A stretch of 64,000 nt of DNA, from the NCBI RefSeq assembly GCF_045037415.1, contig NZ_CP173438.1; one strand, given 5' to 3'. The DNA is from Escherichia coli. GTDB lineage: Bacteria; Pseudomonadota; Gammaproteobacteria; Enterobacterales; Enterobacteriaceae. This document shows, piece by piece, positions 1 through 64,000 of the stretch (position 1 is its first letter; each line of letters starts with the position of its first letter). The notes beneath the pieces are model-generated. The model was given only the letters and a program-made list of their open reading frames with translations. It ran no database searches and was not told where the DNA came from. The translations under genes were made by a program, and so were the position numbers.

Positions 1-217
1 TAAAGAACTCCAGGTGACGGCGAATAGCTTGTTTACGAGCTTCGTTGTTCTCAGGGTAGAGGCGACGAATTGCCGGTACCATAGAGAAGCAGAAACCCAG
101 TGCCTGCATACGTTCGAAGTTCCATGAACCCTGAAAGAGGTTAGAACGCAGGAAGACGCCACGAATATCACTTTGAGTGAGTTTTTTCTCGGTGGTAGTT
201 TGAGTTGTATCAACCAT
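1..217 (-). CDS. manZ: PTS mannose transporter subunit IID, N-terminal 72 codons only (remainder lies beyond window start)
   Basis: Reverse complement of 1-217 translates MVDTTQTTTEKKLTQSDIRGVFLRSNLFQGSWNFERMQALGFCFSMVPAIRRLYPENNEARKQAIRRHLEFF; starts 12 bp after manY stop. Confidence 0.9.
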   Translation of the reverse strand, partial: MVDTTQTTTEKKLTQSDIRGVFLRSNLFQGSWNFERMQALGFCFSMVPAIRRLYPENNEARKQAIRRHLEFF

Positions 218-229
218 TTCGCTCACCTG

Positions 230-1030
230 TTAGTCCAGTTCGTTATCGAGATCGTTGTTACCAGCAGCCTGAGCAGGCGCACCGGCTACGCGGTTGTATT
301 TCGGGCTAAGTTGGATGTAGAGCACTGCCATAACAGTACCAATCACACCCAGAGCAACCAGGTTAAAGTTGGTGAATGCTGCGGTTACGAAGCCGAGGTA
401 GAAGAACGGCATCAGGTAGCCAGCACGCATCATGTTGATAACCATCGCATAACCAACCACCACGATCATGCCACCGGCGATATTCAGACCATTGGTCACC
501 ACTTCCGGAATCGCATTCAGCATGTTCTGGACTTCGCTGGTACCAACAGACAGCGCAACGATGACGGCCGGAATAGCCACACGCATTGCTTGCAGGAACA
601 GAGAAGAAACGTGGATCCAGGAAATCGCTGTCAGGTTGCCGTTATCAGCAGCCTTATCCGCAGCGTGCTGGAAAGCAACGGTGATAGTACGAACGATGAT
701 GGTCAGTACCTGGCCCGCAGCGGCCAGAGGGATTGCCAGTGCGATACCTGCACCAATGCTCTGATGACCTGCGATAACCAGAATAGTAGAAATGATGGAA
801 GCCAGAGCGGCGTCAGGCGCAACGGCAGCACCGATGTTCATCCAGCCCAGCGCGATCATTTCCAGCGTACCACCGATAATAATACCGGTTTTCATATCGC
901 CAAGAACGATACCCACCAGGGTACACGCGATTAGCGGACGGTGAAACTGAAATTCATCGAGGATTGATCCCATACCTGCGATACAGGCTACGATAAATAC
1001 CAGCACAATTTGAAGAGTGGTAATCTCCAT
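230..1030 (-). CDS. manY: PTS mannose transporter subunit IIC
   Basis: 266-aa ORF MEITTLQIVLVFIVACIAGMGSILDEF... recognised as ManY; multi-pass hydrophobic protein; between manX and manZ. Confidence 0.95.
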   Translation of the reverse strand: MEITTLQIVLVFIVACIAGMGSILDEFQFHRPLIACTLVGIVLGDMKTGIIIGGTLEMIALGWMNIGAAVAPDAALASIISTILVIAGHQSIGAGIALAIPLAAAGQVLTIIVRTITVAFQHAADKAADNGNLTAISWIHVSSLFLQAMRVAIPAVIVALSVGTSEVQNMLNAIPEVVTNGLNIAGGMIVVVGYAMVINMMRAGYLMPFFYLGFVTAAFTNFNLVALGVIGTVMAVLYIQLSPKYNRVAGAPAQAAGNNDLDNELD

Positions 1031-1092
1031 TGTACTTCTCCTGTTTACGTAAGACTTAAGTGTGAAAACTGAGTGATAATCAACACAATACG

Positions 1093-2064
1093 TTACTTAT
1101 CGATTTTGCTGATCAGATCCATCATTTTCAGTTTCGGATCGGTGGAAACCTTACGGACTTCCAGCTCAATACCGCGCGCATTCAGTTTCTTGAACGCCTC
1201 GATATCTTTTTCATCAACCGAAACCGCGTTATTCACCTGGGTTTTACCCTGACGGAATGCCATACCACCGACGTTAACAGAGGTGATTTTCACGCCGCCT
1301 TCAACGAGACGCTCTACATCTGTTGGGTTGGTAAATAACAGCATTACGCGTTCGCCAGCATATTTCGGGTTGTTGTAGACGCGAATCATTTTGGCAACAT
1401 CAACTACGTGTGCTGTTACGCCCGGAGGTGCAACCTGGGTGAGCAGTGTCTTACGAACGGTATCCGCAGCCACTTCATCACTAACAACAATAATACGGGA
1501 GACATTGGTTTCTTTGGTCCAGCGGGTGGCGACCTGACCGTGAATCAGACGGTCGTCGATACGCGCAAGGCCAATAACCATGTAGTCGTTCGGTCCCATT
1601 GGTTTTGCCGGAGTTGGAGCCACTTTGGGTGCTGCGGCAGCGGGTGCTGGCGCGGCTTTTTCAATCGGTTTGGCTTTCAGTGCTTTCACGCCTTCACGGC
1701 CTGTTTCTACTGCCAGTGCCACCAGTTCATCAAAGCTAGGGTCATCATCTCGGGCCATTAACGTTTCCACGAGCATTGGAATGTTAACGCCTGCAATGAC
1801 TTCATAATGCTCTTTGTCGACGACAATGCGGCTGGCAGCATTGAATGGGCTGCCTCCCCATGTATCAACGAGAAACAGCACGCCTTTAGTGGTGTCGAGT
1901 TTTGCCAACTGAGCGTTGTACTTTTCAATCAGCGTTTCGGCATTTTCACCTGGAACGAAATCGATCCAGCCGACGTTTTCCTGCTCGCCTAACAGCATTT
2001 CTGCCGTTTTAAGCAACTGCTCTGCAGCCCAACCATGTGTGCCTATAACAATAGCAATGGTCAC
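1093..2064 (-). CDS. manX: PTS mannose transporter subunit IIAB
   Basis: 323-aa ORF MTIAIVIGTHGWAAEQLLKTAEMLLGEQENVGWIDF... recognised as ManX; Ala/Pro-rich linker AAPAPAAAAPKVAPTPAKP between IIA and IIB; GTG start preceded by AAGGAGG. Confidence 0.95.
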   Translation of the reverse strand: MTIAIVIGTHGWAAEQLLKTAEMLLGEQENVGWIDFVPGENAETLIEKYNAQLAKLDTTKGVLFLVDTWGGSPFNAASRIVVDKEHYEVIAGVNIPMLVETLMARDDDPSFDELVALAVETGREGVKALKAKPIEKAAPAPAAAAPKVAPTPAKPMGPNDYMVIGLARIDDRLIHGQVATRWTKETNVSRIIVVSDEVAADTVRKTLLTQVAPPGVTAHVVDVAKMIRVYNNPKYAGERVMLLFTNPTDVERLVEGGVKITSVNVGGMAFRQGKTQVNNAVSVDEKDIEAFKKLNARGIELEVRKVSTDPKLKMMDLISKIDK

Positions 2065-2149
2065 TTGCTACCTCCTTTATTATCGTTAACACCTCAACGT
2101 GCCAGATGTATTTTTGAATCGTCGTCCACAATCGAATCGATTCAGATAA

Positions 2150-2240
2150 GGGCTACAACCAAAAACCCCCTGCGTTTCGCGATTTATTTTAGATATCGAA
2201 AAAATTATTTTATGTGATGAAGATCCGTAATTTAACTTTC
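2150..2240 (-). promoter_or_regulatory. manX promoter/operator region: AT-rich near-palindrome TTTATTTTAGATATCGAAAAAATTATTT (about 2183-2210) resembling an Mlc/NagC operator, adjacent TGTGA motif (about 2213) as a weak CRP half-site
   Basis: Palindromic AT-rich element about 120-150 bp upstream of manX start; manX is known to be controlled by Mlc and CRP; site assignment is pattern-based only. Confidence 0.3.
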
Positions 2241-2527
2241 GATTAGCAGAAATTTCGAAAGGTAAAATATCCTTGTCACATTCGTTTGCAAAGGAAGGTA
2301 AATCTTTGCCAAATCAGAGGCGTCTCTGATATGTTTAACTCCTGTTTAACAACCATGGAGTATAGGGCAGTAGCCCGCAGTATGGATCGTCACCGACGTC
2401 ATTTCAGCATCAGGCCTTTTAACGCCTGTCTTTCTGGCACTTTATGCCGCACCTTTCGTTTGCATTTTGTCGTTACGCCTGCATTATTTCTGGCGTCGAA
2501 TAGCTATTCCTTAAGCAGGAGCTTGTC

Positions 2528-4084
2528 ATGGAATTCTTAATGGACCCCTCGATTTGGGCGGGGCTACTCACGCTTGTTGTTCTCGAAATTGTGCTGGGTA
2601 TCGATAACCTGGTCTTCATCGCCATTCTTGCTGACAAACTGCCGCCAAAACAACGCGATAAAGCGCGTTTGCTGGGATTATCACTGGCGCTGATTATGCG
2701 TCTGGGGCTGCTGTCGCTGATTTCATGGATGGTCACGCTGACCAAACCGCTATTTACCGTCATGGATTTCTCCTTCTCCGGACGCGACCTGATTATGTTG
2801 TTCGGGGGCATATTCTTGCTGTTCAAAGCAACAACCGAACTGCATGAACGGCTGGAAAACCGCGATCATGATTCCGGCCACGGTAAAGGCTACGCCAGTT
2901 TCTGGGTGGTCGTCACACAGATTGTCATCCTTGACGCCGTCTTTTCGTTGGATGCGGTAATTACTGCAGTAGGGATGGTTAACCATTTGCCGGTGATGAT
3001 GGCGGCGGTAGTGATTGCGATGGCGGTTATGCTGCTGGCATCGAAACCGCTGACGCGATTTGTTAACCAGCACCCCACGGTGGTGGTGCTCTGTCTGAGC
3101 TTCCTGTTAATGATTGGTCTGAGTCTGGTGGCAGAAGGTTTCGGTTTCCACATTCCGAAAGGTTACCTGTATGCCGCGATTGGCTTCTCGATCATCATCG
3201 AAGTGTTTAACCAGATTGCGCGTCGCAACTTTATTCGTCACCAGTCGACTTTGCCGCTGCGAGCGCGTACTGCCGATGCCATCCTGCGTTTGATGGGCGG
3301 GAAACGTCAGGCCAATGTTCAGCACGATGCCGATAACCCGATGCCGATGCCGATCCCGGAAGGTGCGTTTGCCGAAGAAGAACGTTACATGATTAACGGC
3401 GTACTGACGCTGGCGTCGCGTTCTCTGCGCGGGATCATGACGCCGCGCGGTGAAATAAGCTGGGTTGATGCTAATCTCGGGGTCGATGAAATCCGCGAGC
3501 AACTGCTCTCCTCACCGCACAGTTTGTTCCCGGTATGTCGCGGTGAACTGGATGAAATTATCGGCATCGTACGTGCTAAAGAACTGCTGGTGGCGCTGGA
3601 AGAGGGAGTTGATGTGGCGGCGATAGCTTCGGCGTCTCCGGCGATTATCGTCCCGGAAACCCTCGATCCGATCAACCTGCTGGGCGTGCTGCGTCGTGCT
3701 CGCGGGAGCTTTGTTATCGTGACCAACGAGTTTGGTGTGGTACAAGGTCTGGTCACGCCGCTGGATGTGCTGGAAGCCATTGCGGGTGAATTCCCGGACG
3801 CTGACGAAACGCCGGAAATCATTACCGACGGTGACGGCTGGCTGGTAAAAGGCGGTACAGATTTGCATGCCTTGCAGCAGGCGCTTGATGTTGAGCACCT
3901 TGCCGATGACGATGATATCGCGACGGTCGCGGGCCTCGTGATCTCGGCAAATGGTCACATTCCCCGTGTGGGCGATGTGATTGATGTAGGTCCACTGCAT
4001 ATCACCATCATTGAAGCCAATGATTATCGTGTTGATCTGGTTCGCATTGTTAAAGAGCAACCGGCGCACGATGAAGATGAGTAA
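2528..4084 (+). CDS. yoaE: TerC-family membrane protein with C-terminal CBS/CorC-type domains
   Basis: 518-aa [53 protein letters not shown]... recognised as YoaE; AGGAG 7 nt upstream of ATG. Confidence 0.95.
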
Positions 4085-4087
4085 GCG

Positions 4088-5686
4088 TTAACGTAACGGC
4101 ATAACGGGCGTGATATGTCCATTATGCCGGGCGGGCGGCGGTTGGCTGCCCGCCAGCCATTTGGGAAAATCACGTAGCGGCATCGGCTGTGCGTACAAAT
4201 ACCCTTGCAAAATATGCACGCCATGACTGCGCAAATACTTCGCCTGTTCTTGCGTTTCTACGCCCTCCGCCACCAGTTCAATATTCAGTCTTTGCCCCAG
4301 TGCGATGATGATATCGGTCACCGTCGAGTTAACCGCGTCAGAACCTATAGCTGCGGTAAATGACTTATCAATTTTCAGCACGTCAGGACGTAATGTTTCA
4401 AGCCAGGAAAATGAACTGTTGCCGGTGCCGAAGTCATCAATCGCCAGTTTGACGTTTTTACGATGCAGCTCGCGGGCAATCCGGTAATCAACATCCAGTA
4501 AGGCATCGCGTTCGGTGATTTCGAGGATCAGTTGCTGAATCGGGTGAGCGCTAAACCAGTACTGATTGAGATCTTTTATCAGCACACCACGGCGAAAATG
4601 GCTGGGTGCGACGTTAATGCCAACATGAAACTGACTACTCATTGGGAAAACATGGCGCTGACGAATGGTTTCTGCCATCACATAGCGGGTCAGTGGCACA
4701 ATTAAATGATGTTCTTCCGCGATAGGAATAAACACATCCGGTGAAATCCAGCCCTGACGCGGATTGTTCCAGCGCAGCAAAATCTCTACACCAATACATT
4801 GCTGGCTGCGCGCATTAAGCAAAGGCTGACAGAACAATTCGAACTCATGTTGCGCCAGGCCCAGATTGATCTCGCGGGAAAAGCTCATTCGGTAAGCGGT
4901 CGCCAGCCAGGCGATGTAGCCCACCAGTAAACTTAGCAGCACCGCCAGCGGTAATTGTGTTGGAAGATAGTGCCATGCCAGCGCCGTAGCCCCCGGGCCA
5001 TTAACGTTAATGGTAAAAGGAAAGCGTTGCGAAGAAACCTGATAGTTTTCATTGTTTTCAGGTTGCGGAAGGGAATCTACCAGCCCATTACCATAGAGCA
5101 AATGCCGACTGTCCACCGTCAGGCTGGCGCTACTGATTTGCGGCAGTTGTGGTTCAAGGAGCATTGCCGTCAGTAAGTCGATGTTAATCATCTCCATGAC
5201 CCCAGCATTGCTACTGCCCGCTGCAGGCGTCCATTGAATCAAAACCGGACTGCCTTTTATCAGGGCACGGTCGGTCGTCAGTCGTAAAAGTGGTTGCGGT
5301 GCAGGAAGTTCAGCCAGAATGTCCACGACGGGCACATTGCGATAACCAAAAATGCTGGAGCAATAAAGTGTGCCGTCTTGCACCAGGCCAATGGATCGCA
5401 CAGTTTGGAGTTTTGCCGCCTGTTTACGTAATGGCAAATGGGCGACAGAGCAGGGCAGACCAATCAGCGGAAGCAAGACTTCGCTACCTGCCTGTAGGGG
5501 AAGCAGTACTTTATCTAATTCCTCTACAGCGTGATTGGCGAATTGTACTACCCGTTGTTGATTTAAGTTACGCTGTGAAATAAATCGCACGCTCAGGGTC
5601 GAAGCGAGCGTAACGAGTGCGCAAATCGTACAAACAATCATTCGATTACGGCGATAGGTTTTAATGATCCGTTGTGCTTTTTGCAT
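4088..5686 (-). CDS. pdeD: c-di-GMP phosphodiesterase (EAL domain, CSS-type membrane sensor)
   Basis: ORF 4088-5716; K-12-length product (532 aa) begins at MQKAQRIIKTYRRNRMIVCTICALV...; C-terminal EAL domain; convergent with yoaE (3 bp apart). Confidence 0.9.
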   Translation of the reverse strand: MQKAQRIIKTYRRNRMIVCTICALVTLASTLSVRFISQRNLNQQRVVQFANHAVEELDKVLLPLQAGSEVLLPLIGLPCSVAHLPLRKQAAKLQTVRSIGLVQDGTLYCSSIFGYRNVPVVDILAELPAPQPLLRLTTDRALIKGSPVLIQWTPAAGSSNAGVMEMINIDLLTAMLLEPQLPQISSASLTVDSRHLLYGNGLVDSLPQPENNENYQVSSQRFPFTINVNGPGATALAWHYLPTQLPLAVLLSLLVGYIAWLATAYRMSFSREINLGLAQHEFELFCQPLLNARSQQCIGVEILLRWNNPRQGWISPDVFIPIAEEHHLIVPLTRYVMAETIRQRHVFPMSSQFHVGINVAPSHFRRGVLIKDLNQYWFSAHPIQQLILEITERDALLDVDYRIARELHRKNVKLAIDDFGTGNSSFSWLETLRPDVLKIDKSFTAAIGSDAVNSTVTDIIIALGQRLNIELVAEGVETQEQAKYLRSHGVHILQGYLYAQPMPLRDFPKWLAGSQPPPARHNGHITPVMPLR

Positions 5687-5816
5687 GCGGGCCACCCTGT
5701 AAGCGTATGGCGACAAACGCCTGACGCAACAGTGGAAGTGTAGTGGGGAAAATTACAGCAGACGAGAAAGCGGGAATAAATTCGCCCATCCGTTGCAGAT
5801 GGGCGAATAAGAAGTA

Positions 5817-7181
5817 TTAGTCACACTGGACTTTGATTGCCAGACCACCGCGTGAGGTTTCGCGGTATTTAGCGTTCATGTCCTTACCGGTTTCGTACAT
5901 CGTTTCGATGACCTTATCCAGCGAGACGCGCGGTGCACTGGTGCGGCGCAGAGCCATCCGTGCGGCGTTAATCGCCTTCACAGAGGCAATGGCATTACGT
6001 TCAATGCACGGCACCTGAACTTGCCCTGCAACGGGGTCGCAGGTCAGACCGAGGTTGTGTTCCATGCCAATTTCCGCTGCCACACAAACCTGTTCCGGGC
6101 TACCGCCCAACAGCTCGGCAAGGCCCGCAGCAGCCATTGAACAGGCAACACCTACTTCGCCCTGGCAACCGACTTCCGCACCGGAAATAGACGCGTTCAT
6201 TTTATACAGTGCACCAATCGCGCCCGCTGCCATAAAGTAACGGGTATAGATGTCTGGGCTAACTGATTCAATAAAGTGGTCATAGTAAGCCAGCACTGCC
6301 GGAACGATACCGCAGGCACCGTTAGTTGGCGCAGTTACCACACGGCCACCGGCGGCGTTTTCTTCGTTAACTGCCAGCGCAAACATGTTTACCCAGTCAA
6401 TGACATTCATCGGATCGTTAGACAGTTTATCGCTGGAAACCAGCATCCGGCGCAGGGCCGACGCACGACGTGGCACGCGCAACGGGCCTGGCAGTACGCC
6501 TTCGGTATTCATCCCGCGATCGATACATGCCTGCATGGTTTGCCAGACATGCGCGAAATACTCGTCGATCTCTTTCTTGCTGTGCAGCGCCAGTTCGTTT
6601 TGCATAGCGAGACCAGACAGCGAAAAGCCGGTTTCATTACAGTACGCGAGCAGTTCGGTGGCAGATTTGAACGGATACGGCACGCTCACTTCGTTGGCAG
6701 CATCCTGACCAAAGTGTTCTTCATCGACGATAAAACCGCCGCCGATGGAATAATAAGTTTTGCTGTAGACGACTTCATCGCCGTTATAGGCGTGGATTTG
6801 CATACCGTTTTCATGCAGCGGCAGGTTACCGTTATGAAAACGCATCCCGTTGTCGCGCGGGAAATCCACTTCATGCCGTCCCTGTGCCAGCAGCAGACGT
6901 TCGCGCTCTTCTACGTCGCGAATAAAACCGGGAATACTGTCGATATCCACGGTGGCAGGTTCGTTACCTGCAAGACCCATAATAATGGCGATATCGGTGT
7001 GGTGGCCTTTACCCGTCAGCGACAGTGAACCATAAACGTCCACGGCAACGCGAGTAACGCTATCCAGTAAGCCTTTTTCGACCAGATCATCGACGAACTG
7101 TTTACCCGCCTTCATAGGCCCTACGGTATGGGAAGATGAGGGACCAATCCCCACCTTAAACATGTCGAATAGACTAATCAC
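5817..7181 (-). CDS. sdaA: L-serine dehydratase 1
   Basis: 454-aa ORF MISLFDMFKVGIGPSSSHTVGPMKAGKQFVDDLVEKGLLD... recognised as SdaA. Confidence 0.96.
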   Translation of the reverse strand: MISLFDMFKVGIGPSSSHTVGPMKAGKQFVDDLVEKGLLDSVTRVAVDVYGSLSLTGKGHHTDIAIIMGLAGNEPATVDIDSIPGFIRDVEERERLLLAQGRHEVDFPRDNGMRFHNGNLPLHENGMQIHAYNGDEVVYSKTYYSIGGGFIVDEEHFGQDAANEVSVPYPFKSATELLAYCNETGFSLSGLAMQNELALHSKKEIDEYFAHVWQTMQACIDRGMNTEGVLPGPLRVPRRASALRRMLVSSDKLSNDPMNVIDWVNMFALAVNEENAAGGRVVTAPTNGACGIVPAVLAYYDHFIESVSPDIYTRYFMAAGAIGALYKMNASISGAEVGCQGEVGVACSMAAAGLAELLGGSPEQVCVAAEIGMEHNLGLTCDPVAGQVQVPCIERNAIASVKAINAARMALRRTSAPRVSLDKVIETMYETGKDMNAKYRETSRGGLAIKVQCD

Positions 7182-7364
7182 GATAATACTCCTGACAAGG
7201 TGACTGGACTTCCAGTAACGAACTAATAACAGCGCATAGTGTAAGAGGGAACGCGGCGACTGGCTTAACTATTCACATGAATTAAACTAATCAAAAACCG
7301 CGATTTAACTAATATTGCGATGATTGTCTCAAGTAGTGTTTTGTAGATGTAAAGATAAGTATAG

Positions 7365-7943
7365 TCAGGGTTTCACACCAATTTGCAGCGCCAGCTCACG
7401 AATTATGCCTGCGGTCATTCCCCATACAAAATACTGTTCGTACCAGGACAGCCATACCCGATGTGAATCGCCACGGCGGTAGATATCTAAAGGATGATAA
7501 CGACCCAGATGTAATGCCTGGGCGAGCGGCATTTCAAAGACGGCGGAGACTTCACCTTCACTGGCGCGATACGGCAGATCGGGCGGGATAATGCCGACCA
7601 CTGGGGTTACCTGGTAGCCAGTGACGCTATCGACGGGCGGCAGCACGCCGATAACCTCAACGGCGGAAGGCGGTATAGCGACCTCTTCTTCAGCTTCGCG
7701 CAGCGCAGCGGCGATAACTGATGCGTCCGTGTCATCGACTGCGCCTCCAGGGAATGCCACTTGTCCAGCGTGTTTACGCAGATGAATCGAACGCTGAGTC
7801 AGCAACAACCCCGGTTGCGGTCGGCGGACGATGGGGATTAACACGGCAGCCTGACGATGATTTAAGGTTTCCCGGTTAATTTGCGGGCGCAAAAGTTGAA
7901 AGCGCGATAAAAAATCATCAAGCGTCAGGCTACGGTATTCCAC
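7365..7943 (-). CDS. nudL: Nudix CoA pyrophosphatase
   Basis: 192-aa [30 protein letters not shown]... recognised as NudL (YeaB); 3 bp downstream of pabB. Confidence 0.93.
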
Positions 7944-7946
7944 GTC

Positions 7947-9308
7947 TTACTTCTCCAGTTGGCGTAATATCTTATTAACTTTATCAAAAGTTTCCTGATA
8001 TTCCGCTTCTTCCTGGCTATCGGCAACAATTCCACCGCCCGCAGAGCAGTAAATTTGTCCGTTAATGGTAGTCAGCGTGCGGATAGTAATGCTGGTGTCC
8101 ATGTTGCCGCAAAAGCTCAAATAGCCAATGCTGCCGCACCAGGCATTGCGTCGCTGCGGTTCCAGTTCGTCGATAATTTCCATAGCCCGTACTTTCGGAG
8201 CCCCGGTTATTGAGCCACCAGGAAAAGCCGCGCGCAGCAGATCGCTGGCGTGTAACTGTTCTGGTAGTTGCGCCGTTATGGTGCTGACCAGATGATGCAC
8301 GGCAGGGAAGGGTTCCACCACGAACAGCTCTGGTACTTTTACCGAACCTGCTACGGCAACACGACCGATATCATTACGCATTAAATCGACAATCATCAGA
8401 TTTTCGGCACGATCTTTCGTTGAGTTCGCCAGTTTTTCTGCTTGTTTGCTATCTTCCAGAAGATCGGGCAGGCGTGGTAGCGTGCCTTTAATCGGGCGGG
8501 TCTGGATTTCACCATTATCACAAAGAATAAACCGCTCTGGTGAAAGGCTTAAAATAGCAGCCTGTTCAAGACGTAAAAAAGCGCTAAACGGCGCGCGGTT
8601 GGCCTGATTAAGCTGAAGGAATGCCTGCCATTCATCGCCAGAATAGGTCGCATGAAAACGCTGGGCGAGATTCACCTGATAGCAATCACCGCTGTGCAGA
8701 TATTCCTGTACCTGGCGAAATTTTTCGCCGTACTGTTCGCGGGTCATATTGGATTGCCAGTCGGAAGTGAGTGTGAAATCTTCCTGCGGGGAGAATTGCT
8801 GGCTTTCCAGCCAGGCCCGACGGGCATTGACATCATTATGACTCAGCAAAGAAACTGTTTGACGCTGGTGGTCGACAACCAGCGCCCAGTCGTAGATACC
8901 CACTGCCATATCCGGCAGAACGATATCTTGTTCCGCAATTTCTGGCAGTGACTCAAAACGGCGGCCCAGATCGTAGCCAAACAACCCCAGCGCGCCGCCC
9001 TGAAATGGCAAATCTTCGTTATGCGCTGGGCGAATGTCTGCACGATCCAGCACCTGCTGGAGCACCTGTAGCGGGTCATCAGTGGTCGTTGTGCGTTTTT
9101 CGCTTTCACTAACAACGGTTTCTTTACCGAAAGTGGTTAAAGTGCAAATTGGCTCGGCGACCACAATATCAAAGCGGCTATACGGATGATCGGCATAGCC
9201 GGAGTGTAAAAGCATCGCCCACGGCAGGTGGCTTAAGTGGGAGAAATAAAATTCAGCGGCGTCCTGACGCCAGGGTAAAGTAATCACAGCGGGAGATAAC
9301 GTCTTCAT
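7947..9308 (-). CDS. pabB: aminodeoxychorismate synthase component 1
   Basis: 453-aa ORF MKTLSPAVITLPWRQDAAEFYFSHLSHLPWAMLLHSGYADHPYSRFDIVV... recognised as PabB. Confidence 0.96.
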   Translation of the reverse strand: MKTLSPAVITLPWRQDAAEFYFSHLSHLPWAMLLHSGYADHPYSRFDIVVAEPICTLTTFGKETVVSESEKRTTTTDDPLQVLQQVLDRADIRPAHNEDLPFQGGALGLFGYDLGRRFESLPEIAEQDIVLPDMAVGIYDWALVVDHQRQTVSLLSHNDVNARRAWLESQQFSPQEDFTLTSDWQSNMTREQYGEKFRQVQEYLHSGDCYQVNLAQRFHATYSGDEWQAFLQLNQANRAPFSAFLRLEQAAILSLSPERFILCDNGEIQTRPIKGTLPRLPDLLEDSKQAEKLANSTKDRAENLMIVDLMRNDIGRVAVAGSVKVPELFVVEPFPAVHHLVSTITAQLPEQLHASDLLRAAFPGGSITGAPKVRAMEIIDELEPQRRNAWCGSIGYLSFCGNMDTSITIRTLTTINGQIYCSAGGGIVADSQEEAEYQETFDKVNKILRQLEK

Positions 9309-9381
9309 CAGTCCTGACTCTACTGGCTATGTGCCGGGTAGCATGAAATAATTAGCGCCAACAATTTAGCAGGAGTTAACA

Positions 9382-9561
9382 ATGTTTGCAGGTTTACCTT
9401 CACTCACCCATGAACAGCAGCAAAAAGCCGTCGAGCGGATCCAGGAACTGATGGCACAAGGGATGAGCAGCGGCCAGGCAATCGCGCTGGTGGCAGAAGA
9501 GCTGCGTGCCAACCATTCCGGCGAGCGAATCGTGGCGCGTTTTGAGGATGAAGACGAGTAA
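9382..9561 (+). CDS. yoaH: small protein YoaH (UPF0181), 59 aa
   Basis: Not in ORF track (under 60 aa). ATG at 9382 preceded by AGGAG (9371-9375); translates [59 protein letters not shown], stop 9559-9561. Confidence 0.85.
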
Positions 9562-9619
9562 CACACTAATCCGTATCGCTTTCGTTATAGAAGCCGATGA
9601 TTATTTGATTGTGAGAAAA

Positions 9620-9652
9620 AGGACGCTTTTTATATGTGATTAAAAGCGTCCT
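9620..9652. terminator. inverted repeat between convergent yoaH and yoaC (AGGACGCTTTT / AAAAGCGTCCT, 11-nt loop); possible bidirectional terminator
   Basis: Perfect 11-bp inverted repeat in the 120-bp convergent gap; no clean U-tract, so functional assignment is tentative. Confidence 0.3.
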
Positions 9653-9680
9653 GACCCATTTATGCTGATGTGAATTTAAC

Positions 9681-9980
9681 TCAAACCAGTGCTTTTAGTT
9701 CTTCCTGCATATATGTTGAAAAGTATTCAGGATTTTTAATCACAGAGCGTTCACCAGACTCCATTTTTTTTGCCCATCCAACCATTTTTTCCGTGAAACC
9801 AGGGTTCCAGCCTTCCTGGTCAGCTCGCGCCGTAATATCAGCGGCACTCGCGGGTACTCCCAGTTCTTTTAAATATTTAAAGATTCCCTTCGCCGTACTT
9901 TCATTCATCGAACTTGGTGTTGGCGCTGATACATCCATGGCACCAATGAAATCCAGGGCTTTATCTATTACAGCAGGCAT
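9681..9980 (-). CDS. yoaC: DUF1889 family protein
   Basis: ORF 9681-10004; K-12-length product (99 aa) begins MPAVIDKALDFIGAMDVSAPTPSSMNESTAKGIFKYLKELG... Confidence 0.9.
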   Translation of the reverse strand: MPAVIDKALDFIGAMDVSAPTPSSMNESTAKGIFKYLKELGVPASAADITARADQEGWNPGFTEKMVGWAKKMESGERSVIKNPEYFSTYMQEELKALV

Positions 9981-10401
9981 ATTCTTATCCTTAAAATTAA
10001 CCATGTTATCGATAAGGCTATATATGACCTTAATTTGTATCTAATATCAAAGGGATTATAACGATATGGCACGAGTTAACCTATTGACATTCAGGTGTTT
10101 TAAAGGTAGCAGCTCATGGTGTGTTATCCAGTAAGATGGAGAAAATTAATGGTCAGTCCTCACGCTATAACCAGATTGTTCAGGTAAGAAAGAAAACCAG
10201 AGATGCTAATCGAAGGGCGAACATAACGGCATGATTATGTTTATTTATATAGTTAGTTTTATAGATAAAATTGAAATTATAAAAATAAATAATGAATTAG
10301 CAGGAGCATCAACTGTAATATCTTAATCTCTGGTCGATTTTTGCAAAACCGACCAGTATTGTCGATAAATTATCGTCTGACTTATTTTGCTTCGATAAAG
10401 C

Positions 10402-10746
10402 TTACACCGCAGCCACAATCTTAATTTCAACTTTATACTTCGGGTTCATCAAACCTGCTTGTACCGTGCAGCGCACCGGCGCATGACCCGCGACAACCCA
10501 GGCATCCCACGCTTTATTCATCGCCGCGAAGTCGTTTTTATCGGCCAGGAAAATGGTGGCATCCAGAATGCTCGATTTATTGCTGCCCTGTTTTTCCAGC
10601 ACGGCGTCAATCTGCGCCAGCGTGTTGGCGGTTTGCTCAAAGGCATCGGCGTCGAGGTTTTCCGGTACACCAGTGTAGTAGAGCGTGTTGTTGTGGATTA
10701 CCACATCAGACCAGCGGGCTTCGGCATCGATACGAACGATAGTCAT
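10402..10746 (-). CDS. yoaB: RidA/YjgF-family protein
   Basis: ORF 10402-10794; K-12-length product (114 aa) begins MTIVRIDAEARWSDVVIHNNTLYYTGVPENLDADAFEQ...; GAGGA upstream. Confidence 0.9.
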   Translation of the reverse strand: MTIVRIDAEARWSDVVIHNNTLYYTGVPENLDADAFEQTANTLAQIDAVLEKQGSNKSSILDATIFLADKNDFAAMNKAWDAWVVAGHAPVRCTVQAGLMNPKYKVEIKIVAAV

Positions 10747-10877
10747 CATTTTGTCCTCATTATACTTCCATTTTCGTGCTGCAAAGACTGCCACAATGTG
10801 AGGTCGCCGTCACCACTTCAACTGGCGAAAGCGCCCTCATCCTGACATAATCCCTGTTCAAATCAACAGGGGGTAGT

Positions 10878-12788
10878 GTGACGGACGATTTTGCACAAGA
10901 CGGTCAGCTGGCGAAAGCGATACCAGGCTTTAAGCCGCGAGAACCACAGCGACAGATGGCGGTAGCCGTCACCCAGGCGATAGAAAAAGGCCAGCCGCTG
11001 GTGGTGGAAGCCGGAACCGGTACGGGCAAAACCTACGCTTACCTGGCCCCTGCGCTGCGGGCGAAAAAGAAAGTCATAATCTCGACCGGCTCAAAAGCGT
11101 TGCAGGATCAGCTCTACAGCCGCGATTTGCCAACGGTCTCAAAGGCATTGAAATACACGGGCAATGTGGCGCTGCTGAAAGGGCGCTCAAACTACCTCTG
11201 CCTCGAACGTCTCGAACAGCAGGCTTTGGCGGGGGGCGATCTGCCGGTACAAATCTTAAGCGATGTGATCCTGCTGCGCTCCTGGTCTAATCAAACAATC
11301 GATGGTGATATCAGCACCTGCGTCAGCGTGGCGGAAGATTCACAGGCGTGGCCGCTGGTCACCAGCACCAACGATAACTGCCTCGGCAGCGACTGCCCGA
11401 TGTATAAAGATTGCTTTGTGGTCAAAGCACGCAAAAAAGCGATGGACGCCGATGTGGTGGTGGTAAACCATCATCTCTTTCTGGCGGATATGGTGGTGAA
11501 AGAGAGCGGTTTTGGCGAACTGATCCCGGAGGCGGACGTCATGATCTTCGACGAAGCCCACCAGCTGCCCGACATTGCCAGCCAGTATTTTGGTCAGTCA
11601 CTCTCCAGTCGACAACTGCTCGACCTGGCAAAAGACATCACCATCGCCTACCGCACCGAATTAAAAGACACCCAGCAGTTACAAAAGTGCGCGGATCGTC
11701 TTGCCCAGAGTGCGCAGGATTTTCGCCTGCAACTCGGTGAGCCTGGTTATCGCGGTAACCTGCGTGAGCTGTTAGCTAATCCGCAAATTCAGCGGGCATT
11801 TTTACTGCTCGATGACACTCTGGAACTTTGTTATGACGTGGCGAAACTGTCGCTGGGGCGTTCCGCCTTGCTGGATGCGGCATTTGAGCGCGCCACGTTA
11901 TATCGCACACGGCTGAAACGGCTAAAAGAGATCAATCAGCCGGGCTACAGCTACTGGTACGAATGCACTTCGCGCCATTTTACTCTGGCTCTCACGCCGC
12001 TCAGCGTGGCGGATAAATTCAAAGAGTTAATGGCGCAAAAAACCGGTAGCTGGATCTTTACCTCAGCAACGCTGTCGGTGAACGACGATCTGCATCATTT
12101 CACCTCGCGGCTTGGCATTGAACAGGCAGAGTCATTGCTGTTACCCAGCCCCTTTGATTACAGCCGCCAGGCGTTACTCTGTGTGCCGCGCAACCTGCCG
12201 CAAACCAATCAACCGGGTTCCGCACGGCAACTGGCGGCAATGCTGCGACCGATCATCGAAGCTAACAACGGTCGTTGTTTTATGCTTTGTACCTCGCACG
12301 CCATGATGCGCGATCTGGCCGAGCAGTTCCGCGCTACCATGACGCTTCCCGTTTTGTTGCAGGGGGAAACCAGCAAAGGGCAACTGTTGCAGCAATTTGT
12401 CAGCGCCGGTAACGCGCTTCTTGTGGCAACCAGCAGTTTCTGGGAAGGGGTGGACGTGCGTGGCGATACATTGTCATTGGTGATTATCGACAAATTGCCG
12501 TTTACCTCGCCGGATGATCCACTATTAAAAGCACGCATGGAAGATTGCCGTTTGCGCGGTGGTGATCCGTTCGATGAAGTACAACTGCCGGATGCGGTCA
12601 TTACTCTCAAGCAGGGGGTAGGGCGATTGATTCGCGACGCCGACGATCGCGGCGTGCTGGTGATTTGCGACAATCGGCTGGTGATGCGCCCTTACGGCGC
12701 GACGTTTCTCGCCAGTCTGCCGCCAGCGCCGCGCACCCGTGACATTGCCCGTGCGGTTCGTTTCCTTGCGATACCATCCTCCAGGTAA
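10878..12788 (+). CDS. yoaA: DinG-family ATP-dependent DNA helicase
   Basis: 636-aa ORF, GTG start; Walker A GTGTGKT, DEAH box IFDEAHQL, Fe-S cysteine cluster CLGSDCPMYKDCF visible. Confidence 0.95.
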   Translation: MTDDFAQDGQLAKAIPGFKPREPQRQMAVAVTQAIEKGQPLVVEAGTGTGKTYAYLAPALRAKKKVIISTGSKALQDQLYSRDLPTVSKALKYTGNVALLKGRSNYLCLERLEQQALAGGDLPVQILSDVILLRSWSNQTIDGDISTCVSVAEDSQAWPLVTSTNDNCLGSDCPMYKDCFVVKARKKAMDADVVVVNHHLFLADMVVKESGFGELIPEADVMIFDEAHQLPDIASQYFGQSLSSRQLLDLAKDITIAYRTELKDTQQLQKCADRLAQSAQDFRLQLGEPGYRGNLRELLANPQIQRAFLLLDDTLELCYDVAKLSLGRSALLDAAFERATLYRTRLKRLKEINQPGYSYWYECTSRHFTLALTPLSVADKFKELMAQKTGSWIFTSATLSVNDDLHHFTSRLGIEQAESLLLPSPFDYSRQALLCVPRNLPQTNQPGSARQLAAMLRPIIEANNGRCFMLCTSHAMMRDLAEQFRATMTLPVLLQGETSKGQLLQQFVSAGNALLVATSSFWEGVDVRGDTLSLVIIDKLPFTSPDDPLLKARMEDCRLRGGDPFDEVQLPDAVITLKQGVGRLIRDADDRGVLVICDNRLVMRPYGATFLASLPPAPRTRDIARAVRFLAIPSSR

Positions 12789-12845
12789 TTTGTTACGGAG
12801 TATGGTATGATGCGCGCCTTTTTATTGATCTAAGCACGAAGACCC

Positions 12846-13541
12846 ATGCGAATTCTGGCTATCGATACCGCGACAGAGGCCTGCTCTGTCGCCCTGTGGA
12901 ACGACGGTACTGTCAACGCTCATTTTGAGCTTTGCCCTCGTGAACATACTCAACGAATCTTACCGATGGTGCAGGATATCCTGACCACCAGCGGAACTTC
13001 CCTGACTGACATAAACGCTCTGGCTTACGGGCGCGGCCCCGGTAGCTTTACCGGCGTGCGCATTGGTATTGGTATTGCGCAAGGGCTGGCACTTGGCGCA
13101 GAGCTGCCGATGATTGGCGTCTCCACGCTAATGACGATGGCGCAAGGGGCGTGGCGCAAAAACGGCGCAACCCGCGTGCTGGCAGCTATTGACGCGCGAA
13201 TGGGCGAAGTTTACTGGGCCGAATATCAGCGTGATGAAAACGGTATCTGGCACGGTGAAGAAACCGAAGCCGTACTCAAACCCGAACTGGTTCATGAACG
13301 AATGCAACAGCTTTCCGGCGAATGGGTGACGGTAGGGACGGGCTGGCAAGCCTGGCCGGATCTCGGTAAAGAGAGCGGGCTGGTTTTGCACGATGGCGAA
13401 GTGTTACTGCCCGCTGCAGAAGATATGCTGCCGATTGCGTGCCAGATGTTTGCCGAGGGTAAAACGGTGGCGGTGGAACATGCCGAACCAGTTTATTTAC
13501 GTAACAATGTCGCATGGAAGAAACTTCCGGGCAAAGAATGA
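12846..13541 (+). CDS. tsaB: tRNA threonylcarbamoyladenosine biosynthesis protein TsaB
   Basis: 231-aa [49 protein letters not shown]... recognised as TsaB (YeaZ). Confidence 0.95.
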
Positions 13542-13580
13542 ATCTTAAGAGTATGCCCTGAGAAAAAAAGGAGTCGCATC

Positions 13581-14162
13581 ATGGCGGTTCAAAAGAATGT
13601 TATCAAAGGCATACTGGCAGGTACGTTTGCGCTAATGCTGAGCGGTTGTGTTACTGTGCCGGACGCCATTAAAGGCAGTAGTCCCACGCCGCAACAAGAT
13701 TTAGTTCGGGTGATGAGTGCGCCGCAGCTGTACGTTGGTCAGGAGGCTCGCTTTGGCGGCAAAGTGGTTGCTGTACAAAACCAGCAAGGGAAAACCCGCC
13801 TGGAAATTGCCACCGTACCACTGGACAGCGGAGCCAGACCGACGCTGGGAGAACCTTCTCGCGGTCGCATTTATGCCGATGTGAACGGTTTTCTGGACCC
13901 GGTGGATTTCCGCGGACAACTGGTGACGGTAGTCGGGCCAATCACCGGTGCGGTTGACGGCAAAATCGGTAATACGCCCTATAAATTTATGGTGATGCAA
14001 GTAACGGGTTACAAACGTTGGCATTTAACCCAGCAGGTGATTATGCCGCCTCAGCCGATTGAACCATGGTTTTATGGCGGTCGTGGCTGGCCCTATGGCT
14101 ACGGCGGATGGGGCTGGTATAATCCCGGCCCCGCGAGAGTACAAACAGTTGTAACTGAATAA
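13581..14162 (+). CDS. yeaY: Slp-family outer-membrane lipoprotein
   Basis: 193-aa ORF with lipoprotein signal [23 protein letters not shown] (lipobox LSGC); recognised as YeaY. Confidence 0.92.
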
Positions 14163-14183
14163 TTGCTTGTTTTTAAAGAAAAA

Positions 14184-14295
14184 GAAACAGCGGCCGGTCC
14201 GCTGTTTCTGCATTCTTACGGTAAAGATAAAAATAAATAGTGACGCGCTTCGCAACCTTTTCCTTGGGTAATTATCAAGCTGGTAAGATGAGTTA
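14184..14295 (+). promoter_or_regulatory. fadD promoter region with two FadR-operator-like sites (GGCCGGTCCGCTGTTTC at 14192-14208; AGCTGGTAAGATGAGTT at 14278-14294)
   Basis: Both match the FadR operator pattern (CTGGT..GA....TT) and lie within 200 bp upstream of fadD; the upstream site is part of an inverted repeat GAAACAGCGG-CCGGT-CCGCTGTTTC (14184-14208) that could also terminate yeaY. Confidence 0.45.
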
Positions 14296-14366
14296 ATATT
14301 ATGTTAATAGCATGTTTATCACTTGGGGTTGCGATGACGACGAACACGCATTTTAGAGGTGAAGAA

Positions 14367-16052
14367 TTGAAGAAGGTTTGGCTTAACCGTTATCCCGCGG
14401 ACGTTCCGACGGAGATCAACCCTGACCGTTATCAATCTCTGGTAGATATGTTTGAGCAGTCGGTCGCACGCTATGCCGATCAACCCGCGTTTGTGAATAT
14501 GGGGGAGGTGATGACCTTCCGCAAACTGGAAGAACGCAGTCGCGCGTTTGCCGCTTATTTGCAACAAGGGTTGGGGCTGAAGAAAGGCGATCGCGTTGCG
14601 TTGATGATGCCTAACTTATTGCAATATCCGGTGGCGCTGTTTGGCATTTTGCGTGCCGGGATGATCGTCGTAAACGTTAACCCGTTGTATACCCCGCGTG
14701 AGCTTGAGCATCAGCTTAACGATAGCGGCGCATCGGCGATTGTTATCGTGTCTAACTTTGCCCACACTCTGGAAAAAGTGGTTGATAAAACCGCCGTTCA
14801 GCACGTTATTCTGACCCGTATGGGCGATCAGCTATCTACGGCAAAAGGCACGGTAGTCAATTTCGTTGTTAAATACATCAAGCGTCTGGTGCCGAAATAC
14901 CATCTGCCAGATGCCATTTCATTTCGTAGCGCCCTGCACAACGGCTACCGGATGCAGTACGTCAAACCAGAATTGGTGCCGGAAGATTTAGCTTTCCTGC
15001 AATACACCGGCGGCACCACTGGTGTGGCGAAAGGCGCGATGCTGACTCACCGCAATATGCTGGCGAACCTGGAACAGGTTAACGCGACCTATGGTCCGCT
15101 GTTGCATCCGGGCAAAGAGCTGGTGGTGACGGCGCTGCCGCTGTATCACATTTTTGCACTGACCATTAACTGCCTGCTGTTTATCGAACTGGGAGGGCAG
15201 AACCTGCTTATCACTAACCCGCGCGATATTCCAGGGCTGGTAAAAGAGTTAGCGAAATATCCGTTTACCGCTATCACTGGCGTTAACACCTTGTTCAATG
15301 CGTTGCTGAACAATAAAGAGTTCCAGCAGCTGGATTTCTCCAGTCTGCATCTTTCCGCAGGCGGTGGGATGCCTGTTCAGCAAGTGGTTGCAGAACGTTG
15401 GGTTAAACTGACTGGACAGTATCTGCTGGAAGGTTATGGCCTGACCGAGTGCGCGCCGCTGGTCAGCGTTAACCCGTATGATATTGATTATCATAGTGGT
15501 AGCATCGGTTTGCCGGTGCCGTCGACGGAAGCCAAACTGGTGGATGATGATGATAATGAAGTACCACCTGGTCAACCAGGTGAGCTTTGTGTCAAAGGAC
15601 CGCAGGTGATGCTGGGTTACTGGCAGCGTCCGGATGCTACCGATGAAATCATCAAAAATGGCTGGTTACACACCGGCGACATCGCGGTGATGGATGAAGA
15701 AGGATTCCTGCGCATTGTCGATCGTAAAAAAGATATGATTCTGGTTTCCGGTTTTAACGTCTATCCCAACGAGATTGAAGATGTCGTCATGCAGCATCCT
15801 GGCGTACAGGAAGTCGCGGCTGTTGGCGTACCTTCCGGCTCCAGTGGTGAAGCGGTGAAAATCTTCGTAGTGAAAAAAGATCCATCGCTTACCGAAGAGT
15901 CACTGGTGACCTTTTGCCGCCGTCAGCTCACGGGCTACAAAGTACCGAAGCTGGTGGAGTTTCGTGATGAGTTACCGAAATCTAACGTCGGAAAAATTTT
16001 GCGACGAGAATTACGTGACGAAGCGCGCGGCAAAGTGGACAATAAAGCCTGA
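14367..16052 (+). CDS. fadD: long-chain-fatty-acid--CoA ligase
   Basis: ORF 14301-16052; K-12-length product (561 aa) starts at TTG 14367 ([24 protein letters not shown]...) after AGAGGTGAAG; AMP-binding signature [14 protein letters not shown]. Confidence 0.95.
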
Positions 16053-16071
16053 GCGTTAAGTCAGTCGTCAG

Positions 16072-16097
16072 ACGCCGGTTAATCCGGCGTTTTTTTT
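16072..16097 (+). terminator. rho-independent terminator of fadD
   Basis: ACGCCGG-TTAAT-CCGGCGT stem-loop followed by TTTTTTTT, 20 bp after the fadD stop. Confidence 0.7.
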
Positions 16098-16121
16098 GAC
16101 GCCCACTAAAGAGAATACAAT

Positions 16122-17249
16122 TTGAATTACCAAATGATTACCACGGACGATGCGCTGGCTTCTTTGTGTGAAGCCGTCCGTGCCTTTCCGGCGATAGCCC
16201 TGGATACTGAATTTGTTCGTACGCGCACTTATTACCCGCAGCTGGGTTTAATTCAACTTTTTGATGGTGAGCATCTGGCGCTAATCGATCCACTCGGGAT
16301 CACCGACTGGTCACCGCTGAAAGCGATCCTGCGCGATCCGTCCATCACAAAATTTCTCCATGCAGGCAGTGAAGATCTGGAAGTGTTCCTCAATGTCTTT
16401 GGCGAATTACCACAACCCTTGATTGACACGCAAATCCTTGCTGCCTTCTGCGGACGCCCGATGTCATGGGGTTTCGCTTCCATGGTGGAAGAGTATTCCG
16501 GCGTTACGCTGGACAAGAGTGAATCGCGCACCGACTGGCTGGCCAGACCGCTGACCGAACGTCAGTGTGAATACGCAGCGGCGGATGTCTGGTATCTGTT
16601 ACCGATCACCGCAAAGCTTATGGTAGAAACGGAGGCCTCCGGCTGGCTACCTGCGGCGCTGGATGAATGCCGCCTGATGCAAATGCGTCGTCAGGAAGTC
16701 GTTGCGCCGGAAGACGCCTGGCGTGATATCACCAATGCCTGGCAGTTACGCACACGCCAACTGGCCTGTCTGCAACTGTTAGCCGACTGGCGATTGCGCA
16801 AGGCGCGAGAGCGCGATCTGGCGGTGAACTTTGTCGTGCGTGAAGAGCATTTGTGGTCGGTAGCGCGTTATATGCCGGGAAGTCTGGGCGAACTGGACAG
16901 CCTGGGCTTATCCGGTAGCGAAATCCGCTTCCACGGTAAAACGTTGCTGGCGCTGGTGGAAAAAGCGCAGGCATTGCCGGAAGAGGCCTTACCGCAGCCG
17001 ATGCTTAACCTGATGGACATGCCGGGTTATCGTAAAGCGTTTAAAGCGATTAAGTCGCTGATTACTGACGTCAGCGAAACGCACAAGATCAGCGCCGAAT
17101 TGCTGGCATCGCGTCGGCAAATCAACCAACTGCTGAACTGGCACTGGAAACTGAAACCGCAGAACAATTTGCCGGAGCTGATTTCCGGCTGGCGTGGTGA
17201 GCTGATGGCGGAAGCATTACACAATTTATTGCAGGAATATCCACAGTAA
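16122..17249 (+). CDS. rnd: ribonuclease D
   Basis: 375-aa ORF beginning at TTG (rnd is known to use a UUG start); MNYQMITTDDALASLCEAVRAFPAIALDTEFVRTRTYYPQLGLIQLF... Confidence 0.95.
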   Translation: MNYQMITTDDALASLCEAVRAFPAIALDTEFVRTRTYYPQLGLIQLFDGEHLALIDPLGITDWSPLKAILRDPSITKFLHAGSEDLEVFLNVFGELPQPLIDTQILAAFCGRPMSWGFASMVEEYSGVTLDKSESRTDWLARPLTERQCEYAAADVWYLLPITAKLMVETEASGWLPAALDECRLMQMRRQEVVAPEDAWRDITNAWQLRTRQLACLQLLADWRLRKARERDLAVNFVVREEHLWSVARYMPGSLGELDSLGLSGSEIRFHGKTLLALVEKAQALPEEALPQPMLNLMDMPGYRKAFKAIKSLITDVSETHKISAELLASRRQINQLLNWHWKLKPQNNLPELISGWRGELMAEALHNLLQEYPQ

Positions 17250-17255
17250 AATCTT

Positions 17256-17291
17256 CCGAAGCCGGACTGGGCGCGCTCAGTCCGGCTTCGG
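17256..17291. terminator. strong 14-bp perfect hairpin immediately after rnd stop (CCGAAGCCGGACTG / CAGTCCGGCTTCGG)
   Basis: Perfect GC-rich inverted repeat with 8-nt loop 7 bp after rnd stop; no clean U-tract. Confidence 0.5.
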
Positions 17292-17332
17292 CAAACTACA
17301 AATCCAACAGCAGGCGGTTCAAATGAACTTAT

Positions 17333-17665
17333 TTGAGCTTAACGCCAAATGCGCTCGACACCACGACGAGTAAATACCGATTCCTGAATGACGACTTCAT
17401 TCTCTGTTCCTTCATTCACTCTACCGCCTGGCGAGGAATATTCGCCTTCGGTGTTTTTCCGGACCACGTAAAAATCGATGTCGCCAGGCTGTTTCCCGCC
17501 AGTGGTCATTTAGTACAAGTGCTACCGGAATATTACCAGCCAGCGAATGTCTGGGCCGTTTATGTTTCAAAGCTGTCGACGTCAGCGAAAGTGCGGATAA
17601 CGGTAGAATTTTTACGCCAGTATTTTGCCGAGCACTACCCGAATTTTTCACTGGAGCATGCCTGA
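17333..17665 (+). pseudogene. 3'-terminal fragment of a LysR-family regulator gene (dmlR/yeaT-like remnant)
   Basis: 110-codon ORF whose C-terminal two-thirds ([60 protein letters not shown]) has the layout of a LysR effector-domain C-terminus; frame closed by TGA at 17324-17326; no N-terminal HTH domain; sits where K-12 has dmlR upstream of leuE. Confidence 0.4.
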
Positions 17666-17722
17666 TTAATGATTCAATTATCGGGTTGATATCGAGTTAA
17701 AACCTGATTTTCTCCTTTCTAA

Positions 17723-18430
<708 letters not shown>

Positions 18431-18437
18431 TGCTTTC

Positions 18438-18457
18438 AGCCCGCGTTGCCGCGGGCT
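18438..18457 (+). terminator. short hairpin after leuE stop (AGCCCGCG-TTGC-CGCGGGCT)
   Basis: 8-bp GC stem 8 bp after leuE stop; no U-tract, weak assignment. Confidence 0.3.
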
Positions 18458-18513
18458 TCCCACCTGTAATCCTCCCTGATTCTTCTCTGATACGGTGCTA
18501 AAAAGTAACCAAT

Positions 18514-18536
18514 AAATGGTATTTAAAATGCAAATT
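18514..18536 (+). promoter_or_regulatory. NsrR-like operator in the yeaR promoter (AAATGGTATTTAAAATGCAAATT)
   Basis: 11-1-11 AT-rich dyad resembling the NsrR consensus (AAGATGCATTT A AAATACATCTT), about 70 bp upstream of yeaR; the yeaR-yoaG operon is known to be NsrR- and nitrate-regulated. Confidence 0.4.
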
Positions 18537-18602
18537 ATCAGGCGTACCCTGAAACGGCTGGAATAAACCGTTTCCAGCGCATTCACCGAAGGAGGGAAAA
18601 GG

Positions 18603-18962
18603 ATGCTGCAAATCCCACAGAATTATATTCATACGCGCTCAACGCCTTTCTGGAATAAACAAACTGCGCCTGCCGGAATATTCGAACGTCATCTTGATAA
18701 AGGAACGCGCCCGGGGGTTTACCCACGCCTTTCCGTTATGCATGGGGCGGTCAAATATCTCGGCTACGCTGATGAACACAGTGCAGAGCCTGATCAGGTG
18801 ATCCTTATCGAAGCGGGGCAGTTTGCGGTGTTCCCTCCAGAAAAGTGGCACAACATTGAAGCCATGACTGACGATACTTATTTCAACATTGACTTCTTCG
18901 TTGCTCCTGAAGTCCTGATGGAAGGCGCGCAACAACGGAAAGTCATTCATAACGGGAAATGA
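18603..18962 (+). CDS. yeaR: DUF1971 family protein (NO/nitrate-inducible)
   Basis: 119-aa ORF MLQIPQNYIHTRSTPFWNKQTAPAGIFERHLDKGTRPGVYPRLSVMHGAVKY... recognised as YeaR. Confidence 0.93.
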   Translation: MLQIPQNYIHTRSTPFWNKQTAPAGIFERHLDKGTRPGVYPRLSVMHGAVKYLGYADEHSAEPDQVILIEAGQFAVFPPEKWHNIEAMTDDTYFNIDFFVAPEVLMEGAQQRKVIHNGK

Positions 18963-18965
18963 ATC

Positions 18966-19148
18966 ATGGGCAAAGCAACGTATACCGTGACCGTCACCAA
19001 TAACAGCAATGGCGTTTCTGTCGATTATGAAACAGAGACGCCGATGACTTTGCTGGTGCCAGAAGTGGCGGCTGAAGTGATAAAAGATCTGGTGAATACC
19101 GTGCGTTCTTATGACACGGAAAACGAACATGATGTTTGTGGTTGGTAA
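18966..19148 (+). CDS. yoaG: DUF1869 family protein
   Basis: 60-aa ORF MGKATYTVTVTNNSNGVSVDYETETPMTLLVPEVAAEVIKDLVNTVRSYDTENEHDVCGW, 3 bp after yeaR stop. Confidence 0.9.
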   Translation: MGKATYTVTVTNNSNGVSVDYETETPMTLLVPEVAAEVIKDLVNTVRSYDTENEHDVCGW

Positions 19149-19295
19149 TTATCACTGATCGTTGATGGCGCAATTTCTGCGCCATCGCAAAAAATTCCTC
19201 CGTGATGCTCGTCACAAATCTTCCCCTCCCGATGTTGTGCTATGCTTTTTATCAGCGACTAACCCGCTAATGCAAAACAGATAAGTGAGGAAACA

Positions 19296-19544
19296 ATGGG
19301 CATTCTGTCATGGATTATTTTTGGGCTTATTGCCGGTATTCTGGCGAAGTGGATCATGCCAGGTAAAGATGGTGGTGGATTCTTTATGACTATCCTGCTG
19401 GGGATAGTCGGTGCCGTAGTCGGCGGATGGATCAGCACGCTGTTTGGCTTTGGTAAAGTCGATGGCTTCAATTTTGGCAGCTTCGTGGTTGCCGTTATTG
19501 GTGCGATTGTTGTGCTATTTATCTACAGGAAGATTAAAAGTTAA
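19296..19544 (+). CDS. yeaQ: GlsB/YeaQ/YmgE-family small membrane protein
   Basis: 82-aa ORF MGILSWIIFGLIAGILAKWIMPGKDGGGFFMTILLGIVGAVVGGWISTLFG...; AGGAAA upstream. Confidence 0.93.
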   Translation: MGILSWIIFGLIAGILAKWIMPGKDGGGFFMTILLGIVGAVVGGWISTLFGFGKVDGFNFGSFVVAVIGAIVVLFIYRKIKS

Positions 19545-19557
19545 CGCGTAAATTGCA

Positions 19558-19592
19558 CAAAGGCTGCACACAGGCAGCCTTTGCTATTTTTT
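19558..19592 (+). terminator. rho-independent terminator of yeaQ
   Basis: AAAGGCTGC-ACACAG-GCAGCCTTT followed by GCTATTTTTT, 14 bp after yeaQ stop; lies between convergent yeaQ and yoaJ. Confidence 0.6.
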
Positions 19593-19602
19593 AGATGTGA
19601 CG

Positions 19603-19677
19603 TTACCACCATCCCAGCTCAGTGCCGAGTACGACAATAATCGCCACACCCATCATAATAATCGTTGTTTTTTTCAT
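19603..19677 (-). CDS. yoaJ: small membrane protein YoaJ, 24 aa
   Basis: Not in ORF track. Minus strand reads ATGAAAAAAACAACGATTATTATGATGGGTGTGGCGATTATTGTCGTACTCGGCACTGAGCTGGGATGGTGGTAA = MKKTTIIMMGVAIIVVLGTELGWW. Confidence 0.8.
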   Translation of the reverse strand: MKKTTIIMMGVAIIVVLGTELGWW

Positions 19678-19679
19678 CT

Positions 19680-19778
19680 TTATGCTCCCGGGGCAGCATA
19701 GCCGCCAATAAAAAACCATGCTAAAAATACGACCGCTGTAATAAAGATTACAACCGGAAAAATAATACCGATTCGCAT
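19680..19778 (-). CDS. yoaK: small membrane protein YoaK, 32 aa
   Basis: Not in ORF track. Minus strand translates MRIGIIFPVVIFITAVVFLAWFFIGGYAAPGA; its stop lies 2 bp upstream of the yoaJ start codon. Confidence 0.8.
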   Translation of the reverse strand: MRIGIIFPVVIFITAVVFLAWFFIGGYAAPGA

Positions 19779-19810
19779 GTTATCACCAATCAAAAGGATG
19801 TGAATACGCC

Positions 19811-20836
19811 TCAGGAATGTAGCGCTGAATGCGTGACAAAAGGTGTTTTCTGTTTATGTTTTTTCTCCTGATACATCGCGATATCGGCAGCATGCAGGGC
19901 ACTGTCTGCATCGGTCGTTTCAGGATCGACTTCTACTATGCCAAGACTGGCACCAGGATAATACAAATCAACATCACCTAAGTGATATTCTCCGCGTATT
20001 TGTTGTTGAATACGTTCTCGCAGCGACGAAATATCCGCATTCTCGTTGTTCAGTGAAACAACCAAAAACTCATCACCGCCGAGACGACCAATAACTTCGC
20101 CATTTTGCTGGAGCGTATTAAGGCGCTCGCCAACCTGAATGAGAAACAGATCGCCACTATTATGACCAAAACGATCATTGATTAATTTGAAGTTATCCAG
20201 ATCGATAAACGCGATCATTATCTTATGGTTAAGATGCCGGGCGAGAGAAAACAGCGTCGTCAGATTTTCAAAAATCGCCCGCCGATTCGGTAGCCCGGTT
20301 AACGAGTCGGTATACGATTGCGCAATCAGCGCAGCATTAGCTTCGCGCAGCTGTTCAACCAGTGCCTCTTTTTGAATATATTGTGCAATCAGTCCGGCGA
20401 ATAACTGTAAGACCTGTTCCGCGCGTTCACTCCACTGGCGCTTCTCACTGCTGGCGGCGCAAAGCGTGCCATAGAATGATCCATCCGGTAAGTGAATTGG
20501 CGTGCTCAGAAATGTGGTGATGCCAAGATTGCGTGCCGCAATACAGTCGCCCCAACGGTCGGGGACTTCATCGCTGAAAAAACAGTTTTCATCAATGGCG
20601 CGTTTGCATAACGAGTAATCCCACGAGACGGTAAAATTCTCCGGGATGTGCATTTTCTGGCTATTACGGGCAAACATTATATGCTGCAGGCGCGCTTCGA
20701 CATCCACTTTGGTCAGGTAGGTTGACTCCATATCAGTGACCATTTCCAGCATCTCCAGAAGCTGTCGAACCAGACTTTCCAGTGACTGTTCTTTGGCAAG
20801 GGATTGCGAGACGCGGGCGATAATCTGATCTGACAC
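19811..20836 (-). CDS. dgcP: diguanylate cyclase with N-terminal GAF domain
   Basis: ORF 19811-20965; K-12-length product (341 aa) starts at GTG 20836 (SDQIIARVSQSLAKEQSLESL...); intact RLGGDEFLVVS GGDEF motif. Confidence 0.9.
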   Translation of the reverse strand: MSDQIIARVSQSLAKEQSLESLVRQLLEMLEMVTDMESTYLTKVDVEARLQHIMFARNSQKMHIPENFTVSWDYSLCKRAIDENCFFSDEVPDRWGDCIAARNLGITTFLSTPIHLPDGSFYGTLCAASSEKRQWSERAEQVLQLFAGLIAQYIQKEALVEQLREANAALIAQSYTDSLTGLPNRRAIFENLTTLFSLARHLNHKIMIAFIDLDNFKLINDRFGHNSGDLFLIQVGERLNTLQQNGEVIGRLGGDEFLVVSLNNENADISSLRERIQQQIRGEYHLGDVDLYYPGASLGIVEVDPETTDADSALHAADIAMYQEKKHKQKTPFVTHSALHS

Positions 20837-21018
20837 GAAACAACTCCAGGATACGGCGGGTAAATGCTGATTATTTAATCTTTGCAGGCATGATAAAACA
20901 TCATCAACAAAGATGAAACAAGGCGTAATATGTTTTGAGTGAATGTAATAAAAATAGTGCTGCAAAACAAAACGATACCGCGATACTCTAAGCCTGGATA
21001 AATATGTGAGATCAATAA

Positions 21019-21273
21019 ATGAAAATTATCAGTTTTGTTCTGCCTTGCTTGCTGGTCCTGGCTGGTTGTTCAACCCCTTCTCAGCCAGAAGCACCTAAAC
21101 CGCCGCAGATTGGTATGGCAAATCCGGCGTCGGTCTATTGCCAGCAGAAGGGCGGGACGCTCATTCCTGTGCAGACAGCGCAAGGGGTCAGCAACAATTG
21201 CAAATTACCGGGCGGTGAAACGATTGATGAATGGGCATTGTGGCGACGGGACCATCCGGCTGGTGAAAAATAA
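21019..21273 (+). CDS. yoaF: DUF333 lipoprotein
   Basis: 84-aa ORF MKIISFVLPCLLVLAGCSTPSQPEAPKPPQIGMANPASVYCQQKGG...; lipobox LAGC. Confidence 0.92.
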   Translation: MKIISFVLPCLLVLAGCSTPSQPEAPKPPQIGMANPASVYCQQKGGTLIPVQTAQGVSNNCKLPGGETIDEWALWRRDHPAGEK

Positions 21274-21294
21274 CCGCCGGATGCTGTACTAAAA

Positions 21295-21642
21295 TCACAA
21301 GCTACGTAGCCAGTCTGCCAGCACCAGCGCATGGTTCTGCGTGGTGTTTTTTGCTGAGTAGAGCAGGGTCAGCGGCTGTTTTTTGGCGATGTCTGCCAGC
21401 CGCTTTCCTTCTTGCTCGTGTTGCGCCAGTTCTGCAAGATATTGCTCGCGAAAGGTTGCAAAATCGACGACTTCGCCGTGAAAGGCTTTGCGCAGCTCCG
21501 TTGACGGCGTGATTTCTTTATTCCACTCATCAAGGGCTAAATCGGTTTTTTTGATACCGCGTGGCCAGAGGCGGTCGACCAGTACGCGATAACCATCGCT
21601 CTGTTCAGCCGGATCATAAACGCGTTTGCACTGAATATTCAT
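21295..21642 (-). CDS. yeaO: DUF488 family protein
   Basis: ORF 21295-21663; K-12-length product (115 aa) begins MNIQCKRVYDPAEQSDGYRVLVDRLWPRGIKK... Confidence 0.9.
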   Translation of the reverse strand: MNIQCKRVYDPAEQSDGYRVLVDRLWPRGIKKTDLALDEWNKEITPSTELRKAFHGEVVDFATFREQYLAELAQHEQEGKRLADIAKKQPLTLLYSAKNTTQNHALVLADWLRSL

Positions 21643-21696
21643 CGTATTTGTTCTCCCTTTCACGCATGATTTGTCACGTCACTATAGCACCGGATA

Positions 21697-22878
21697 TTAG
21701 CGAATTTCTTTGTCTCTCCCGGCGCAAAGTCCGAAAATCGCCATCAGTAGTGAAAGTATTGCAACACCCATCAGTGGTACGGACCAGTCACCGTTAGCAT
21801 CGTGTATTTTACCCATCAGCGGCGGCCCACAGGCTGCCAGCAAATACCCGACGGATTGTGCCATCCCCGAGAGTGCCGCCGCCTGATGCGCAGAACTTGC
21901 CCGAAGACCAATGAACGTCAACCCCAGTATCATTGTTGCGCCGGAACCAAAACCGAAAAGCAGAGTCCAGGTGATCGCGTGTGCTGGCATAAAGCAGAGC
22001 CCAACCGCGCCCACTGCGCACATCAAGGCAACGAACGCTGCAATACCACGCTGATCTTTCACATGATGTAAGAAAAGTGGGATCAGCAAACCGGGAGCTG
22101 CTGTGGCTAGTTGCAGCAAACCATGCAGTGAACCCGCCTGTGCTTCGCTATAGCCTTGACTGATGAGGATCGCCGGAAGCCAGCCAATAATCACGTAATA
22201 GACCAGTGAGTTGATCCCAAGAAACAATGTTACCTGCCAGGCAAGCGGCGAACGCCAGATACCCCGAGTATGTAAGGCGCGTGAGGTACTCAAATTTGCA
22301 TGTTGTTGACTTCGCCACTGTGGCAGCCATAAAAAAAGAGCCAGCAGAGGAAAACACATCAGCATGAGCAACGCGCCTTGCCAGCCAAAACCGTTCAAAG
22401 CCAGCGGCACTACCATCGCCGATCCCAGTGCCGCCGCAGCTCCCATTGTCAGGGAATATGCGCCGGTAAGTCTGGCGACGGAATGAGGGAAATCGCGTTT
22501 AATTAATCCTGGCAGTAAGACATTGCCTAATGCAATCCCACCGCCAATGACCGCTGTACCGCCAAATAATAAGTAAGGCGAAGGGAGAGAGCGAATTGCG
22601 ATACCTGCACAGATCAAAAGTAACGCGGCAAACAGGCTACGTTCCATACCAAAACGTCGCGCCACCGGGGCGGCCAGCGGTGAGATCAGCGCAAAGGCTA
22701 ATAATGGCAGGGTGGTCAATAAGCCGGTTTGCGCCGTCGTTAGCGAGTAAGCGGAACGAATCGTATCCAGTAACGGTGCTGCGCCGGTAAAGGTGACGCG
22801 TAATGTTGTGGCAATCATCAGAATGCCAGCGATAAGGAAAATCCTGTTTTTACCGCTTAATGAAGTTGAACAGGTCAT
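21697..22878 (-). CDS. yeaN: MFS transporter (2-nitroimidazole exporter NimT)
   Basis: 393-aa ORF MTCSTSLSGKNRIFLIAGILMIATTLRVTFTGAAPLLDTIRSAYSL...; 12-TM MFS architecture. Confidence 0.93.
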   Translation of the reverse strand: MTCSTSLSGKNRIFLIAGILMIATTLRVTFTGAAPLLDTIRSAYSLTTAQTGLLTTLPLLAFALISPLAAPVARRFGMERSLFAALLLICAGIAIRSLPSPYLLFGGTAVIGGGIALGNVLLPGLIKRDFPHSVARLTGAYSLTMGAAAALGSAMVVPLALNGFGWQGALLMLMCFPLLALFLWLPQWRSQQHANLSTSRALHTRGIWRSPLAWQVTLFLGINSLVYYVIIGWLPAILISQGYSEAQAGSLHGLLQLATAAPGLLIPLFLHHVKDQRGIAAFVALMCAVGAVGLCFMPAHAITWTLLFGFGSGATMILGLTFIGLRASSAHQAAALSGMAQSVGYLLAACGPPLMGKIHDANGDWSVPLMGVAILSLLMAIFGLCAGRDKEIR

Positions 22879-22974
22879 ATGCTTCTCATTGTTACAAACG
22901 AGGCTGTACCTTACCGTTTTTATTGTTATGTTGAATCAAGCTAAAATGACAAAATATCGCTAAATTCGGACAAA

Positions 22975-23796
22975 ATGATGCACAGGTTGAATCTCAATGG
23001 CTATGAACCCGACCGACACCATGAAGCCGCGGTCGCATTTTGTATTCACGCCGGAACGGATGAGTTAACCAGTCCTGTACATCAGCACCGCAAAGGGCAG
23101 TTGATACTGGCACTACATGGTGCAATTACCTGTACGGTAGAAAATGCTTTGTGGATGGTGCCGCCACAATATGCGGTTTGGATACCGGGCGGGGTGAAAC
23201 ATAGTAATCAAGTGACAGCTAACGCCGAACTCTGTTTTCTGTTTATCGAGCCCAGCGCAGTGACAATGCCGACAACATGTTGCACATTGAAAATATCGCC
23301 CTTATGCCGGGAATTAATTTTAACCCTGGCAAACAGGACGACGACTCAGCGTGCTGAGCCGATGACCCGCAGATTAATTCAGGTCCTGTTTGATGAACTC
23401 CCTCAGCAACCACAACAACAGCTGCACTTGCCCGGTTCTTCTCATCCTAAAATCCGCACGATGGTGGAGATGATGGCGAAAGAGCCCGTCGAGTGGGGCT
23501 CATTGAGGCAATGGGCTGGCTTTTTTGCGATGAGTGAACGCAATCTTGCCCGGCTGATAGTGAAAGAGACGGGGTTGAGTTTTCGCCAGTGGCGTCAGCA
23601 GTTACAGCTGATTATGGCGCTTCAGGGATTAGTGAAAGGCGATACTGTACAGAAAGTTGCTCATACACTGGGGTATGATTCAACAACGGCCTTTATTACT
23701 ATGTTTAAGAAAGGCCTGGGGCAAACGCCAGGCCGATATATTGCGGGATTAACTACTGTTTCCCCACAATCAGCGAAACCAGACCCGCGGCAATAA
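22975..23796 (+). CDS. yeaM: AraC-family transcriptional regulator (NimR)
   Basis: 273-aa [52 protein letters not shown]...; C-terminal AraC HTH; divergent from yeaN. Confidence 0.93.
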
Positions 23797-24199
23797 GCGG
23801 GCCAACCGGTACGCCGCGAAACAGCGCCACGCCTAAAACAGTGCCCACCAGCAGCCCGGCGACCAGTTGCGGCTGGCTGCCCATTAACGTCACGCCGCGC
23901 CCCCCCAGCCAGGAGACAATAACGCCGACTGCAATTGCCACCAGCGATTTCCAGTTCAGAAACGAGTGAATCAGGGTTGAGGGCGGTAGCGTCCCGCTGG
24001 CGATGGGGGCCATAACGCCAATCGTCAGAATGATTATCCCGATACTTAGCCCCTGTTTTTCAATCCACGGGAAAAAGGTGCTTAACGGTGTGACGCGGAC
24101 AATAATCAACACCAGAATTGAAACGGCGACAGTGGTGTTATGACTGATAAAGCCCAGCGCAGCTAACCCGAGCAGGATCAGCAAAGTGACATCAAACAT
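23753..24199 (-). CDS. yeaL: UPF0756 inner-membrane protein
   Basis: 148-aa [54 protein letters not shown]...; 3' end overlaps yeaM 3' end by 44 bp. Confidence 0.92.
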
Positions 24200-24300
24200 C
24201 GTGGTTTCCTTGCCAAAAAATAATAAGCCTGCTTACTTTACGCTTGCTGCAGGCAGGAAGTAGAAAATCTTTACGTTTTTTGCATAAAAAATCAGACGAA

Positions 24301-24318
24301 CTGTCATCAAACTGCCAT
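24301..24318 (+). promoter_or_regulatory. Pho box (PhoB binding site) upstream of yoaI: CTGTCAT-CAAA-CTGCCAT
   Basis: Two direct 7-bp repeats spaced 4 bp, matching the Pho-box consensus CTGTCAT-N4-CTGTCAT at 13/14 positions, about 50 bp upstream of the yoaI ATG. Confidence 0.5.
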
Positions 24319-24368
24319 TTGTGTACGTTAACAATAACGTGAAAACAGCTATCTCCCGGGGGCATACT

Positions 24369-24473
24369 ATGAACGATCAAATGTTCGTCGAGACACTGAT
24401 TATCACGTCATCGTTTTTTGCCATTGCTGCTGTGCTGGTTTTGTCCGTTCTGCTTATTGAACGGACAGGCTAG
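24369..24473 (+). CDS. yoaI: small membrane protein YoaI, 34 aa
   Basis: Not in ORF track. ATG 24369 to TAG 24471-24473 translates [34 protein letters not shown]; single predicted TM helix. Confidence 0.8.
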
Positions 24474-24977
24474 TTACGCAGTGCGGCGGAAATTGACCAG
24501 TTCTGGTTGCGCAATACGCAAATAATCCGCGGTTTTCAAAATAACGGATTTATCCAGCATGCCTGCATTGAAGGCGATTTCATCAAATCGTTCGAAGAGT
24601 AGGGGGTCGGCAACCAGTTTGAGTTTTGGATGGAAGCTGAAAGGGGGGATCGCGCCGAAGACACAGCCTGTGAGTTCATCGACTTCCGCCGGGCTGGCCA
24701 ACGAAGCGCGTAATCCGCCTATATGGCTGGCGAGTTGGCTCAGATCGGCCTGTTGATCGGCAGCGAGGATCGCCAGAACATGTTGATTTACGCCATTGCC
24801 TTTGACTTTACATACCAGTGCCTTAGCCCCCTGGCCTAAAGCGGTGCCACGAATTTCTGACACTGCTTCACATTTACCTACCGCTTCATGGGTAACGACG
24901 CGGAAGTTAGCACCTTCTTGTGATAATAAAGCGATTAACCGCTGATGCGTCACGCTTCCTTTAGCCATTTCAGTCAT
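24474..24977 (-). CDS. yeaK: YbaK-family mischarged aminoacyl-tRNA deacylase
   Basis: 167-aa ORF MTEMAKGSVTHQRLIALLSQEGANFRVVTHEAVGKCEAVSEIRGTALGQG...; its stop codon abuts the yoaI stop. Confidence 0.93.
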   Translation of the reverse strand: MTEMAKGSVTHQRLIALLSQEGANFRVVTHEAVGKCEAVSEIRGTALGQGAKALVCKVKGNGVNQHVLAILAADQQADLSQLASHIGGLRASLASPAEVDELTGCVFGAIPPFSFHPKLKLVADPLLFERFDEIAFNAGMLDKSVILKTADYLRIAQPELVNFRRTA

Positions 24978-25019
24978 TTCATGCTCCTGAGATTACAAGC
25001 AAACAACCACAGAAGGTTA

Positions 25020-26510
25020 TCATGAACGGCTGTTTTTGTTCTGCTTATTGACATATAAACGCTCATCGGAAGCTTTATACGCATCATGTAACGTATCGTT
25101 TTCTTTCATCGCGTAAATACCGGAAGAGAAGCCGATCTCTTTCTGCGGCGCGATATGTTGCAGACGTTTTTCGATACGTTCAGGCAGTTGTGCTGCAATT
25201 TGCGGCGTCGAATCGACAAGAATGATGCAGAATTCATCGCCACCGAGTCGGATGGCATAATCACTTTTACGAATCGACTGTTTAATCGCCTGAGCTAATA
25301 ACGTAATCGCTAAATCCCCCTCCTGATGACCGAGGGTGTCATTTATTTGCTTTAACTTGTCCATGTCAATAGCAATAAACATCACCGAAGAACCGGATTG
25401 CACCAGTTTCTGCAACCGCTGCTCCAGTTCAGGGGTTAAAATTTTGCGATTATAGAGTCCAGTCATCGCATCACTAATATTTTCTCGCGACACATTTTGG
25501 TATAAGCGGAAGTGCATCCGCACCATATTCAGCAAAATTAACGCCGTCAAAATCCAGAACAGAACGCTTTTCCACGAAGACGTGATAAAGTAAAGAATAT
25601 CAATGGATAACGAGACACGAATGCCGCCCGGTAAGTCATGGACGTAACTGACATACTGGAACAGATTATCTTCGCTCTGGTTGATGATAATGTCGCGCCC
25701 CGAATCTGTATCGGTTAGCGTGACATTGAGAAAACGCCAGAGGAGAGGGCGGTCATGAGTGTAAAAGATATTCCGCAGATTGTTTTTGTTAATATCCAGC
25801 AGCACAATCCCTTTTAGCTGCCCTGCGACATATACCGGCGTCAGCAAACTCATCACGTTCTGTTTAGTACGCTGATCCTGGTAAATGCTCGATAATACGG
25901 TACGCCCGGTAAATACTTTTTCAATATCTTTGCGATCGATACCAATACTTCCTGATTGCAGGAAGGACCAGTTATTCATCGCAAAGTATTCAACATTAAC
26001 CGGCTCATAAAAATAGACATAGCGGTCATTGAGATCGAGATAATAGTGAAATTTCTCTTCGGCCATCCCAAGACCTGAACCGTAATCATCCTGGTGGCGG
26101 TTGCCTTCCACTGCCTGATCAAAAGCGGGTAATAGTGCTGCAGCTTCCACAATTGTGTCGCAGTCAGTGGATGCGGTTTGTAGTGTGCCGCGTAAGCCCT
26201 GGTATTTATGAGCAGTCAGGTTTAAGCCATGGGTATTATTGGCAGACTCAAAAGCCTCGCAGATAGCGCGCCGTTGTTCTGGCGGTACTTCCGACTGCTC
26301 AGCAGCGAGAGCGCGCATCACATGCGCGGCAATACTCTGATTCTGATACTTATCATAAAGAAAGGAAGAGTCTGCTCTCTGCACGATATAGCGCAGATAG
26401 GCACTCATTGCTCTGTCGCTGGCGACAAGTTCAAAAATAAGGAAGGAAGATGTCAGCACAATGACACTTGCGGCGATAAAATGCCGGAGCATTCTATGGT
26501 GCAATTTCAT
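25020..26510 (-). CDS. dgcJ: membrane-bound diguanylate cyclase
   Basis: ORF 25020-26690; K-12-length product (496 aa) begins MKLHHRMLRHFIAASVIVLTSSFLIFELVAS...; intact AIRLGGDEFCIILVD GGDEF motif. Confidence 0.9.
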   Translation of the reverse strand: MKLHHRMLRHFIAASVIVLTSSFLIFELVASDRAMSAYLRYIVQRADSSFLYDKYQNQSIAAHVMRALAAEQSEVPPEQRRAICEAFESANNTHGLNLTAHKYQGLRGTLQTASTDCDTIVEAAALLPAFDQAVEGNRHQDDYGSGLGMAEEKFHYYLDLNDRYVYFYEPVNVEYFAMNNWSFLQSGSIGIDRKDIEKVFTGRTVLSSIYQDQRTKQNVMSLLTPVYVAGQLKGIVLLDINKNNLRNIFYTHDRPLLWRFLNVTLTDTDSGRDIIINQSEDNLFQYVSYVHDLPGGIRVSLSIDILYFITSSWKSVLFWILTALILLNMVRMHFRLYQNVSRENISDAMTGLYNRKILTPELEQRLQKLVQSGSSVMFIAIDMDKLKQINDTLGHQEGDLAITLLAQAIKQSIRKSDYAIRLGGDEFCIILVDSTPQIAAQLPERIEKRLQHIAPQKEIGFSSGIYAMKENDTLHDAYKASDERLYVNKQNKNSRS

Positions 26511-26690
26511 GATAAATGGCACTCCTTCGGTTAGTGAAACGAGAAAACCAGATAAAGTTCGATTGCGGCCTGGCACAGGGGCGCTAATTATACTCATCTC
26601 TGCGCCGCTGGGGAGGGGAAATTTAGGGGTAATAGTAATAAATTGTATGCAAAAGCCACGCAAAAAGCATGGCTGTGAATATTTTTGCAC

Positions 26691-28166
26691 TTAAATATGA
26701 TGAATAATCACTTTGTTGCCCCCCTCGCTTTTCGCTTCGCGTAAGGCTTTATCTGCTTCCGTCATGACAAGCGAGATATTATGCGTGTCACCCGTTGAAA
26801 AAACCGTGCCAATACTGATGGTCATTTGTTCAGGAACATCATATCTGTTACTAAAGCCGGTCAGGAGTTCGACATTTTTACGCATACGTTCCGCAATGAT
26901 TTTTGCCTGGGCACTATTGAGTTCGGTAAATAGCAAGCCAAACACCTCACCCTCCAGTCGCGCTAAAATATCATCGGGGCGGATGCTTTGCTGGATAATA
27001 TCGACAATTGATACCAGCACTTTATCACCCACACGATGTCCCCATTGGGCATTGATGCGTTTGAACTGATTAATATCAACCAGCATGACACAAAAGTCCT
27101 TAACAACAGGTCGCGACAATAATGACTCTACGCTGTTGAAAAAGTAGCGCCGATTATAAATATTGGTCAGCACATCATGAACTGCCAGTTTGCTGGAGAG
27201 TTGCAGTTCCTGAAAAATGTTATAAATCAGAAAAGACACAACAAACAGTTTACTGGAAACTTCAATCCCGCGACTGATATACCAGATGGTGTAATTATAC
27301 TCATCCAGAGTCAGTAGAAGTAAGTTGCAGCATAGCGATGCCAGACATAATAATGCTATTAACGGCCATAGTTCGCTGGCTAATCGTGTACGCATGATAA
27401 TAAAGAACAGTAAAAATGCCCACAAACAAACCAATATTTTTGTATAGTTGATTCCCCAGGTCGCAGTATGGTTGTCCGGGCAGTAATCGACGACATACAA
27501 AGAATAGTCAGCGTTATAACTGCTCAGATTGTGTGCCAGAAGGGGAAAAACTAAAAAAGGAATCAGCGCCAGCAACAGAATGCCAGTTTTTTTCTTATTG
27601 TTGTCAAGGATGTTGTCTTTCCCATAACAAAAGAGCGCCAGCGAGGTTAAACAAATGAAACTGAGTTGGCGGAAAATATAGAAAATAGAAACATCATTCG
27701 ACTTTGTCTGGATCAGTGTACTGCCGTTGATTGGTTTATGGATAATTACAATGGTTTCAACTAAATAGATAAGGCCACTTAAAAATGCAAGGCTTAAAAT
27801 GAGTGTTGGTAAAATTTGTTTGTTAGTGAAATACTTCATTAACATGAAAAGAAAAATGACGGCGTTAAGGAAAAACAAAGCCACAACAACCATCAGGTAA
27901 TTCATCTGTGGGATGAGTTTTACATTCGTGTTTTCGTTATATAAGGTAGTAATGCAAAATAAAATTAACGTCAGCAATAAGCTGAAAATAAAAAAGCCTT
28001 GAGCTTTTAATTTTTGTGTACCCATAGAAGCCATAAAAAGGAGAGCAATGTGAGTGCTGGATTTTATTGATGGCAGAGATATATAGTTTTGACCAAGATC
28101 AATTTTCGTTAACGATAAAAAATAATTAAAGAATAACCCCAGGGAAATACGTGTTGACCGAATCAT
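26691..28166 (-). CDS. dgcI: membrane GGDEF-domain protein with degenerate active-site motif (EGEVF)
   Basis: 491-aa ORF recognised as YeaI; N-terminal multi-TM region, C-terminal GGDEF fold with ...ILARLEGEVFGLLF...; coding sequence is conspicuously AT-rich. Confidence 0.9.
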   Translation of the reverse strand: MIRSTRISLGLFFNYFLSLTKIDLGQNYISLPSIKSSTHIALLFMASMGTQKLKAQGFFIFSLLLTLILFCITTLYNENTNVKLIPQMNYLMVVVALFFLNAVIFLFMLMKYFTNKQILPTLILSLAFLSGLIYLVETIVIIHKPINGSTLIQTKSNDVSIFYIFRQLSFICLTSLALFCYGKDNILDNNKKKTGILLLALIPFLVFPLLAHNLSSYNADYSLYVVDYCPDNHTATWGINYTKILVCLWAFLLFFIIMRTRLASELWPLIALLCLASLCCNLLLLTLDEYNYTIWYISRGIEVSSKLFVVSFLIYNIFQELQLSSKLAVHDVLTNIYNRRYFFNSVESLLSRPVVKDFCVMLVDINQFKRINAQWGHRVGDKVLVSIVDIIQQSIRPDDILARLEGEVFGLLFTELNSAQAKIIAERMRKNVELLTGFSNRYDVPEQMTISIGTVFSTGDTHNISLVMTEADKALREAKSEGGNKVIIHHI

Positions 28167-28312
28167 TTTTCCGAATGATTGTTTTCTGGAACTAAATTGT
28201 GTAAAGGTTATGCTGTCATATTTAAAGCGATTGTAAGCTAATGTATGTAATAAAAGAGATAATTTACAGTGAGCTAAAAATCAGCCAGGCGATAATGACC
28301 CGGCTGACAGTT

Positions 28313-29608
<1,296 letters not shown>

Positions 29609-29676
29609 CTACATTTGCCAACGGTATGCTACGCTTGTGTTGCCGCTTCTCTGGCCCACGGTTCGCTGTCGTTGTA

Positions 29677-29701
29677 GGCCCGGTAGCATGTGTACCGGGC
29701 C
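29677..29701 (-). other. intercistronic stem-loop between yeaG and yeaH (GGCCCGGTA-GCATGTG-TACCGGGCC)
   Basis: Perfect 9-bp GC-rich inverted repeat in the 112-bp yeaG-yeaH spacer; possible RNA processing/stability element or attenuator. Confidence 0.3.
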
Positions 29702-29708
29702 AGGGTTG

Positions 29709-31643
29709 TTAAGACGATTTACGTACGCGCAAATACCATTCGCACAGTAAACGCACCTGTTTACGGGTGTAGCCTTTTTCCATCATACGGTCGACAAAGT
29801 CGTCGTGTTTCTTCTGCTCGTCGGTTGACGTTTTGGCGTTAAACGAAATAACCGGCAACAGCTCTTCGGTATTGGAGAACATTTTCTTCTCGATAACCGT
29901 GCGCAGTTTTTCATAGCTGGTCCAGTTCGGATTGCGTCCGCTGTTATTCGCTCTGGCTCGCAGTACGAAGTTAACAATCTCGTTGCGGAAATCTTTTGGA
30001 TTACTGATCCCCGCCGGTTTCTCGATTTTCTCCAGCTCGGCGTTAAGAGACTCGCGGTCAAACAGCTGCCCGGTATCCGGATCGCGATACTCCTGATCCT
30101 GAATCCAGAAATCCGCGTAGGTAACATAACGGTCGAAAATGTTTTGCCCATATTCTGAATAGGATTCAAGGTAGGCCGTCTGGATCTCTTTGCCGATAAA
30201 CTCGGCATATTTCGGGATCAGATAACCTTTCAGGAACTCCAGATAGCGTTCAGCCTGCTCTTGCGGGAACTGCTCGCGCTCGATCTGCTGTTCCAGGACG
30301 TAGAACAGATGGACCGGGTTTGCCGCCACTTCTACATGATCGAAGTTGAACACGCGGGAGAGGATCTTAAACGCAAAACGCGTCGACAGACCGTTCATCC
30401 CTTCATCGACACCGGCGTAGTCACGATATTCCTGATACGACTTGGCTTTGGGATCAGTGTCTTTCAGACTTTCACCATCATAAACGCGCATCTTTGAATA
30501 AATGCTGGAGTTTTCTGGCTCTTTCAGACGCGAAAGAATAGAAAAACGTGACAGCGTTTCCAGCGTGCCAGGGGCGCAGGGGGCGTGAGTCAATTCACTG
30601 TGATTAAGCAATTTCTCGTAGATTTTGATCTCTTCGGAAATGCGCAAGCAATACGGCACCTTCACGATGTAAACACGGTCGAGGAAGGCTTCGTTGTTTT
30701 TGTTATTACGGAAAGTGACCCATTCGGATTCGTTCGAGTGGGCGAGAATAATCCCGTTGAACGGCAGGGCGGAGATACCTTCCGTCCCGTTGTAGTTACC
30801 TTCCTGGGTGGCGGTTAACAAGGGATGCAGCACTTTTATCGGTGCTTTAAACATCTCGACAAATTCCATGATCCCCTGATTGGCGCGGCACAGCGCACCG
30901 GAATAGCCGTAGGCGTCCGGGTCATTCTGCGCGTAGTGTTCGAGTTTACGAATATCGACTTTCCCTACCAGGGCGGAGATGTCCTGGTTGTTCTCATCTC
31001 CGGGTTCCGTTTTGGCGATGGCAATTTGTTGCAGAATTGACGGCCAGACCTTCACTACCCGGAACTTAGTGATATCGCCACCAAATTCATGCAGGCGCTT
31101 TGCCGCCCACGGCGACATGATGGTGCCGAGATAACGGCGAGGAATGCCGTACTCTTTTTCCAGAATCTGCGCATCTTCCTGCGGATTGAAAAGACAGAAC
31201 GGATGATCGTTGACCGGGCTACGCTCACCGTTGGCGCTCAATACATAAATCGGTACGAGCTGCATTAATGATTTCAGTCGCTCAGCAAGTGATGATTTAC
31301 CCCCACCCACAGGCCCCAGCAGATACAGAATTTGTTTCTTCTCTTCCAGCCCCTGAGCCGCGTGTTTCAGATAAGAAACAATCTGTTCAATCGCGTCTTC
31401 CATGCCGTAAAACTCTTCAAACGCCGGATAACGTGCAATGACCCGGTTAGAAAAGAGTCGAGAAAGTCTGGGTTCCTGGGCTGTATCGACCATGACAGGC
31501 TCACCAATAGCCATCAATAGCCGCTCAGCCGCGTTGGCATAAGCACTGCGATCTTGCCGACAAGTGGTAAGAAACTCCTGCAGTGTGAACTCTTCGTCCT
31601 TGGCAGCTTCATATCGCTGGCGATAGTGATCGAATATATTCAT
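29709..31643 (-). CDS. yeaG: PrkA-family serine protein kinase
   Basis: 644-aa ORF MNIFDHYRQRYEAAKDEEFTLQEFLTTCRQDRSAYANAAERLLMAIGEP...; Walker A-like LLGPVGGGKSSLAERL. Confidence 0.95.
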   Translation of the reverse strand: MNIFDHYRQRYEAAKDEEFTLQEFLTTCRQDRSAYANAAERLLMAIGEPVMVDTAQEPRLSRLFSNRVIARYPAFEEFYGMEDAIEQIVSYLKHAAQGLEEKKQILYLLGPVGGGKSSLAERLKSLMQLVPIYVLSANGERSPVNDHPFCLFNPQEDAQILEKEYGIPRRYLGTIMSPWAAKRLHEFGGDITKFRVVKVWPSILQQIAIAKTEPGDENNQDISALVGKVDIRKLEHYAQNDPDAYGYSGALCRANQGIMEFVEMFKAPIKVLHPLLTATQEGNYNGTEGISALPFNGIILAHSNESEWVTFRNNKNNEAFLDRVYIVKVPYCLRISEEIKIYEKLLNHSELTHAPCAPGTLETLSRFSILSRLKEPENSSIYSKMRVYDGESLKDTDPKAKSYQEYRDYAGVDEGMNGLSTRFAFKILSRVFNFDHVEVAANPVHLFYVLEQQIEREQFPQEQAERYLEFLKGYLIPKYAEFIGKEIQTAYLESYSEYGQNIFDRYVTYADFWIQDQEYRDPDTGQLFDRESLNAELEKIEKPAGISNPKDFRNEIVNFVLRARANNSGRNPNWTSYEKLRTVIEKKMFSNTEELLPVISFNAKTSTDEQKKHDDFVDRMMEKGYTRKQVRLLCEWYLRVRKSS

Positions 31644-32078
31644 GGTATGCCGTCCTTTCGTTTTTTAGCACAGGTTAAGAGCCGTTCATATGAATAGTAG
31701 AGGCTCCCGGAAGAGGTAAACTGAACGACGTCTCTTGCTAAAACACAGCAACTCTCATGCCATTTTATTGACGATGAGAACAACGTGCCCGGTGATACAC
31801 CTTCAAAATTAAGCGTAGATGGCAAATGGAAAACTTGCCTGCACGGCTTTCTTAATTTCAATGGCATATCAACAACTCATCCATAAATTTTGCATAATTA
31901 ATGTAAATAATAGGGTCGCCGGTAACGCTAAATTCATTTGGCTGTAAGCGTGGTGTCATCTGCGTCAGGAAAATTAAACAGTTACTATAAAAAATGAAAA
32001 CGTAAAAAGGTTGGGTTTCGATGTATTGACGGGTAAACTTTGTCGCCCGCTAAACATTTGTTTAAGGAATGATTAATT

Positions 32079-32825
32079 GTGACCAAACTCAAACTTCTGG
32101 CACTTGGAGTGCTTATCGCAACGTCTGCAGGCGTAGCGCACGCTGAAGGTAAATTTTCCCTGGGCGCAGGCGTAGGTGTCGTTGAACACCCATATAAAGA
32201 TTACGATACCGATGTTTACCCAGTACCGGTAATCAACTATGAAGGCGATAACTTCTGGTTCCGTGGCTTAGGTGGTGGTTACTACCTGTGGAATGACGCG
32301 ACGGACAAACTTTCAATTACCGCTTACTGGTCGCCGCTTTACTTCAAAGCTAAAGACAGTGGCGATCACCAAATGCGTCACCTCGATGACCGTAAGAGCA
32401 CCATGATGGCTGGTCTGTCTTATGCTCACTTTACCCAGTACGGTTACCTGCGTACCACCCTGGCTGGCGATACCCTGGATAACAGCAACGGCATCGTCTG
32501 GGATATGGCCTGGTTGTATCGTTACACCAACGGTGGCCTGACCGTGACTCCGGGTATTGGTGTGCAGTGGAACAGCGAAAACCAGAACGAATACTATTAT
32601 GGCGTATCGCGCAAAGAGTCCGCTCGCAGCGGTCTGCGTGGCTATAACCCGAACGACAGCTGGAGCCCTTACCTGGAGCTGAGCGCCAGCTACAACTTCC
32701 TCGGCGACTGGAGTGTTTACGGTACCGCGCGCTACACCCGTCTGTCTGATGAAGTTACTGACAGCCCAATGGTGGATAAATCCTGGACTGGCCTGATTTC
32801 TACCGGGATCACCTACAAATTCTGA
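32079..32825 (+). CDS. mipA: MltA-interacting outer-membrane protein
   Basis: 248-aa ORF with signal peptide MTKLKLLALGVLIATSAGVAHAEGKFSLGAGVGVVEHPYKDYDTDVYP...; C-terminal YKF. Confidence 0.94.
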   Translation: MTKLKLLALGVLIATSAGVAHAEGKFSLGAGVGVVEHPYKDYDTDVYPVPVINYEGDNFWFRGLGGGYYLWNDATDKLSITAYWSPLYFKAKDSGDHQMRHLDDRKSTMMAGLSYAHFTQYGYLRTTLAGDTLDNSNGIVWDMAWLYRYTNGGLTVTPGIGVQWNSENQNEYYYGVSRKESARSGLRGYNPNDSWSPYLELSASYNFLGDWSVYGTARYTRLSDEVTDSPMVDKSWTGLISTGITYKF

Positions 32826-32855
32826 TAATGCATCTTTCCAGGGCATTTTGTGCAT

Positions 32856-32883
32856 AAAAACAGGGCGTAATGCCCTGTTTTGC
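32856..32883 (+). terminator. rho-independent terminator of mipA
   Basis: AACAGGGC-GTAAT-GCCCTGTT followed by TTGCATT, about 30 bp after mipA stop. Confidence 0.6.
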
Positions 32884-32914
32884 ATTACGGTGGTGCAATA
32901 CCTGGGAGGAAACA

Positions 32915-33769
32915 ATGCAACAAAAAATGATTCAATTTAGTGGCGATGTCTCACTGCCAGCCATAGGGCAGGGAACATGGTATATGGGCGAAGATGCCAG
33001 TCAGCGTAAAACAGAAGTTGCTGCACTACGCGCGGGCATTGAACTCGGTTTAACCCTCATTGATACCGCCGAAATGTATGCCGATGGCGGTGCCGAAAAA
33101 GTGGTTGGGGAAGCATTAATCGGTCTGCGTGAGAACGTCTTTCTCGTCTCTAAAGTCTATCCGTGGAATGCTGGCGGGCAAAAAGCGATAAATGCATGCG
33201 AAGCCAGTTTACGCCGTCTCAATACTGATTATCTCGATCTCTACTTATTACACTGGTCTGGCAGTTTCGCTCTCGAAGAGACTGTCGCAGCGATGGAAAA
33301 ATTGATCGCCCAGGGAAAAATCCGCCGCTGGGGCGTTTCTAACCTTGATTATGCCGATATGCAGGAACTCTGGCAGCTGCCGGGGGGAAATCAGTGTGCC
33401 ACTAATCAGGTGCTTTACCATCTCGGTTCACGAGGGATTGAGTACGATCTACTTCCCTGGTGCCAGAAACAGCAGATGCCGGTGATGGCTTACAGTCCAT
33501 TAGCCCAGGCCGGGCGGTTGCGCAATGGACTGTTAAAAAATGCGGTAGTCAACGAAATTGCACATGCTCACAATATCAGTGCGGCACAAGTATTGTTGGC
33601 GTGGGTAATCAGCCATCAGGGTGTGATGGCGATTCCAAAAGCGGCAACTGTCGCACATGTCCAACAAAATGCGGCTGTGCTTGAGGTTGAACTTTCGTCA
33701 GCGGAATTAGTTATGCTGGATAAAGCGTATCCGGCACCAAAAGGAAAAACTGCGCTGGATATGGTGTGA
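32915..33769 (+). CDS. yeaE: aldo-keto reductase
   Basis: ORF 32870-33769; K-12-length product (284 aa) begins MQQKMIQFSGDVSLPAIGQGTWYMGED...; GGAGG upstream. Confidence 0.92.
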   Translation: MQQKMIQFSGDVSLPAIGQGTWYMGEDASQRKTEVAALRAGIELGLTLIDTAEMYADGGAEKVVGEALIGLRENVFLVSKVYPWNAGGQKAINACEASLRRLNTDYLDLYLLHWSGSFALEETVAAMEKLIAQGKIRRWGVSNLDYADMQELWQLPGGNQCATNQVLYHLGSRGIEYDLLPWCQKQQMPVMAYSPLAQAGRLRNGLLKNAVVNEIAHAHNISAAQVLLAWVISHQGVMAIPKAATVAHVQQNAAVLEVELSSAELVMLDKAYPAPKGKTALDMV

Positions 33770-33777
33770 TGTTGATT

Positions 33778-33804
33778 CGTGCCGGATGCATCGCACCCGG
33801 CACA
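33778..33804. terminator. REP-like inverted repeat between convergent yeaE and yeaD (GTGCCGG ... CCGGCAC)
   Basis: 7-bp GC inverted repeat with GCCGGATGC core in the 50-bp convergent gap. Confidence 0.3.
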
Positions 33805-33819
33805 CAATATTAACGCAAA

Positions 33820-34704
33820 TTAACGTTTAGCAACGCGAATGGATTGCGCCAGATGTGCAGGTTTCTCTTTGGTGACTTTTTGCGTTTCTGAAGCGTAAGC
33901 CGTTTCTACACAAACAAAGGTCTTGTAGCCATCATCCGGCATATCGCCCATGCTAACTGAAAGCGCCGGTCCTGGGTTCCAGCCTACAACGTTCAGATGA
34001 TGCTGGTGGCCTACGGCGATAATACGATTCAGCGCTTCGTCATTAATTACGCTGCAATCTTGCGGATTCAGATACACGCGATCGGTACGGTCAGGGAAGG
34101 TCTGAATACCGTCGGTCAGTACATCTTCTTTCGCGTCATTTACTTTATCAATGAAGCGATCGCCTAGTCCACTGACGCTTACCTTAGCGATATCACCCAC
34201 GTTAAAGTAGGTATGCAGAGCAGAGGTAGTTTCAAATTCGCCGTGTGCTTCAAGATCGATTTCACAGGTTTTACCCACGTGGAAATGCGCTAACAGCGTA
34301 AAGTCGTGCGGCCAGAATTTTTTCGTCTCTTCGCTTTGTGTCAATTCAAAAGTCAGCGCTACACCATCAGCATCTTCACGATGTGATTTCAGCGTCCACG
34401 GCAGGTTGCGGGCAAAACCGTGCGCAGGCAGACCTTGTTGTGCAGCCGGACCAAACCACGGCCAGCAAACCGGTATGCCACCGCGAATGGCGACGCCATT
34501 TTTGAACGGTGTGTTGTTACTCAACCACAGAACTTCTTCTTCACCCGCAGGTTTCCACGAGAGAAGGTGTGCGCCCTGTAATGCAAAAGAGGCTTTTACC
34601 TGGGGATGATCGACCACAATGAGGTCCAGTTCATCCAGTTTACGACGGGAGAGGACAGGGGAGATTTGTTCGATGACCGGAAGGGCAAAAATTTTCTTAA
34701 TCAT
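33820..34704 (-). CDS. yeaD: glucose-6-phosphate 1-epimerase (aldose-1-epimerase family)
   Basis: ORF 33820-34725; K-12-length product (294 aa) begins MIKKIFALPVIEQISPVLSRRKLDELDLIVVDHPQ... Confidence 0.92.
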   Translation of the reverse strand: MIKKIFALPVIEQISPVLSRRKLDELDLIVVDHPQVKASFALQGAHLLSWKPAGEEEVLWLSNNTPFKNGVAIRGGIPVCWPWFGPAAQQGLPAHGFARNLPWTLKSHREDADGVALTFELTQSEETKKFWPHDFTLLAHFHVGKTCEIDLEAHGEFETTSALHTYFNVGDIAKVSVSGLGDRFIDKVNDAKEDVLTDGIQTFPDRTDRVYLNPQDCSVINDEALNRIIAVGHQHHLNVVGWNPGPALSVSMGDMPDDGYKTFVCVETAYASETQKVTKEKPAHLAQSIRVAKR

Positions 34705-34732
34705 GACGCAGTCCTTTAACTTCATTTTATCA

Positions 34733-34766
34733 GGTAAAAAAAAGAGCGACCGAAGTCGCTCTTTTT
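34733..34766 (-). terminator. rho-independent terminator of gapA
   Basis: On the minus strand AAAGAGCGAC-TTCG-GTCGCTCTTT followed by a U-run, about 20 bp after the gapA stop. Confidence 0.6.
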
Positions 34767-34787
34767 AGATCACAGTGTCATCTCAAC

Positions 34788-35795
<1,008 letters not shown>

Positions 35796-36124
35796 CTATT
35801 TGTTAGTGAATAAAAGGTTGCCTGTAAAATTACAAAAACCTTACGCAGCGTCAAGCGGAATCGTGTCAATCATTGCGACAAATCAATCCTGTGCCTAAGC
35901 ATTACGCGACTGACTCGCCTCACTCTTCCTTTGGGCTTGAGACCACATGGGGTCGGCGCCCCGAATTTTAAAGGGCAATTACGATAAAAATGTGATTTTC
36001 ATCACGATTTAGGTGCAGCCATTTCGTCGAGATCAAGTTTAGGACAAAATTTTGCCAGTTGGTGTTAATGTTTTGTTAGAATCAGTCACGTAATGTGAGC
36101 ACGATTAAAGTGAGATGTGAGCAA

Positions 36125-36538
36125 ATGGCTAATAAACCTTCGGCAGAAGAACTGAAAAAAAATTTGTCCGAGATGCAGTTCTACGTGACGCAGAATCATG
36201 GGACAGAACCGCCATTTACGGGTCGTTTACTGCATAACAAGCGTGACGGCGTATATCACTGTTTGATCTGCGATGCCCCGCTGTTTCATTCCCAAACCAA
36301 GTATGATTCCGGCTGTGGCTGGCCCAGTTTCTACGAACCGGTGAGTGAAGAATCTATTCGTTATATCAAAGACTTGTCACATGGAATGCAGCGCATAGAA
36401 ATTCGTTGCGGTAACTGCGATGCCCATCTGGGCCATGTCTTTCCTGACGGGCCGCAGCCAACGGGCGAACGTTATTGTGTTAACTCTGCTTCTTTACGCT
36501 TCACTGATGGCGAAAACGGCGAAGAAATCAACGGTTGA
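36125..36538 (+). CDS. msrB: peptide methionine sulfoxide reductase B
   Basis: ORF 36095-36538; K-12-length product (137 aa) begins [33 protein letters not shown]...; zinc CxxC pairs ([16 protein letters not shown]). Confidence 0.94.
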
Positions 36539-36579
36539 AAAAACGATTCAGCAACTTATTCCACAGGAGCGGAAAAATT

Positions 36580-36852
36580 ATGAATCTTGATGACATTATC
36601 AACAGCATGACGCCTGAGGTATACCAGCGTTTGTCGACCGCCGTTGAACTGGGGAAATGGCCTGATGGCGTTACGTTGACCGAGGAACAAAAAGAGAACT
36701 GCCTGCAACTGGTGATGCTGTGGCAAGCCCGCCATAATACCGAAGCACAGCATATGACAATTGACACAAATGGTCAGATGGTCATGAAGAGCAAACAGCA
36801 GTTAAAAGAAGATTTTGGTATCTCAGCAAAGCCTATTGCCATGTTTAAGTAA
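36580..36852 (+). CDS. yeaC: DUF1315 family protein
   Basis: ORF 36535-36852; K-12-length product (90 aa) begins MNLDDIINSMTPEVYQRLSTAVELGKWPDG...; AGGAGCGG upstream. Confidence 0.9.
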   Translation: MNLDDIINSMTPEVYQRLSTAVELGKWPDGVTLTEEQKENCLQLVMLWQARHNTEAQHMTIDTNGQMVMKSKQQLKEDFGISAKPIAMFK

Positions 36853-36859
36853 GTGGTTT

Positions 36860-36891
36860 ATCCCCTTTTTGCCGCGGTTATAAAGGGGATA
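36860..36891 (+). terminator. hairpin after yeaC stop (ATCCCCTTTT / AAAAGGGGAT, 12-nt loop)
   Basis: 10-bp inverted repeat 8 bp after yeaC stop; no clear U-tract. Confidence 0.3.
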
Positions 36892-37221
36892 GCCAACAAT
36901 GACCCCACGACTCATCTCAATTATCTCGCCCCGACCTGGCTAAGTCCCAGTCCGATCTCTTGCAGTCGCGTTCACACCTGAATGACTTCTCCTGAACTTA
37001 AGTCTCAGGCCTATTTGGCCGGGAATCCCTCTCGAATTTGCTCTTTTTGCGTCCCGCCTTCCATCAACCTGTAACAACCCCAGCCATTTTCTGCGTAATT
37101 GTGATCTAAGTTGTAAAACGCAGATCATTATCTGTGTTTTACAGATTTAATGTTGACCTCAAAAATCATGTGGGTAAGTATGATGACCATCTAAGCAAAA
37201 CAAAACACAGAGGATGACGCA

Positions 37222-38298
37222 ATGAAAGCACTGGCTCGGTTTGGCAAGGCTTTTGGTGGCTACAAGATGATTGATGTCCCACAACCCATTTGTGGCCCGG
37301 AAGATGTCGTGATTGAAATTAAAGCCGCGGCAATCTGCGGCGCAGACATGAAGCACTACAATGTCGATAGCGGTTCGGATGAGTTTAACTCTATCCGCGG
37401 CCATGAGTTCGCAGGTTGTATTGCGCAGGTTGGTGAAAAAGTCAAAGACTGGAAAGTGGGGCAACGCGTCGTGTCGGATAACAGCGGTCACGTTTGCGGC
37501 GTTTGCCCGGCCTGTGAACAAGGTGATTTTCTGTGTTGTACAGAAAAAGTAAACCTTGGTCTGGATAACAATACCTGGGGCGGTGGTTTTTCCAAATATT
37601 GTCTTGTTCCTGGTGAAATTCTCAAAATTCATCGTCATGCGTTGTGGGAAATCCCTGATGGTGTTGATTATGAGGACGCAGCCGTACTTGACCCTATCTG
37701 TAATGCCTATAAATCCATCGCGCAGCAATCGAAATTCCTTCCAGGTCAGGATGTGGTCGTCATCGGCACTGGCCCACTCGGGCTGTTCTCCGTACAAATG
37801 GCGCGGATTATGGGGGCGGTAAATATCGTCGTCGTTGGTCTGCAAGAAGATGTAACGGTCCGCTTCCCGGTTGCAAAAGAACTGGGTGCGACGGCAGTAG
37901 TAAATGGTTCTACCGAAGATGTGGTGGCACGCTGCCAGCAAATTTGTGGCAAAGACAATCTGGGGCTGGTGATTGAATGCTCCGGTGCCAATATCGCATT
38001 GAAACAAGCCATCGAAATGCTCCGCCCGAATGGGGAAGTAGTACGCGTTGGAATGGGCTTCAAACCTCTTGATTTCTCGATTAATGACATTACCGCCTGG
38101 AACAAAAGCATCATTGGGCATATGGCCTATGACTCCACTTCATGGCGTAACGCTATCAGGCTATTAGCCAGCGGCGCTATCAAAGTCAAACCGATGATCA
38201 CGCATCGTATCGGCCTGTCGCAATGGCGCGAAGGGTTTGATGCGATGGTCGATAAAACTGCAATCAAAGTGATCATGACTTACGACTTTGATGAATAA
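37222..38298 (+). CDS. ydjL: zinc-dependent medium-chain alcohol/sugar dehydrogenase
   Basis: 358-aa ORF MKALARFGKAFGGYKMIDVPQPICGPEDVVIEIKAAAICGADMKHYN...; GHEFAG zinc motif and GTGPLG Rossmann motif. Confidence 0.94.
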   Translation: MKALARFGKAFGGYKMIDVPQPICGPEDVVIEIKAAAICGADMKHYNVDSGSDEFNSIRGHEFAGCIAQVGEKVKDWKVGQRVVSDNSGHVCGVCPACEQGDFLCCTEKVNLGLDNNTWGGGFSKYCLVPGEILKIHRHALWEIPDGVDYEDAAVLDPICNAYKSIAQQSKFLPGQDVVVIGTGPLGLFSVQMARIMGAVNIVVVGLQEDVTVRFPVAKELGATAVVNGSTEDVVARCQQICGKDNLGLVIECSGANIALKQAIEMLRPNGEVVRVGMGFKPLDFSINDITAWNKSIIGHMAYDSTSWRNAIRLLASGAIKVKPMITHRIGLSQWREGFDAMVDKTAIKVIMTYDFDE

Positions 38299-38324
38299 CT
38301 ACTCTCCTGAAGGAACGTTATCGC

Positions 38325-39704
38325 ATGGAACAGATAACAAAACCGCATTGTGGTGCACGGCTGGATCGCTTACCGGATTGCCGCTGGCATTCGTCGATGT
38401 TTGCCATCGTCGCGTTTGGCCTGCTTGTCTGCTGGAGTAATGCCGTTGGTGGCTTGATCCTCGCGCAGCTGAAAGCGTTGGGCTGGACAGATAATTCCAC
38501 CACTGCCACATTCTCAGCAATCACGACCGCCGGAATGTTTCTCGGTGCGCTGGTGGGCGGCATCATCGGTGACAAAACCGGTCGCAGAAATGCGTTTATC
38601 CTCTATGAGGCCATTCATATTGCCTCGATGGTTGTCGGTGCTTTCTCACCGAATATGGATTTCCTTATTGCCTGCCGTTTTGTGATGGGCGTTGGGCTGG
38701 GAGCTTTACTGGTTACACTGTTTGCTGGTTTCACCGAATATATGCCCGGAAGAAATCGCGGAACGTGGTCCAGTCGGGTTTCCTTTATTGGTAACTGGTC
38801 ATATCCGCTCTGTTCATTGATTGCGATGGGACTCACGCCGCTGATTAGTGCAGAGTGGAACTGGCGGGTACAACTGCTTATCCCTGCAATATTGTCACTT
38901 ATCGCTACGGCGCTGGCCTGGCGCTACTTTCCTGAATCCCCGCGCTGGCTGGAATCGCGCGGACGTTATCAGGAAGCCGAGAAAGTCATGCGGAGTATAG
39001 AAGAAGGCGTCATACGCCAGACGGGTAAACCTTTGCCGCCTGTGGTTATTGCTGATGACGGTAAAGCACCACAAGCGGTGCCGTATTCAGCCTTACTGAC
39101 AGGAGTATTACTGAAACGCGTGATATTAGGCTCTTGTGTGCTGATTGCCATGAACGTTGTGCAGTACACACTAATTAACTGGTTGCCAACGATATTCATG
39201 ACCCAGGGAATTAATTTAAAAGACTCGATTGTTTTAAATACCATGAGTATGTTTGGCGCGCCATTTGGTATTTTTATTGCCATGCTGGTGATGGATAAAA
39301 TTCCGCGTAAAACAATGGGTGTGGGGCTATTAATCCTGATTGCGGTGCTCGGATATATCTATTCACTGCAAACCAGTATGTTGCTCATAACGCTGATTGG
39401 TTTCTTCCTGATTACTTTCGTCTATATGTACGTTTGCTATGCCTCGGCAGTGTATGTCCCTGAGATCTGGCCGACAGAGGCCAAACTCCGTGGCTCCGGT
39501 CTGGCGAATGCGGTAGGGCGAATCAGTGGTATTGCCGCACCTTATGCCGTTGCAGTGCTGCTCAGTAGTTATGGCGTAACGGGAGTCTTTATTCTTCTGG
39601 GGGCTGTTTCAATTATTGTCGCAATTGCTATCGCCACCATTGGAATTGAAACCAAAGGTGTCTCCGTTGAAAGTTTAAGTATTGATGCAGTAGCCAATAA
39701 ATAA
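38325..39704 (+). CDS. ydjK: MFS sugar-family transporter
   Basis: 459-aa ORF MEQITKPHCGARLDRLPDCRWHSSMFAIVAFGLLVCWSNAVGG...; 12-TM profile. Confidence 0.93.
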   Translation: MEQITKPHCGARLDRLPDCRWHSSMFAIVAFGLLVCWSNAVGGLILAQLKALGWTDNSTTATFSAITTAGMFLGALVGGIIGDKTGRRNAFILYEAIHIASMVVGAFSPNMDFLIACRFVMGVGLGALLVTLFAGFTEYMPGRNRGTWSSRVSFIGNWSYPLCSLIAMGLTPLISAEWNWRVQLLIPAILSLIATALAWRYFPESPRWLESRGRYQEAEKVMRSIEEGVIRQTGKPLPPVVIADDGKAPQAVPYSALLTGVLLKRVILGSCVLIAMNVVQYTLINWLPTIFMTQGINLKDSIVLNTMSMFGAPFGIFIAMLVMDKIPRKTMGVGLLILIAVLGYIYSLQTSMLLITLIGFFLITFVYMYVCYASAVYVPEIWPTEAKLRGSGLANAVGRISGIAAPYAVAVLLSSYGVTGVFILLGAVSIIVAIAIATIGIETKGVSVESLSIDAVANK

Positions 39705-39720
39705 TACTGGTGGATTCAAA

Positions 39721-40764
39721 ATGAAAAATTCAAAAGCAATGTTGCAGGTGCCGGGCACAATGAAAATTATTTCAGCAGAAATACCTGTACCTAAAGAAGA
39801 TGAAGTTTTGATTAAAGTGGAATATGTCGGTATTTGTGGTTCAGATGTACATGGTTTTGAATCAGGCCCGTTTATTCCTCCTAAAGACCCAAATCAAGAA
39901 ATTGGCCTGGGTCATGAATGCGCCGGGACGGTTGTGGCTGTGGGAAGCCGCGTGCGCAAATTTAAACCGGGGGATCGGGTAAATATCGAACCTGGCGTTC
40001 CTTGCGGTCACTGTCGTTACTGTCTGGAAGGCAAATATAACATCTGCCCGGACGTTGATTTTATGGCGACACAACCCAACTACCGCGGCGCATTAACGCA
40101 CTATCTGTGTCATCCGGAGAGCTTTACTTACAAACTGCCAGACAATATGGACACGATGGAAGGGGCGCTGGTGGAGCCTGCCGCAGTCGGGATGCATGCC
40201 GCGATGCTGGCAGATGTTAAACCGGGTAAGAAGATAATTATTCTGGGAGCGGGTTGTATTGGTTTGATGACGTTGCAAGCGTGCAAATGCCTGGGAGCAA
40301 CGGAAATTGCCGTCGTTGATGTGCTGGAAAAACGTCTGACAATGGCGGAACAGCTCGGCGCGACAGTGGTTATTAACGGCGCAAAAGAAGACACTATTGC
40401 ACGCTGTCAGCAATTTACCGAAGACATGGGCGCAGATATTGTTTTTGAAACAGCGGGTTCTGCGGTCACCGTTAAACAGGCACCTTATCTGGTCATGCGC
40501 GGCGGTAAAATTATGATTGTTGGTACTGTACCCGGCGATTCGGCAATCAATTTCCTCAAAATCAATCGCGAAGTCACTATCCAGACGGTATTCCGCTATG
40601 CCAATCGTTATCCGGTCACGATTGAAGCTATTTCTTCAGGGCGATTCGATGTGAAATCGATGGTGACGCATATTTACGATTATCGGGATGTACAACAGGC
40701 ATTTGAAGAGTCAGTTAACAACAAACGCGACATTATTAAAGGCGTTATTAAAATTAGCGATTAA
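39721..40764 (+). CDS. ydjJ: zinc-dependent alcohol/sugar dehydrogenase
   Basis: 347-aa ORF MKNSKAMLQVPGTMKIISAEIPVPKEDEVLIKVEYVGICGSDVHGFESG...; GHECAG and GAGCIG motifs. Confidence 0.94.
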   Translation: MKNSKAMLQVPGTMKIISAEIPVPKEDEVLIKVEYVGICGSDVHGFESGPFIPPKDPNQEIGLGHECAGTVVAVGSRVRKFKPGDRVNIEPGVPCGHCRYCLEGKYNICPDVDFMATQPNYRGALTHYLCHPESFTYKLPDNMDTMEGALVEPAAVGMHAAMLADVKPGKKIIILGAGCIGLMTLQACKCLGATEIAVVDVLEKRLTMAEQLGATVVINGAKEDTIARCQQFTEDMGADIVFETAGSAVTVKQAPYLVMRGGKIMIVGTVPGDSAINFLKINREVTIQTVFRYANRYPVTIEAISSGRFDVKSMVTHIYDYRDVQQAFEESVNNKRDIIKGVIKISD

Positions 40765-40784
40765 TTAATACGGGAGAACAGAAC

Positions 40785-41621
40785 ATGCTCGCAGATATCA
40801 GATATTGGGAAAACGATGCCACAAATAAACATTATGCAATTGCCCATTTTAACGTATGGAATGCAGAAATGTTGATGGGCGTTATCGACGCAGCCGAAGA
40901 AGCGAAATCACCGGTTATTATTTCTTTTGGCACAGGTTTTGTCGGCAACACCTCATTTGAAGATTTCTCTCACATGATGGTATCAATGGCACAAAAAGCA
41001 ACGGTGCCGGTAATAACTCATTGGGATCATGGTCGGAGTATGGAGATTATTCATAACGCCTGGACTCATGGTATGAATTCATTAATGCGTGATGCTTCTG
41101 CATTTGATTTCGAAGAAAATATTCGTTTAACCAAAGAGGCTGTTGATTTCTTCCATCCGCTGGGTATTCCGGTAGAGGCGGAATTAGGGCATGTCGGTAA
41201 TGAAACCGTTTATGAGGAAGCGCTGGCAGGCTATCACTATACCGATCCTGACCAGGCGGCTGAATTTGTTGAACGTACGGGCTGTGACTCATTGGCTGTC
41301 GCCATCGGCAACCAGCATGGGGTTTATACGTCAGAGCCACAATTGAACTTTGAGGTCGTCAAACGCGTACGCGATGCTGTTTCTGTTCCGCTGGTTTTGC
41401 ATGGCGCATCAGGGATCAGTGATGCCGACATTAAAACTGCAATTTCGTTGGGTATTGCGAAAATCAACATTCATACGGAGCTCTGTCAGGCCGCAATGGT
41501 AGCAGTGAAAGAAAACCAGGATCAGCCTTTCCTGCATTTAGAACGTGAAGTGCGTAAAGCTATAAAAGAACGGGCATTGGATAAAATTAAACTGTTCGGT
41601 TCTGATGGCAAAGCGGAATAA
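40785..41621 (+). CDS. ydjI: class II (metal-dependent) ketose-bisphosphate aldolase family protein
   Basis: 278-aa ORF MLADIRYWENDATNKHYAIAHFNVWNAEMLMGVIDAAEEAKSPVIISF... Confidence 0.93.
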   Translation: MLADIRYWENDATNKHYAIAHFNVWNAEMLMGVIDAAEEAKSPVIISFGTGFVGNTSFEDFSHMMVSMAQKATVPVITHWDHGRSMEIIHNAWTHGMNSLMRDASAFDFEENIRLTKEAVDFFHPLGIPVEAELGHVGNETVYEEALAGYHYTDPDQAAEFVERTGCDSLAVAIGNQHGVYTSEPQLNFEVVKRVRDAVSVPLVLHGASGISDADIKTAISLGIAKINIHTELCQAAMVAVKENQDQPFLHLEREVRKAIKERALDKIKLFGSDGKAE

Positions 41622-41625
41622 TAAT

Positions 41626-42573
41626 ATGGATAATCTCGACGTTATTTGTATAGGTGCCGCTATTGTTGATATTCCATTGCAACCGGTCAGTAAAAATATC
41701 TTTGATGTGGATTCTTATCCTCTTGAAAGAATCGCAATGACCACCGGGGGTGATGCAATAAATGAAGCAACAATTATTTCTCGTCTGGGCCATCGCACAG
41801 CATTAATGAGTCGTATTGGTAAAGATGCCGCAGGGCAATTTATTCTCGACCATTGCCGCAAAGAGAATATTGATATTCAAAGCCTGAAGCAGGACGTCAG
41901 CATAGATACCTCTATTAACGTTGGACTGGTGACGGAGGATGGCGAGCGGACCTTTGTCACAAACCGTAACGGCAGTCTGTGGAAATTGAATATTGACGAT
42001 GTTGATTTTGCGCGGTTTTCTCAGGCGAAATTATTATCACTGGCCAGTATTTTCAACAGTCCTCTATTGGATGGTCGAGCGCTAACAGAAATTTTTACGC
42101 AAGCTAAAACCCGGCAGATGATTATCTGTGCCGATATGATCAAACCGCGGTTGAATGAAACGCTGAATGATATTTGCGAAGCATTGAGTTATGTCGATTA
42201 TCTGTTTCCTAATTTTGCCGAGGCAAAATTACTCACCGGGAAAGAGACACTGGATGAAATTGCTGACTGCTTTCTTGCGTGCGGCGTAAAAACGGTGGTG
42301 ATTAAAACGGGTAAAGACGGCTGCTTTATCAAGCGTGGTGACATGACGATGAAGGTGCCGGCGGTCGCAGGAATAACCGCTATCGACACCATTGGTGCGG
42401 GCGATAACTTTGCTTCAGGTTTTATTGCAGCACTGTTAGAAGGCAAAAATCTGCGAGAATGCGCACGCTTTGCCAATGCAACGGCGGCTATCTCGGTTCT
42501 AAGCATCGGCGCCACCACCGGTGTAAAAAACAGAAAGCTGGTCGAACAATTGCTGGAAGAATACGAAGGATAA
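41626..42573 (+). CDS. ydjH: PfkB-family sugar kinase
   Basis: ORF 41605-42573; K-12-length product (315 aa) begins MDNLDVICIGAAIVDIPLQP...; C-terminal GAGDNF motif. Confidence 0.92.
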   Translation: MDNLDVICIGAAIVDIPLQPVSKNIFDVDSYPLERIAMTTGGDAINEATIISRLGHRTALMSRIGKDAAGQFILDHCRKENIDIQSLKQDVSIDTSINVGLVTEDGERTFVTNRNGSLWKLNIDDVDFARFSQAKLLSLASIFNSPLLDGRALTEIFTQAKTRQMIICADMIKPRLNETLNDICEALSYVDYLFPNFAEAKLLTGKETLDEIADCFLACGVKTVVIKTGKDGCFIKRGDMTMKVPAVAGITAIDTIGAGDNFASGFIAALLEGKNLRECARFANATAAISVLSIGATTGVKNRKLVEQLLEEYEG

Positions 42574-42582
42574 TGAAGGCAA

Positions 42583-43563
42583 ATGAAAAAGATACCTTTA
42601 GGCACAGCGGATATAACGCTTTCGCGAATGGGGTTGGGTACATGGGCTATTGGCGGCGGTCCTGCATGGAATGGCGATCTCGATCGACAAATATGCATTG
42701 ATACGATTCTTGAAGCCCATCGTTGCGGCATTAACCTGATTGATACTGCGCCAGGATATAACTTTGGCAATAGTGAAGTTATCGTTGGTCAGGCGTTAAA
42801 AAAACTGCCCCGTGAACAGGTTGTAGTAGAAACCAAATGCGGCATTGTCTGGGAACGAAAAGGAAGTTTATTCAACAAAGTTGGCGATCGGCAGTTGTAT
42901 AAAAACCTTTCTCCGGAATCTATCCGCGAAGAGGTAGAAGCCAGCTTGCAACGTCTGGGTATTGATTACATCGATATCTACATGACGCACTGGCAGTCGG
43001 TGCCGCCATTTTTTACGCCGATAGCTGAAACTGTTGCAGTGCTTAATGCGTTAAAGGCCGAAGGGAAAATTCGCGCTATAGGCGCTGCTAACGTCGATGC
43101 TGACCATATCCGCGAGTATCTGCAACATGGTGAACTGGATATTATTCAGGCGAAATACAGTATTCTCGACCGGGCGATGGAAAACGAACTGCTGCCGCTA
43201 TGTCGTGATAATGGCATTGTGGTTCAGGTTTATTCCCCGCTAGAGCAGGGATTGTTGACCGGCACCATCACGCGTGATTACGTTCCGGGCGGCGCTCGGG
43301 CAAATAAAGTCTGGTTCCAGCGTGAAAACATGCTGAAAGTGATTGATATGCTTGAACAGTGGCAGCCACTCTGTGCTCGTTATCAGTGCACAATTCCCAC
43401 TCTGGCACTGGCGTGGATATTAAAACAGAGTGATTTAATCTCCATTCTTAGTGGGGCTACTGCGCCGGAACAGGTACGTGAAAATGTCGCGGCACTGAAT
43501 ATCAACTTATCGGATGCAGACGCAACATTGATGAGGGAAATGGCAGAGGCCCTGGAGCGTTAA
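42583..43563 (+). CDS. ydjG: aldo-keto reductase (NADH-dependent)
   Basis: 326-aa ORF MKKIPLGTADITLSRMGLGTWAIGGGPAWNGDLDRQICIDTILEAHR... Confidence 0.93.
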   Translation: MKKIPLGTADITLSRMGLGTWAIGGGPAWNGDLDRQICIDTILEAHRCGINLIDTAPGYNFGNSEVIVGQALKKLPREQVVVETKCGIVWERKGSLFNKVGDRQLYKNLSPESIREEVEASLQRLGIDYIDIYMTHWQSVPPFFTPIAETVAVLNALKAEGKIRAIGAANVDADHIREYLQHGELDIIQAKYSILDRAMENELLPLCRDNGIVVQVYSPLEQGLLTGTITRDYVPGGARANKVWFQRENMLKVIDMLEQWQPLCARYQCTIPTLALAWILKQSDLISILSGATAPEQVRENVAALNINLSDADATLMREMAEALER

Positions 43564-43699
43564 ATACTCAACACGATTCACCTCTGTTTCTGTGAAAACT
43601 GTGATGAAAATCTGTGATTCAAACAGGTTATTTTGAAAGTAAACATCGGTTATGCGATAATTGCGCTAATGTGATGTAAAAAGATACAGGGGTGTAATC

Positions 43700-44458
43700 G
43701 TGGCGGCAAAAGACAGGATTCAGGCAATTAAGCAAATGGTTGCCAACGATAAAAAGGTGACAGTCTCAAATTTGAGTGGGATTTTTCAGGTAACCGAAGA
43801 AACCATTCGCCGCGATCTTGAGAAGTTGGAAGATGAAGGCTTTTTGACCAGAACCTATGGTGGTGCTGTTTTAAATACAGCGATGTTGACGGAGAATATC
43901 CATTTTTATAAGCGCGCTTCATCGTTTTATGAAGAGAAGCAGCTTATTGCACGCAAGGCACTACCCTTTGTCGACAATAAAACCACCATGGCAGCCGATT
44001 CCAGTAGTACCGTAATGGAATTGCTCAAATTGTTACAGGACCGTAGTGACCTGACGTTGCTAACCAACTCGGCGGAAGCGATTCATGTTCTGGCTCAGTC
44101 AGAAATTAAAGTCGTTTCAACGGGTGGGGAACTAAACAAAAATACACTTTCACTGCAAGGAAGAATTACTAAAGAGATCATCAGCCGCTACCATGTCGAT
44201 ATCATGGTAATGAGTTGTAAAGGTCTTGATATTAACAGCGGCGCGCTGGACTCTAATGAAGCGGAAGCTGAAATCAAAAAGACAATGATCCGTCAGGCGA
44301 CAGAAGTTGCGTTATTGGTTGATCACTCTAAGTTTGATCGCAAAGCTTTTGTCCAGTTAGCTGACTTTAGTCATATTAATTACATAATAACTGATAAATC
44401 ACCGGGTGCAGAGTGGATAGCATTTTGCAAAGACAATAATATCCAGCTGGTGTGGTAA
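43700..44458 (+). CDS. ydjF: DeoR-family transcriptional regulator
   Basis: 252-aa ORF, GTG start; MAAKDRIQAIKQMVANDKKVTVSNLSGIFQVTEETIRRDLEKLEDEGFLTRTYGGAV...; N-terminal HTH, C-terminal sugar-binding domain. Confidence 0.93.
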   Translation: MAAKDRIQAIKQMVANDKKVTVSNLSGIFQVTEETIRRDLEKLEDEGFLTRTYGGAVLNTAMLTENIHFYKRASSFYEEKQLIARKALPFVDNKTTMAADSSSTVMELLKLLQDRSDLTLLTNSAEAIHVLAQSEIKVVSTGGELNKNTLSLQGRITKEIISRYHVDIMVMSCKGLDINSGALDSNEAEAEIKKTMIRQATEVALLVDHSKFDRKAFVQLADFSHINYIITDKSPGAEWIAFCKDNNIQLVW

Positions 44459-44575
44459 TTTAAGCACACATTGTCAATATTATTTGTTCCTGCGCCTGGA
44501 AATAAAATGATGATAAAGATGCGGCAAGTGAATTTGCCGCAATTGCTACCTTTTTTAGCAAATCCGAGGCACCCA

Positions 44576-45934
44576 ATGGAACAATATGATCAAATTGGCG
44601 CAAGACTGGACCGCTTGCCTTTGGCCCGGTTTCATTATCGTATATTTGGTATAATAAGCTTTAGTCTGTTATTAACGGGGTTTTTGAGTTACTCCGGTAA
44701 TGTCGTCTTAGCAAAGCTGGTAAGCAATGGATGGTCAAATAATTTCCTCAATGCCGCCTTTACCTCGGCATTAATGTTTGGTTATTTCATCGGCTCTCTT
44801 ACCGGTGGGTTTATTGGTGACTACTTTGGGCGGCGCAGGGCGTTTCGCATAAATCTTCTCATCGTCGGTATTGCGGCAACAGGGGCCGCTTTTGTCCCTG
44901 ATATGTACTGGCTCATCTTCTTTCGCTTCCTGATGGGAACAGGAATGGGGGCGCTGATTATGGTTGGCTATGCCTCATTTACGGAGTTTATCCCCGCGAC
45001 GGTGCGTGGAAAATGGTCCGCGCGGCTCTCATTTGTTGGAAACTGGTCGCCCATGCTGTCTGCGGCGATAGGCGTGGTGGTTATCGCTTTTTTTAGTTGG
45101 CGGATAATGTTTCTGCTGGGCGGTATTGGCATACTGTTAGCCTGGTTTCTCTCAGGTAAATACTTTATTGAGTCGCCACGATGGTTGGCAGGGAAAGGGC
45201 GAATCGCAGGTGCAGAAAGCCAACTTCGTGAAGTAGAGCAGCAAATTGAAAGAGAGAAGAGTATTCGTTTACCCCCGCTTACTTTGAACCAGAGCAACAG
45301 CAAGGTTAAGGTAATCAAGGGTACCTTCTGGCTCCTGTTTAAAGGGGAAATGTTACGACGTACATTAGTCGCGATTACTGTTTTAATTGCAATGAACATT
45401 TCGCTTTATACCATCACCGTATGGATGCCGACCATATTTGTTAACTCCGGCATTGATGTCGATAAATCAATATTAATGACCGCTGTTATTATGATTGGCG
45501 CTCCGGTAGGGATATTTATTGCGGCATTAATTATTGATCATTTCCCTCGTCGATTATTTGGTTCCGCCTTACTTATTATTATTGCCGTGTTAGGCTATAT
45601 CTATTCAATTCAGACAACAGAGTGGGCGATTTTAATCTATGGCCTGGTGATGATCTTCTTTTTATACATGTATGTTTGCTTCGCGTCGGCGGTTTATATC
45701 CCGGAACTTTGGCCAACGCATTTACGCCTGCGTGGTTCGGGTTTCGTTAATGCCGTAGGACGGATCGTCGCAGTCTTCACGCCCTATGGCGTTGCGGCAT
45801 TATTAACACATTATGGGTCGATCACGGTGTTTATGGTGCTTGGTGTCATGTTAGTGCTCTGTGCGCTGGTTCTCTCCATTTTTGGCATCGAAACGCGGAA
45901 GGTGTCGCTGGAAGAGATTTCTGAGGTGAATTAA
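44576..45934 (+). CDS. ydjE: MFS transporter
   Basis: ORF 44471-45934; K-12-length product (452 aa) begins MEQYDQIGARLDRLPLARFHYRIFGIISF...; paralogous to ydjK (same N-terminal motif). Confidence 0.9.
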   Translation: MEQYDQIGARLDRLPLARFHYRIFGIISFSLLLTGFLSYSGNVVLAKLVSNGWSNNFLNAAFTSALMFGYFIGSLTGGFIGDYFGRRRAFRINLLIVGIAATGAAFVPDMYWLIFFRFLMGTGMGALIMVGYASFTEFIPATVRGKWSARLSFVGNWSPMLSAAIGVVVIAFFSWRIMFLLGGIGILLAWFLSGKYFIESPRWLAGKGRIAGAESQLREVEQQIEREKSIRLPPLTLNQSNSKVKVIKGTFWLLFKGEMLRRTLVAITVLIAMNISLYTITVWMPTIFVNSGIDVDKSILMTAVIMIGAPVGIFIAALIIDHFPRRLFGSALLIIIAVLGYIYSIQTTEWAILIYGLVMIFFLYMYVCFASAVYIPELWPTHLRLRGSGFVNAVGRIVAVFTPYGVAALLTHYGSITVFMVLGVMLVLCALVLSIFGIETRKVSLEEISEVN

Positions 45935-45984
45935 ATCTTTCGTTGATGGCGTCAATTACCAGATGTATCACTGATGTGTTTTAT

Positions 45985-46019
45985 CTGGCCTACAATGCCA
46001 GTACAGAATTGTAGGCCAG
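45985..46019. terminator. 12-bp perfect inverted repeat between convergent ydjE and pncA (CTGGCCTACAAT / ATTGTAGGCCAG)
   Basis: Stable hairpin in the 92-bp convergent gap; flanked by T-rich (upstream) and A-rich (downstream) stretches on the plus strand. Confidence 0.4.
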
Positions 46020-46026
46020 CGTAAAA

Positions 46027-46668
46027 TTACTCCTGCGTTTCTTCCCAGTCTGCCAGCGTATATAGCGTTGCCCCAGCTGCTGACATTTCCATAAACGCGT
46101 GCGCACTGTCCTGTGGCTGGATATTTACGCCACGACAACCATCGGTAATCACGTTCACCTTATAGCCTAACTGTAAAGCGTCCAGCACGGTAAACTTAAC
46201 GCAATAGTCAGTAGCCAGACCCATAACGATCAATTCATTGATTACATGAGCGCGCAACCAGTCATCGAGCGCAGTTTTCTGCCGACGACCGTTATCAAAA
46301 AAGGCACTGTAACTGTCAACTAAAGGATTTTCGCCTTTATGGAACACCGCTGCGATCGCTTTTTGCTTCAGTAACGGATGTAATTGTGCGCCTTCACTGT
46401 TCTGCACACAGTGATCGGGCCAGAAGGTTTGTGGCAAACCGTCGAGTTGGCCTGGCGTATAAGGCTCTACACCGTGCTGACTGGCAAAACTGCCGTGATT
46501 CGCCGGATGCCAGTCCTGACTGGCGATAACTGCTTCACCGCGCGACTGGCACCAGTCAATCAGGCGGTTAGCGACATCCACCGTACTGTCACCTTCCGGC
46601 ACGGCGAGCGCGCCACCAGCACAGAAATCATTTTGTAAATCGACCAGTAACAGGGCGCGAGGGGGCAT
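46027..46668 (-). CDS. pncA: nicotinamidase/pyrazinamidase
   Basis: ORF 46027-46686; K-12-length product (213 aa) begins MPPRALLLVDLQNDFCAGGALAV...; catalytic-Cys region ATDYCVKFT; AGGAG upstream. Confidence 0.94.
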   Translation of the reverse strand: MPPRALLLVDLQNDFCAGGALAVPEGDSTVDVANRLIDWCQSRGEAVIASQDWHPANHGSFASQHGVEPYTPGQLDGLPQTFWPDHCVQNSEGAQLHPLLKQKAIAAVFHKGENPLVDSYSAFFDNGRRQKTALDDWLRAHVINELIVMGLATDYCVKFTVLDALQLGYKVNVITDGCRGVNIQPQDSAHAFMEMSAAGATLYTLADWEETQE

Positions 46669-46678
46669 TGCAGTCTCC

Positions 46679-47695
46679 TTAATCATCCGGCGTCAGTTCG
46701 CCACGCAGGTTTTGGCTCATGGCCTTGCGAATGGTTTCAGTATCAAGTTTCTGGCTAAGCAGGTAATGCAGTTTGGTTAGCGTGGCTTCTACAGTCATAT
46801 CTGCACCGCCAATAACGCCGGCATGGGCGAGGGCGTTACCGGTGGCATAACCACCCATGTTCACTTTACCGGACATACATTGTGTCAGGTTGACCACCAC
46901 AATACCGCGATCGCTGGCTTCTTGTAATTCCTGCAGGAAGGCTTTGTTTTGTGGCGCATTACCCACGCCATATGAGCGCAGAATCAATGCTTTCACAGGT
47001 TGGCGCAGAAAATTGCGCACGACGTCAGCAGAAATCCCCGGATAAATCGTCACTACGCCAATTGGTTGCGGCGTGATTGGATGAACGATCAATTCCCCTT
47101 CGCCGTGCGGGGCGGGTGGCGTATTCAAACGACGAATATGGATACCTGCTTCCAGTAACGGAGGAAGGTTTGGAGAGGCAAACGCATCAAAACCATCGGC
47201 ATGGGCTTTGGTGGTTCGGTTGCCACGATACAGTCGATTATTAAAAAAGAGAGTTACTTCGTTGATAGGATAATTCGCCGCAACGTACAACGCATTCAGC
47301 AGATTAATTTGTCCGTCAGAGCGTAACTCAGCCAGCGGGATTTGTGACCCTGTCACAATGACCGGTTTACTGAGATTCTCGAGCATGAACGACAGTGCAG
47401 AGGCGGTATACGCCATCGTGTCTGTGCCGTGCAGAATGACAAAACCATCATAGTCGTCATAGTGCGCTTTAATATCTTCAGCAATATGCTGCCAGTCTTC
47501 TGGCGTCATATCAGAAGAATCCATCAATGGCGTATATTCATGAATGGTGAAATCTGGCATCTCCGGGCGATGGAATTCCGGCATCAGCGCCAGTTGGCGC
47601 TGTAGATGACCTGACACCGGAATATAACCCTGCTCGGAACGCTGCATCCCGATGGTCCCGCCCGTGTAGGCGACGTAAATTGATTTCTTTTGCAT
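46679..47695 (-). CDS. ansA: cytoplasmic L-asparaginase 1
   Basis: 338-aa ORF MQKKSIYVAYTGGTIGMQRSEQGYIPVSGHLQRQLALMPEFHRPEMP...; 10 bp upstream of pncA. Confidence 0.96.
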   Translation of the reverse strand: MQKKSIYVAYTGGTIGMQRSEQGYIPVSGHLQRQLALMPEFHRPEMPDFTIHEYTPLMDSSDMTPEDWQHIAEDIKAHYDDYDGFVILHGTDTMAYTASALSFMLENLSKPVIVTGSQIPLAELRSDGQINLLNALYVAANYPINEVTLFFNNRLYRGNRTTKAHADGFDAFASPNLPPLLEAGIHIRRLNTPPAPHGEGELIVHPITPQPIGVVTIYPGISADVVRNFLRQPVKALILRSYGVGNAPQNKAFLQELQEASDRGIVVVNLTQCMSGKVNMGGYATGNALAHAGVIGGADMTVEATLTKLHYLLSQKLDTETIRKAMSQNLRGELTPDD

Positions 47696-47826
47696 GATAT
47701 TGATATGAATGATATCGAAAGAGCAAAAGTATATACGTGAGGGGCAGCGAGCGCACCTGGATACTCTGTGGATATGAGAAAAGTCCGGCAGAACGGAGGG
47801 ATTAGTGTCCCGCCGGAGAAAAGTGG

Positions 47827-48549
47827 TTAATCCTGCAACGCATAGGTTACGGTGGTGACTACGCGTACCGTTTTATTAATCGCCGTAGGATCATCTTCAT
47901 CACTGCCACTGGCGAAGATCTGGAACACGCCTTGTGAGGCATCGCTAATTGACCCCACCTGGCTACCTGAGTCCGTTGCAAATTGTAATGCTGCGTTGCG
48001 TGCATCTTTGGTGGCGGCGGCAATCATCTCAGCGCGCAGTGCGCCAATACCATTAAAGCGATAGGCGACTTTGCTCTCAGCGATAGCGCCCTCCGTAGCG
48101 ACTTGCAGTTCGTTTAATTTCGCGACGACTTTTTCGACAGCAGCAACATTATGGGTTTTTATCGTCACTGACCCGTCTGCGTTATAGCGTGGCATTGTGG
48201 GATCATCTTTCAGATAAAAGGAATCTGTTCGCTTGCTTGTCCATTGGCCCAGGGTTATCTCTTTCTCGTTAATCCCCTGAGCATTGAGTTCGGCAACAAT
48301 TTTTTTCTGCGCGTCTTCCAGTTTCGGGAACAGTTCGCCGGGAATATTACCCTTAAAGTTAATCGCAATTGTTAATTCTGCCGTATCTGCGCGAACTTCT
48401 TTTTCAGAAAGCCCACGCACATTTACATAACGGTTATTGGTTTTTAAATGTTTAACACCATCGCCAACAAAATAACCACAGGCGCTAATCCCCAGTCCGA
48501 GGACGATAGCGGCAATTAAAGAGGGGGCCTTATTCACTGATGACTCCAT
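47827..48549 (-). CDS. predicted lipoprotein with SIMPL/DUF541-like periplasmic domain (not at this position in K-12 as I recall it)
   Basis: Open frame 47827-48639 (270 codons); most plausible start ATG 48549 gives 240 aa MESSVNKAPSLIAAIVLGLGISACGYFV... with a signal peptide and lipobox (ISA|C); C-terminal ALRAEMIAAATKDARNAALQFATDSGSQVGSISDAS resembles the SIMPL (YggE-like) fold; no strong Shine-Dalgarno seen. Confidence 0.65.
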   Translation of the reverse strand: MESSVNKAPSLIAAIVLGLGISACGYFVGDGVKHLKTNNRYVNVRGLSEKEVRADTAELTIAINFKGNIPGELFPKLEDAQKKIVAELNAQGINEKEITLGQWTSKRTDSFYLKDDPTMPRYNADGSVTIKTHNVAAVEKVVAKLNELQVATEGAIAESKVAYRFNGIGALRAEMIAAATKDARNAALQFATDSGSQVGSISDASQGVFQIFASGSDEDDPTAINKTVRVVTTVTYALQD

Positions 48550-48615
48550 ATCAGATGCTAAATGAGCAAGGGAATGTAGTGGAGAGAGGGAGTGAAAGAC
48601 AGTCCGATTCAGGAG

Positions 48616-48645
48616 TGTGGCCGACAGCATATCGGCCACATTTTT
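48616..48645 (+). terminator. canonical intrinsic-terminator-like hairpin + T5, oriented for the plus strand (TGTGGCCGA-CAGCATA-TCGGCCACA-TTTTT)
   Basis: 9-bp GC-rich stem, 7-nt loop, five T on the plus strand, 8 bp from the sppA stop; no annotated plus-strand gene upstream; in the minus direction it has an A-tract before, not a U-tract after. Confidence 0.4.
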
Positions 48646-48652
48646 GCAGGAC

Positions 48653-50509
48653 TTAACGCACGTTGGCGCAGGTCAGGCAAAACGCATAACGGTTTTGTGG
48701 GTCGTTAAACGCGGCCAGCTTGTCGCTTTCACTTTTAACGGTAGAGGCTACCGAGGCCAGCGGTGCAGGTAACATGGCCTGGAACGCATCTGGCAACATT
48801 GCCCGGACAGAACCAGACATGTTGTCCATCACTTTGTCGAAGAAGGTCGGTTCATCAACGTAGTATTCCAGATGCCACTGTTTCACTTTTGCCAGCTCTG
48901 CTGCTTTGGCGACCGCATCATCGAAATCCCCGAGACTATCGACCAGCCCGTTAGCTTTTGCATCCTGACCGGTCCAGACGTGGCCCTGGGCGATTTTATC
49001 AATCTGCTCCGGCGTTGAATGACGCGCATCAGCAACCAGCGTGATAAAGCGTTTATAGCCATTCTCAATGCTTAACTGCATCATCTGCTGCACTTCCGGC
49101 GGCAGTGCCCTGGTGATAGAAACATCCGCCAGCGGTGAAGTTGAGACACCATCAGTATGAACACCAATCGAATCCAGACTATTTTCTACGGTGGTGATCA
49201 CGCCGAAGATACCGATAGAACCGGTCAGGGTGCTGGGGTTAGCCACAATGTAATTAGCTGGTGTGGAAATCCAGTAACCACCAGATGCCGCCATGCCACC
49301 CATCGATACAACCACAGGCTTACCCGCTGCCCGGGCTGCTGCCAGTTCAGCGCGAATCACTTCAGACGCGGTAACGCTGCCGCCGGGACTATTAACACGC
49401 AGAACAATCGCTTTCACTTTCGGGTCAAGGCGAGCGTCGCGGATTTGTGCCGCAGTGGTATCACCGCCAACATTCCCCTGAGTTTCCTCGCCATCCATAA
49501 TTGCGCCATTAGCGAAGACGACACCGATACTGTCACCGGTATCTGCCGGCGTTTTCAATGCGTAATCGTAATAACTGATGGCGCGATAATTTTTATCAGT
49601 TTTACTCCAGCCGAACTCTTTGGTCAGAGTTTTTTCGATTTCGGCACTCGATGCCAGTGCATCGACCAGCTTGTTTTCCAGCGCATATTTCGCGGTATCG
49701 CCACCGGTTTTGGTTAAACCCTCAAGCAACCCTTGCGCGCCAGGGAATACCTGCTGAGCAGGGATCTGGCGGTTAGCGGCAACAGTATTCAGATAGTTTT
49801 GCCACAGCTCACCAATCCAGCGGCTGTCAGCTTCGCGGGCTGCCGGCGACATATCATCACGAATAAACGGTTCAACGGCAGATTTATACGTACCCACGCG
49901 GAACACATGGGTGGAAACTTTCAGCTTATCCAGTAACGATTTGTAGTACAGACCGTTGGTGGCAAAGCCGTGCAGATCAACCACGCCTTGCGGAGACAGC
50001 CAAATTTTATTGGCGAAACTGGCGAGATAATATTGCCCCTGGCTGTAGTTCTCGCCAACGGCATAAACCGGTTTCCCGCTGTCACGAAACTCTTTCAGAG
50101 CTTTGCCGATGTACTGCATAGACGGCTGGTCGCCGCCTGCGAAGTTTTTCAGATCCATCACAATACCGGTGATATTGCGGTCGTCCTTCGCCTGGCGAAT
50201 GGTGTTGACGATATCAAACAGTGAGTTTTCCTGAAGACGATCGGAACTGGCACCAAGCAGCTGGCGGCTTAATTTACTAAACCGCTGAGAACTGTCGGGT
50301 TTATCGACGATCACACCAGAAATGTCCAGCAGCAGTGCGCCACGACTGGCCGTTTCTTTCGAATCACCACCACTGACCTGCATCCAGATCCCCACACCAA
50401 CCAGCACGAGAAAAATAAAGAACAGGTTAAGTACCATTTCACGGACGAAATTCAGCAGACGCCACGTCCATTTAAAAAATCCGGCAATAAATCGCCAAAG
50501 GGTTCGCAT
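48653..50509 (-). CDS. sppA: signal peptide peptidase A (protease IV)
   Basis: ORF 48653-50521; K-12-length product (618 aa) begins [45 protein letters not shown]... Confidence 0.95.
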
Positions 50510-50669
50510 GTATTCTCCCAACTTAAGGTCACACCTGTTTCAGGCGCAATAGATGTGGTTATCGTAATGACCCAACCGGCACTTGTCAGCAGGAATTGCG
50601 GACTGGGCTGTAACAAAATCCACTCTCGTGTTAATTTTGTGAATAAATATCATGACAGGAGTTAATCAA

Positions 50670-51221
50670 ATGGATGCACTCGAACTATTGATCAATCGCC
50701 GTAGCGCCTCCCGCCTGGCTGAACCCGCGCCAACGGGTGAACAACTGCAAAACATCCTGCGTGCGGGTATGCGTGCGCCGGACCATAAGTCCATGCAACC
50801 GTGGCATTTCTTTGTGATTGAAGGGGAAGGGCGCGAGCGTTTCAGCGCCGTACTGGAGCAGGGGGCGATTGCTGCCGGTAGTGATAACAAAGCAATCGAC
50901 AAAGCGCGTAATGCGCCGTTCCGCGCACCGCTCATCATAACGGTGGTGGCGAAATGTGAAGAAAATCATAAAGTCCCGCGCTGGGAACAGGAAATGTCTG
51001 CGGGATGCGCGGTCATGGCGATGCAAATGGCAGCAGTTGCCCAGGGGTTTGGCGGCATCTGGCGCAGTGGTGCATTAACTGAAAGTCCGGTAGTGCGTGA
51101 AGCATTCGGTTGCCGTGAGCAGGATAAAATTGTCGGTTTTCTCTACCTCGGTACGCCGCAGTTGAAAGCATCTACGTCGATAAACGTCCCGGACCCGACG
51201 CCGTTTGTGACTTATTTCTGA
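50670..51221 (+). CDS. ydjA: nitroreductase-family protein
   Basis: ORF 50652-51221; K-12-length product (183 aa) begins [39 protein letters not shown]... Confidence 0.93.
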
Positions 51222-51337
51222 TAATTGTCGCGAAACTGTCTGGATTGTGAGCAAAGGCGCAGGAATTCAGACACTCTCACTTATCACTTCATGGAATGAG
51301 GGTTACCATACCCGGATTGCATTGACAGGAGATGTCC

Positions 51338-52381
51338 ATGAGCGAGAACTCGATTCGTTTGACCCAATACAGCCACGGCGCTGGTTGCGGCTGTAAAATT
51401 TCCCCAAAAGTGTTGGAAACCATCCTGCACAGTGAGCAGGCGAAGTTTGTTGATCCGAATTTGCTTGTGGGTAATGAAACCCGCGACGATGCGGCGGTGT
51501 ACGATCTGGGCAATGGCACCAGCGTTATCAGTACCACCGACTTCTTTATGCCGATCGTTGATAATCCTTTCGATTTTGGCCGCATTGCGGCGACTAACGC
51601 CATCAGCGATATCTTTGCTATGGGCGGCAAACCGATTATGGCGATTGCGATCCTCGGCTGGCCGATTAACAAACTTTCCCCGGAAATTGCCCGCGAAGTG
51701 ACCGAAGGTGGACGCTATGCATGCCGTCAGGCGGGTATTGCGCTGGCTGGCGGTCACTCCATCGATGCGCCGGAGCCGATTTTTGGTCTGGCGGTAACGG
51801 GGATCGTACCGACCGAGCGGGTGAAGAAAAACAGTACCGCACAAGCCGGATGCAAACTGTTCCTGACGAAACCGCTGGGGATTGGCGTTCTTACCACGGC
51901 TGAGAAAAAATCACTGCTGAAACCAGAACATCAGGGACTGGCGACGGAAGTGATGTGCCGGATGAACATCGCAGGCGTGTCCTTTGCCAACATCGAAGGC
52001 GTAAAAGCGATGACCGACGTTACGGGTTTTGGTTTACTGGGGCATTTAAGCGAAATGTGTCAGGGCGCAGGTGTGCAGGCGCGCGTCGACTATGACGCGA
52101 TCCCGAAATTGCCGGGGGTTGAAGAGTACATTAAGTTGGGCGCAGTGCCTGGCGGCACCGAACGTAACTTTGCCAGCTACGGTCATCTGATGGGTGAAAT
52201 GCCGCGTGAAGTGCGCGATCTGCTGTGCGATCCGCAAACTTCTGGCGGTTTGCTGCTGGCGGTCATGCCGGAAGCAGAAAATGAGGTCAAAGCTACAGCC
52301 GCCGAGTTTGGCATTGAACTGACGGCGATTGGCGAACTGGTGCCAGCGCGCGGCGGTCGTGCCATGGTTGAGATCCGTTAA
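51338..52381 (+). CDS. selD: selenide, water dikinase (selenophosphate synthetase)
   Basis: ORF 51332-52381; product begins [30 protein letters not shown]... (Cys in GAGCGCK active-site loop). Confidence 0.95.
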
Positions 52382-52385
52382 TTCA

Positions 52386-54341
52386 ATGCGGTTGTTTATT
52401 GCCGAAAAACCGAGTCTGGCGCGCGCCATTGCTGATGTCCTGCCTAAACCGCACCGGAAAGGCGATGGCTTTATCGAGTGCGGTAATGGTCAGGTGGTGA
52501 CCTGGTGTATCGGTCACCTGCTTGAGCAGGCGCAGCCAGACGCCTACGACAGCCGCTATGCGCGCTGGAATCTTGCGGATTTGCCAATTGTCCCGGAAAA
52601 GTGGCAATTACAGCCCCGACCCTCCGTGACTAAACAACTTAATGTCATCAAACGCTTCCTGCATGAAGCCAGCGAAATCGTTCACGCCGGAGACCCGGAT
52701 CGCGAAGGGCAACTGCTGGTGGATGAAGTGCTGGACTACCTGCAACTGGCACCGGAAAAGCGCCAGCAGGTACAGCGTTGTTTGATAAACGACTTGAACC
52801 CGCAGGCGGTTGAGCGGGCGATCGATCGTCTTCGCTCCAATAGCGAGTTTGTACCGCTGTGCGTTTCTGCACTGGCGCGGGCGCGGGCTGACTGGCTGTA
52901 CGGCATTAATATGACCCGTGCGTATACCATTCTCGGCCGCAATGCCGGTTATCAGGGTGTGCTTTCCGTGGGACGCGTGCAGACGCCCGTACTCGGACTG
53001 GTGGTGCGCCGCGACGAAGAGATTGAAAACTTCGTGGCGAAAGACTTCTTTGAAGTCAAAGCACATATCGTGACACCTGCCGATGAGCGGTTTACCGCTA
53101 TCTGGCAACCGAGCGAAGCGTGTGAACCGTACCAGGATGAAGAAGGGCGCTTGTTACATCGTCCACTGGCGGAGCATGTGGTTAACCGTATTAGTGGTCA
53201 ACCAGCTATTGTCACCAGCTATAACGATAAACGGGAATCAGAATCCGCGCCGCTGCCTTTTTCGCTTTCGGCGTTGCAGATTGAAGCGGCTAAACGTTTT
53301 GGTCTGAGCGCGCAGAACGTGCTTGATATCTGCCAGAAGCTGTACGAAACGTACAAGCTAATCACTTATCCGCGTTCCGATTGCCGCTATTTGCCAGAAG
53401 AACATTTTGCCGGACGCCACGCGGTGATGAATGCTATCAGCGTTCATGCACCGGATCTGTTGCCGCAGCCAGTGGTAGATCCAGATATACGCAACCGCTG
53501 TTGGGATGACAAAAAGGTCGATGCGCACCACGCCATCATTCCGACCGCACGGAGTTCTGCGATCAACCTGACGGAGAACGAAGCGAAGGTCTATAACCTG
53601 ATTGCCCGTCAGTACTTGATGCAGTTCTGCCCGGATGCGGTGTTCCGCAAGTGTGTTATCGAACTGGACATTGCCAAAGGCAAATTTGTCGCTAAAGCCC
53701 GTTTTCTTGCTGAAGCAGGCTGGCGCACGCTGTTAGGCAGCAAAGAGCGCGATGAAGAAAACGACGGCACGCCGCTGCCTGTGGTGGCGAAAGGCGATGA
53801 ATTGTTGTGCGAAAAAGGCGAAGTGGTAGAGCGGCAAACCCAGCCGCCGCGCCATTTTACCGATGCAACACTGCTTTCGGCGATGACCGGGATCGCGCGC
53901 TTTGTGCAGGACAAAGATCTGAAAAAGATCCTTCGTGCGACCGATGGTCTGGGGACAGAAGCAACGCGTGCCGGGATTATTGAACTGTTGTTCAAGCGGG
54001 GTTTCCTGACCAAAAAAGGGCGCTATATCCACTCCACCGACGCCGGAAAAGCGCTATTCCATTCGCTGCCAGAAATGGCGACGCGACCGGACATGACCGC
54101 GCACTGGGAATCGGTGCTGACGCAAATCAGCGAAAAGCAGTGTCGCTATCAGGACTTTATGCAGCCGCTGGTGGGGACATTGTACCAGTTGATTGATCAG
54201 GCAAAGCGCACGTCGGTAAGGCAGTTTCGGGGAATAATGGCTCCCGGCGGTGGAGAAGGGAAGAAAAAGGATTCGCCACGCAAGAGAGCGCCGAAAAAAA
54301 GCCCGCCATCAGAAGAGGCGGGCAATGGAGTGATAATATAA
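52386..54341 (+). CDS. topB: DNA topoisomerase III
   Basis: ORF 52329-54341; first ATG after selD stop at 52386 ([49 protein letters not shown]...), 651 codons; Lys-rich C-terminus. Confidence 0.94.
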
Positions 54342-54377
54342 AGGTTCTTTCAACCATCTGATACTGAAGATTTTTAT

Positions 54378-54410
54378 GGCCGGATAAGGCGTTTGCGCTG
54401 TATCCGGCAC
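54378..54410 (-). repeat. REP (repetitive extragenic palindrome) element
   Basis: Minus strand reads GCCGGATACAGCGCAAACGCCTTATCCGGCC, matching the E. coli REP family (GCCGGATGCGGCGTAAACGCCTTATCCGGCC); lies in the 76-bp gap between convergent topB and gdhA. Confidence 0.55.
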
Positions 54411-54417
54411 AATTGTC

Positions 54418-55761
54418 TTAAATCACGCCCTGGCTTAACATCGCATCCGCAACCTTCACAAAACCGGCAATGTTCGCGCCCTGCACGTAGTTGGTTTGCT
54501 CACCTTCACCACCATGCTCAACACAGGCATGGTGGATATCCAGCATGATGTGATGCAAACGTGCGTCAACTTTCTCGGCTTTCCAGCCCAGGCGCGCAGC
54601 GTTTTGCGCCATTTCCAGGCCCGATGTTGCTACACCGCCAGCATTAGCCGCTTTACCCGGTGCAAACAGTACGCCTGCCTGCTGGAACAGTTCAGTCGCT
54701 TCGATGGTGGTCGGCATATTTGCCCCTTCGGCGACGGCTTTAACGCCATTGGCGATAAGCTGATGCGCGGCGTCAACATCCAGTTCGTTCTGGGTGGCGC
54801 AAGGCAGGGCGATATCAACCGGTACAGACCACGGTTGTTGGCCTTCGAGATAGACCAGACCAAATTCTTTGGCGTAATCTGCCACTCGACCATCGCGGCT
54901 GGCTTTGATTTCGATAAGGCGCGCCAGTTTCTCTTTCGTGAATCCGCTTTCATCAACTACAGTGCCGCTGGAGTCTGACGCAGTGATCACTCGAGCACCA
55001 AATTCCATCGCTTTTTCGATAGCGTACTGGGCGACGTTGCCGGAGCCAGAAACGGAAACGCGCATCCCTTCAAAACCCATACCGTGGCGTTTTAGCATTG
55101 CTTCTGTGAAATAAACCAGACCGTAGCCGGTAGCTTCCGGGCGAATAAGACTGCCGCCAAATGAAAGGCCCTTACCGGTGAAGACGCAGGCGGTATTGTT
55201 GGAGAGCTTTTTCATCATCCCCGCCATAAAGCCGACTTCACGACCACCAACGCCGATATCACCTGCCGGAACGTCAGTATCCGCGCCCAGGTGGCGATAC
55301 AGTTCAGTCATCAGCGCCTGGCAGAAACGCATAACTTCGCCTTCGCTTTTCCCTTTCGGATCAAAGTCGCTGCCGCCTTTACCACCACCCATCGGCAGAG
55401 TAGTCAGGGCATTTTTAAAGGTTTGCTCGAAGCCGAGGAATTTGAGAATGGAAAGGTTTACTGAAGGGTGGAAGCGCATACCGCCTTTGTACGGACCGAT
55501 GGCGGAGCTGAATTGCACACGCCATGCACGGTTGACCTGCACCTGGTTGCGATCATCAACCCATACTACGCGAAATTGGATCACGCGCTCCGGTTCAACC
55601 AGACGCTCCAGTAATGACATCTGACGATATTTGGGATTTTGTTCAAGAAAAGGCCAGAGTGTGGTCATTACTTCACGAACGGCTTGCGCGAACTCGGTTT
55701 GATTCGGGTCGCGCTTTTGGACATGGTTGAGGAATGACTCCAGAGAATATGTCTGATCCAT
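54418..55761 (-). CDS. gdhA: NADP-specific glutamate dehydrogenase
   Basis: 447-aa ORF MDQTYSLESFLNHVQKRDPNQTEFAQAVREVMTTLWPFLEQNPKYRQ...; KGGMRFHP motif. Confidence 0.97.
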   Translation of the reverse strand: MDQTYSLESFLNHVQKRDPNQTEFAQAVREVMTTLWPFLEQNPKYRQMSLLERLVEPERVIQFRVVWVDDRNQVQVNRAWRVQFSSAIGPYKGGMRFHPSVNLSILKFLGFEQTFKNALTTLPMGGGKGGSDFDPKGKSEGEVMRFCQALMTELYRHLGADTDVPAGDIGVGGREVGFMAGMMKKLSNNTACVFTGKGLSFGGSLIRPEATGYGLVYFTEAMLKRHGMGFEGMRVSVSGSGNVAQYAIEKAMEFGARVITASDSSGTVVDESGFTKEKLARLIEIKASRDGRVADYAKEFGLVYLEGQQPWSVPVDIALPCATQNELDVDAAHQLIANGVKAVAEGANMPTTIEATELFQQAGVLFAPGKAANAGGVATSGLEMAQNAARLGWKAEKVDARLHHIMLDIHHACVEHGGEGEQTNYVQGANIAGFVKVADAMLSQGVI

Positions 55762-55996
55762 AGATATAAAACCCTTATATATTAATACGATTATGCTTAT
55801 GTTGTTTATGTCATGTGCTTTTGCAGTTTTCGACTATACCATCAAGAATGTGACGGTAAGCAAGAAAAAAATGACCCAGGAAAGCAAATTAATAACGAGA
55901 GTAATCTCATAACCAAATGCGATAACTCAGACGCTAAAGTTTTGCCGCCCGGCTACCGTTATCTGTAGAAGAGACAATAACGTTAAGGAGTTCCCT

Positions 55997-56269
55997 GTGA
56001 GTCGAGCATTGATCGCCGTAGTATTAGCATTTCCATTAATTACACTGGCTAACCCGCATTATCATCCGGACGTGGAGGTAAACGTACCGCCAGAAGTGTT
56101 CAGTTCAGGCGGGCAGTCAGCGCAGCCCTGTACTCAGTGCTGCGTTTATCAGGATCAAAATTATTCTGAAGGGGCAGTAATTAAAGCCGAAGGAATACTG
56201 CTGCAATGCCAACGGGATGACAAAACCCTAAGCACTAATCCGCTGGTCTGGCGGCGCGTGAAGCCATAA
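55997..56269 (+). CDS. ynjH: DUF1496 family secreted protein
   Basis: 90-aa ORF, GTG start after AAGGAG; MSRALIAVVLAFPLITLANPHYHPDVEVNVPPEVFSSGG...; signal peptide. Confidence 0.88.
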   Translation: MSRALIAVVLAFPLITLANPHYHPDVEVNVPPEVFSSGGQSAQPCTQCCVYQDQNYSEGAVIKAEGILLQCQRDDKTLSTNPLVWRRVKP

Positions 56270-56642
56270 ACGCCTCTAATAATGGAATGTCAGCAGGGGC
56301 CAGCGGATATCGCAGCGCCTCTTCAGGTGAGCACCAGACCAGCGCCTGATGTTCATGTGCCTGTAACGTCCCGTGGAAGTCGGGTACGTGCCAGGCATGA
56401 AGATGGATAATCCGCCCCGAAACTTCTCGCTGATGGCTGGCAACATAGTCACCAACAGTTGCTTCGATGCCCAGTTCTTCGTTTAACTCACGCACCAGCG
56501 CCTGCCGCTGGCTTTCATCCGGCTCGATTTTACCACCGGCAAACTCCCATAATCCCGCCTGATCGCTCTGGGCAGGGCGTTGCGCGAGTAAAATTTTGCC
56601 ATCACGTTCGATGATGGCGGCAACAACTTCAATCATTTTCAT
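56235..56642 (-). CDS. nudG: Nudix CTP pyrophosphohydrolase
   Basis: 135-aa ORF MKMIEVVAAIIERDGKILLAQRPAQSDQAGLWEFAGGKIEPDESQRQALVRELNEELGIEA (Nudix box visible); 3' end overlaps ynjH by 35 bp. Confidence 0.94.
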   Translation of the reverse strand: MKMIEVVAAIIERDGKILLAQRPAQSDQAGLWEFAGGKIEPDESQRQALVRELNEELGIEATVGDYVASHQREVSGRIIHLHAWHVPDFHGTLQAHEHQALVWCSPEEALRYPLAPADIPLLEAFMASRAARPAD

Positions 56643-56722
56643 AAATTACACACGGGCAGATAAGCGAAAAATGCCATAATATCCGCACTGTTGCTCAATC
56701 AGAAAGGCTTTATATTTAAGGA

Positions 56723-57349
56723 GTGCCTGTGCTAGACCGCCATCTTCATCCCCGGATTAAACCGTTGTTGCATCAGTGCGTGCGGGTTCTTGATAAACCG
56801 GGCATTACGCCAGATGGTTTAACATTAGTGGGATTTGCCATCGGCGTGCTGGCACTGCCTTTTCTGGCGCTGGGCTGGTATCTGGCGGCACTAGTCGCCA
56901 TTTTGTTGAACAGGCTGCTTGATGGTCTGGACGGTGCGCTGGCGCGGCGCAGAGGGCTTACCGACGCGGGCGGCTTTCTCGATATTTCTCTCGATTTTCT
57001 TTTTTACGCGCTGGTGCCTTTTGGGTTTATCCTCGCCGCACCGGAGCAAAACGCCCTGGCAGGCGGCTGGCTGCTGTTTGCGTTTATCGGCACGGGCAGC
57101 AGTTTTCTCGCTTTTGCTGCGCTGGCGGCGAAACATCAGATTGATAATCCTGGTTATGCGCATAAATCGTTTTATTATCTGGGCGGCTTAACCGAAGGCA
57201 GCGAGACGATTTTGCTGTTTGTTCTGAGTTGCCTCTTTCCGGCCTGTTTTCCGTGGTTTGCGTGGGTATTTGGTGCGTTGTGCTGGATGACGACCTTTAC
57301 GCGGGTGTGGAGTGGGTATCTGACGCTGAAGTCGCTCCAGCGTCAGTAA
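56723..57349 (+). CDS. ynjF: CDP-alcohol phosphatidyltransferase-family membrane protein
   Basis: ORF from GTG 56723 (alternative GTG 56729 gives 206 aa); ...LDRHLHPRIKPLLHQCVRVLDKPGITPDGLTLVGFAIGVLALPF...; DG..AR motif (DGLDGALARRRG). Confidence 0.88.
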   Translation: MPVLDRHLHPRIKPLLHQCVRVLDKPGITPDGLTLVGFAIGVLALPFLALGWYLAALVAILLNRLLDGLDGALARRRGLTDAGGFLDISLDFLFYALVPFGFILAAPEQNALAGGWLLFAFIGTGSSFLAFAALAAKHQIDNPGYAHKSFYYLGGLTEGSETILLFVLSCLFPACFPWFAWVFGALCWMTTFTRVWSGYLTLKSLQRQ

Positions 57350-57357
57350 TTGCAATG

Positions 57358-58665
57358 TTATTTACTGCTGTCCGGGCCGCGTTCACCGGTTGCTACCGGA
57401 TTTTTTGGATCGCTGCTCCATTCGTACCAGCCACCGTCGTAAACGGAGACGTTATTCCAGCCCATTGCGCGTGCGTACATAAAGGTTTCTGACGCGCGCC
57501 AGCCAGTGCCGCAGTAGAATGAAACTTGCTGATCTGGTTTGATATTCCATGCTTTCCACATAGCGGTTATATCATCGGCGCTGCGCATGGTGCCATCCGG
57601 GTTATGGAAATCTTCCATATGCGTCGAGTCGCTACCTGCGTGTCCCCAACGTGCTCCGGCTATTTCACCTTTTGGTTTAATATAGCTGTAACCGCTGGTC
57701 GTACCGATAAATTCTGGCCACGAACGAATGCTCACCAGCGATGCATCCTGGCGATGCAGCAGTCCACGCGCTTGTTCCATATCAAGCATCAGTTGCGGTT
57801 GTGCCGGGATCTTCACGCCGAAATCCGGTTCCGCTTTCACTTTCGGTGGCGTACCGCGCTCAACGGGCAGACCCGCGTCGGACCAGGTTTGCCAGCCTCC
57901 GTCCAGCAGGCGCACATCTTTCACGCCGGCATAAAGCATAATTTGCGCCACACGCGCTGCAGCGTATACGTCACGCCCGTACAGAATGACCGTGGTGTCA
58001 TGGCGAATGCCGTGTTTTGCCAGCATCGCTTTCAGTTGTTCATCAGAAACTTTGTTCCACAGCGGTTCGCTTTCCACTTCGTTGGTGTCGATGTAGTCAG
58101 CGCCGGGAATATGGCTGATAAGGTAAAATTTTGGAGCGCCCCAGGCCGCTTCAATGACTTTCCAGTCACCGGCAGGTTTCGCCGTAACCTCTTTACCTTG
58201 TTGCAGGTCATGCAGCCACTGCGGATATACCAGCTGTTCAAAGTGCGGCAGTTTTTGCAGACGGGAAGGTTCGCTTAGCGCGTCACTCAGGATGGAGATA
58301 TGCGTAAAACCTGCTTTTTGCAGTCGCGTTTTGACGGCGTCGACATCTTTGTCATTACCGTACAGTGCCACCGGGGCATCGGCTTTCAGGTTATGTTGCT
58401 TGATCCACTCGTTGAGCTGTTCGGTGCTCATTTTGTCGAGCCAGCTAGCAGAGAGGTTTAAGGCGGCAGGTTCATGACCGGAAGGGCCATTTAAGGTTTG
58501 TGGCCAGCCGTTATAAAACGCGCTGGGGCGAGTATCTATCGCTTTGCCATTTTGTTGTTGAAGCTGGTCAAGTGTAAGAGGCTTCGCCAGTTCAGCGGCC
58601 CACGAAGAAGCGCAAGCCAGCCCTAAAGCCATTGCCAGCGCGGTCATTTGAGAAACACGTTTCAT
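57358..58665 (-). CDS. ynjE: periplasmic thiosulfate sulfurtransferase (multi-rhodanese)
   Basis: ORF 57358-58680; K-12-length product (435 aa) begins MKRVSQMTALAMALGLACASSWAAELAKPL...; CGTGWR rhodanese active-site loop. Confidence 0.92.
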   Translation of the reverse strand: MKRVSQMTALAMALGLACASSWAAELAKPLTLDQLQQQNGKAIDTRPSAFYNGWPQTLNGPSGHEPAALNLSASWLDKMSTEQLNEWIKQHNLKADAPVALYGNDKDVDAVKTRLQKAGFTHISILSDALSEPSRLQKLPHFEQLVYPQWLHDLQQGKEVTAKPAGDWKVIEAAWGAPKFYLISHIPGADYIDTNEVESEPLWNKVSDEQLKAMLAKHGIRHDTTVILYGRDVYAAARVAQIMLYAGVKDVRLLDGGWQTWSDAGLPVERGTPPKVKAEPDFGVKIPAQPQLMLDMEQARGLLHRQDASLVSIRSWPEFIGTTSGYSYIKPKGEIAGARWGHAGSDSTHMEDFHNPDGTMRSADDITAMWKAWNIKPDQQVSFYCGTGWRASETFMYARAMGWNNVSVYDGGWYEWSSDPKNPVATGERGPDSSK

Positions 58666-58731
58666 CGAAAATCCCGACATTGTAGTTTTGAGAGCGCCAT
58701 TCTGAACTGACGCATCGGGAAAAACTTTGCG

Positions 58732-59385
58732 TTATCGCAGTTTGTTGTAATTTTCTGACCACTGCGCCATATCCAGAACGGGGCTATCAGGAGGAACATC
58801 CTGAAGATCGTGCGTCACCTGCACAACAGGGATCGCCATGGCGCGAATTTCGCTGAACACCCAATGGCGAAAATTATCGCGCAGGGCCACATCAAGACGG
58901 CTGAATGGCTCATCCAGTAGCAACGCTTTTGGCTGAGCGAGAAGGGCGCGAAGCAGAGCAACGCGCGCTCGCTGACCGCCAGACAAAGTGGCAGGATCCT
59001 GATGGAACGCTCCGTCAAGGCCTGAACGCTCAAGTGCATCATTCACGGCATTACGTCGGGCATTCCCCTTAAGTGTCGCCGGTAGCGCCAGCAGTAAATT
59101 TTGCCCGACGCTGAACTGGTCAAATAACAGTGCATCCTGGAAAAGAATGCCAATCTGACGCTGTGCGGTGGGTAGCATGTCAATCCGTTGCTCATTAAGC
59201 CATAGCTCCCCTGTACAAGAAAACTGTCCGGCCAGCGCACCAATCATCCACGAAAACAGAGTGGATTTCCCGCAGCCGGATGGTCCCATTAACGTGACAA
59301 TGTCACCTTTATCTACTGTAAAGTTAACGTTTGTCAGCAAGCGGCTTTCTGGTAAACGTAGCGAAACATTTTTCACGCAGAGCAT
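58732..59385 (-). CDS. ynjD: ABC transporter ATP-binding protein
   Basis: ORF 58732-59472; K-12-length product (217 aa) begins MLCVKNVSLRLPESRLLTNVNFTVDKGDIVTLMGPSGCGKSTL...; Walker A GPSGCGKST, signature LSGGQRARV. Confidence 0.92.
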   Translation of the reverse strand: MLCVKNVSLRLPESRLLTNVNFTVDKGDIVTLMGPSGCGKSTLFSWMIGALAGQFSCTGELWLNEQRIDMLPTAQRQIGILFQDALLFDQFSVGQNLLLALPATLKGNARRNAVNDALERSGLDGAFHQDPATLSGGQRARVALLRALLAQPKALLLDEPFSRLDVALRDNFRHWVFSEIRAMAIPVVQVTHDLQDVPPDSPVLDMAQWSENYNKLR

Positions 59386-60920
59386 TAGCGGAGTCCTTGT
59401 CTGACATAACCTACCCATTTTACGACTAACGCGGTCAGGGCAAAAATAATAAGCGGTAACAGCAGTTGCCATAAAGCCTGGGCGGCGAGAATACCGTTGC
59501 TGCCGCCGCTGCTTAATGCCACCGCTTCAGTGGTGAGCGTCGGAAAACGCCCCGCGCCCAGCCACAGCGTCGGCATATACTGCGCAATACTGACTGAAAA
59601 TCCCACCGCGAAGGCAATCAGCGCAGGGCGCAACATGAGTGGGCATTTTACGTAAAAGAAGATTTTGGCCCGCGACCAGCCCAGTGTTTGCGCAATCAAA
59701 ATTAACCGTGAATCAATGCGCTGCCAGGCGGGTTGCAGGATAAACAGCATCCACGGCATTACCCACAGCAGATGCCCCCAGACCACCGCCGTCCAGCTTC
59801 CATCCAGGTTCAGCCATAGCGCCAGCGTGTACTGGCCCGCCACCAGCGGCAGAGCGGGTAATAAAATGGGCAACCATAGCCACAACTGGCGACGCTGTGG
59901 CCCCCATTCCAGCCACAGCAGTAACAAGAGCAAAGCGATGAATGCCGCCACCAGCCCCATTGTCAGGCTGTTGATGAGCGCTTGACTATTGATCGTCGAC
60001 TGATCCGCGAGGATCGCCAGCAGAACCACACACAGCACACCGGTTAAGGGTAAAAAACTCGCCAGCGTATTGCTTGGCAATAAAGGCGTGGCAGGCTTAC
60101 GAACGCCATCTACGCGGGGAATAGTACGCCGCCAGCCACGCCATAGCAGATAGCCCAGCAAAACGTAGGCGGCGAGTAACAGCATCAGCAGCAGGCTGGC
60201 GAGTGCGCCTTTCGTTTGTTGATCGGCGTCGCCCTGAGTTAACCACTGCCAGCTAATTACCGCCAGCGTCGGGGGATTACCTGGCCCAAGAATAATCGCC
60301 ACATCCACGACCGACAGCGACCAGGCGACAATCGCCAGCATCGCCATTGCTAACGCAGACGCGACGGAGGGCAACAGCAGCCAGTTCAGGCATTGCCAGC
60401 GGCTGTAGCCCAGCGAATCCAGCACAATGAGTTGCTGCAACAGCCGTTTTTCGCTCAATACTGCCGCTAAGATCCACAGCAGAAATGCGCTTTCTTTCAC
60501 CGCCAGGGTGAGGCCCAGCCCAATACCCAATTTGTCCATTGGCGGAGTGAAATACGGGAAATAGTCATAAAGCAGCCCTCCGTCAGCAAAGAGCAGAAGG
60601 GCGCTGGTGGCAAAAGCCACATGGGGAATGGCGAGCAGCCACGGCAGACGGGCGCACATACGCTGCCATTTCGGCCCTGGCCACAACGCCACAATCACCA
60701 GCAGGGCAATCAACAACGCCCCGACCGCCGCAATGGTTGTCGACACCAGCGTCGCCAGTAATGCCTGCGGTAACTGTGGATCGGCAAATAACGCCTGCCA
60801 GTGCGTCAACGACAAAGCAGGCGATATCAGCGTGAGAGCTGCCGGGATCAGCGGTGCATAAATCACCGCTATCATCGCCCACAGCAAAAAGATTAATGCG
60901 TACCGTAACGGTGTAGCCAT
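59385..60920 (-). CDS. ynjC: ABC transporter permease (fused double permease)
   Basis: ORF 59385-60944; K-12-length product (511 aa) begins MATPLRYALIFLLWAMIAVIYAPLIPAAL...; stop overlaps ynjD start (ATGA). Confidence 0.92.
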   Translation of the reverse strand: MATPLRYALIFLLWAMIAVIYAPLIPAALTLISPALSLTHWQALFADPQLPQALLATLVSTTIAAVGALLIALLVIVALWPGPKWQRMCARLPWLLAIPHVAFATSALLLFADGGLLYDYFPYFTPPMDKLGIGLGLTLAVKESAFLLWILAAVLSEKRLLQQLIVLDSLGYSRWQCLNWLLLPSVASALAMAMLAIVAWSLSVVDVAIILGPGNPPTLAVISWQWLTQGDADQQTKGALASLLLMLLLAAYVLLGYLLWRGWRRTIPRVDGVRKPATPLLPSNTLASFLPLTGVLCVVLLAILADQSTINSQALINSLTMGLVAAFIALLLLLLWLEWGPQRRQLWLWLPILLPALPLVAGQYTLALWLNLDGSWTAVVWGHLLWVMPWMLFILQPAWQRIDSRLILIAQTLGWSRAKIFFYVKCPLMLRPALIAFAVGFSVSIAQYMPTLWLGAGRFPTLTTEAVALSSGGSNGILAAQALWQLLLPLIIFALTALVVKWVGYVRQGLR

Positions 60921-62059
60921 TCTTGTTCCAGCGCATTTACCCAACCTGCGTGCGGTTCAGCCAGTACCGGCGGCAGATCCTGCGGCATTCTCGATTGCAA
61001 TGTTTCGCGCTGCCCGTCAGGCAGTTTTTGCGGGTCGAGAACAGAAGGATCGCCCCAGACAGCAGGATCTGCTTTACGCAGTTGCGCATCGGGTGAGAGC
61101 AGGAAATTGGCAACTACCTTCGCCGCAGCACTGGCATTCGCGTTGGCAGGAATGGTGACGAAATGGACGTTGCCAATCATCCCCTCGCGAAAACCAAAAC
61201 TGTAACTGCTTGCAGGCAAATCGCCGCTGGCGATTTTTTGCTGCGCATGCGCGGGGTTAAAGGTCAGCGACAGGCGCAATGTGTTAGCTTTCAGCAGAGC
61301 ATCCATCCGCGCGGGCGAAGGCGGGAAATCCTTTCCTTCGCGCCACAAATACGGATGCAGTGCATCAAGATATTGCCACAAGGGCGCAGTGACGCGGGCG
61401 AAAGTGGCATCGTCCGGCGCTTCTTTTAATGCTGTGGGATCTGGCGTTAGCATAATCAGCAACTGTTCAAGAAACGCCGTGCCGGTAAAGTCCGGTGGGC
61501 GCGGATAGGTAACCGTGCCGGGATTGGCTTTAGCAAACTCCAGTAAGGCTTGCGGCGTTTGTGGTGGCTGTAGCGTAACATCGCGGCGGGCGATAAACGT
61601 CAGTTGTGCGCCGCCCCAGGGCGATTCAGCCCCTTCTGTAGGCACTGAAAAATCTTCCCGCACCGGAAGCTGTGTGTCGACATAGCGCCAGTTGGGCAGA
61701 GTCTCCGCCCAGCCGGTTTGTAATAAATTGGCCTCTTTTAAGGTGCGGAAGTTTTCGCCGTTCACCCAGAGCAGATCCACCGAACCGCCCGTTTTACGTC
61801 CGGCAGCAACTTCGGTCTGAATGCGTTTCACCGCGTCTGCGGCATCCGCGAGACGAACAATCTTCAGGTTTATAGCGTAATGGGTTTTCATCTCGCCGCT
61901 AACCCAGTCGAGATAGCGGTTAATTGCGGTATCGCCGCCCCAGGCGTTAAACCAGACGGTTTGTCCTTTGGCCTCATTTTTTATTTCCTGCCAGTCACTG
62001 GCATGTGTTGCCAAAGAAAACAGCGATAACAATCCCAGCAACCACCCACAATGGCGCAT
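60893..62059 (-). CDS. ynjB: ABC transporter periplasmic substrate-binding protein
   Basis: 388-aa ORF MRHCGWLLGLLSLFSLATHASDWQEIKNEAKGQTVWFNAWGGDTAINR...; signal peptide; 3' end overlaps ynjC start by 28 bp. Confidence 0.93.
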   Translation of the reverse strand: MRHCGWLLGLLSLFSLATHASDWQEIKNEAKGQTVWFNAWGGDTAINRYLDWVSGEMKTHYAINLKIVRLADAADAVKRIQTEVAAGRKTGGSVDLLWVNGENFRTLKEANLLQTGWAETLPNWRYVDTQLPVREDFSVPTEGAESPWGGAQLTFIARRDVTLQPPQTPQALLEFAKANPGTVTYPRPPDFTGTAFLEQLLIMLTPDPTALKEAPDDATFARVTAPLWQYLDALHPYLWREGKDFPPSPARMDALLKANTLRLSLTFNPAHAQQKIASGDLPASSYSFGFREGMIGNVHFVTIPANANASAAAKVVANFLLSPDAQLRKADPAVWGDPSVLDPQKLPDGQRETLQSRMPQDLPPVLAEPHAGWVNALEQEWLHRYGTH

Positions 62060-62068
62060 CTTCTCTCC

Positions 62069-62617
62069 TTAAGAACGTTTTTCAGGAATACGGCACAGCC
62101 CCTGAGCGGGAATGTCCATGGCAGAATTAAAACGGGCTGACAGATTTTGCAGGCCTATCAATGCCGTCAGTTCGGTGAGCGCCTGAGCGTCAAAATGCGT
62201 AGCCAGTCGGGCGCGCAGAGCATCATCGACCGTTGGCGGCGTTACGCTTGCGGCTTCGGCGTACTCCAGCGCCAGCCGTTCTTCATCGCTAAAGAGCGGG
62301 CTTTGCCGCCAGTCAGCCACTGCCAGCAGTTTATCGGTGCTGCCGGTACGCTCGGCGACTTTCATACTGGTGATATCCACGCAAAACTCACACAGGCACA
62401 TTTGCGCAATGCGCGCGCTGACAAGCGATCGTACTACCGGATCGAGCGGTGAGCGTTTGCGCTCCAGCCAGCCGACAAACATCGACACCAGATAAAAGAT
62501 AAACGGGATCCGCCCCCACCAGCGAATCGGGCTTAGCACCTCGCCGTAATGGCGACGATGCAGCCACGCCTGCGGACGTAAAATGAAAGGAATTTTGCTA
62601 AGCGGCGGTAAACCCAT
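62069..62617 (-). CDS. ynjA: carboxymuconolactone decarboxylase (AhpD-like) family protein
   Basis: 182-aa ORF MGLPPLSKIPFILRPQAWLHRRHYGEVLSPIRWWGRIPFIFYLVSMF...; CxxC-type motif (CLCEFC). Confidence 0.92.
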   Translation of the reverse strand: MGLPPLSKIPFILRPQAWLHRRHYGEVLSPIRWWGRIPFIFYLVSMFVGWLERKRSPLDPVVRSLVSARIAQMCLCEFCVDITSMKVAERTGSTDKLLAVADWRQSPLFSDEERLALEYAEAASVTPPTVDDALRARLATHFDAQALTELTALIGLQNLSARFNSAMDIPAQGLCRIPEKRS

Positions 62618-63324
62618 CAGGCATTCCTCTTCTGGCGCTCAAGCCATATTTTCTTCGCCATAAAAATCACCACGGTCAGGGCAAACAGAATAAACAGTCC
62701 GGTGACAAACCAGAAAGTACCGCCTGTTAACATGCTGCCCGCCCAGGAATAAACAATAGTCGCCGGTAATTGACCAAGCCCGGTGGCGATAAAAAACGAG
62801 CGAAAACGTATTGAAGTCAAACCGGCAGCATAGCTGATTGGATCGAAAGGGACAAAAGGCAATAACCGACATACCAGGATGGTGTGTTTGCCGTAGCGAG
62901 TGAAAAAGCCGTCCATACTGTCAAGTACGGTTTTGCCGGTTAATTTTTCCACCACTTCGCGGCCCATCACTCTGGCGATAAAAAAGCACAGCGCCGCGCC
63001 GGCCATCGAACTGGTCCACGACAGTAAGCCGCCCCAGAACGCGCCAAACAGCGACGCATTGGCAAAGGTGATCAAAAACGCAGGTAGCGGTGCAGCAATG
63101 GCCTGTAAAATCATCAACAAGAACGAGACAACTGCCGCTAGTGCGCCGTAAGACTGAATAAAGCGTTCTATACCCTGTTGGTCCACGGCGGCAAACGCCG
63201 CAACGCTGCGATTGATAAACTCATGGACGCCGGGAAGCAGCGCCCATGCCAGCAGCACAGCGAACAACAGGATGATGAGGGTTATACGGTAGTACCAGAT
63301 TTTACGCGATTGCATCTTCATCAT
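62617..63324 (-). CDS. ydjZ: DedA/TVP38-family inner-membrane protein
   Basis: 235-aa ORF MMKMQSRKIWYYRITLIILLFAVLLAWALLPGVHEFINRSVAAFAAV...; stop overlaps ynjA start. Confidence 0.92.
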   Translation of the reverse strand: MMKMQSRKIWYYRITLIILLFAVLLAWALLPGVHEFINRSVAAFAAVDQQGIERFIQSYGALAAVVSFLLMILQAIAAPLPAFLITFANASLFGAFWGGLLSWTSSMAGAALCFFIARVMGREVVEKLTGKTVLDSMDGFFTRYGKHTILVCRLLPFVPFDPISYAAGLTSIRFRSFFIATGLGQLPATIVYSWAGSMLTGGTFWFVTGLFILFALTVVIFMAKKIWLERQKRNA

Positions 63325-63337
63325 CCTTTATCCTGCT

Positions 63338-63997
63338 TTATTCGGTGATTTTAAAGGTAACCGTTGCCAGCGTGTTATCCGCCGGGAGAACTGAGGCATT
63401 GCCTTTGAATTTCACTTCGCCGCGTTTTTCCACCGCACCATAAGTGTATGTTGCATTGCTGACGATGCCGACCGGGCAGCTATCCAGACACACCAGGCAA
63501 CCCGTTTTCTTCTCTTCTGCTGCCGTTAAATTACCGCCAAAGCGCATGTCCAGTTTCTTGCCATTACTGTCAACAATCACTTCATCGAAGGAATACGCTT
63601 TTGCCGCCCCTTGCCAGTTGACCGAAATATCCAGTTTGCTGCCTGTGACATGAGTCGTTTCTTTATTATCCATTGTCATGTTTTCGCCCGGCGTACCACC
63701 TGCCTCTTTCAGGGCTTCATAAAATGCTTTCGGGGTCGCATAACCCATAAACAGCGATTTATGTCCGTTGGAGCCATCTTTAAACACAATACCGTGACGA
63801 GTGTCGTCGGTGAGGAAACGACCATTAATTTGCACCAGCATGGTTACCGTATGGTTATTGGCATCGACACGCAGCGGTTGGCTGTTCGAAAGTCCGTCGT
63901 ATTCCACTTTTGCAGCCGCATTCTCTTTTTGATCGCAGCCGCTAAGCCCAGCAACAGCCAGTAAGCAGAGTGCAGCCAGTCCTTTTTTCCATGACAC
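63338..63997 (-). CDS. ydjY: putative lipoprotein YdjY (start may lie at or just beyond the window end)
   Basis: ORF MSWKKGLAALCLLAVAGLSGCDQKENAAAKVEYDGLSNSQ... with lipobox LSGC; first in-frame Met is 3 nt from the window edge, so N-terminal truncation cannot be excluded. Confidence 0.85.
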   Translation of the reverse strand: MSWKKGLAALCLLAVAGLSGCDQKENAAAKVEYDGLSNSQPLRVDANNHTVTMLVQINGRFLTDDTRHGIVFKDGSNGHKSLFMGYATPKAFYEALKEAGGTPGENMTMDNKETTHVTGSKLDISVNWQGAAKAYSFDEVIVDSNGKKLDMRFGGNLTAAEEKKTGCLVCLDSCPVGIVSNATYTYGAVEKRGEVKFKGNASVLPADNTLATVTFKITE

Positions 63998-64000
63998 TGA

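Follow-up and report, generated by a model that had tools for sequence, protein, structure and literature searches.

Between the convergent genes topB and gdhA, Escherichia coli K-12 carries a further gene, ynjI, whereas in the DNA studied here the two genes directly face each other across a short spacer that contains a REP palindrome. This raises the question of whether the present arrangement results from the loss of a gene or K-12 has gained one, and whether the palindrome is a trace of that event. The features that define the junction are given below with their positions in the window, that is, the whole 64-kb stretch of DNA that was analysed:

52386 to 54341, + strand: topB, encoding DNA topoisomerase III (651 aa), with its stop codon TAA at 54339-54341, from the list of open reading frames and the RefSeq annotation of SK1144.
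54418 to 55761, - strand: gdhA, encoding NADP-specific glutamate dehydrogenase (447 aa), with its stop codon at 54418-54420.
54342 to 54417: convergent intergenic spacer of 76 bp, from the topB stop to the gdhA stop.

The distance of 76 bp given by the first-pass annotation is borne out by the list of open reading frames, the sequence and the annotation of SK1144. The latter belongs to phylogroup B2 (PMC12366417), its junction is 100% identical to that of the window over a 1.2-kb query, and its RefSeq gene order is topB (651 aa), 76 bp, gdhA and then ynjH, nudG, ynjF and ynjE. In MG1655, the order is gdhA (b1761), ynjI (b1762, 1041 bp, 346 aa) and topB (b1763), and YnjI belongs to the DUF1266 family (Pfam E = 1.8e-25). 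The earlier placement of a DUF1266 gene of about 1 kb between gdhA and topB in K-12 was thus correct, and a 76-bp spacer is not found in MG1655. The difference in gene content at this site, also claimed beforehand, is equally real, as YnjI finds no counterpart in the 64-kb window (best tblastn E 0.81, no open reading frame or remnant) and neither the MG1655 insert nor the DNA flanking ynjI has a blastn match there with E below 0.8. Therefore, ynjI, described as a DUF1266 inner-membrane protein gene, occupies in K-12 exactly the junction that is empty in the window, and it is K-12 that very probably shows the inserted, non-ancestral state, for the reasons that follow.

The gene itself bears marks of foreign origin. 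The GC content is 41% in ynjI and 35% in the spacer upstream of it, as opposed to 53-55% in topB and gdhA, and the gene is subject to partial repression by H-NS/StpA and to activation by BglJ-RcsB (PMC3950696); both low GC content and H-NS/StpA repression are typical of acquired DNA. Moreover, MG1655 carries two REPs, Y and Z2 (a BIME), between ynjI and gdhA, and the flanks of ynjI are collinear with an uninterrupted BIME spacer of 188 bp in Citrobacter sp. NCU1. The collinear parts of MG1655 comprise the end of the TopB tail followed by 'GCGTAAGCGAGTG' on one side, and the pair of Y and Z2 REPs next to gdhA on the other. At the position of the K-12 ynjI cassette of ~1.17 kb, Citrobacter sp. 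NCU1 has a single Z2-type REP. Since ynjI is AT-rich and its flanks match a spacer that lacks the interruption, the K-12 gene is best read as an insertion into a REP cluster. IS1 has in turn interrupted ynjI in several strains of the K-12 type, where the gene is annotated as two DUF1266 fragments.

The polarity of the difference can be judged from other species. A TopB query against one genome per species returned 80 loci, in 57 of which gdhA lies convergently downstream of topB, and in 51 of these 57 species representatives the spacer is shorter than 500 bp, typically 30-120 bp. Short spacers occur in E. albertii, Escherichia sp. E1V33, the divergent E. coli lineage L005 and Salmonella enterica subsp. 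diarizonae, as well as in many Citrobacter, Enterobacter and Kosakonia. In Cedecea, Buttiauxella, Serratia and Yersinia, gdhA was undetected downstream of topB, and ynjH follows topB directly. Among the species representatives, ynjI at the topB-gdhA site is limited to MG1655-type E. coli and Escherichia sp. MOD1-EC7003 (91% amino acid identity). Thus, the description of ynjI as missing, in the sense of a loss, has the polarity reversed, because direct adjacency of topB and gdhA is the norm. Beyond gene order, the end of topB in the window and the REP behind it can be aligned, base by base, to their counterparts in E. albertii, E1V33, L005 and E200086, a divergent E. coli; as an illustration, ...GAAGATTTTTAT-GGCCGGATAAGGCGTTTGCGCTGTATCCGGCA in the window corresponds to ...GAAGGTTTTCGTAGGCCGGATAAGGCGTTTACGCCGCATCCGGCA in L005. 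The number of REPs at the site varies among these lineages, with three in E. albertii, one plus a truncated second in L005, L006 and E200086, and one in genomes of the window type.

The comparison of the window with MG1655 and 536 indicates that the difference extends beyond the spacer into topB, where the following segment can be delimited:

54179 to 54341, + strand: hypervariable 3' end of topB, the last ~54 codons, which encode a lysine/arginine-rich tail and make up the left-hand portion of the variable segment.

Over the first 1793 bp of topB, the window is 97.0% identical to MG1655 and 99.5% to 536, whereas over the last 163 bp, from 54179, identity falls to 66.9% and 53.6%, respectively. 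In the alignment of the three haplotypes the drop is abrupt, after 54178 and within the gene. The tail of TopB ends in ...SPPADEVGSGAIA in MG1655 and in ...KPKTDNTDSAN in 536, and the window differs from both, its tail being of the type found in E. albertii, Escherichia sp. E1V33 and L005. From the gdhA stop codon onward (TTAAATCAC) the three haplotypes align again, which sets an exact right boundary, and gdhA is 96.7% identical to that of MG1655 and 98.8% to that of 536. Hence, the block that differs among haplotypes comprises the last ~54 codons of topB and everything up to the gdhA stop, and each block carries a TopB tail of its own. Across E. coli haplotypes, DNA identity in the tail is 50-67%, as opposed to 97-99.5% in the preceding part of topB. 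Among Escherichia lineages, the tail is a mosaic, exemplified by E1V33 with a K-12-like middle part and a window-like end, and TopB of the Enterobacter type (about 635 aa) is devoid of most of it. In E. albertii NBRC 107761 (L007:6151-6153), an in-frame TAG cuts TopB to 624 aa, with the tail-coding sequence still recognisable downstream, which suggests either that the tail is dispensable or that the TAG is a sequencing error.

Within E. coli, the window represents one of several states of the junction. Among 5426 complete genomes, a contiguous junction like that of the window is found in 1515 (28%), so that the first-pass annotation erred in calling the arrangement strain-specific. The 76-bp spacer, searched with a 101-bp query at a coverage of at least 80%, is present in 1495 genomes and always at topB|gdhA. 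Strains 20 and U1 share it, no more than two single bases being different in the aligned junction. The empty alleles form two divergence classes, one of 1153 genomes at 99% identity or more and the other, at lower identity, made up of the rest. In turn, ynjI is present in 3506 of the 5426 genomes, while pieces of the island of strain 536 at 95% identity or more occur in 348 and the full island in 61. The genes on this 6-kb island, located between topB and gdhA (L004:16175-21792), code for a member of the Hsp70 family with 43% identity to HscC and for two J-domain/Sel1-repeat proteins. In ~3907 genomes, the two halves of the junction query lie at separate places, a number that roughly equals the ynjI and island classes, so the counts would leave little room for genomes with an empty junction and ynjI elsewhere. 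The difference in gene content between topB and gdhA is thus a common polymorphism, ordinary and widespread, although searches on ynjI and DUF1266 found no paper that deals with it.

Regarding strain 536, a segment of ~127 bp in the spacer between topB and the Hsp70 gene (L004:15868-15995) has matches of 90-92% identity at unannotated places in ~5000 genomes of E. coli, with several such places in each, and probably represents a repeat of the ERIC/IRU type, dispersed between genes. A defence system was considered as the cargo of the 536 island and rejected, as PADLOC gave no credible match: the PtuA hit is a short stretch in the Sel1-repeat region and that to PDC-M61B has E = 6e-4.

Taken together, the adjacency of topB and gdhA in outgroups, the orthology of the tail and the REP, the flanks of ynjI in MG1655 and the low GC content and H-NS repression of this gene argue that the empty junction is the ancestral type and ynjI a gain of K-12-type strains. 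We consider it highly probable that the allele of the window is of the ancestral type without insertion, which characterises a large fraction of E. coli, and that its spacer holds a decayed resident REP. According to this explanation, topB and gdhA would have been convergent neighbours since before Escherichia split from Salmonella and Citrobacter, and the short spacer between them would long have been home to a REP or BIME whose copy number drifted, to three in E. albertii, ~1.5 in other Escherichia and one here. A cassette of ~1.2 kb, AT-rich and partly silenced by H-NS/StpA, would have landed in such a REP cluster in K-12-type strains as ynjI, and strains of the 536 type would have received the 6-kb island of Hsp70 and J-domain/Sel1 genes instead. 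These alleles would be swapped as blocks by homologous recombination, with crossovers in the conserved part of topB (left of ~54179) and in gdhA, which would account for the C-terminal TopB tail proper to each block. In RefSeq, neither the ynjI cassette nor the 536 island has an annotated integrase or tRNA, and the boundaries of the blocks are consistent with homologous replacement instead of an integrase-mediated island.

The presence of ynjI at the same site in one Escherichia outside E. coli, MOD1-EC7003, is a counterpoint to this explanation, as it implies that the insertion is either old or has crossed lineage borders. Consequently, vertical retention of the empty allele in this strain is inseparable from its re-import by recombination. 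An ancestor bearing cargo, either ynjI or the Hsp70/J-Sel1 island, might have regained an empty allele from another Escherichia lineage. The occurrence of ynjI outside E. coli and the mosaic tails of TopB, such as that of E1V33, speak for such a replacement, as does the comparison with 536, since flanks nearly identical up to 54178 in topB and again in gdhA enclose wholly different DNA, a pattern that points to recent exchange of blocks among close strains. However, the exchange between 536 and the window may have gone in either direction, outside E. coli no state is as widespread as the empty allele, which makes simple retention more parsimonious, and the empty alleles within E. coli fall into two divergence classes. 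We therefore hold re-import to be unlikely, albeit with some weight left to it, and it would change the history of the allele but not its nature.

As in the 'hot regions' of the E. coli pangenome, the same pair of core genes flanks at least three contents, namely none, ynjI, and the Hsp70 and J-domain/Sel1 island. This site differs from such regions in that its E. coli cargo has no annotated integrase or tRNA gene in RefSeq and in that it begins, on the left, within the coding 3' end of topB. Cargo at topB is also found in other genera (MFS/enolase/LysR, Hcp, TRAP transporter and RpiR genes), and the 3' side of topB is a recurrent insertion hotspot across Enterobacteriaceae. In Klebsiella spallanzanii (L028:8950-15935), an MFS transporter, an enolase-superfamily enzyme and a LysR regulator are followed by an Hsp70 and a Sel1 protein, the former with 77% amino acid identity to the 536 protein. 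In further genera (L047, L050, L059, L069, L033 and L046), genes encoding a T6SS Hcp, the TRAP transporter DctM or an RpiR regulator lie directly downstream of topB.

The K-12 locus hscC-djlC-ybeU-ybeT-djlB-ybeR-ybeQ holds Hsp70, J-domain, Sel1 and DUF1266 genes together. Because both cargos known from E. coli come from gene families that are represented in this locus, they are possibly fragments of one module. Extended to the whole site, the idea would be that of a hotspot of cassette exchange, whose cargo arrives with its own TopB tail, where ynjI and the Hsp70/J/Sel1 genes would be alternative fragments of a repeatedly captured HscC-like chaperone module and the variation of the tail might matter for topoisomerase III. 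We offer it as a speculation of low probability. YnjI has no BLASTP similarity to YbeR or YbeU at E < 1e-3, though all three are annotated as DUF1266.

A loss of ynjI has to be weighed as well, since the first-pass annotation regarded REPs as breakpoints of small indels. On that account, a K-12-like allele would have lost the gene by a small deletion between REPs and the single REP of the window would be the scar. MG1655 does possess two REPs, the BIME between ynjI and gdhA, on which such an event could act, and REP copy number at the site does vary across Escherichia lineages. Nevertheless, a deletion of this kind should leave behind a TopB tail of the K-12 type and traces of the REP cluster of K-12, neither of which is present in the window: over its last 163 bp, topB is 67% identical to MG1655, compared with 97% upstream, and the intergenic DNA of K-12 has no blast match to the spacer of the window. 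The REP of the window is Y-type-like and orthologous to those of E. albertii, E1V33 and L005, all without ynjI, and is not the Z2 REP that K-12 carries on the gdhA side. Adjacency is, in addition, the ancestral enterobacterial state. The proposed breakpoint is thus not upheld and a deletion is very improbable; the palindrome has the appearance of an old resident of the spacer and not of a deletion scar, in keeping with an ancestral-type junction.

The palindrome and the remains of its 5' tag are located as follows:

54379 to 54408, + strand: REP palindrome, Y-type-like, GCCGGATAAGGCG TTTG CGCTGTATCCGGC, with a single exact match in the window, a minimum-free-energy hairpin and orthologous REPs in other genomes.
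54375 to 54378, + strand: decayed REP 5' tag TATG, where orthologues have GTAG followed by G, a difference that corresponds to a G-to-A change and a 1-bp deletion.

The extended stem spans 54377-54411, and the hairpin makes up ~35 of the 76 bp of the spacer, leaving 35-37 bp of non-REP sequence on the topB side. The earlier statement that the spacer is essentially one REP palindrome thus holds for the presence and number of the element and overstates its extent. Folded as RNA, the spacer reaches -24.6 kcal/mol (z = -3.6), and 1 of 200 shuffled sequences folds equally well. The palindrome lies wholly inside the 76-bp spacer between two stop codons and has a 12-bp stem with a 1x1 internal mismatch, the arms matching GCCGGATAAGGCG and ATCCGGC. 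It shares with Y-type REPs (or PUs) of E. coli the form of an extragenic, imperfect palindrome of ~30-35 nt, with GCCGGATAAGGCG...ATCCGGC arms, between convergent genes, and its internal mismatch sits at the position of the AA/GC bulge of REPs. Membership in the REP family is based on orthology to REPs of other Escherichia and on matches at other loci, as the REP part of the spacer is 84-94% identical to other sites in other E. coli genomes, e.g., near yhaL. By two simple consensus half-site patterns, the 64-kb window contains essentially no further REP copies.

However, the element departs from typical REPs and BIMEs in three respects. The tag is mutated (AT-G), the window reading TAT-G compared with GTAG in L005, L007 and L087 and GTAA in L006. 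The second arm is degenerate, its distal part reading CGCTGT where CGCCGC is expected. Finally, the REP is single, whereas a BIME comprises at least two alternating REPs with a linker. The orthologues in other Escherichia are canonical GTAG-tagged REPs, in E. albertii in a BIME arrangement, and the window copy is best described as a decayed, REP-derived palindrome without an intact tag. REPs of E. coli are imperfect palindromes with a 5' GTAG, which is essential for binding and cleavage by TnpA_REP and tolerates no mutation (PMC8266576). Since its tag is mutated, the window REP is probably no longer a substrate of the REP transposase and would persist as an immobile relic that has kept the ability to form a hairpin.

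The hairpin could also be devoted to intrinsic termination in both directions, or constitute the gene of a small RNA, and resemble REPs incidentally, a proposal that has the strength of the fold and a weak match to the small-RNA family naRNA4 (Rfam RF02564, REP325-derived nucleoid-associated RNA; 32.8 bits, E = 4e-4) in its favour but to which we attach next to no credence, because naRNA4 is itself REP-derived and its score falls far below the gathering threshold of 59.5, the orthologues carry the canonical tag, and no T-run follows the stem on either strand. With regard to the last point, a terminator scan of 54000-54800 returned 0 terminator-like sites and no U-tract, and, on visual inspection, the sequence after the stem reads CAATTGTC on the + strand and ATAAAAATC on the - strand.

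The REP begins 9 nt past the gdhA stop and 37 nt past that of topB. When a REP is no more than 15 nt away from a stop codon, it is reported to make ribosomes stall at termination and to reduce expression (Liang, Rudd and Deutscher 2015, as summarised in PMC12306157). The window REP lies within that range for gdhA and outside it for topB, and it resembles the stop-proximal REPs of that summary in distance. By analogy, it may dampen the translation of GdhA. Most likely, the REP would provide the 3'-end stem-loop of the gdhA mRNA and block exonucleases, and the hairpin may also pause transcription. MG1655 has a different, Z2-type REP 8 nt after the gdhA stop and 536 a non-REP hairpin ~10 nt after it. 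Moreover, of 31 spacers of different species, drawn from the window (54358-54420) and L005-L070, 24 fold significantly better than shuffled sequences in the 60 nt 3' of the gdhA stop (z < -2; median z over the spacers -3.0), which argues for a conserved structural role, and it appears that structure at this position is conserved while sequence varies. In most genera, hairpins of unrelated sequence (Y REP, Z REP or non-REP) lie ~0-13 nt from the gdhA stop.

The use of K-12 as a yardstick inverts the polarity at this locus, where the gene that seems missing is very probably a gain of the K-12 lineage and the window shows the default enterobacterial arrangement. Beyond correct annotation this matters little. 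The junction nevertheless provides a small example of a hotspot flanked by core genes that extends on its left side into a coding 3' end, of REP-cluster turnover across Escherichia (3, 1.5 and 1 copies), and of a hairpin after the gdhA stop whose structure is conserved among unrelated sequences. Nearby, ynjH (55997-56269, + strand) and nudG (56235-56642, - strand) are likewise convergent and overlap by 35 bp at their coding 3' ends, as they do in MG1655.

Follow-up and report, generated by a model that had tools for sequence, protein, structure and literature searches.

YdjY gene neighbourhoods across phyla and a possible selenium or sulfane-sulfur trafficking role of the Escherichia coli ydjXYZ-ynjABCD/ynjE/ynjF cluster

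The stretch of DNA analyzed here (the window, 64 kb) belongs to the E. coli chromosome, with 100% identity to E. coli strain 4/1-1, and carries at one end the ydjXYZ-ynjABCD/ynjE/ynjF cluster, an already annotated, anaerobically induced E. coli gene cluster which has been described before and which was found in 5423 of 5426 complete E. coli genomes. Gene coordinates are those of the RefSeq annotation transferred onto the window, according to which all genes named in an earlier note on this DNA (ydjY, ydjZ and ynjA to ynjF) are real and present; nudG is also recognized by Pfam NUDIX, and the promoter-like site comes from a consensus scan:

56235-56642, minus strand: nudG, Nudix CTP pyrophosphohydrolase, divergent from ynjF
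56729-57349, plus strand: ynjF, CDP-alcohol phosphatidyltransferase family membrane protein, 206 aa, GTG start
57358-58665, minus strand: ynjE, exported three-domain rhodanese, 435 aa
58679-58706, minus strand: promoter-like site in the ynjD-ynjE spacer, TTCAGA-16-TACAAT
58732-59385, minus strand: ynjD, ABC ATPase without C-terminal regulatory domain, 217 aa
59385-60920, minus strand: ynjC, fused double permease, 511 aa
60893-62059, minus strand: ynjB, exported substrate-binding protein, 388 aa
62069-62617, minus strand: ynjA, AhpD/CMD-family protein with CEFC motif, 182 aa
62617-63324, minus strand: ydjZ, COG0398-type DedA/VTT membrane protein, 235 aa
63338-64015 (in the window 63338-64000), minus strand: ydjY, lipoprotein with motif TGC-x2-C-x3-C-P

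The genes from ydjY to ynjE lie on the minus strand of the window, and the strand detail given before was wrong. Since the true start of ydjY is at 64015, its first five codons fall beyond the window end, where ydjX, the second DedA gene and the first of the operon, would be situated at 64020-64730. The ynjF start previously placed at 56723 is an in-frame GTG upstream of the RefSeq start at 56729, and ynjF is not divergent from ynjE, as had been stated, but convergent with it, their stops being 8 nt apart. The sole divergent partner of ynjF is nudG, a neighbour whose membership of the module is uncertain; this divergent pair is retained in the loci of a Salmonella-labelled assembly and of Kluyvera and was not found in the non-enteric loci. 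Junctions described as ATGA are instead 1-nt overlaps, TGATG between ydjZ and ynjA and TAATG between ynjC and ynjD, while the 28-nt overlap of ynjB and ynjC was borne out and is kept in the Salmonella-labelled assembly and Kluyvera. There ynjA is found directly upstream of ynjF, co-directional and overlapping with it.

The domain calls made from the sequence match Pfam and NCBIfam: VTT/DedA, CMD/AhpD-like with CEFC, SBP_bac_8, BPD_transp_1, ABC_tran, three rhodanese stretches (Pfam) in YnjE and CDP-OH_P_transf. YdjY is a tri-cysteine lipoprotein in which TGC-x2-C-x3-C-P is invariant, and its family is rare: a set of 1.84 billion proteins contains 395 representatives of it. It almost always adjoins COG0398 DedA/VTT membrane proteins. 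YdjZ (87 bits against Pfam VTT_dom) is 52-58% identical to the product of the YdjY-adjacent VTT gene of Bacillota and Campylobacter, and its Cys113 is kept by all 60 orthologues compared. YnjA scores 37 bits against Pfam CMD (cutoff 23) and its CxxC motif was checked; its best NCBIfam likeness is to 'YciW-related (seleno)protein' (2.7e-29, under that model's cutoff). YnjE has the signal peptide MKRVSQMTALAMALGLACASSWA and the active-site loop C385-GTGWR. PDB entries 3IPO and 2WLR are near-identical to it, and the next-best solved relatives are the sulfurtransferases 6KTV/6H98 (E 1e-88), with which the Cys of FYCGTGWR and the Tyr of SGY(S/N)YIK align.

What is new here is the comparative evidence on YdjY neighbourhoods; the locus and its regulation by FNR were already known. 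YdjY loci were dereplicated into 33 groups and families were counted if present within 10 kb. VTT proteins were found in 28 groups, an Fe-S/CCG protein in 15, rhodanese and YedF in eight each, and SelD, YnjB/C and YnjF in six each. For SelD a naive binomial gives ~9e-8, a figure which overstates independence because the SelD/YedF groups come from few lineages. Clusters of YdjY with orthologues of YnjB/C/D, YnjE and YnjF occur in Bacillota, Desulfobacterota and Campylobacterota, and these also hold Hdr-like Fe-S/CCG, YedF, DUF3343, SelD, tRNA-Sec and ArsS-type radical-SAM genes. Rhodanese and YdjY are fused in the lipoproteins P0272, P0277, P0270 and P0348, and a further fusion, of the Fe-S/CCG domain with a VTT domain, occurs in Desulfobacterota. 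One locus (L098) carries the whole set in two convergent operons, the first with VTT, rhodanese-YdjY, a small TM protein, VTT, YedF (above the NCBIfam cutoff) and a DUF3343 Se/S-carrier, and the second with CCG, a YnjF-like protein, YnjB (above the PRK11622 cutoff, 37% identity), two permeases and an ATPase. In Facklamia tRNA-Sec, SelD, YedF and SelB come after the cluster, which includes CcdA/DsbD-like and ResA-like exported-thiol reductants, as well as a PrdB-like ORF that breaks off at the expected place of a Sec codon; a selenoprotein gene inside this cluster could alone account for the adjacency of SelD, YedF and SelB.

These neighbourhoods and fusions support the functional linkage claimed in the earlier note, in which the parts, including ynjE and ynjF, were taken for one module: orthologues of YdjY, YdjZ, YnjB/C/D, YnjE and YnjF occur together in operons of distant phyla. 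The rhodanese-YdjY fusions, the ynjA/ynjF overlap in the Salmonella-labelled and Kluyvera loci, the shared genetic-interaction profiles of ynjABCDEF and an iModulon common to ydjXYZ-ynjABCD and ynjE are all in accordance with this.

The same synteny bears on the importer. YnjD (103.5 bits against Pfam ABC_tran) has the Walker A GPSGCGKS and the LSGGQ signature. YnjC, with BPD_transp_1 falling in its C-terminal half, is encoded by one fused gene in E. coli, whereas the Bacillota orthologues are two separate genes (~290 and 270 aa). YnjB scores 556.8 bits against NCBIfam PRK11622 (cutoff 203) and shows 29-38% identity to its orthologues in Bacillota YdjY loci. Comparison of its structure model (pLDDT 86) places it in the fold group of polyamine, 2-AEP, ferric-ion, thiamine and AfuA binding proteins, at 12-18% identity. 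According to KEGG/JGI ('putative thiamine transport system') YnjBCD would import thiamine or another vitamin, with the flanking genes unrelated. JGI labels some YnjB homologues 'putative thiamine transport system substrate-binding protein'. The fold comparison also picks up the thiamine-binding protein 2QRY, although it is no better a match than PotD, FbpA and PhnS (14-15% identity). Likewise YnjD resembles ThiQ (130.8 bits) but stays under the ThiQ equivalog cutoffs (130.8 vs 245 and 130.1 vs 298 bits), and PhnT2, sulfate and PotA models score it equally or higher. No TPP or other riboswitch was found in the E. coli locus or in 13 other loci, and the cross-phylum synteny with VTT, YdjY, YnjF and rhodanese argues against independence of YnjBCD. 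The thiamine label is therefore unsupported and we regard this function as very improbable.

YnjF scores 42.4 bits against Pfam CDP-OH_P_transf (cutoff 22), carries the full CDP-alcohol transferase signature DGALARRRGLTDAGGFLDISLD and best resembles (archaetidyl)inositol-phosphate synthases. It always adjoins YnjB in non-enteric loci, and in Bacillota (L055, L060, L066 and L098) the YnjF-like gene is directly upstream of the YnjB orthologue. This would suit a Kennedy-like salvage of lipid head groups, in which YnjBCD imports an amino-alcohol or polyol, YnjF couples it to phospholipid and YdjX/YdjZ scramble the lipid so formed, the rhodanese, YdjY and YnjA being modifiers or unrelated passengers. 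Aromatic and acidic side chains abound among the invariant residues of YnjB, which is also the case in amine-binding proteins; some clusters hold kinase and nucleotidyltransferase-like genes, and COG0398 DedA proteins are like eukaryotic phospholipid scramblases and are without the residues that have been proposed to flip undecaprenyl-phosphate (UndP). However, the E. coli cluster is without a kinase or cytidylyltransferase gene, and the YdjY-VTT pairing, both kinds of fusion and the YedF/DUF3343/SelD neighbours are left unexplained, which makes salvage improbable.

The commonest enzymatic neighbours of YdjY are ArsS and TIGR04282/TIGR04283 (NCBI: arsenosugar biosynthesis), which points to arsenic or another organo-metalloid and speaks against chalcogen trafficking. 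TIGR04282/3 were found in 10 of the 33 groups, ArsS in eight and IU-nucleoside hydrolase in four, all three above curated cutoffs. The module could accordingly be the membrane and transport arm of a pathway whose products are of arsenosugar or arsenolipid type. In other bacteria, a 5-substituted ribosyl compound would be built by ArsS, the nucleoside hydrolase, an MtnK-like kinase and the TIGR04282/TIGR04283 transferases, after which YnjF would link it to lipid and VTT proteins would flip the product. Three cysteines are a classical As(III) ligand set. An APH/choline-kinase-family gene is present in Catonella clusters, in Campylobacter a single strand carries the ArsS/TIGR04282/3-type genes interleaved with those for YdjY and VTT, and YnjF-like genes are placed between VTT and YnjB genes. 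The arsenosugar name, however, is reportedly based on one cyanobacterial study. ArsS, TIGR04282 and TIGR04283 are all missing from E. coli and its relatives, so that E. coli would have to import the compound via YnjBCD; arsM or other ars genes were not seen in YdjY loci, and L098, L088, L093 and similar loci combine YdjY/VTT with YedF, DUF3343 and SelD without ArsS. Members of the ArsS family are often selenoproteins themselves. On balance we consider an organo-metalloid role rather unlikely.

FNR directly activates ydjXYZ-ynjABCD and ynjE as separate units (Myers 2013). An FNR-like box (TTGAGAAAAATCAA, 1 mismatch) is situated upstream of ydjX, beyond the window end. The TTCAGA-16-TACAAT site in the 66-nt gap between ynjD and ynjE is, judging from its sequence, a candidate independent ynjE promoter, and a motif check of this spacer found no FNR consensus with three or fewer mismatches. 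Of the possibility that ynjE is transcribed independently under unrelated regulation, the separate promoter stood but the unrelated regulator did not, FNR acting on both units. A single E. coli iModulon, with activity up anaerobically and down in fnr and arcA mutants, groups ydjXYZ-ynjABCD, ynjE, yedEF and yjiLM; yedEF, a putative selenium transporter and carrier, co-varies with both FNR-activated units in E. coli transcriptomes.

The proposal of a sulfur or small-solute uptake and detoxification system survives in its sulfur-type chemistry (rhodanese, the invariant YdjY Cys3 motif, thiol/disulfide redox partners), while nothing points to detoxification. Sulfane sulfur alone could be handled, through anaerobic uptake of periplasmic polysulfide or thiosulfate-derived S(0) that would feed molybdenum cofactor, Fe-S or thiolation pathways. 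The YnjE rhodanese active site is solved and persulfide-capable, polysulfide is the sulfur donor of its closest solved relative outside E. coli, and ynjABCDEFI have a genetic-interaction profile in common with sufCDS. YnjE has been called a molybdopterin-related sulfurtransferase (Myers 2013; Sastry 2021) and proposed as sulfur donor in molybdopterin synthesis, and at least one account describes YedE-like proteins as zero-valent sulfur transporters. Molybdopterin synthesis, however, is cytoplasmic and YnjE is exported; its activity on thiosulfate and 3-mercaptopyruvate is weak, ynjE deletion hardly changes cellular sulfane sulfur, and the recurrent neighbours are the Se-specific SelD, tRNA-Sec and SelB, not sulfur-assimilation genes. 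We consider restriction to sulfane sulfur unlikely, though less so than the other alternatives.

Anaerobic regulation by FNR together with YedF, DUF3343, SelD and tRNA-Sec favours selenium or sulfane-sulfur trafficking over the generic small-solute uptake suggested earlier. Several observations count against chalcogen trafficking: Sec replaces Cys in no YdjY homologue, YdjY is absent from the Salmonella-labelled and Kluyvera loci where the rest of the module is kept, and a simple Se/S relay would have no evident need of a CDP-alcohol phosphatidyltransferase or a binding-protein-dependent importer. To our knowledge, the formate-dehydrogenase-deficient mutants obtained in classical E. coli screens led to selA-D and to none of these genes, whose putative link to selenium is drawn from genomic context and co-expression. 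According to a 2022 review, no high-affinity selenium transporter is known.

In chalcogen trafficking, periplasmic YnjE would take S(0) or Se(0) as a Cys385 persulfide or perselenide and exchange it with the three invariant YdjY cysteines, and passage through the membrane would proceed via the two COG0398 DedA/VTT proteins, YdjX and YdjZ. A cytoplasmic disulfide-type reductase, probably the AhpD-like CxxC protein YnjA in enterics and the Hdr-like Fe-S/CCG protein in other phyla, would then release the element or pass it to carriers such as YedF and then SelD. YnjBCD and YnjF would form a tightly linked sub-module which imports, and possibly lipid-anchors, an organic co-substrate. Gene content, FNR-dependent anaerobic expression, co-expression with yedEF, cross-phylum synteny and domain fusions are observed, and from them we infer which element is handled, in which direction it flows and what YnjBCD and YnjF do. 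Of the chalcogens, selenium is the most likely and sulfane sulfur comes next. Our preferred, still tentative reading is that the E. coli cluster may be the enterobacterial form of a widespread anaerobe module for thiol-based selenium or sulfane-sulfur trafficking at the cytoplasmic membrane.

Positions 56000-64000 of the window are E. coli chromosome, 100% identical to strain 4/1-1, and the cluster region is carried by 5423 of the 5426 complete E. coli genomes. Gene coordinates were transferred to the window from the RefSeq annotation of strain 4/1-1.

Genes of the cluster in the window (RefSeq)
56729-57349, + strand: ynjF, CDP-alcohol phosphatidyltransferase
57358-58665, − strand: ynjE, three rhodanese domains
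58732-59385, − strand: ynjD, ABC ATPase
59385-60920, − strand: ynjC, BPD_transp_1 permease
60893-62059, − strand: ynjB, binding protein
62069-62617, − strand: ynjA, CMD/AhpD-like protein with a CEFC motif
62617-63324, − strand: ydjZ, VTT/DedA domain
63338-64015, − strand: ydjY, first five codons beyond the window edge

The first gene of the operon, ydjX, is a second DedA/VTT gene and lies just past position 64000. Domain scans agree with the gene labels of the earlier note, whose description of the locus was largely correct apart from orientation and the details of the junctions. All genes of the run from ydjY to ynjE are on the − strand. The 28-nt overlap of ynjB and ynjC is real and is kept in other genera, whereas the junctions read as ATGA are 1-nt overlaps, TGATG and TAATG, and ynjF, described as divergent, stands tail-to-tail with ynjE (stop codons 8 nt apart) and is divergent only from nudG. 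The 3' ends of nudG (56235-56642, − strand) and ynjH (55997-56269, + strand) overlap by 35 nt (window 56235-56269), and a 2025 survey names both the nudG-ynjH and the ynjE-ynjF pairs as candidate overlapping-transcript 'excludons'. Recent horizontal acquisition was rejected on composition, the GC content of 0.47-0.57 over the region being unremarkable.

The locus and its regulation are already catalogued in the RefSeq annotation, the FNR regulon and an uncharacterised iModulon, and since it is known and annotated the locus is not new as a discovery. On ChIP and RNA-seq evidence, ydjXYZ-ynjABCD and ynjE count as separate units under direct FNR activation, with sites at -60.5 and -41.5, respectively (Myers et al. 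2013). Upstream of ydjX, outside the window, there is an FNR-like box, TTGAGAAAAATCAA, with 1 mismatch to TTGAT-N4-ATCAA. In this strain no FNR consensus with up to 3 mismatches occurs over the 200 nt that precede ynjE (window 58666-58873), as against the published class II site at -41.5. The spacer between ynjD and ynjE is 66 nt long and holds a promoter-like site. The ynjD stop codon lies within a perfect inverted repeat, TTGCG-TTAT-CGCAA. The ynjE frame also has an in-frame ATG five codons 5' of the annotated start (MSGFSMKRV..., window 58666-58680); the annotated start is more plausible because the upstream ATG overlaps the promoter-like -10 element. One uncharacterised iModulon consists of exactly ydjXYZ-ynjABCD, ynjE, yedEF and yjiLM; its activity is up anaerobically and down in fnr and arcA mutants, and a link to molybdenum and selenium usage was proposed for it (Sastry et al. 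2021). Control by BaeR was rejected, as the published induction of ynjABCD on BaeR overproduction is only 1.6-fold and probably indirect.

Among domain models the sole match of YdjY is the NCBIfam 'ydjY_domain' (NF040466 / PF27149; 146 bits, cutoff 50), and the protein has the lipobox LSGC. The family is rare, with 395 representatives at E ≤ 0.001 in a profile search of 1.84 billion proteins, and the E. coli member is 46-58% identical to homologues from anaerobic Bacillota, Desulfobacterota, Campylobacterota and a spirochaete. A TGC-x2-C-x3-C-P motif and about 30 further residues are invariant in the family, all members of which have a signal peptide or lipobox; the corresponding C173, C176 and C180 of E. 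coli YdjY (C-x2-C-x3-C-P) are invariant across 26 homologues, and selenocysteine replaces none of these cysteines in 95 motif instances. Some sources label YdjY a 4Fe-4S ferredoxin. This was rejected, as the conserved cysteines are three against the four needed (CxxCxxCxxxCP), the signal is of the Sec-type lipoprotein kind without a twin-arginine motif, there is neither a Pfam Fer4 match nor a ferredoxin fold match, and PDB Fe-S matches have E values of 0.3 or worse.

The neighbourhoods of 80 YdjY loci from species-representative genomes were compared by clustering their ORFs, and the loci were dereplicated to 33 groups at 75% YdjY identity. The pattern-based genome scan would have missed diverged YdjY proteins such as P0032 of Citrobacter, which is 62% identical.

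Families found within 10 kb of YdjY (n = 33 dereplicated groups)
VTT/DedA gene: 28/33
small four-helix membrane protein (motif WLEMRV): 22/33
Hdr-like 4Fe-4S/CCG protein: 15/33
TIGR04282/TIGR04283 transferases: 10/33
ArsS radical-SAM (seleno)protein: 8/33
rhodanese: 8/33
YedF: 8/33
SelD: 6/33
YnjB/C: 6/33
YnjF: 6/33
IU-nucleoside hydrolase: 4/33

The ArsS, TIGR04282/TIGR04283, YedF, SelD and nucleoside hydrolase neighbours all score above curated cutoffs. In three Bacillota loci (L055, L060 and L066) one strand carries YdjY, the small membrane protein, VTT genes, the CCG protein, a YnjF-like protein, YnjB, two permeases and an ATPase. In Catonella a three-domain rhodanese resembling YnjE is accompanied by two VTT genes, an Fe-S/CCG gene, a fused TIGR04282/3 gene, a kinase and YnjB/C/D, and in Campylobacter YdjY, VTT, TIGR0428x, CCG, ArsS and YnjE-like genes form one tight run. 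The most telling comparison locus is L098. Its first operon contains a VTT gene, a rhodanese-YdjY fusion, the small membrane protein, another VTT gene, YedF (188.7 bits, cutoff 110) and the DUF3343 'Se_S_carrier', and a convergent operon contains the CCG protein, a YnjF-like protein, YnjB (429.9 bits against the PRK11622 cutoff of 203; 37% identity), two permeases and an ATPase. At least four representative proteins are rhodanese-YdjY fusions, all of them exported and with the Cys3 motif kept. These cross-phylum gene sets and fusions support the view that transporter, rhodanese and phosphatidyltransferase belong together, as the earlier note had it, and add ydjX to the set. An apparent VTT-YdjY fusion, protein P0242, was discarded as a read-through artefact of E. 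coli ydjX-ydjY.

The small membrane protein (~125-150 aa, motif S(I/V)WL(E/Q)MR(V/I)(H/N)T) lies next to YdjY, usually directly downstream, for example at 3311-3688 of L073, 9505-9903 of L084 and 9097-9483 of L098, and at about 20 further loci. It has no Pfam or NCBIfam match, and the E. coli cluster contains no such gene; the VTT protein of Finegoldia and Catonella carries it as an N-terminal fusion. Rfam searches at gathering thresholds of the E. coli locus (L001) and 13 related loci gave no riboswitch, only tRNAs, 5S, 6S, tRNA-Sec and one Clostridiales-1 RNA (RF01699; 49.5 bits, gathering threshold 48). The latter, at 10571-10678 (+ strand) of the Catonella morbi locus L042, could be a cis-regulatory element of the module, because it is situated between the YdjY gene and the gene of the small membrane protein-VTT fusion. 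Closer to E. coli, the same xthA-gdhA site in L094 (Salmonella-labelled) and L095 (Kluyvera) holds VTT-VTT-YnjBCD-YnjE without ydjY, so that YdjY was either acquired in Escherichia or lost by the relatives of this genus. In both loci ynjA directly precedes and overlaps ynjF.

YnjE has three rhodanese stretches (Pfam) with the active-site CX4R loop C385-GTGWR, and is near-identical to PDB entries 3IPO and 2WLR. Among solved structures from outside E. coli, the closest to it is a sulfurtransferase of 460 residues (6KTV/6H98, E 1e-88), which we take to be EanB, the polysulfide-dependent anaerobic ergothioneine synthase of Chlorobium limicola. The FYCGTGWR Cys loop and the Tyr of SGY(N/S)YIK in YnjE align with 6KTV and 6KVW (HMMER), and these two residues are presumably the catalytic pair of EanB. 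Both proteins have the same three-domain rhodanese architecture, but a cytoplasmic location would be expected of an EanB-type enzyme, whereas YnjE carries a signal peptide and reportedly resides in the periplasm, and a search for an EanA/EgtD-type histidine methyltransferase found no methyltransferase gene in the 20-kb neighbourhood. The literature describes YnjE as periplasmic and poorly active with thiosulfate and 3-mercaptopyruvate and calls its physiological substrate unclear; an ergothioneine-field paper cites it among function-unknown EanB-like enzymes which may attach sulfur to heterocycles.

The VTT domain is recognized in YdjX (93.1 bits) and YdjZ (87 bits) well above the Pfam cutoff of 33.9. 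Although this core domain is common to them and to the UptA-type (COG0586) undecaprenyl-phosphate flippases, both belong to COG0398, and they reach only 27.5 and 36.5 bits with the UptA equivalog model, far below its cutoff of 250. According to a DedA subfamily study, in which YdjZ is the COG0398 exemplar, proteins of this group are without the acidic residues tied to PMF-driven transport and without one or both basic residues proposed for UndP binding; they form the DedA branch nearest to the eukaryotic scramblases TMEM41B and VMP1, and the domains to which they are most commonly fused are pyridine-nucleotide disulfide oxidoreductases of the mercuric-reductase type. In our loci the VTT gene adjoining YdjY is a true YdjZ orthologue (52-58% identity), and the VTT domain of Desulfobacterota comes with a fused Fe-S/CCG domain. 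Each of 60 aligned YdjZ orthologues has Cys113, 57 of them have Cys152, and YdjX also has a cysteine at the position equivalent to Cys113. Such conserved membrane-domain cysteines might join a thiol relay.

YnjBCD has the features of a type I binding-protein-dependent ABC importer. YnjB (SBP_bac_8, 47.1 bits, cutoff 27; PRK11622, 556.8 bits, cutoff 203) starts with the signal sequence MRHCGWLLGLLSLFSLATHAS, YnjC is a fused double permease (BPD_transp_1, 30.7 bits, cutoff 26.4) and YnjD (ABC_tran, 103.5 bits) has the Walker A motif GPSGCGKS and an LSGGQ signature. Since a close-homologue search with YnjB returned Enterobacteriaceae only, its distant orthologues were drawn from the YdjY loci. 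A PDB sequence search with YnjB found no relative, and a profile search gave only weak matches, to PotD, 2-AEP and FbpA proteins. The structural approach, which the earlier note had suggested, gave the fold class only: Foldseek places YnjB in the cluster-D binding-protein fold at 12-18% identity, a level of likeness that does not discriminate between the polyamine, 2-aminoethylphosphonate, ferric-ion, thiamine and sugar-phosphate ligands of this fold group, and no ligand could be assigned. The invariant residues of YnjB include W40, W98, E102, D136, F137, E145, D190, F191, Y230 and W239, and this wealth of Trp, Phe, Tyr, Asp and Glu loosely suggests a cationic ligand. The fold class is shared with ThiBPQ, PhnSTUV, PotABCD and AfuABC, which like YnjC have fused or paired permeases, and the best NCBIfam likeness of YnjC and YnjD is to PhnU2, PhnT2, ThiQ and PotA, with no equivalog cutoff reached; YnjB, in distinction from these systems, falls in its own subfamily, PRK11622. 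A stand-alone thiamine importer of the ThiBPQ type could share this fold and a ThiQ-like ATPase, but with 130.8 and 130.1 bits the ThiQ models stay below their cutoffs of 245 and 298, no ThiB model matches YnjB and no TPP riboswitch was found in L001 and the 13 related loci, which makes this explanation highly improbable.

The signature of YnjF (D-G-x2-A-R-x7,8-G-x3-D-x3-D) is intact in DGALARRRGLTDAGGFLDISLD, and the Pfam match is 42.4 bits against a cutoff of 22. No specific equivalog is reached, that for archaetidylinositol-phosphate synthase giving 60.8 bits against 180. Kennedy-like head-group salvage, to which an intact CDP-alcohol transferase beside an importer could be assigned, is in our estimate a distinctly unlikely role for the cluster. 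YnjA matches the CMD model (37 bits, cutoff 23), its CxxC motif being CEFC, and scores 102 bits, below the cutoff of 310, with the 'YciW-related (seleno)protein' model.

Which element such a system would handle is best approached through the neighbours of YdjY. Several Desulfobacterota have YedF, DUF3343 and SelD beside a YdjY module and no ArsS. DUF3343 is present in five comparison loci (L098, L088, L093, L053 and L034), and in a Syntrophaceae contig YdjY and the small membrane protein gene are followed directly by SelD. The Facklamia cluster, which is followed by tRNA-Sec, SelD, YedF and SelB, includes CcdA/DsbD-like and ResA-like proteins that would keep exported thiols reduced. At this locus (L084, Facklamia lactis) tRNA-Sec occupies 11659-11751, right after the YnjE-like rhodanese, SelD, YedF and SelB extend to about 16850, and an upstream PrdB/GrdB-like ORF in the cluster stops where a Sec codon is expected. 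The presence of SelD within 10 kb in 6 of the 33 groups has a naive binomial probability of ~9e-8, which overstates independence because the groups come from few lineages. In E. coli selD (selenophosphate synthetase; 1339-2382 of L001, window 51338-52381) belongs to a ydjA-selD-topB unit ~5 kb beyond ynjF and ~11 kb from ydjY; this proximity echoes the SelD adjacency in other phyla, but may be coincidence.

The strongest competing signal is the set of ArsS, TIGR04282/3, nucleoside hydrolase and kinase genes, which NCBI names arsenosugar biosynthesis. The cluster could accordingly be seen as serving an organo-arsenical pathway of the ArsS type at the membrane, but E. coli is without this gene set, and we regard such a role as quite unlikely. 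That the cluster handles only sulfane sulfur, for Moco or Fe-S synthesis, is in accordance with the genetic-interaction profile which ynjABCDEFI has in common with sufCDS (Babu et al. 2014), and we consider this unlikely as well, if less so. From the recurrent selenium-related neighbours and the co-expression with yedEF, selenium is the best single candidate, sulfane sulfur being the chemically equivalent alternative. The YedE/YedF chalcogen transporter-carrier pairs (and YeeE/YeeD, of the TsuA-TsuB type) are among the nearest known counterparts: yedEF is co-expressed with the E. coli cluster, YdjY/VTT modules repeatedly have YedF, DUF3343 and SelD beside them, and both systems are thiol-based, predicted carriers of Se or S(0). 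There is, however, no sequence relationship to YedE/YeeE, the membrane component here being a DedA/VTT protein, and the cluster adds an exported lipoprotein, a rhodanese, an ABC importer and a CDP-alcohol transferase to what YedE/YedF pairs contain.

Gene content, regulation, synteny and fusions are observed, whereas which element is moved, in which direction, and what YnjBCD and YnjF do is inferred; we tentatively favor, without putting it at even chances, a system induced under anaerobiosis that traffics a chalcogen by thiol chemistry. In the periplasm, YnjE and the lipoprotein YdjY would take up Se(0) or S(0) and exchange it in perselenide or persulfide form, the membrane step would fall to YdjX and YdjZ, and a cytoplasmic disulfide-type reductase, which would be YnjA in enterics and the Fe-S/CCG protein elsewhere, would free the element or hand it to carriers, for example YedF and then SelD. 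YnjBCD and YnjF form a tightly linked sub-module which may bring in an organic co-substrate and possibly anchor it to lipid. The logic is like that of the mer relay (MerP-MerT-MerA), with an exported Cys protein, a small membrane protein and a cytoplasmic reductase of the disulfide family, but as an analogy only, there being no homology to MerP, MerT or MerA and no sign of a mercury context. The earlier idea of a sulfur or small-solute uptake and detoxification module is supported in part. The more specific proposal, that YdjY, the COG0398 DedA proteins, the exported rhodanese, YnjBCD and YnjF are the envelope arm of an unrecognised selenium-utilisation system, we hold to be doubtful.

Three questions meet in this cluster, namely how bacteria acquire selenium specifically at trace levels, what COG0398 DedA proteins do and what the physiological substrate of YnjE is, and the cross-phylum synteny together with the rhodanese-YdjY fusions turns a list of y-genes into a concrete hypothesis which is genetically testable in E. 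coli. Should it be wrong, the cluster would still be an undescribed conserved module of anaerobes tied to ArsS-type radical-SAM chemistry. If the proposal of a selenium-utilisation envelope arm is true, the system could be the missing specific, high-affinity route of selenium acquisition, no high-affinity system being known according to a 2022 review, and in many anaerobes it could feed an ArsS-type radical-SAM pathway towards an organoselenium sugar or lipid and not an arsenosugar. Bacterial COG0398 DedA proteins and the YdjY fold would then also have a biochemical function assigned to them for the first time.
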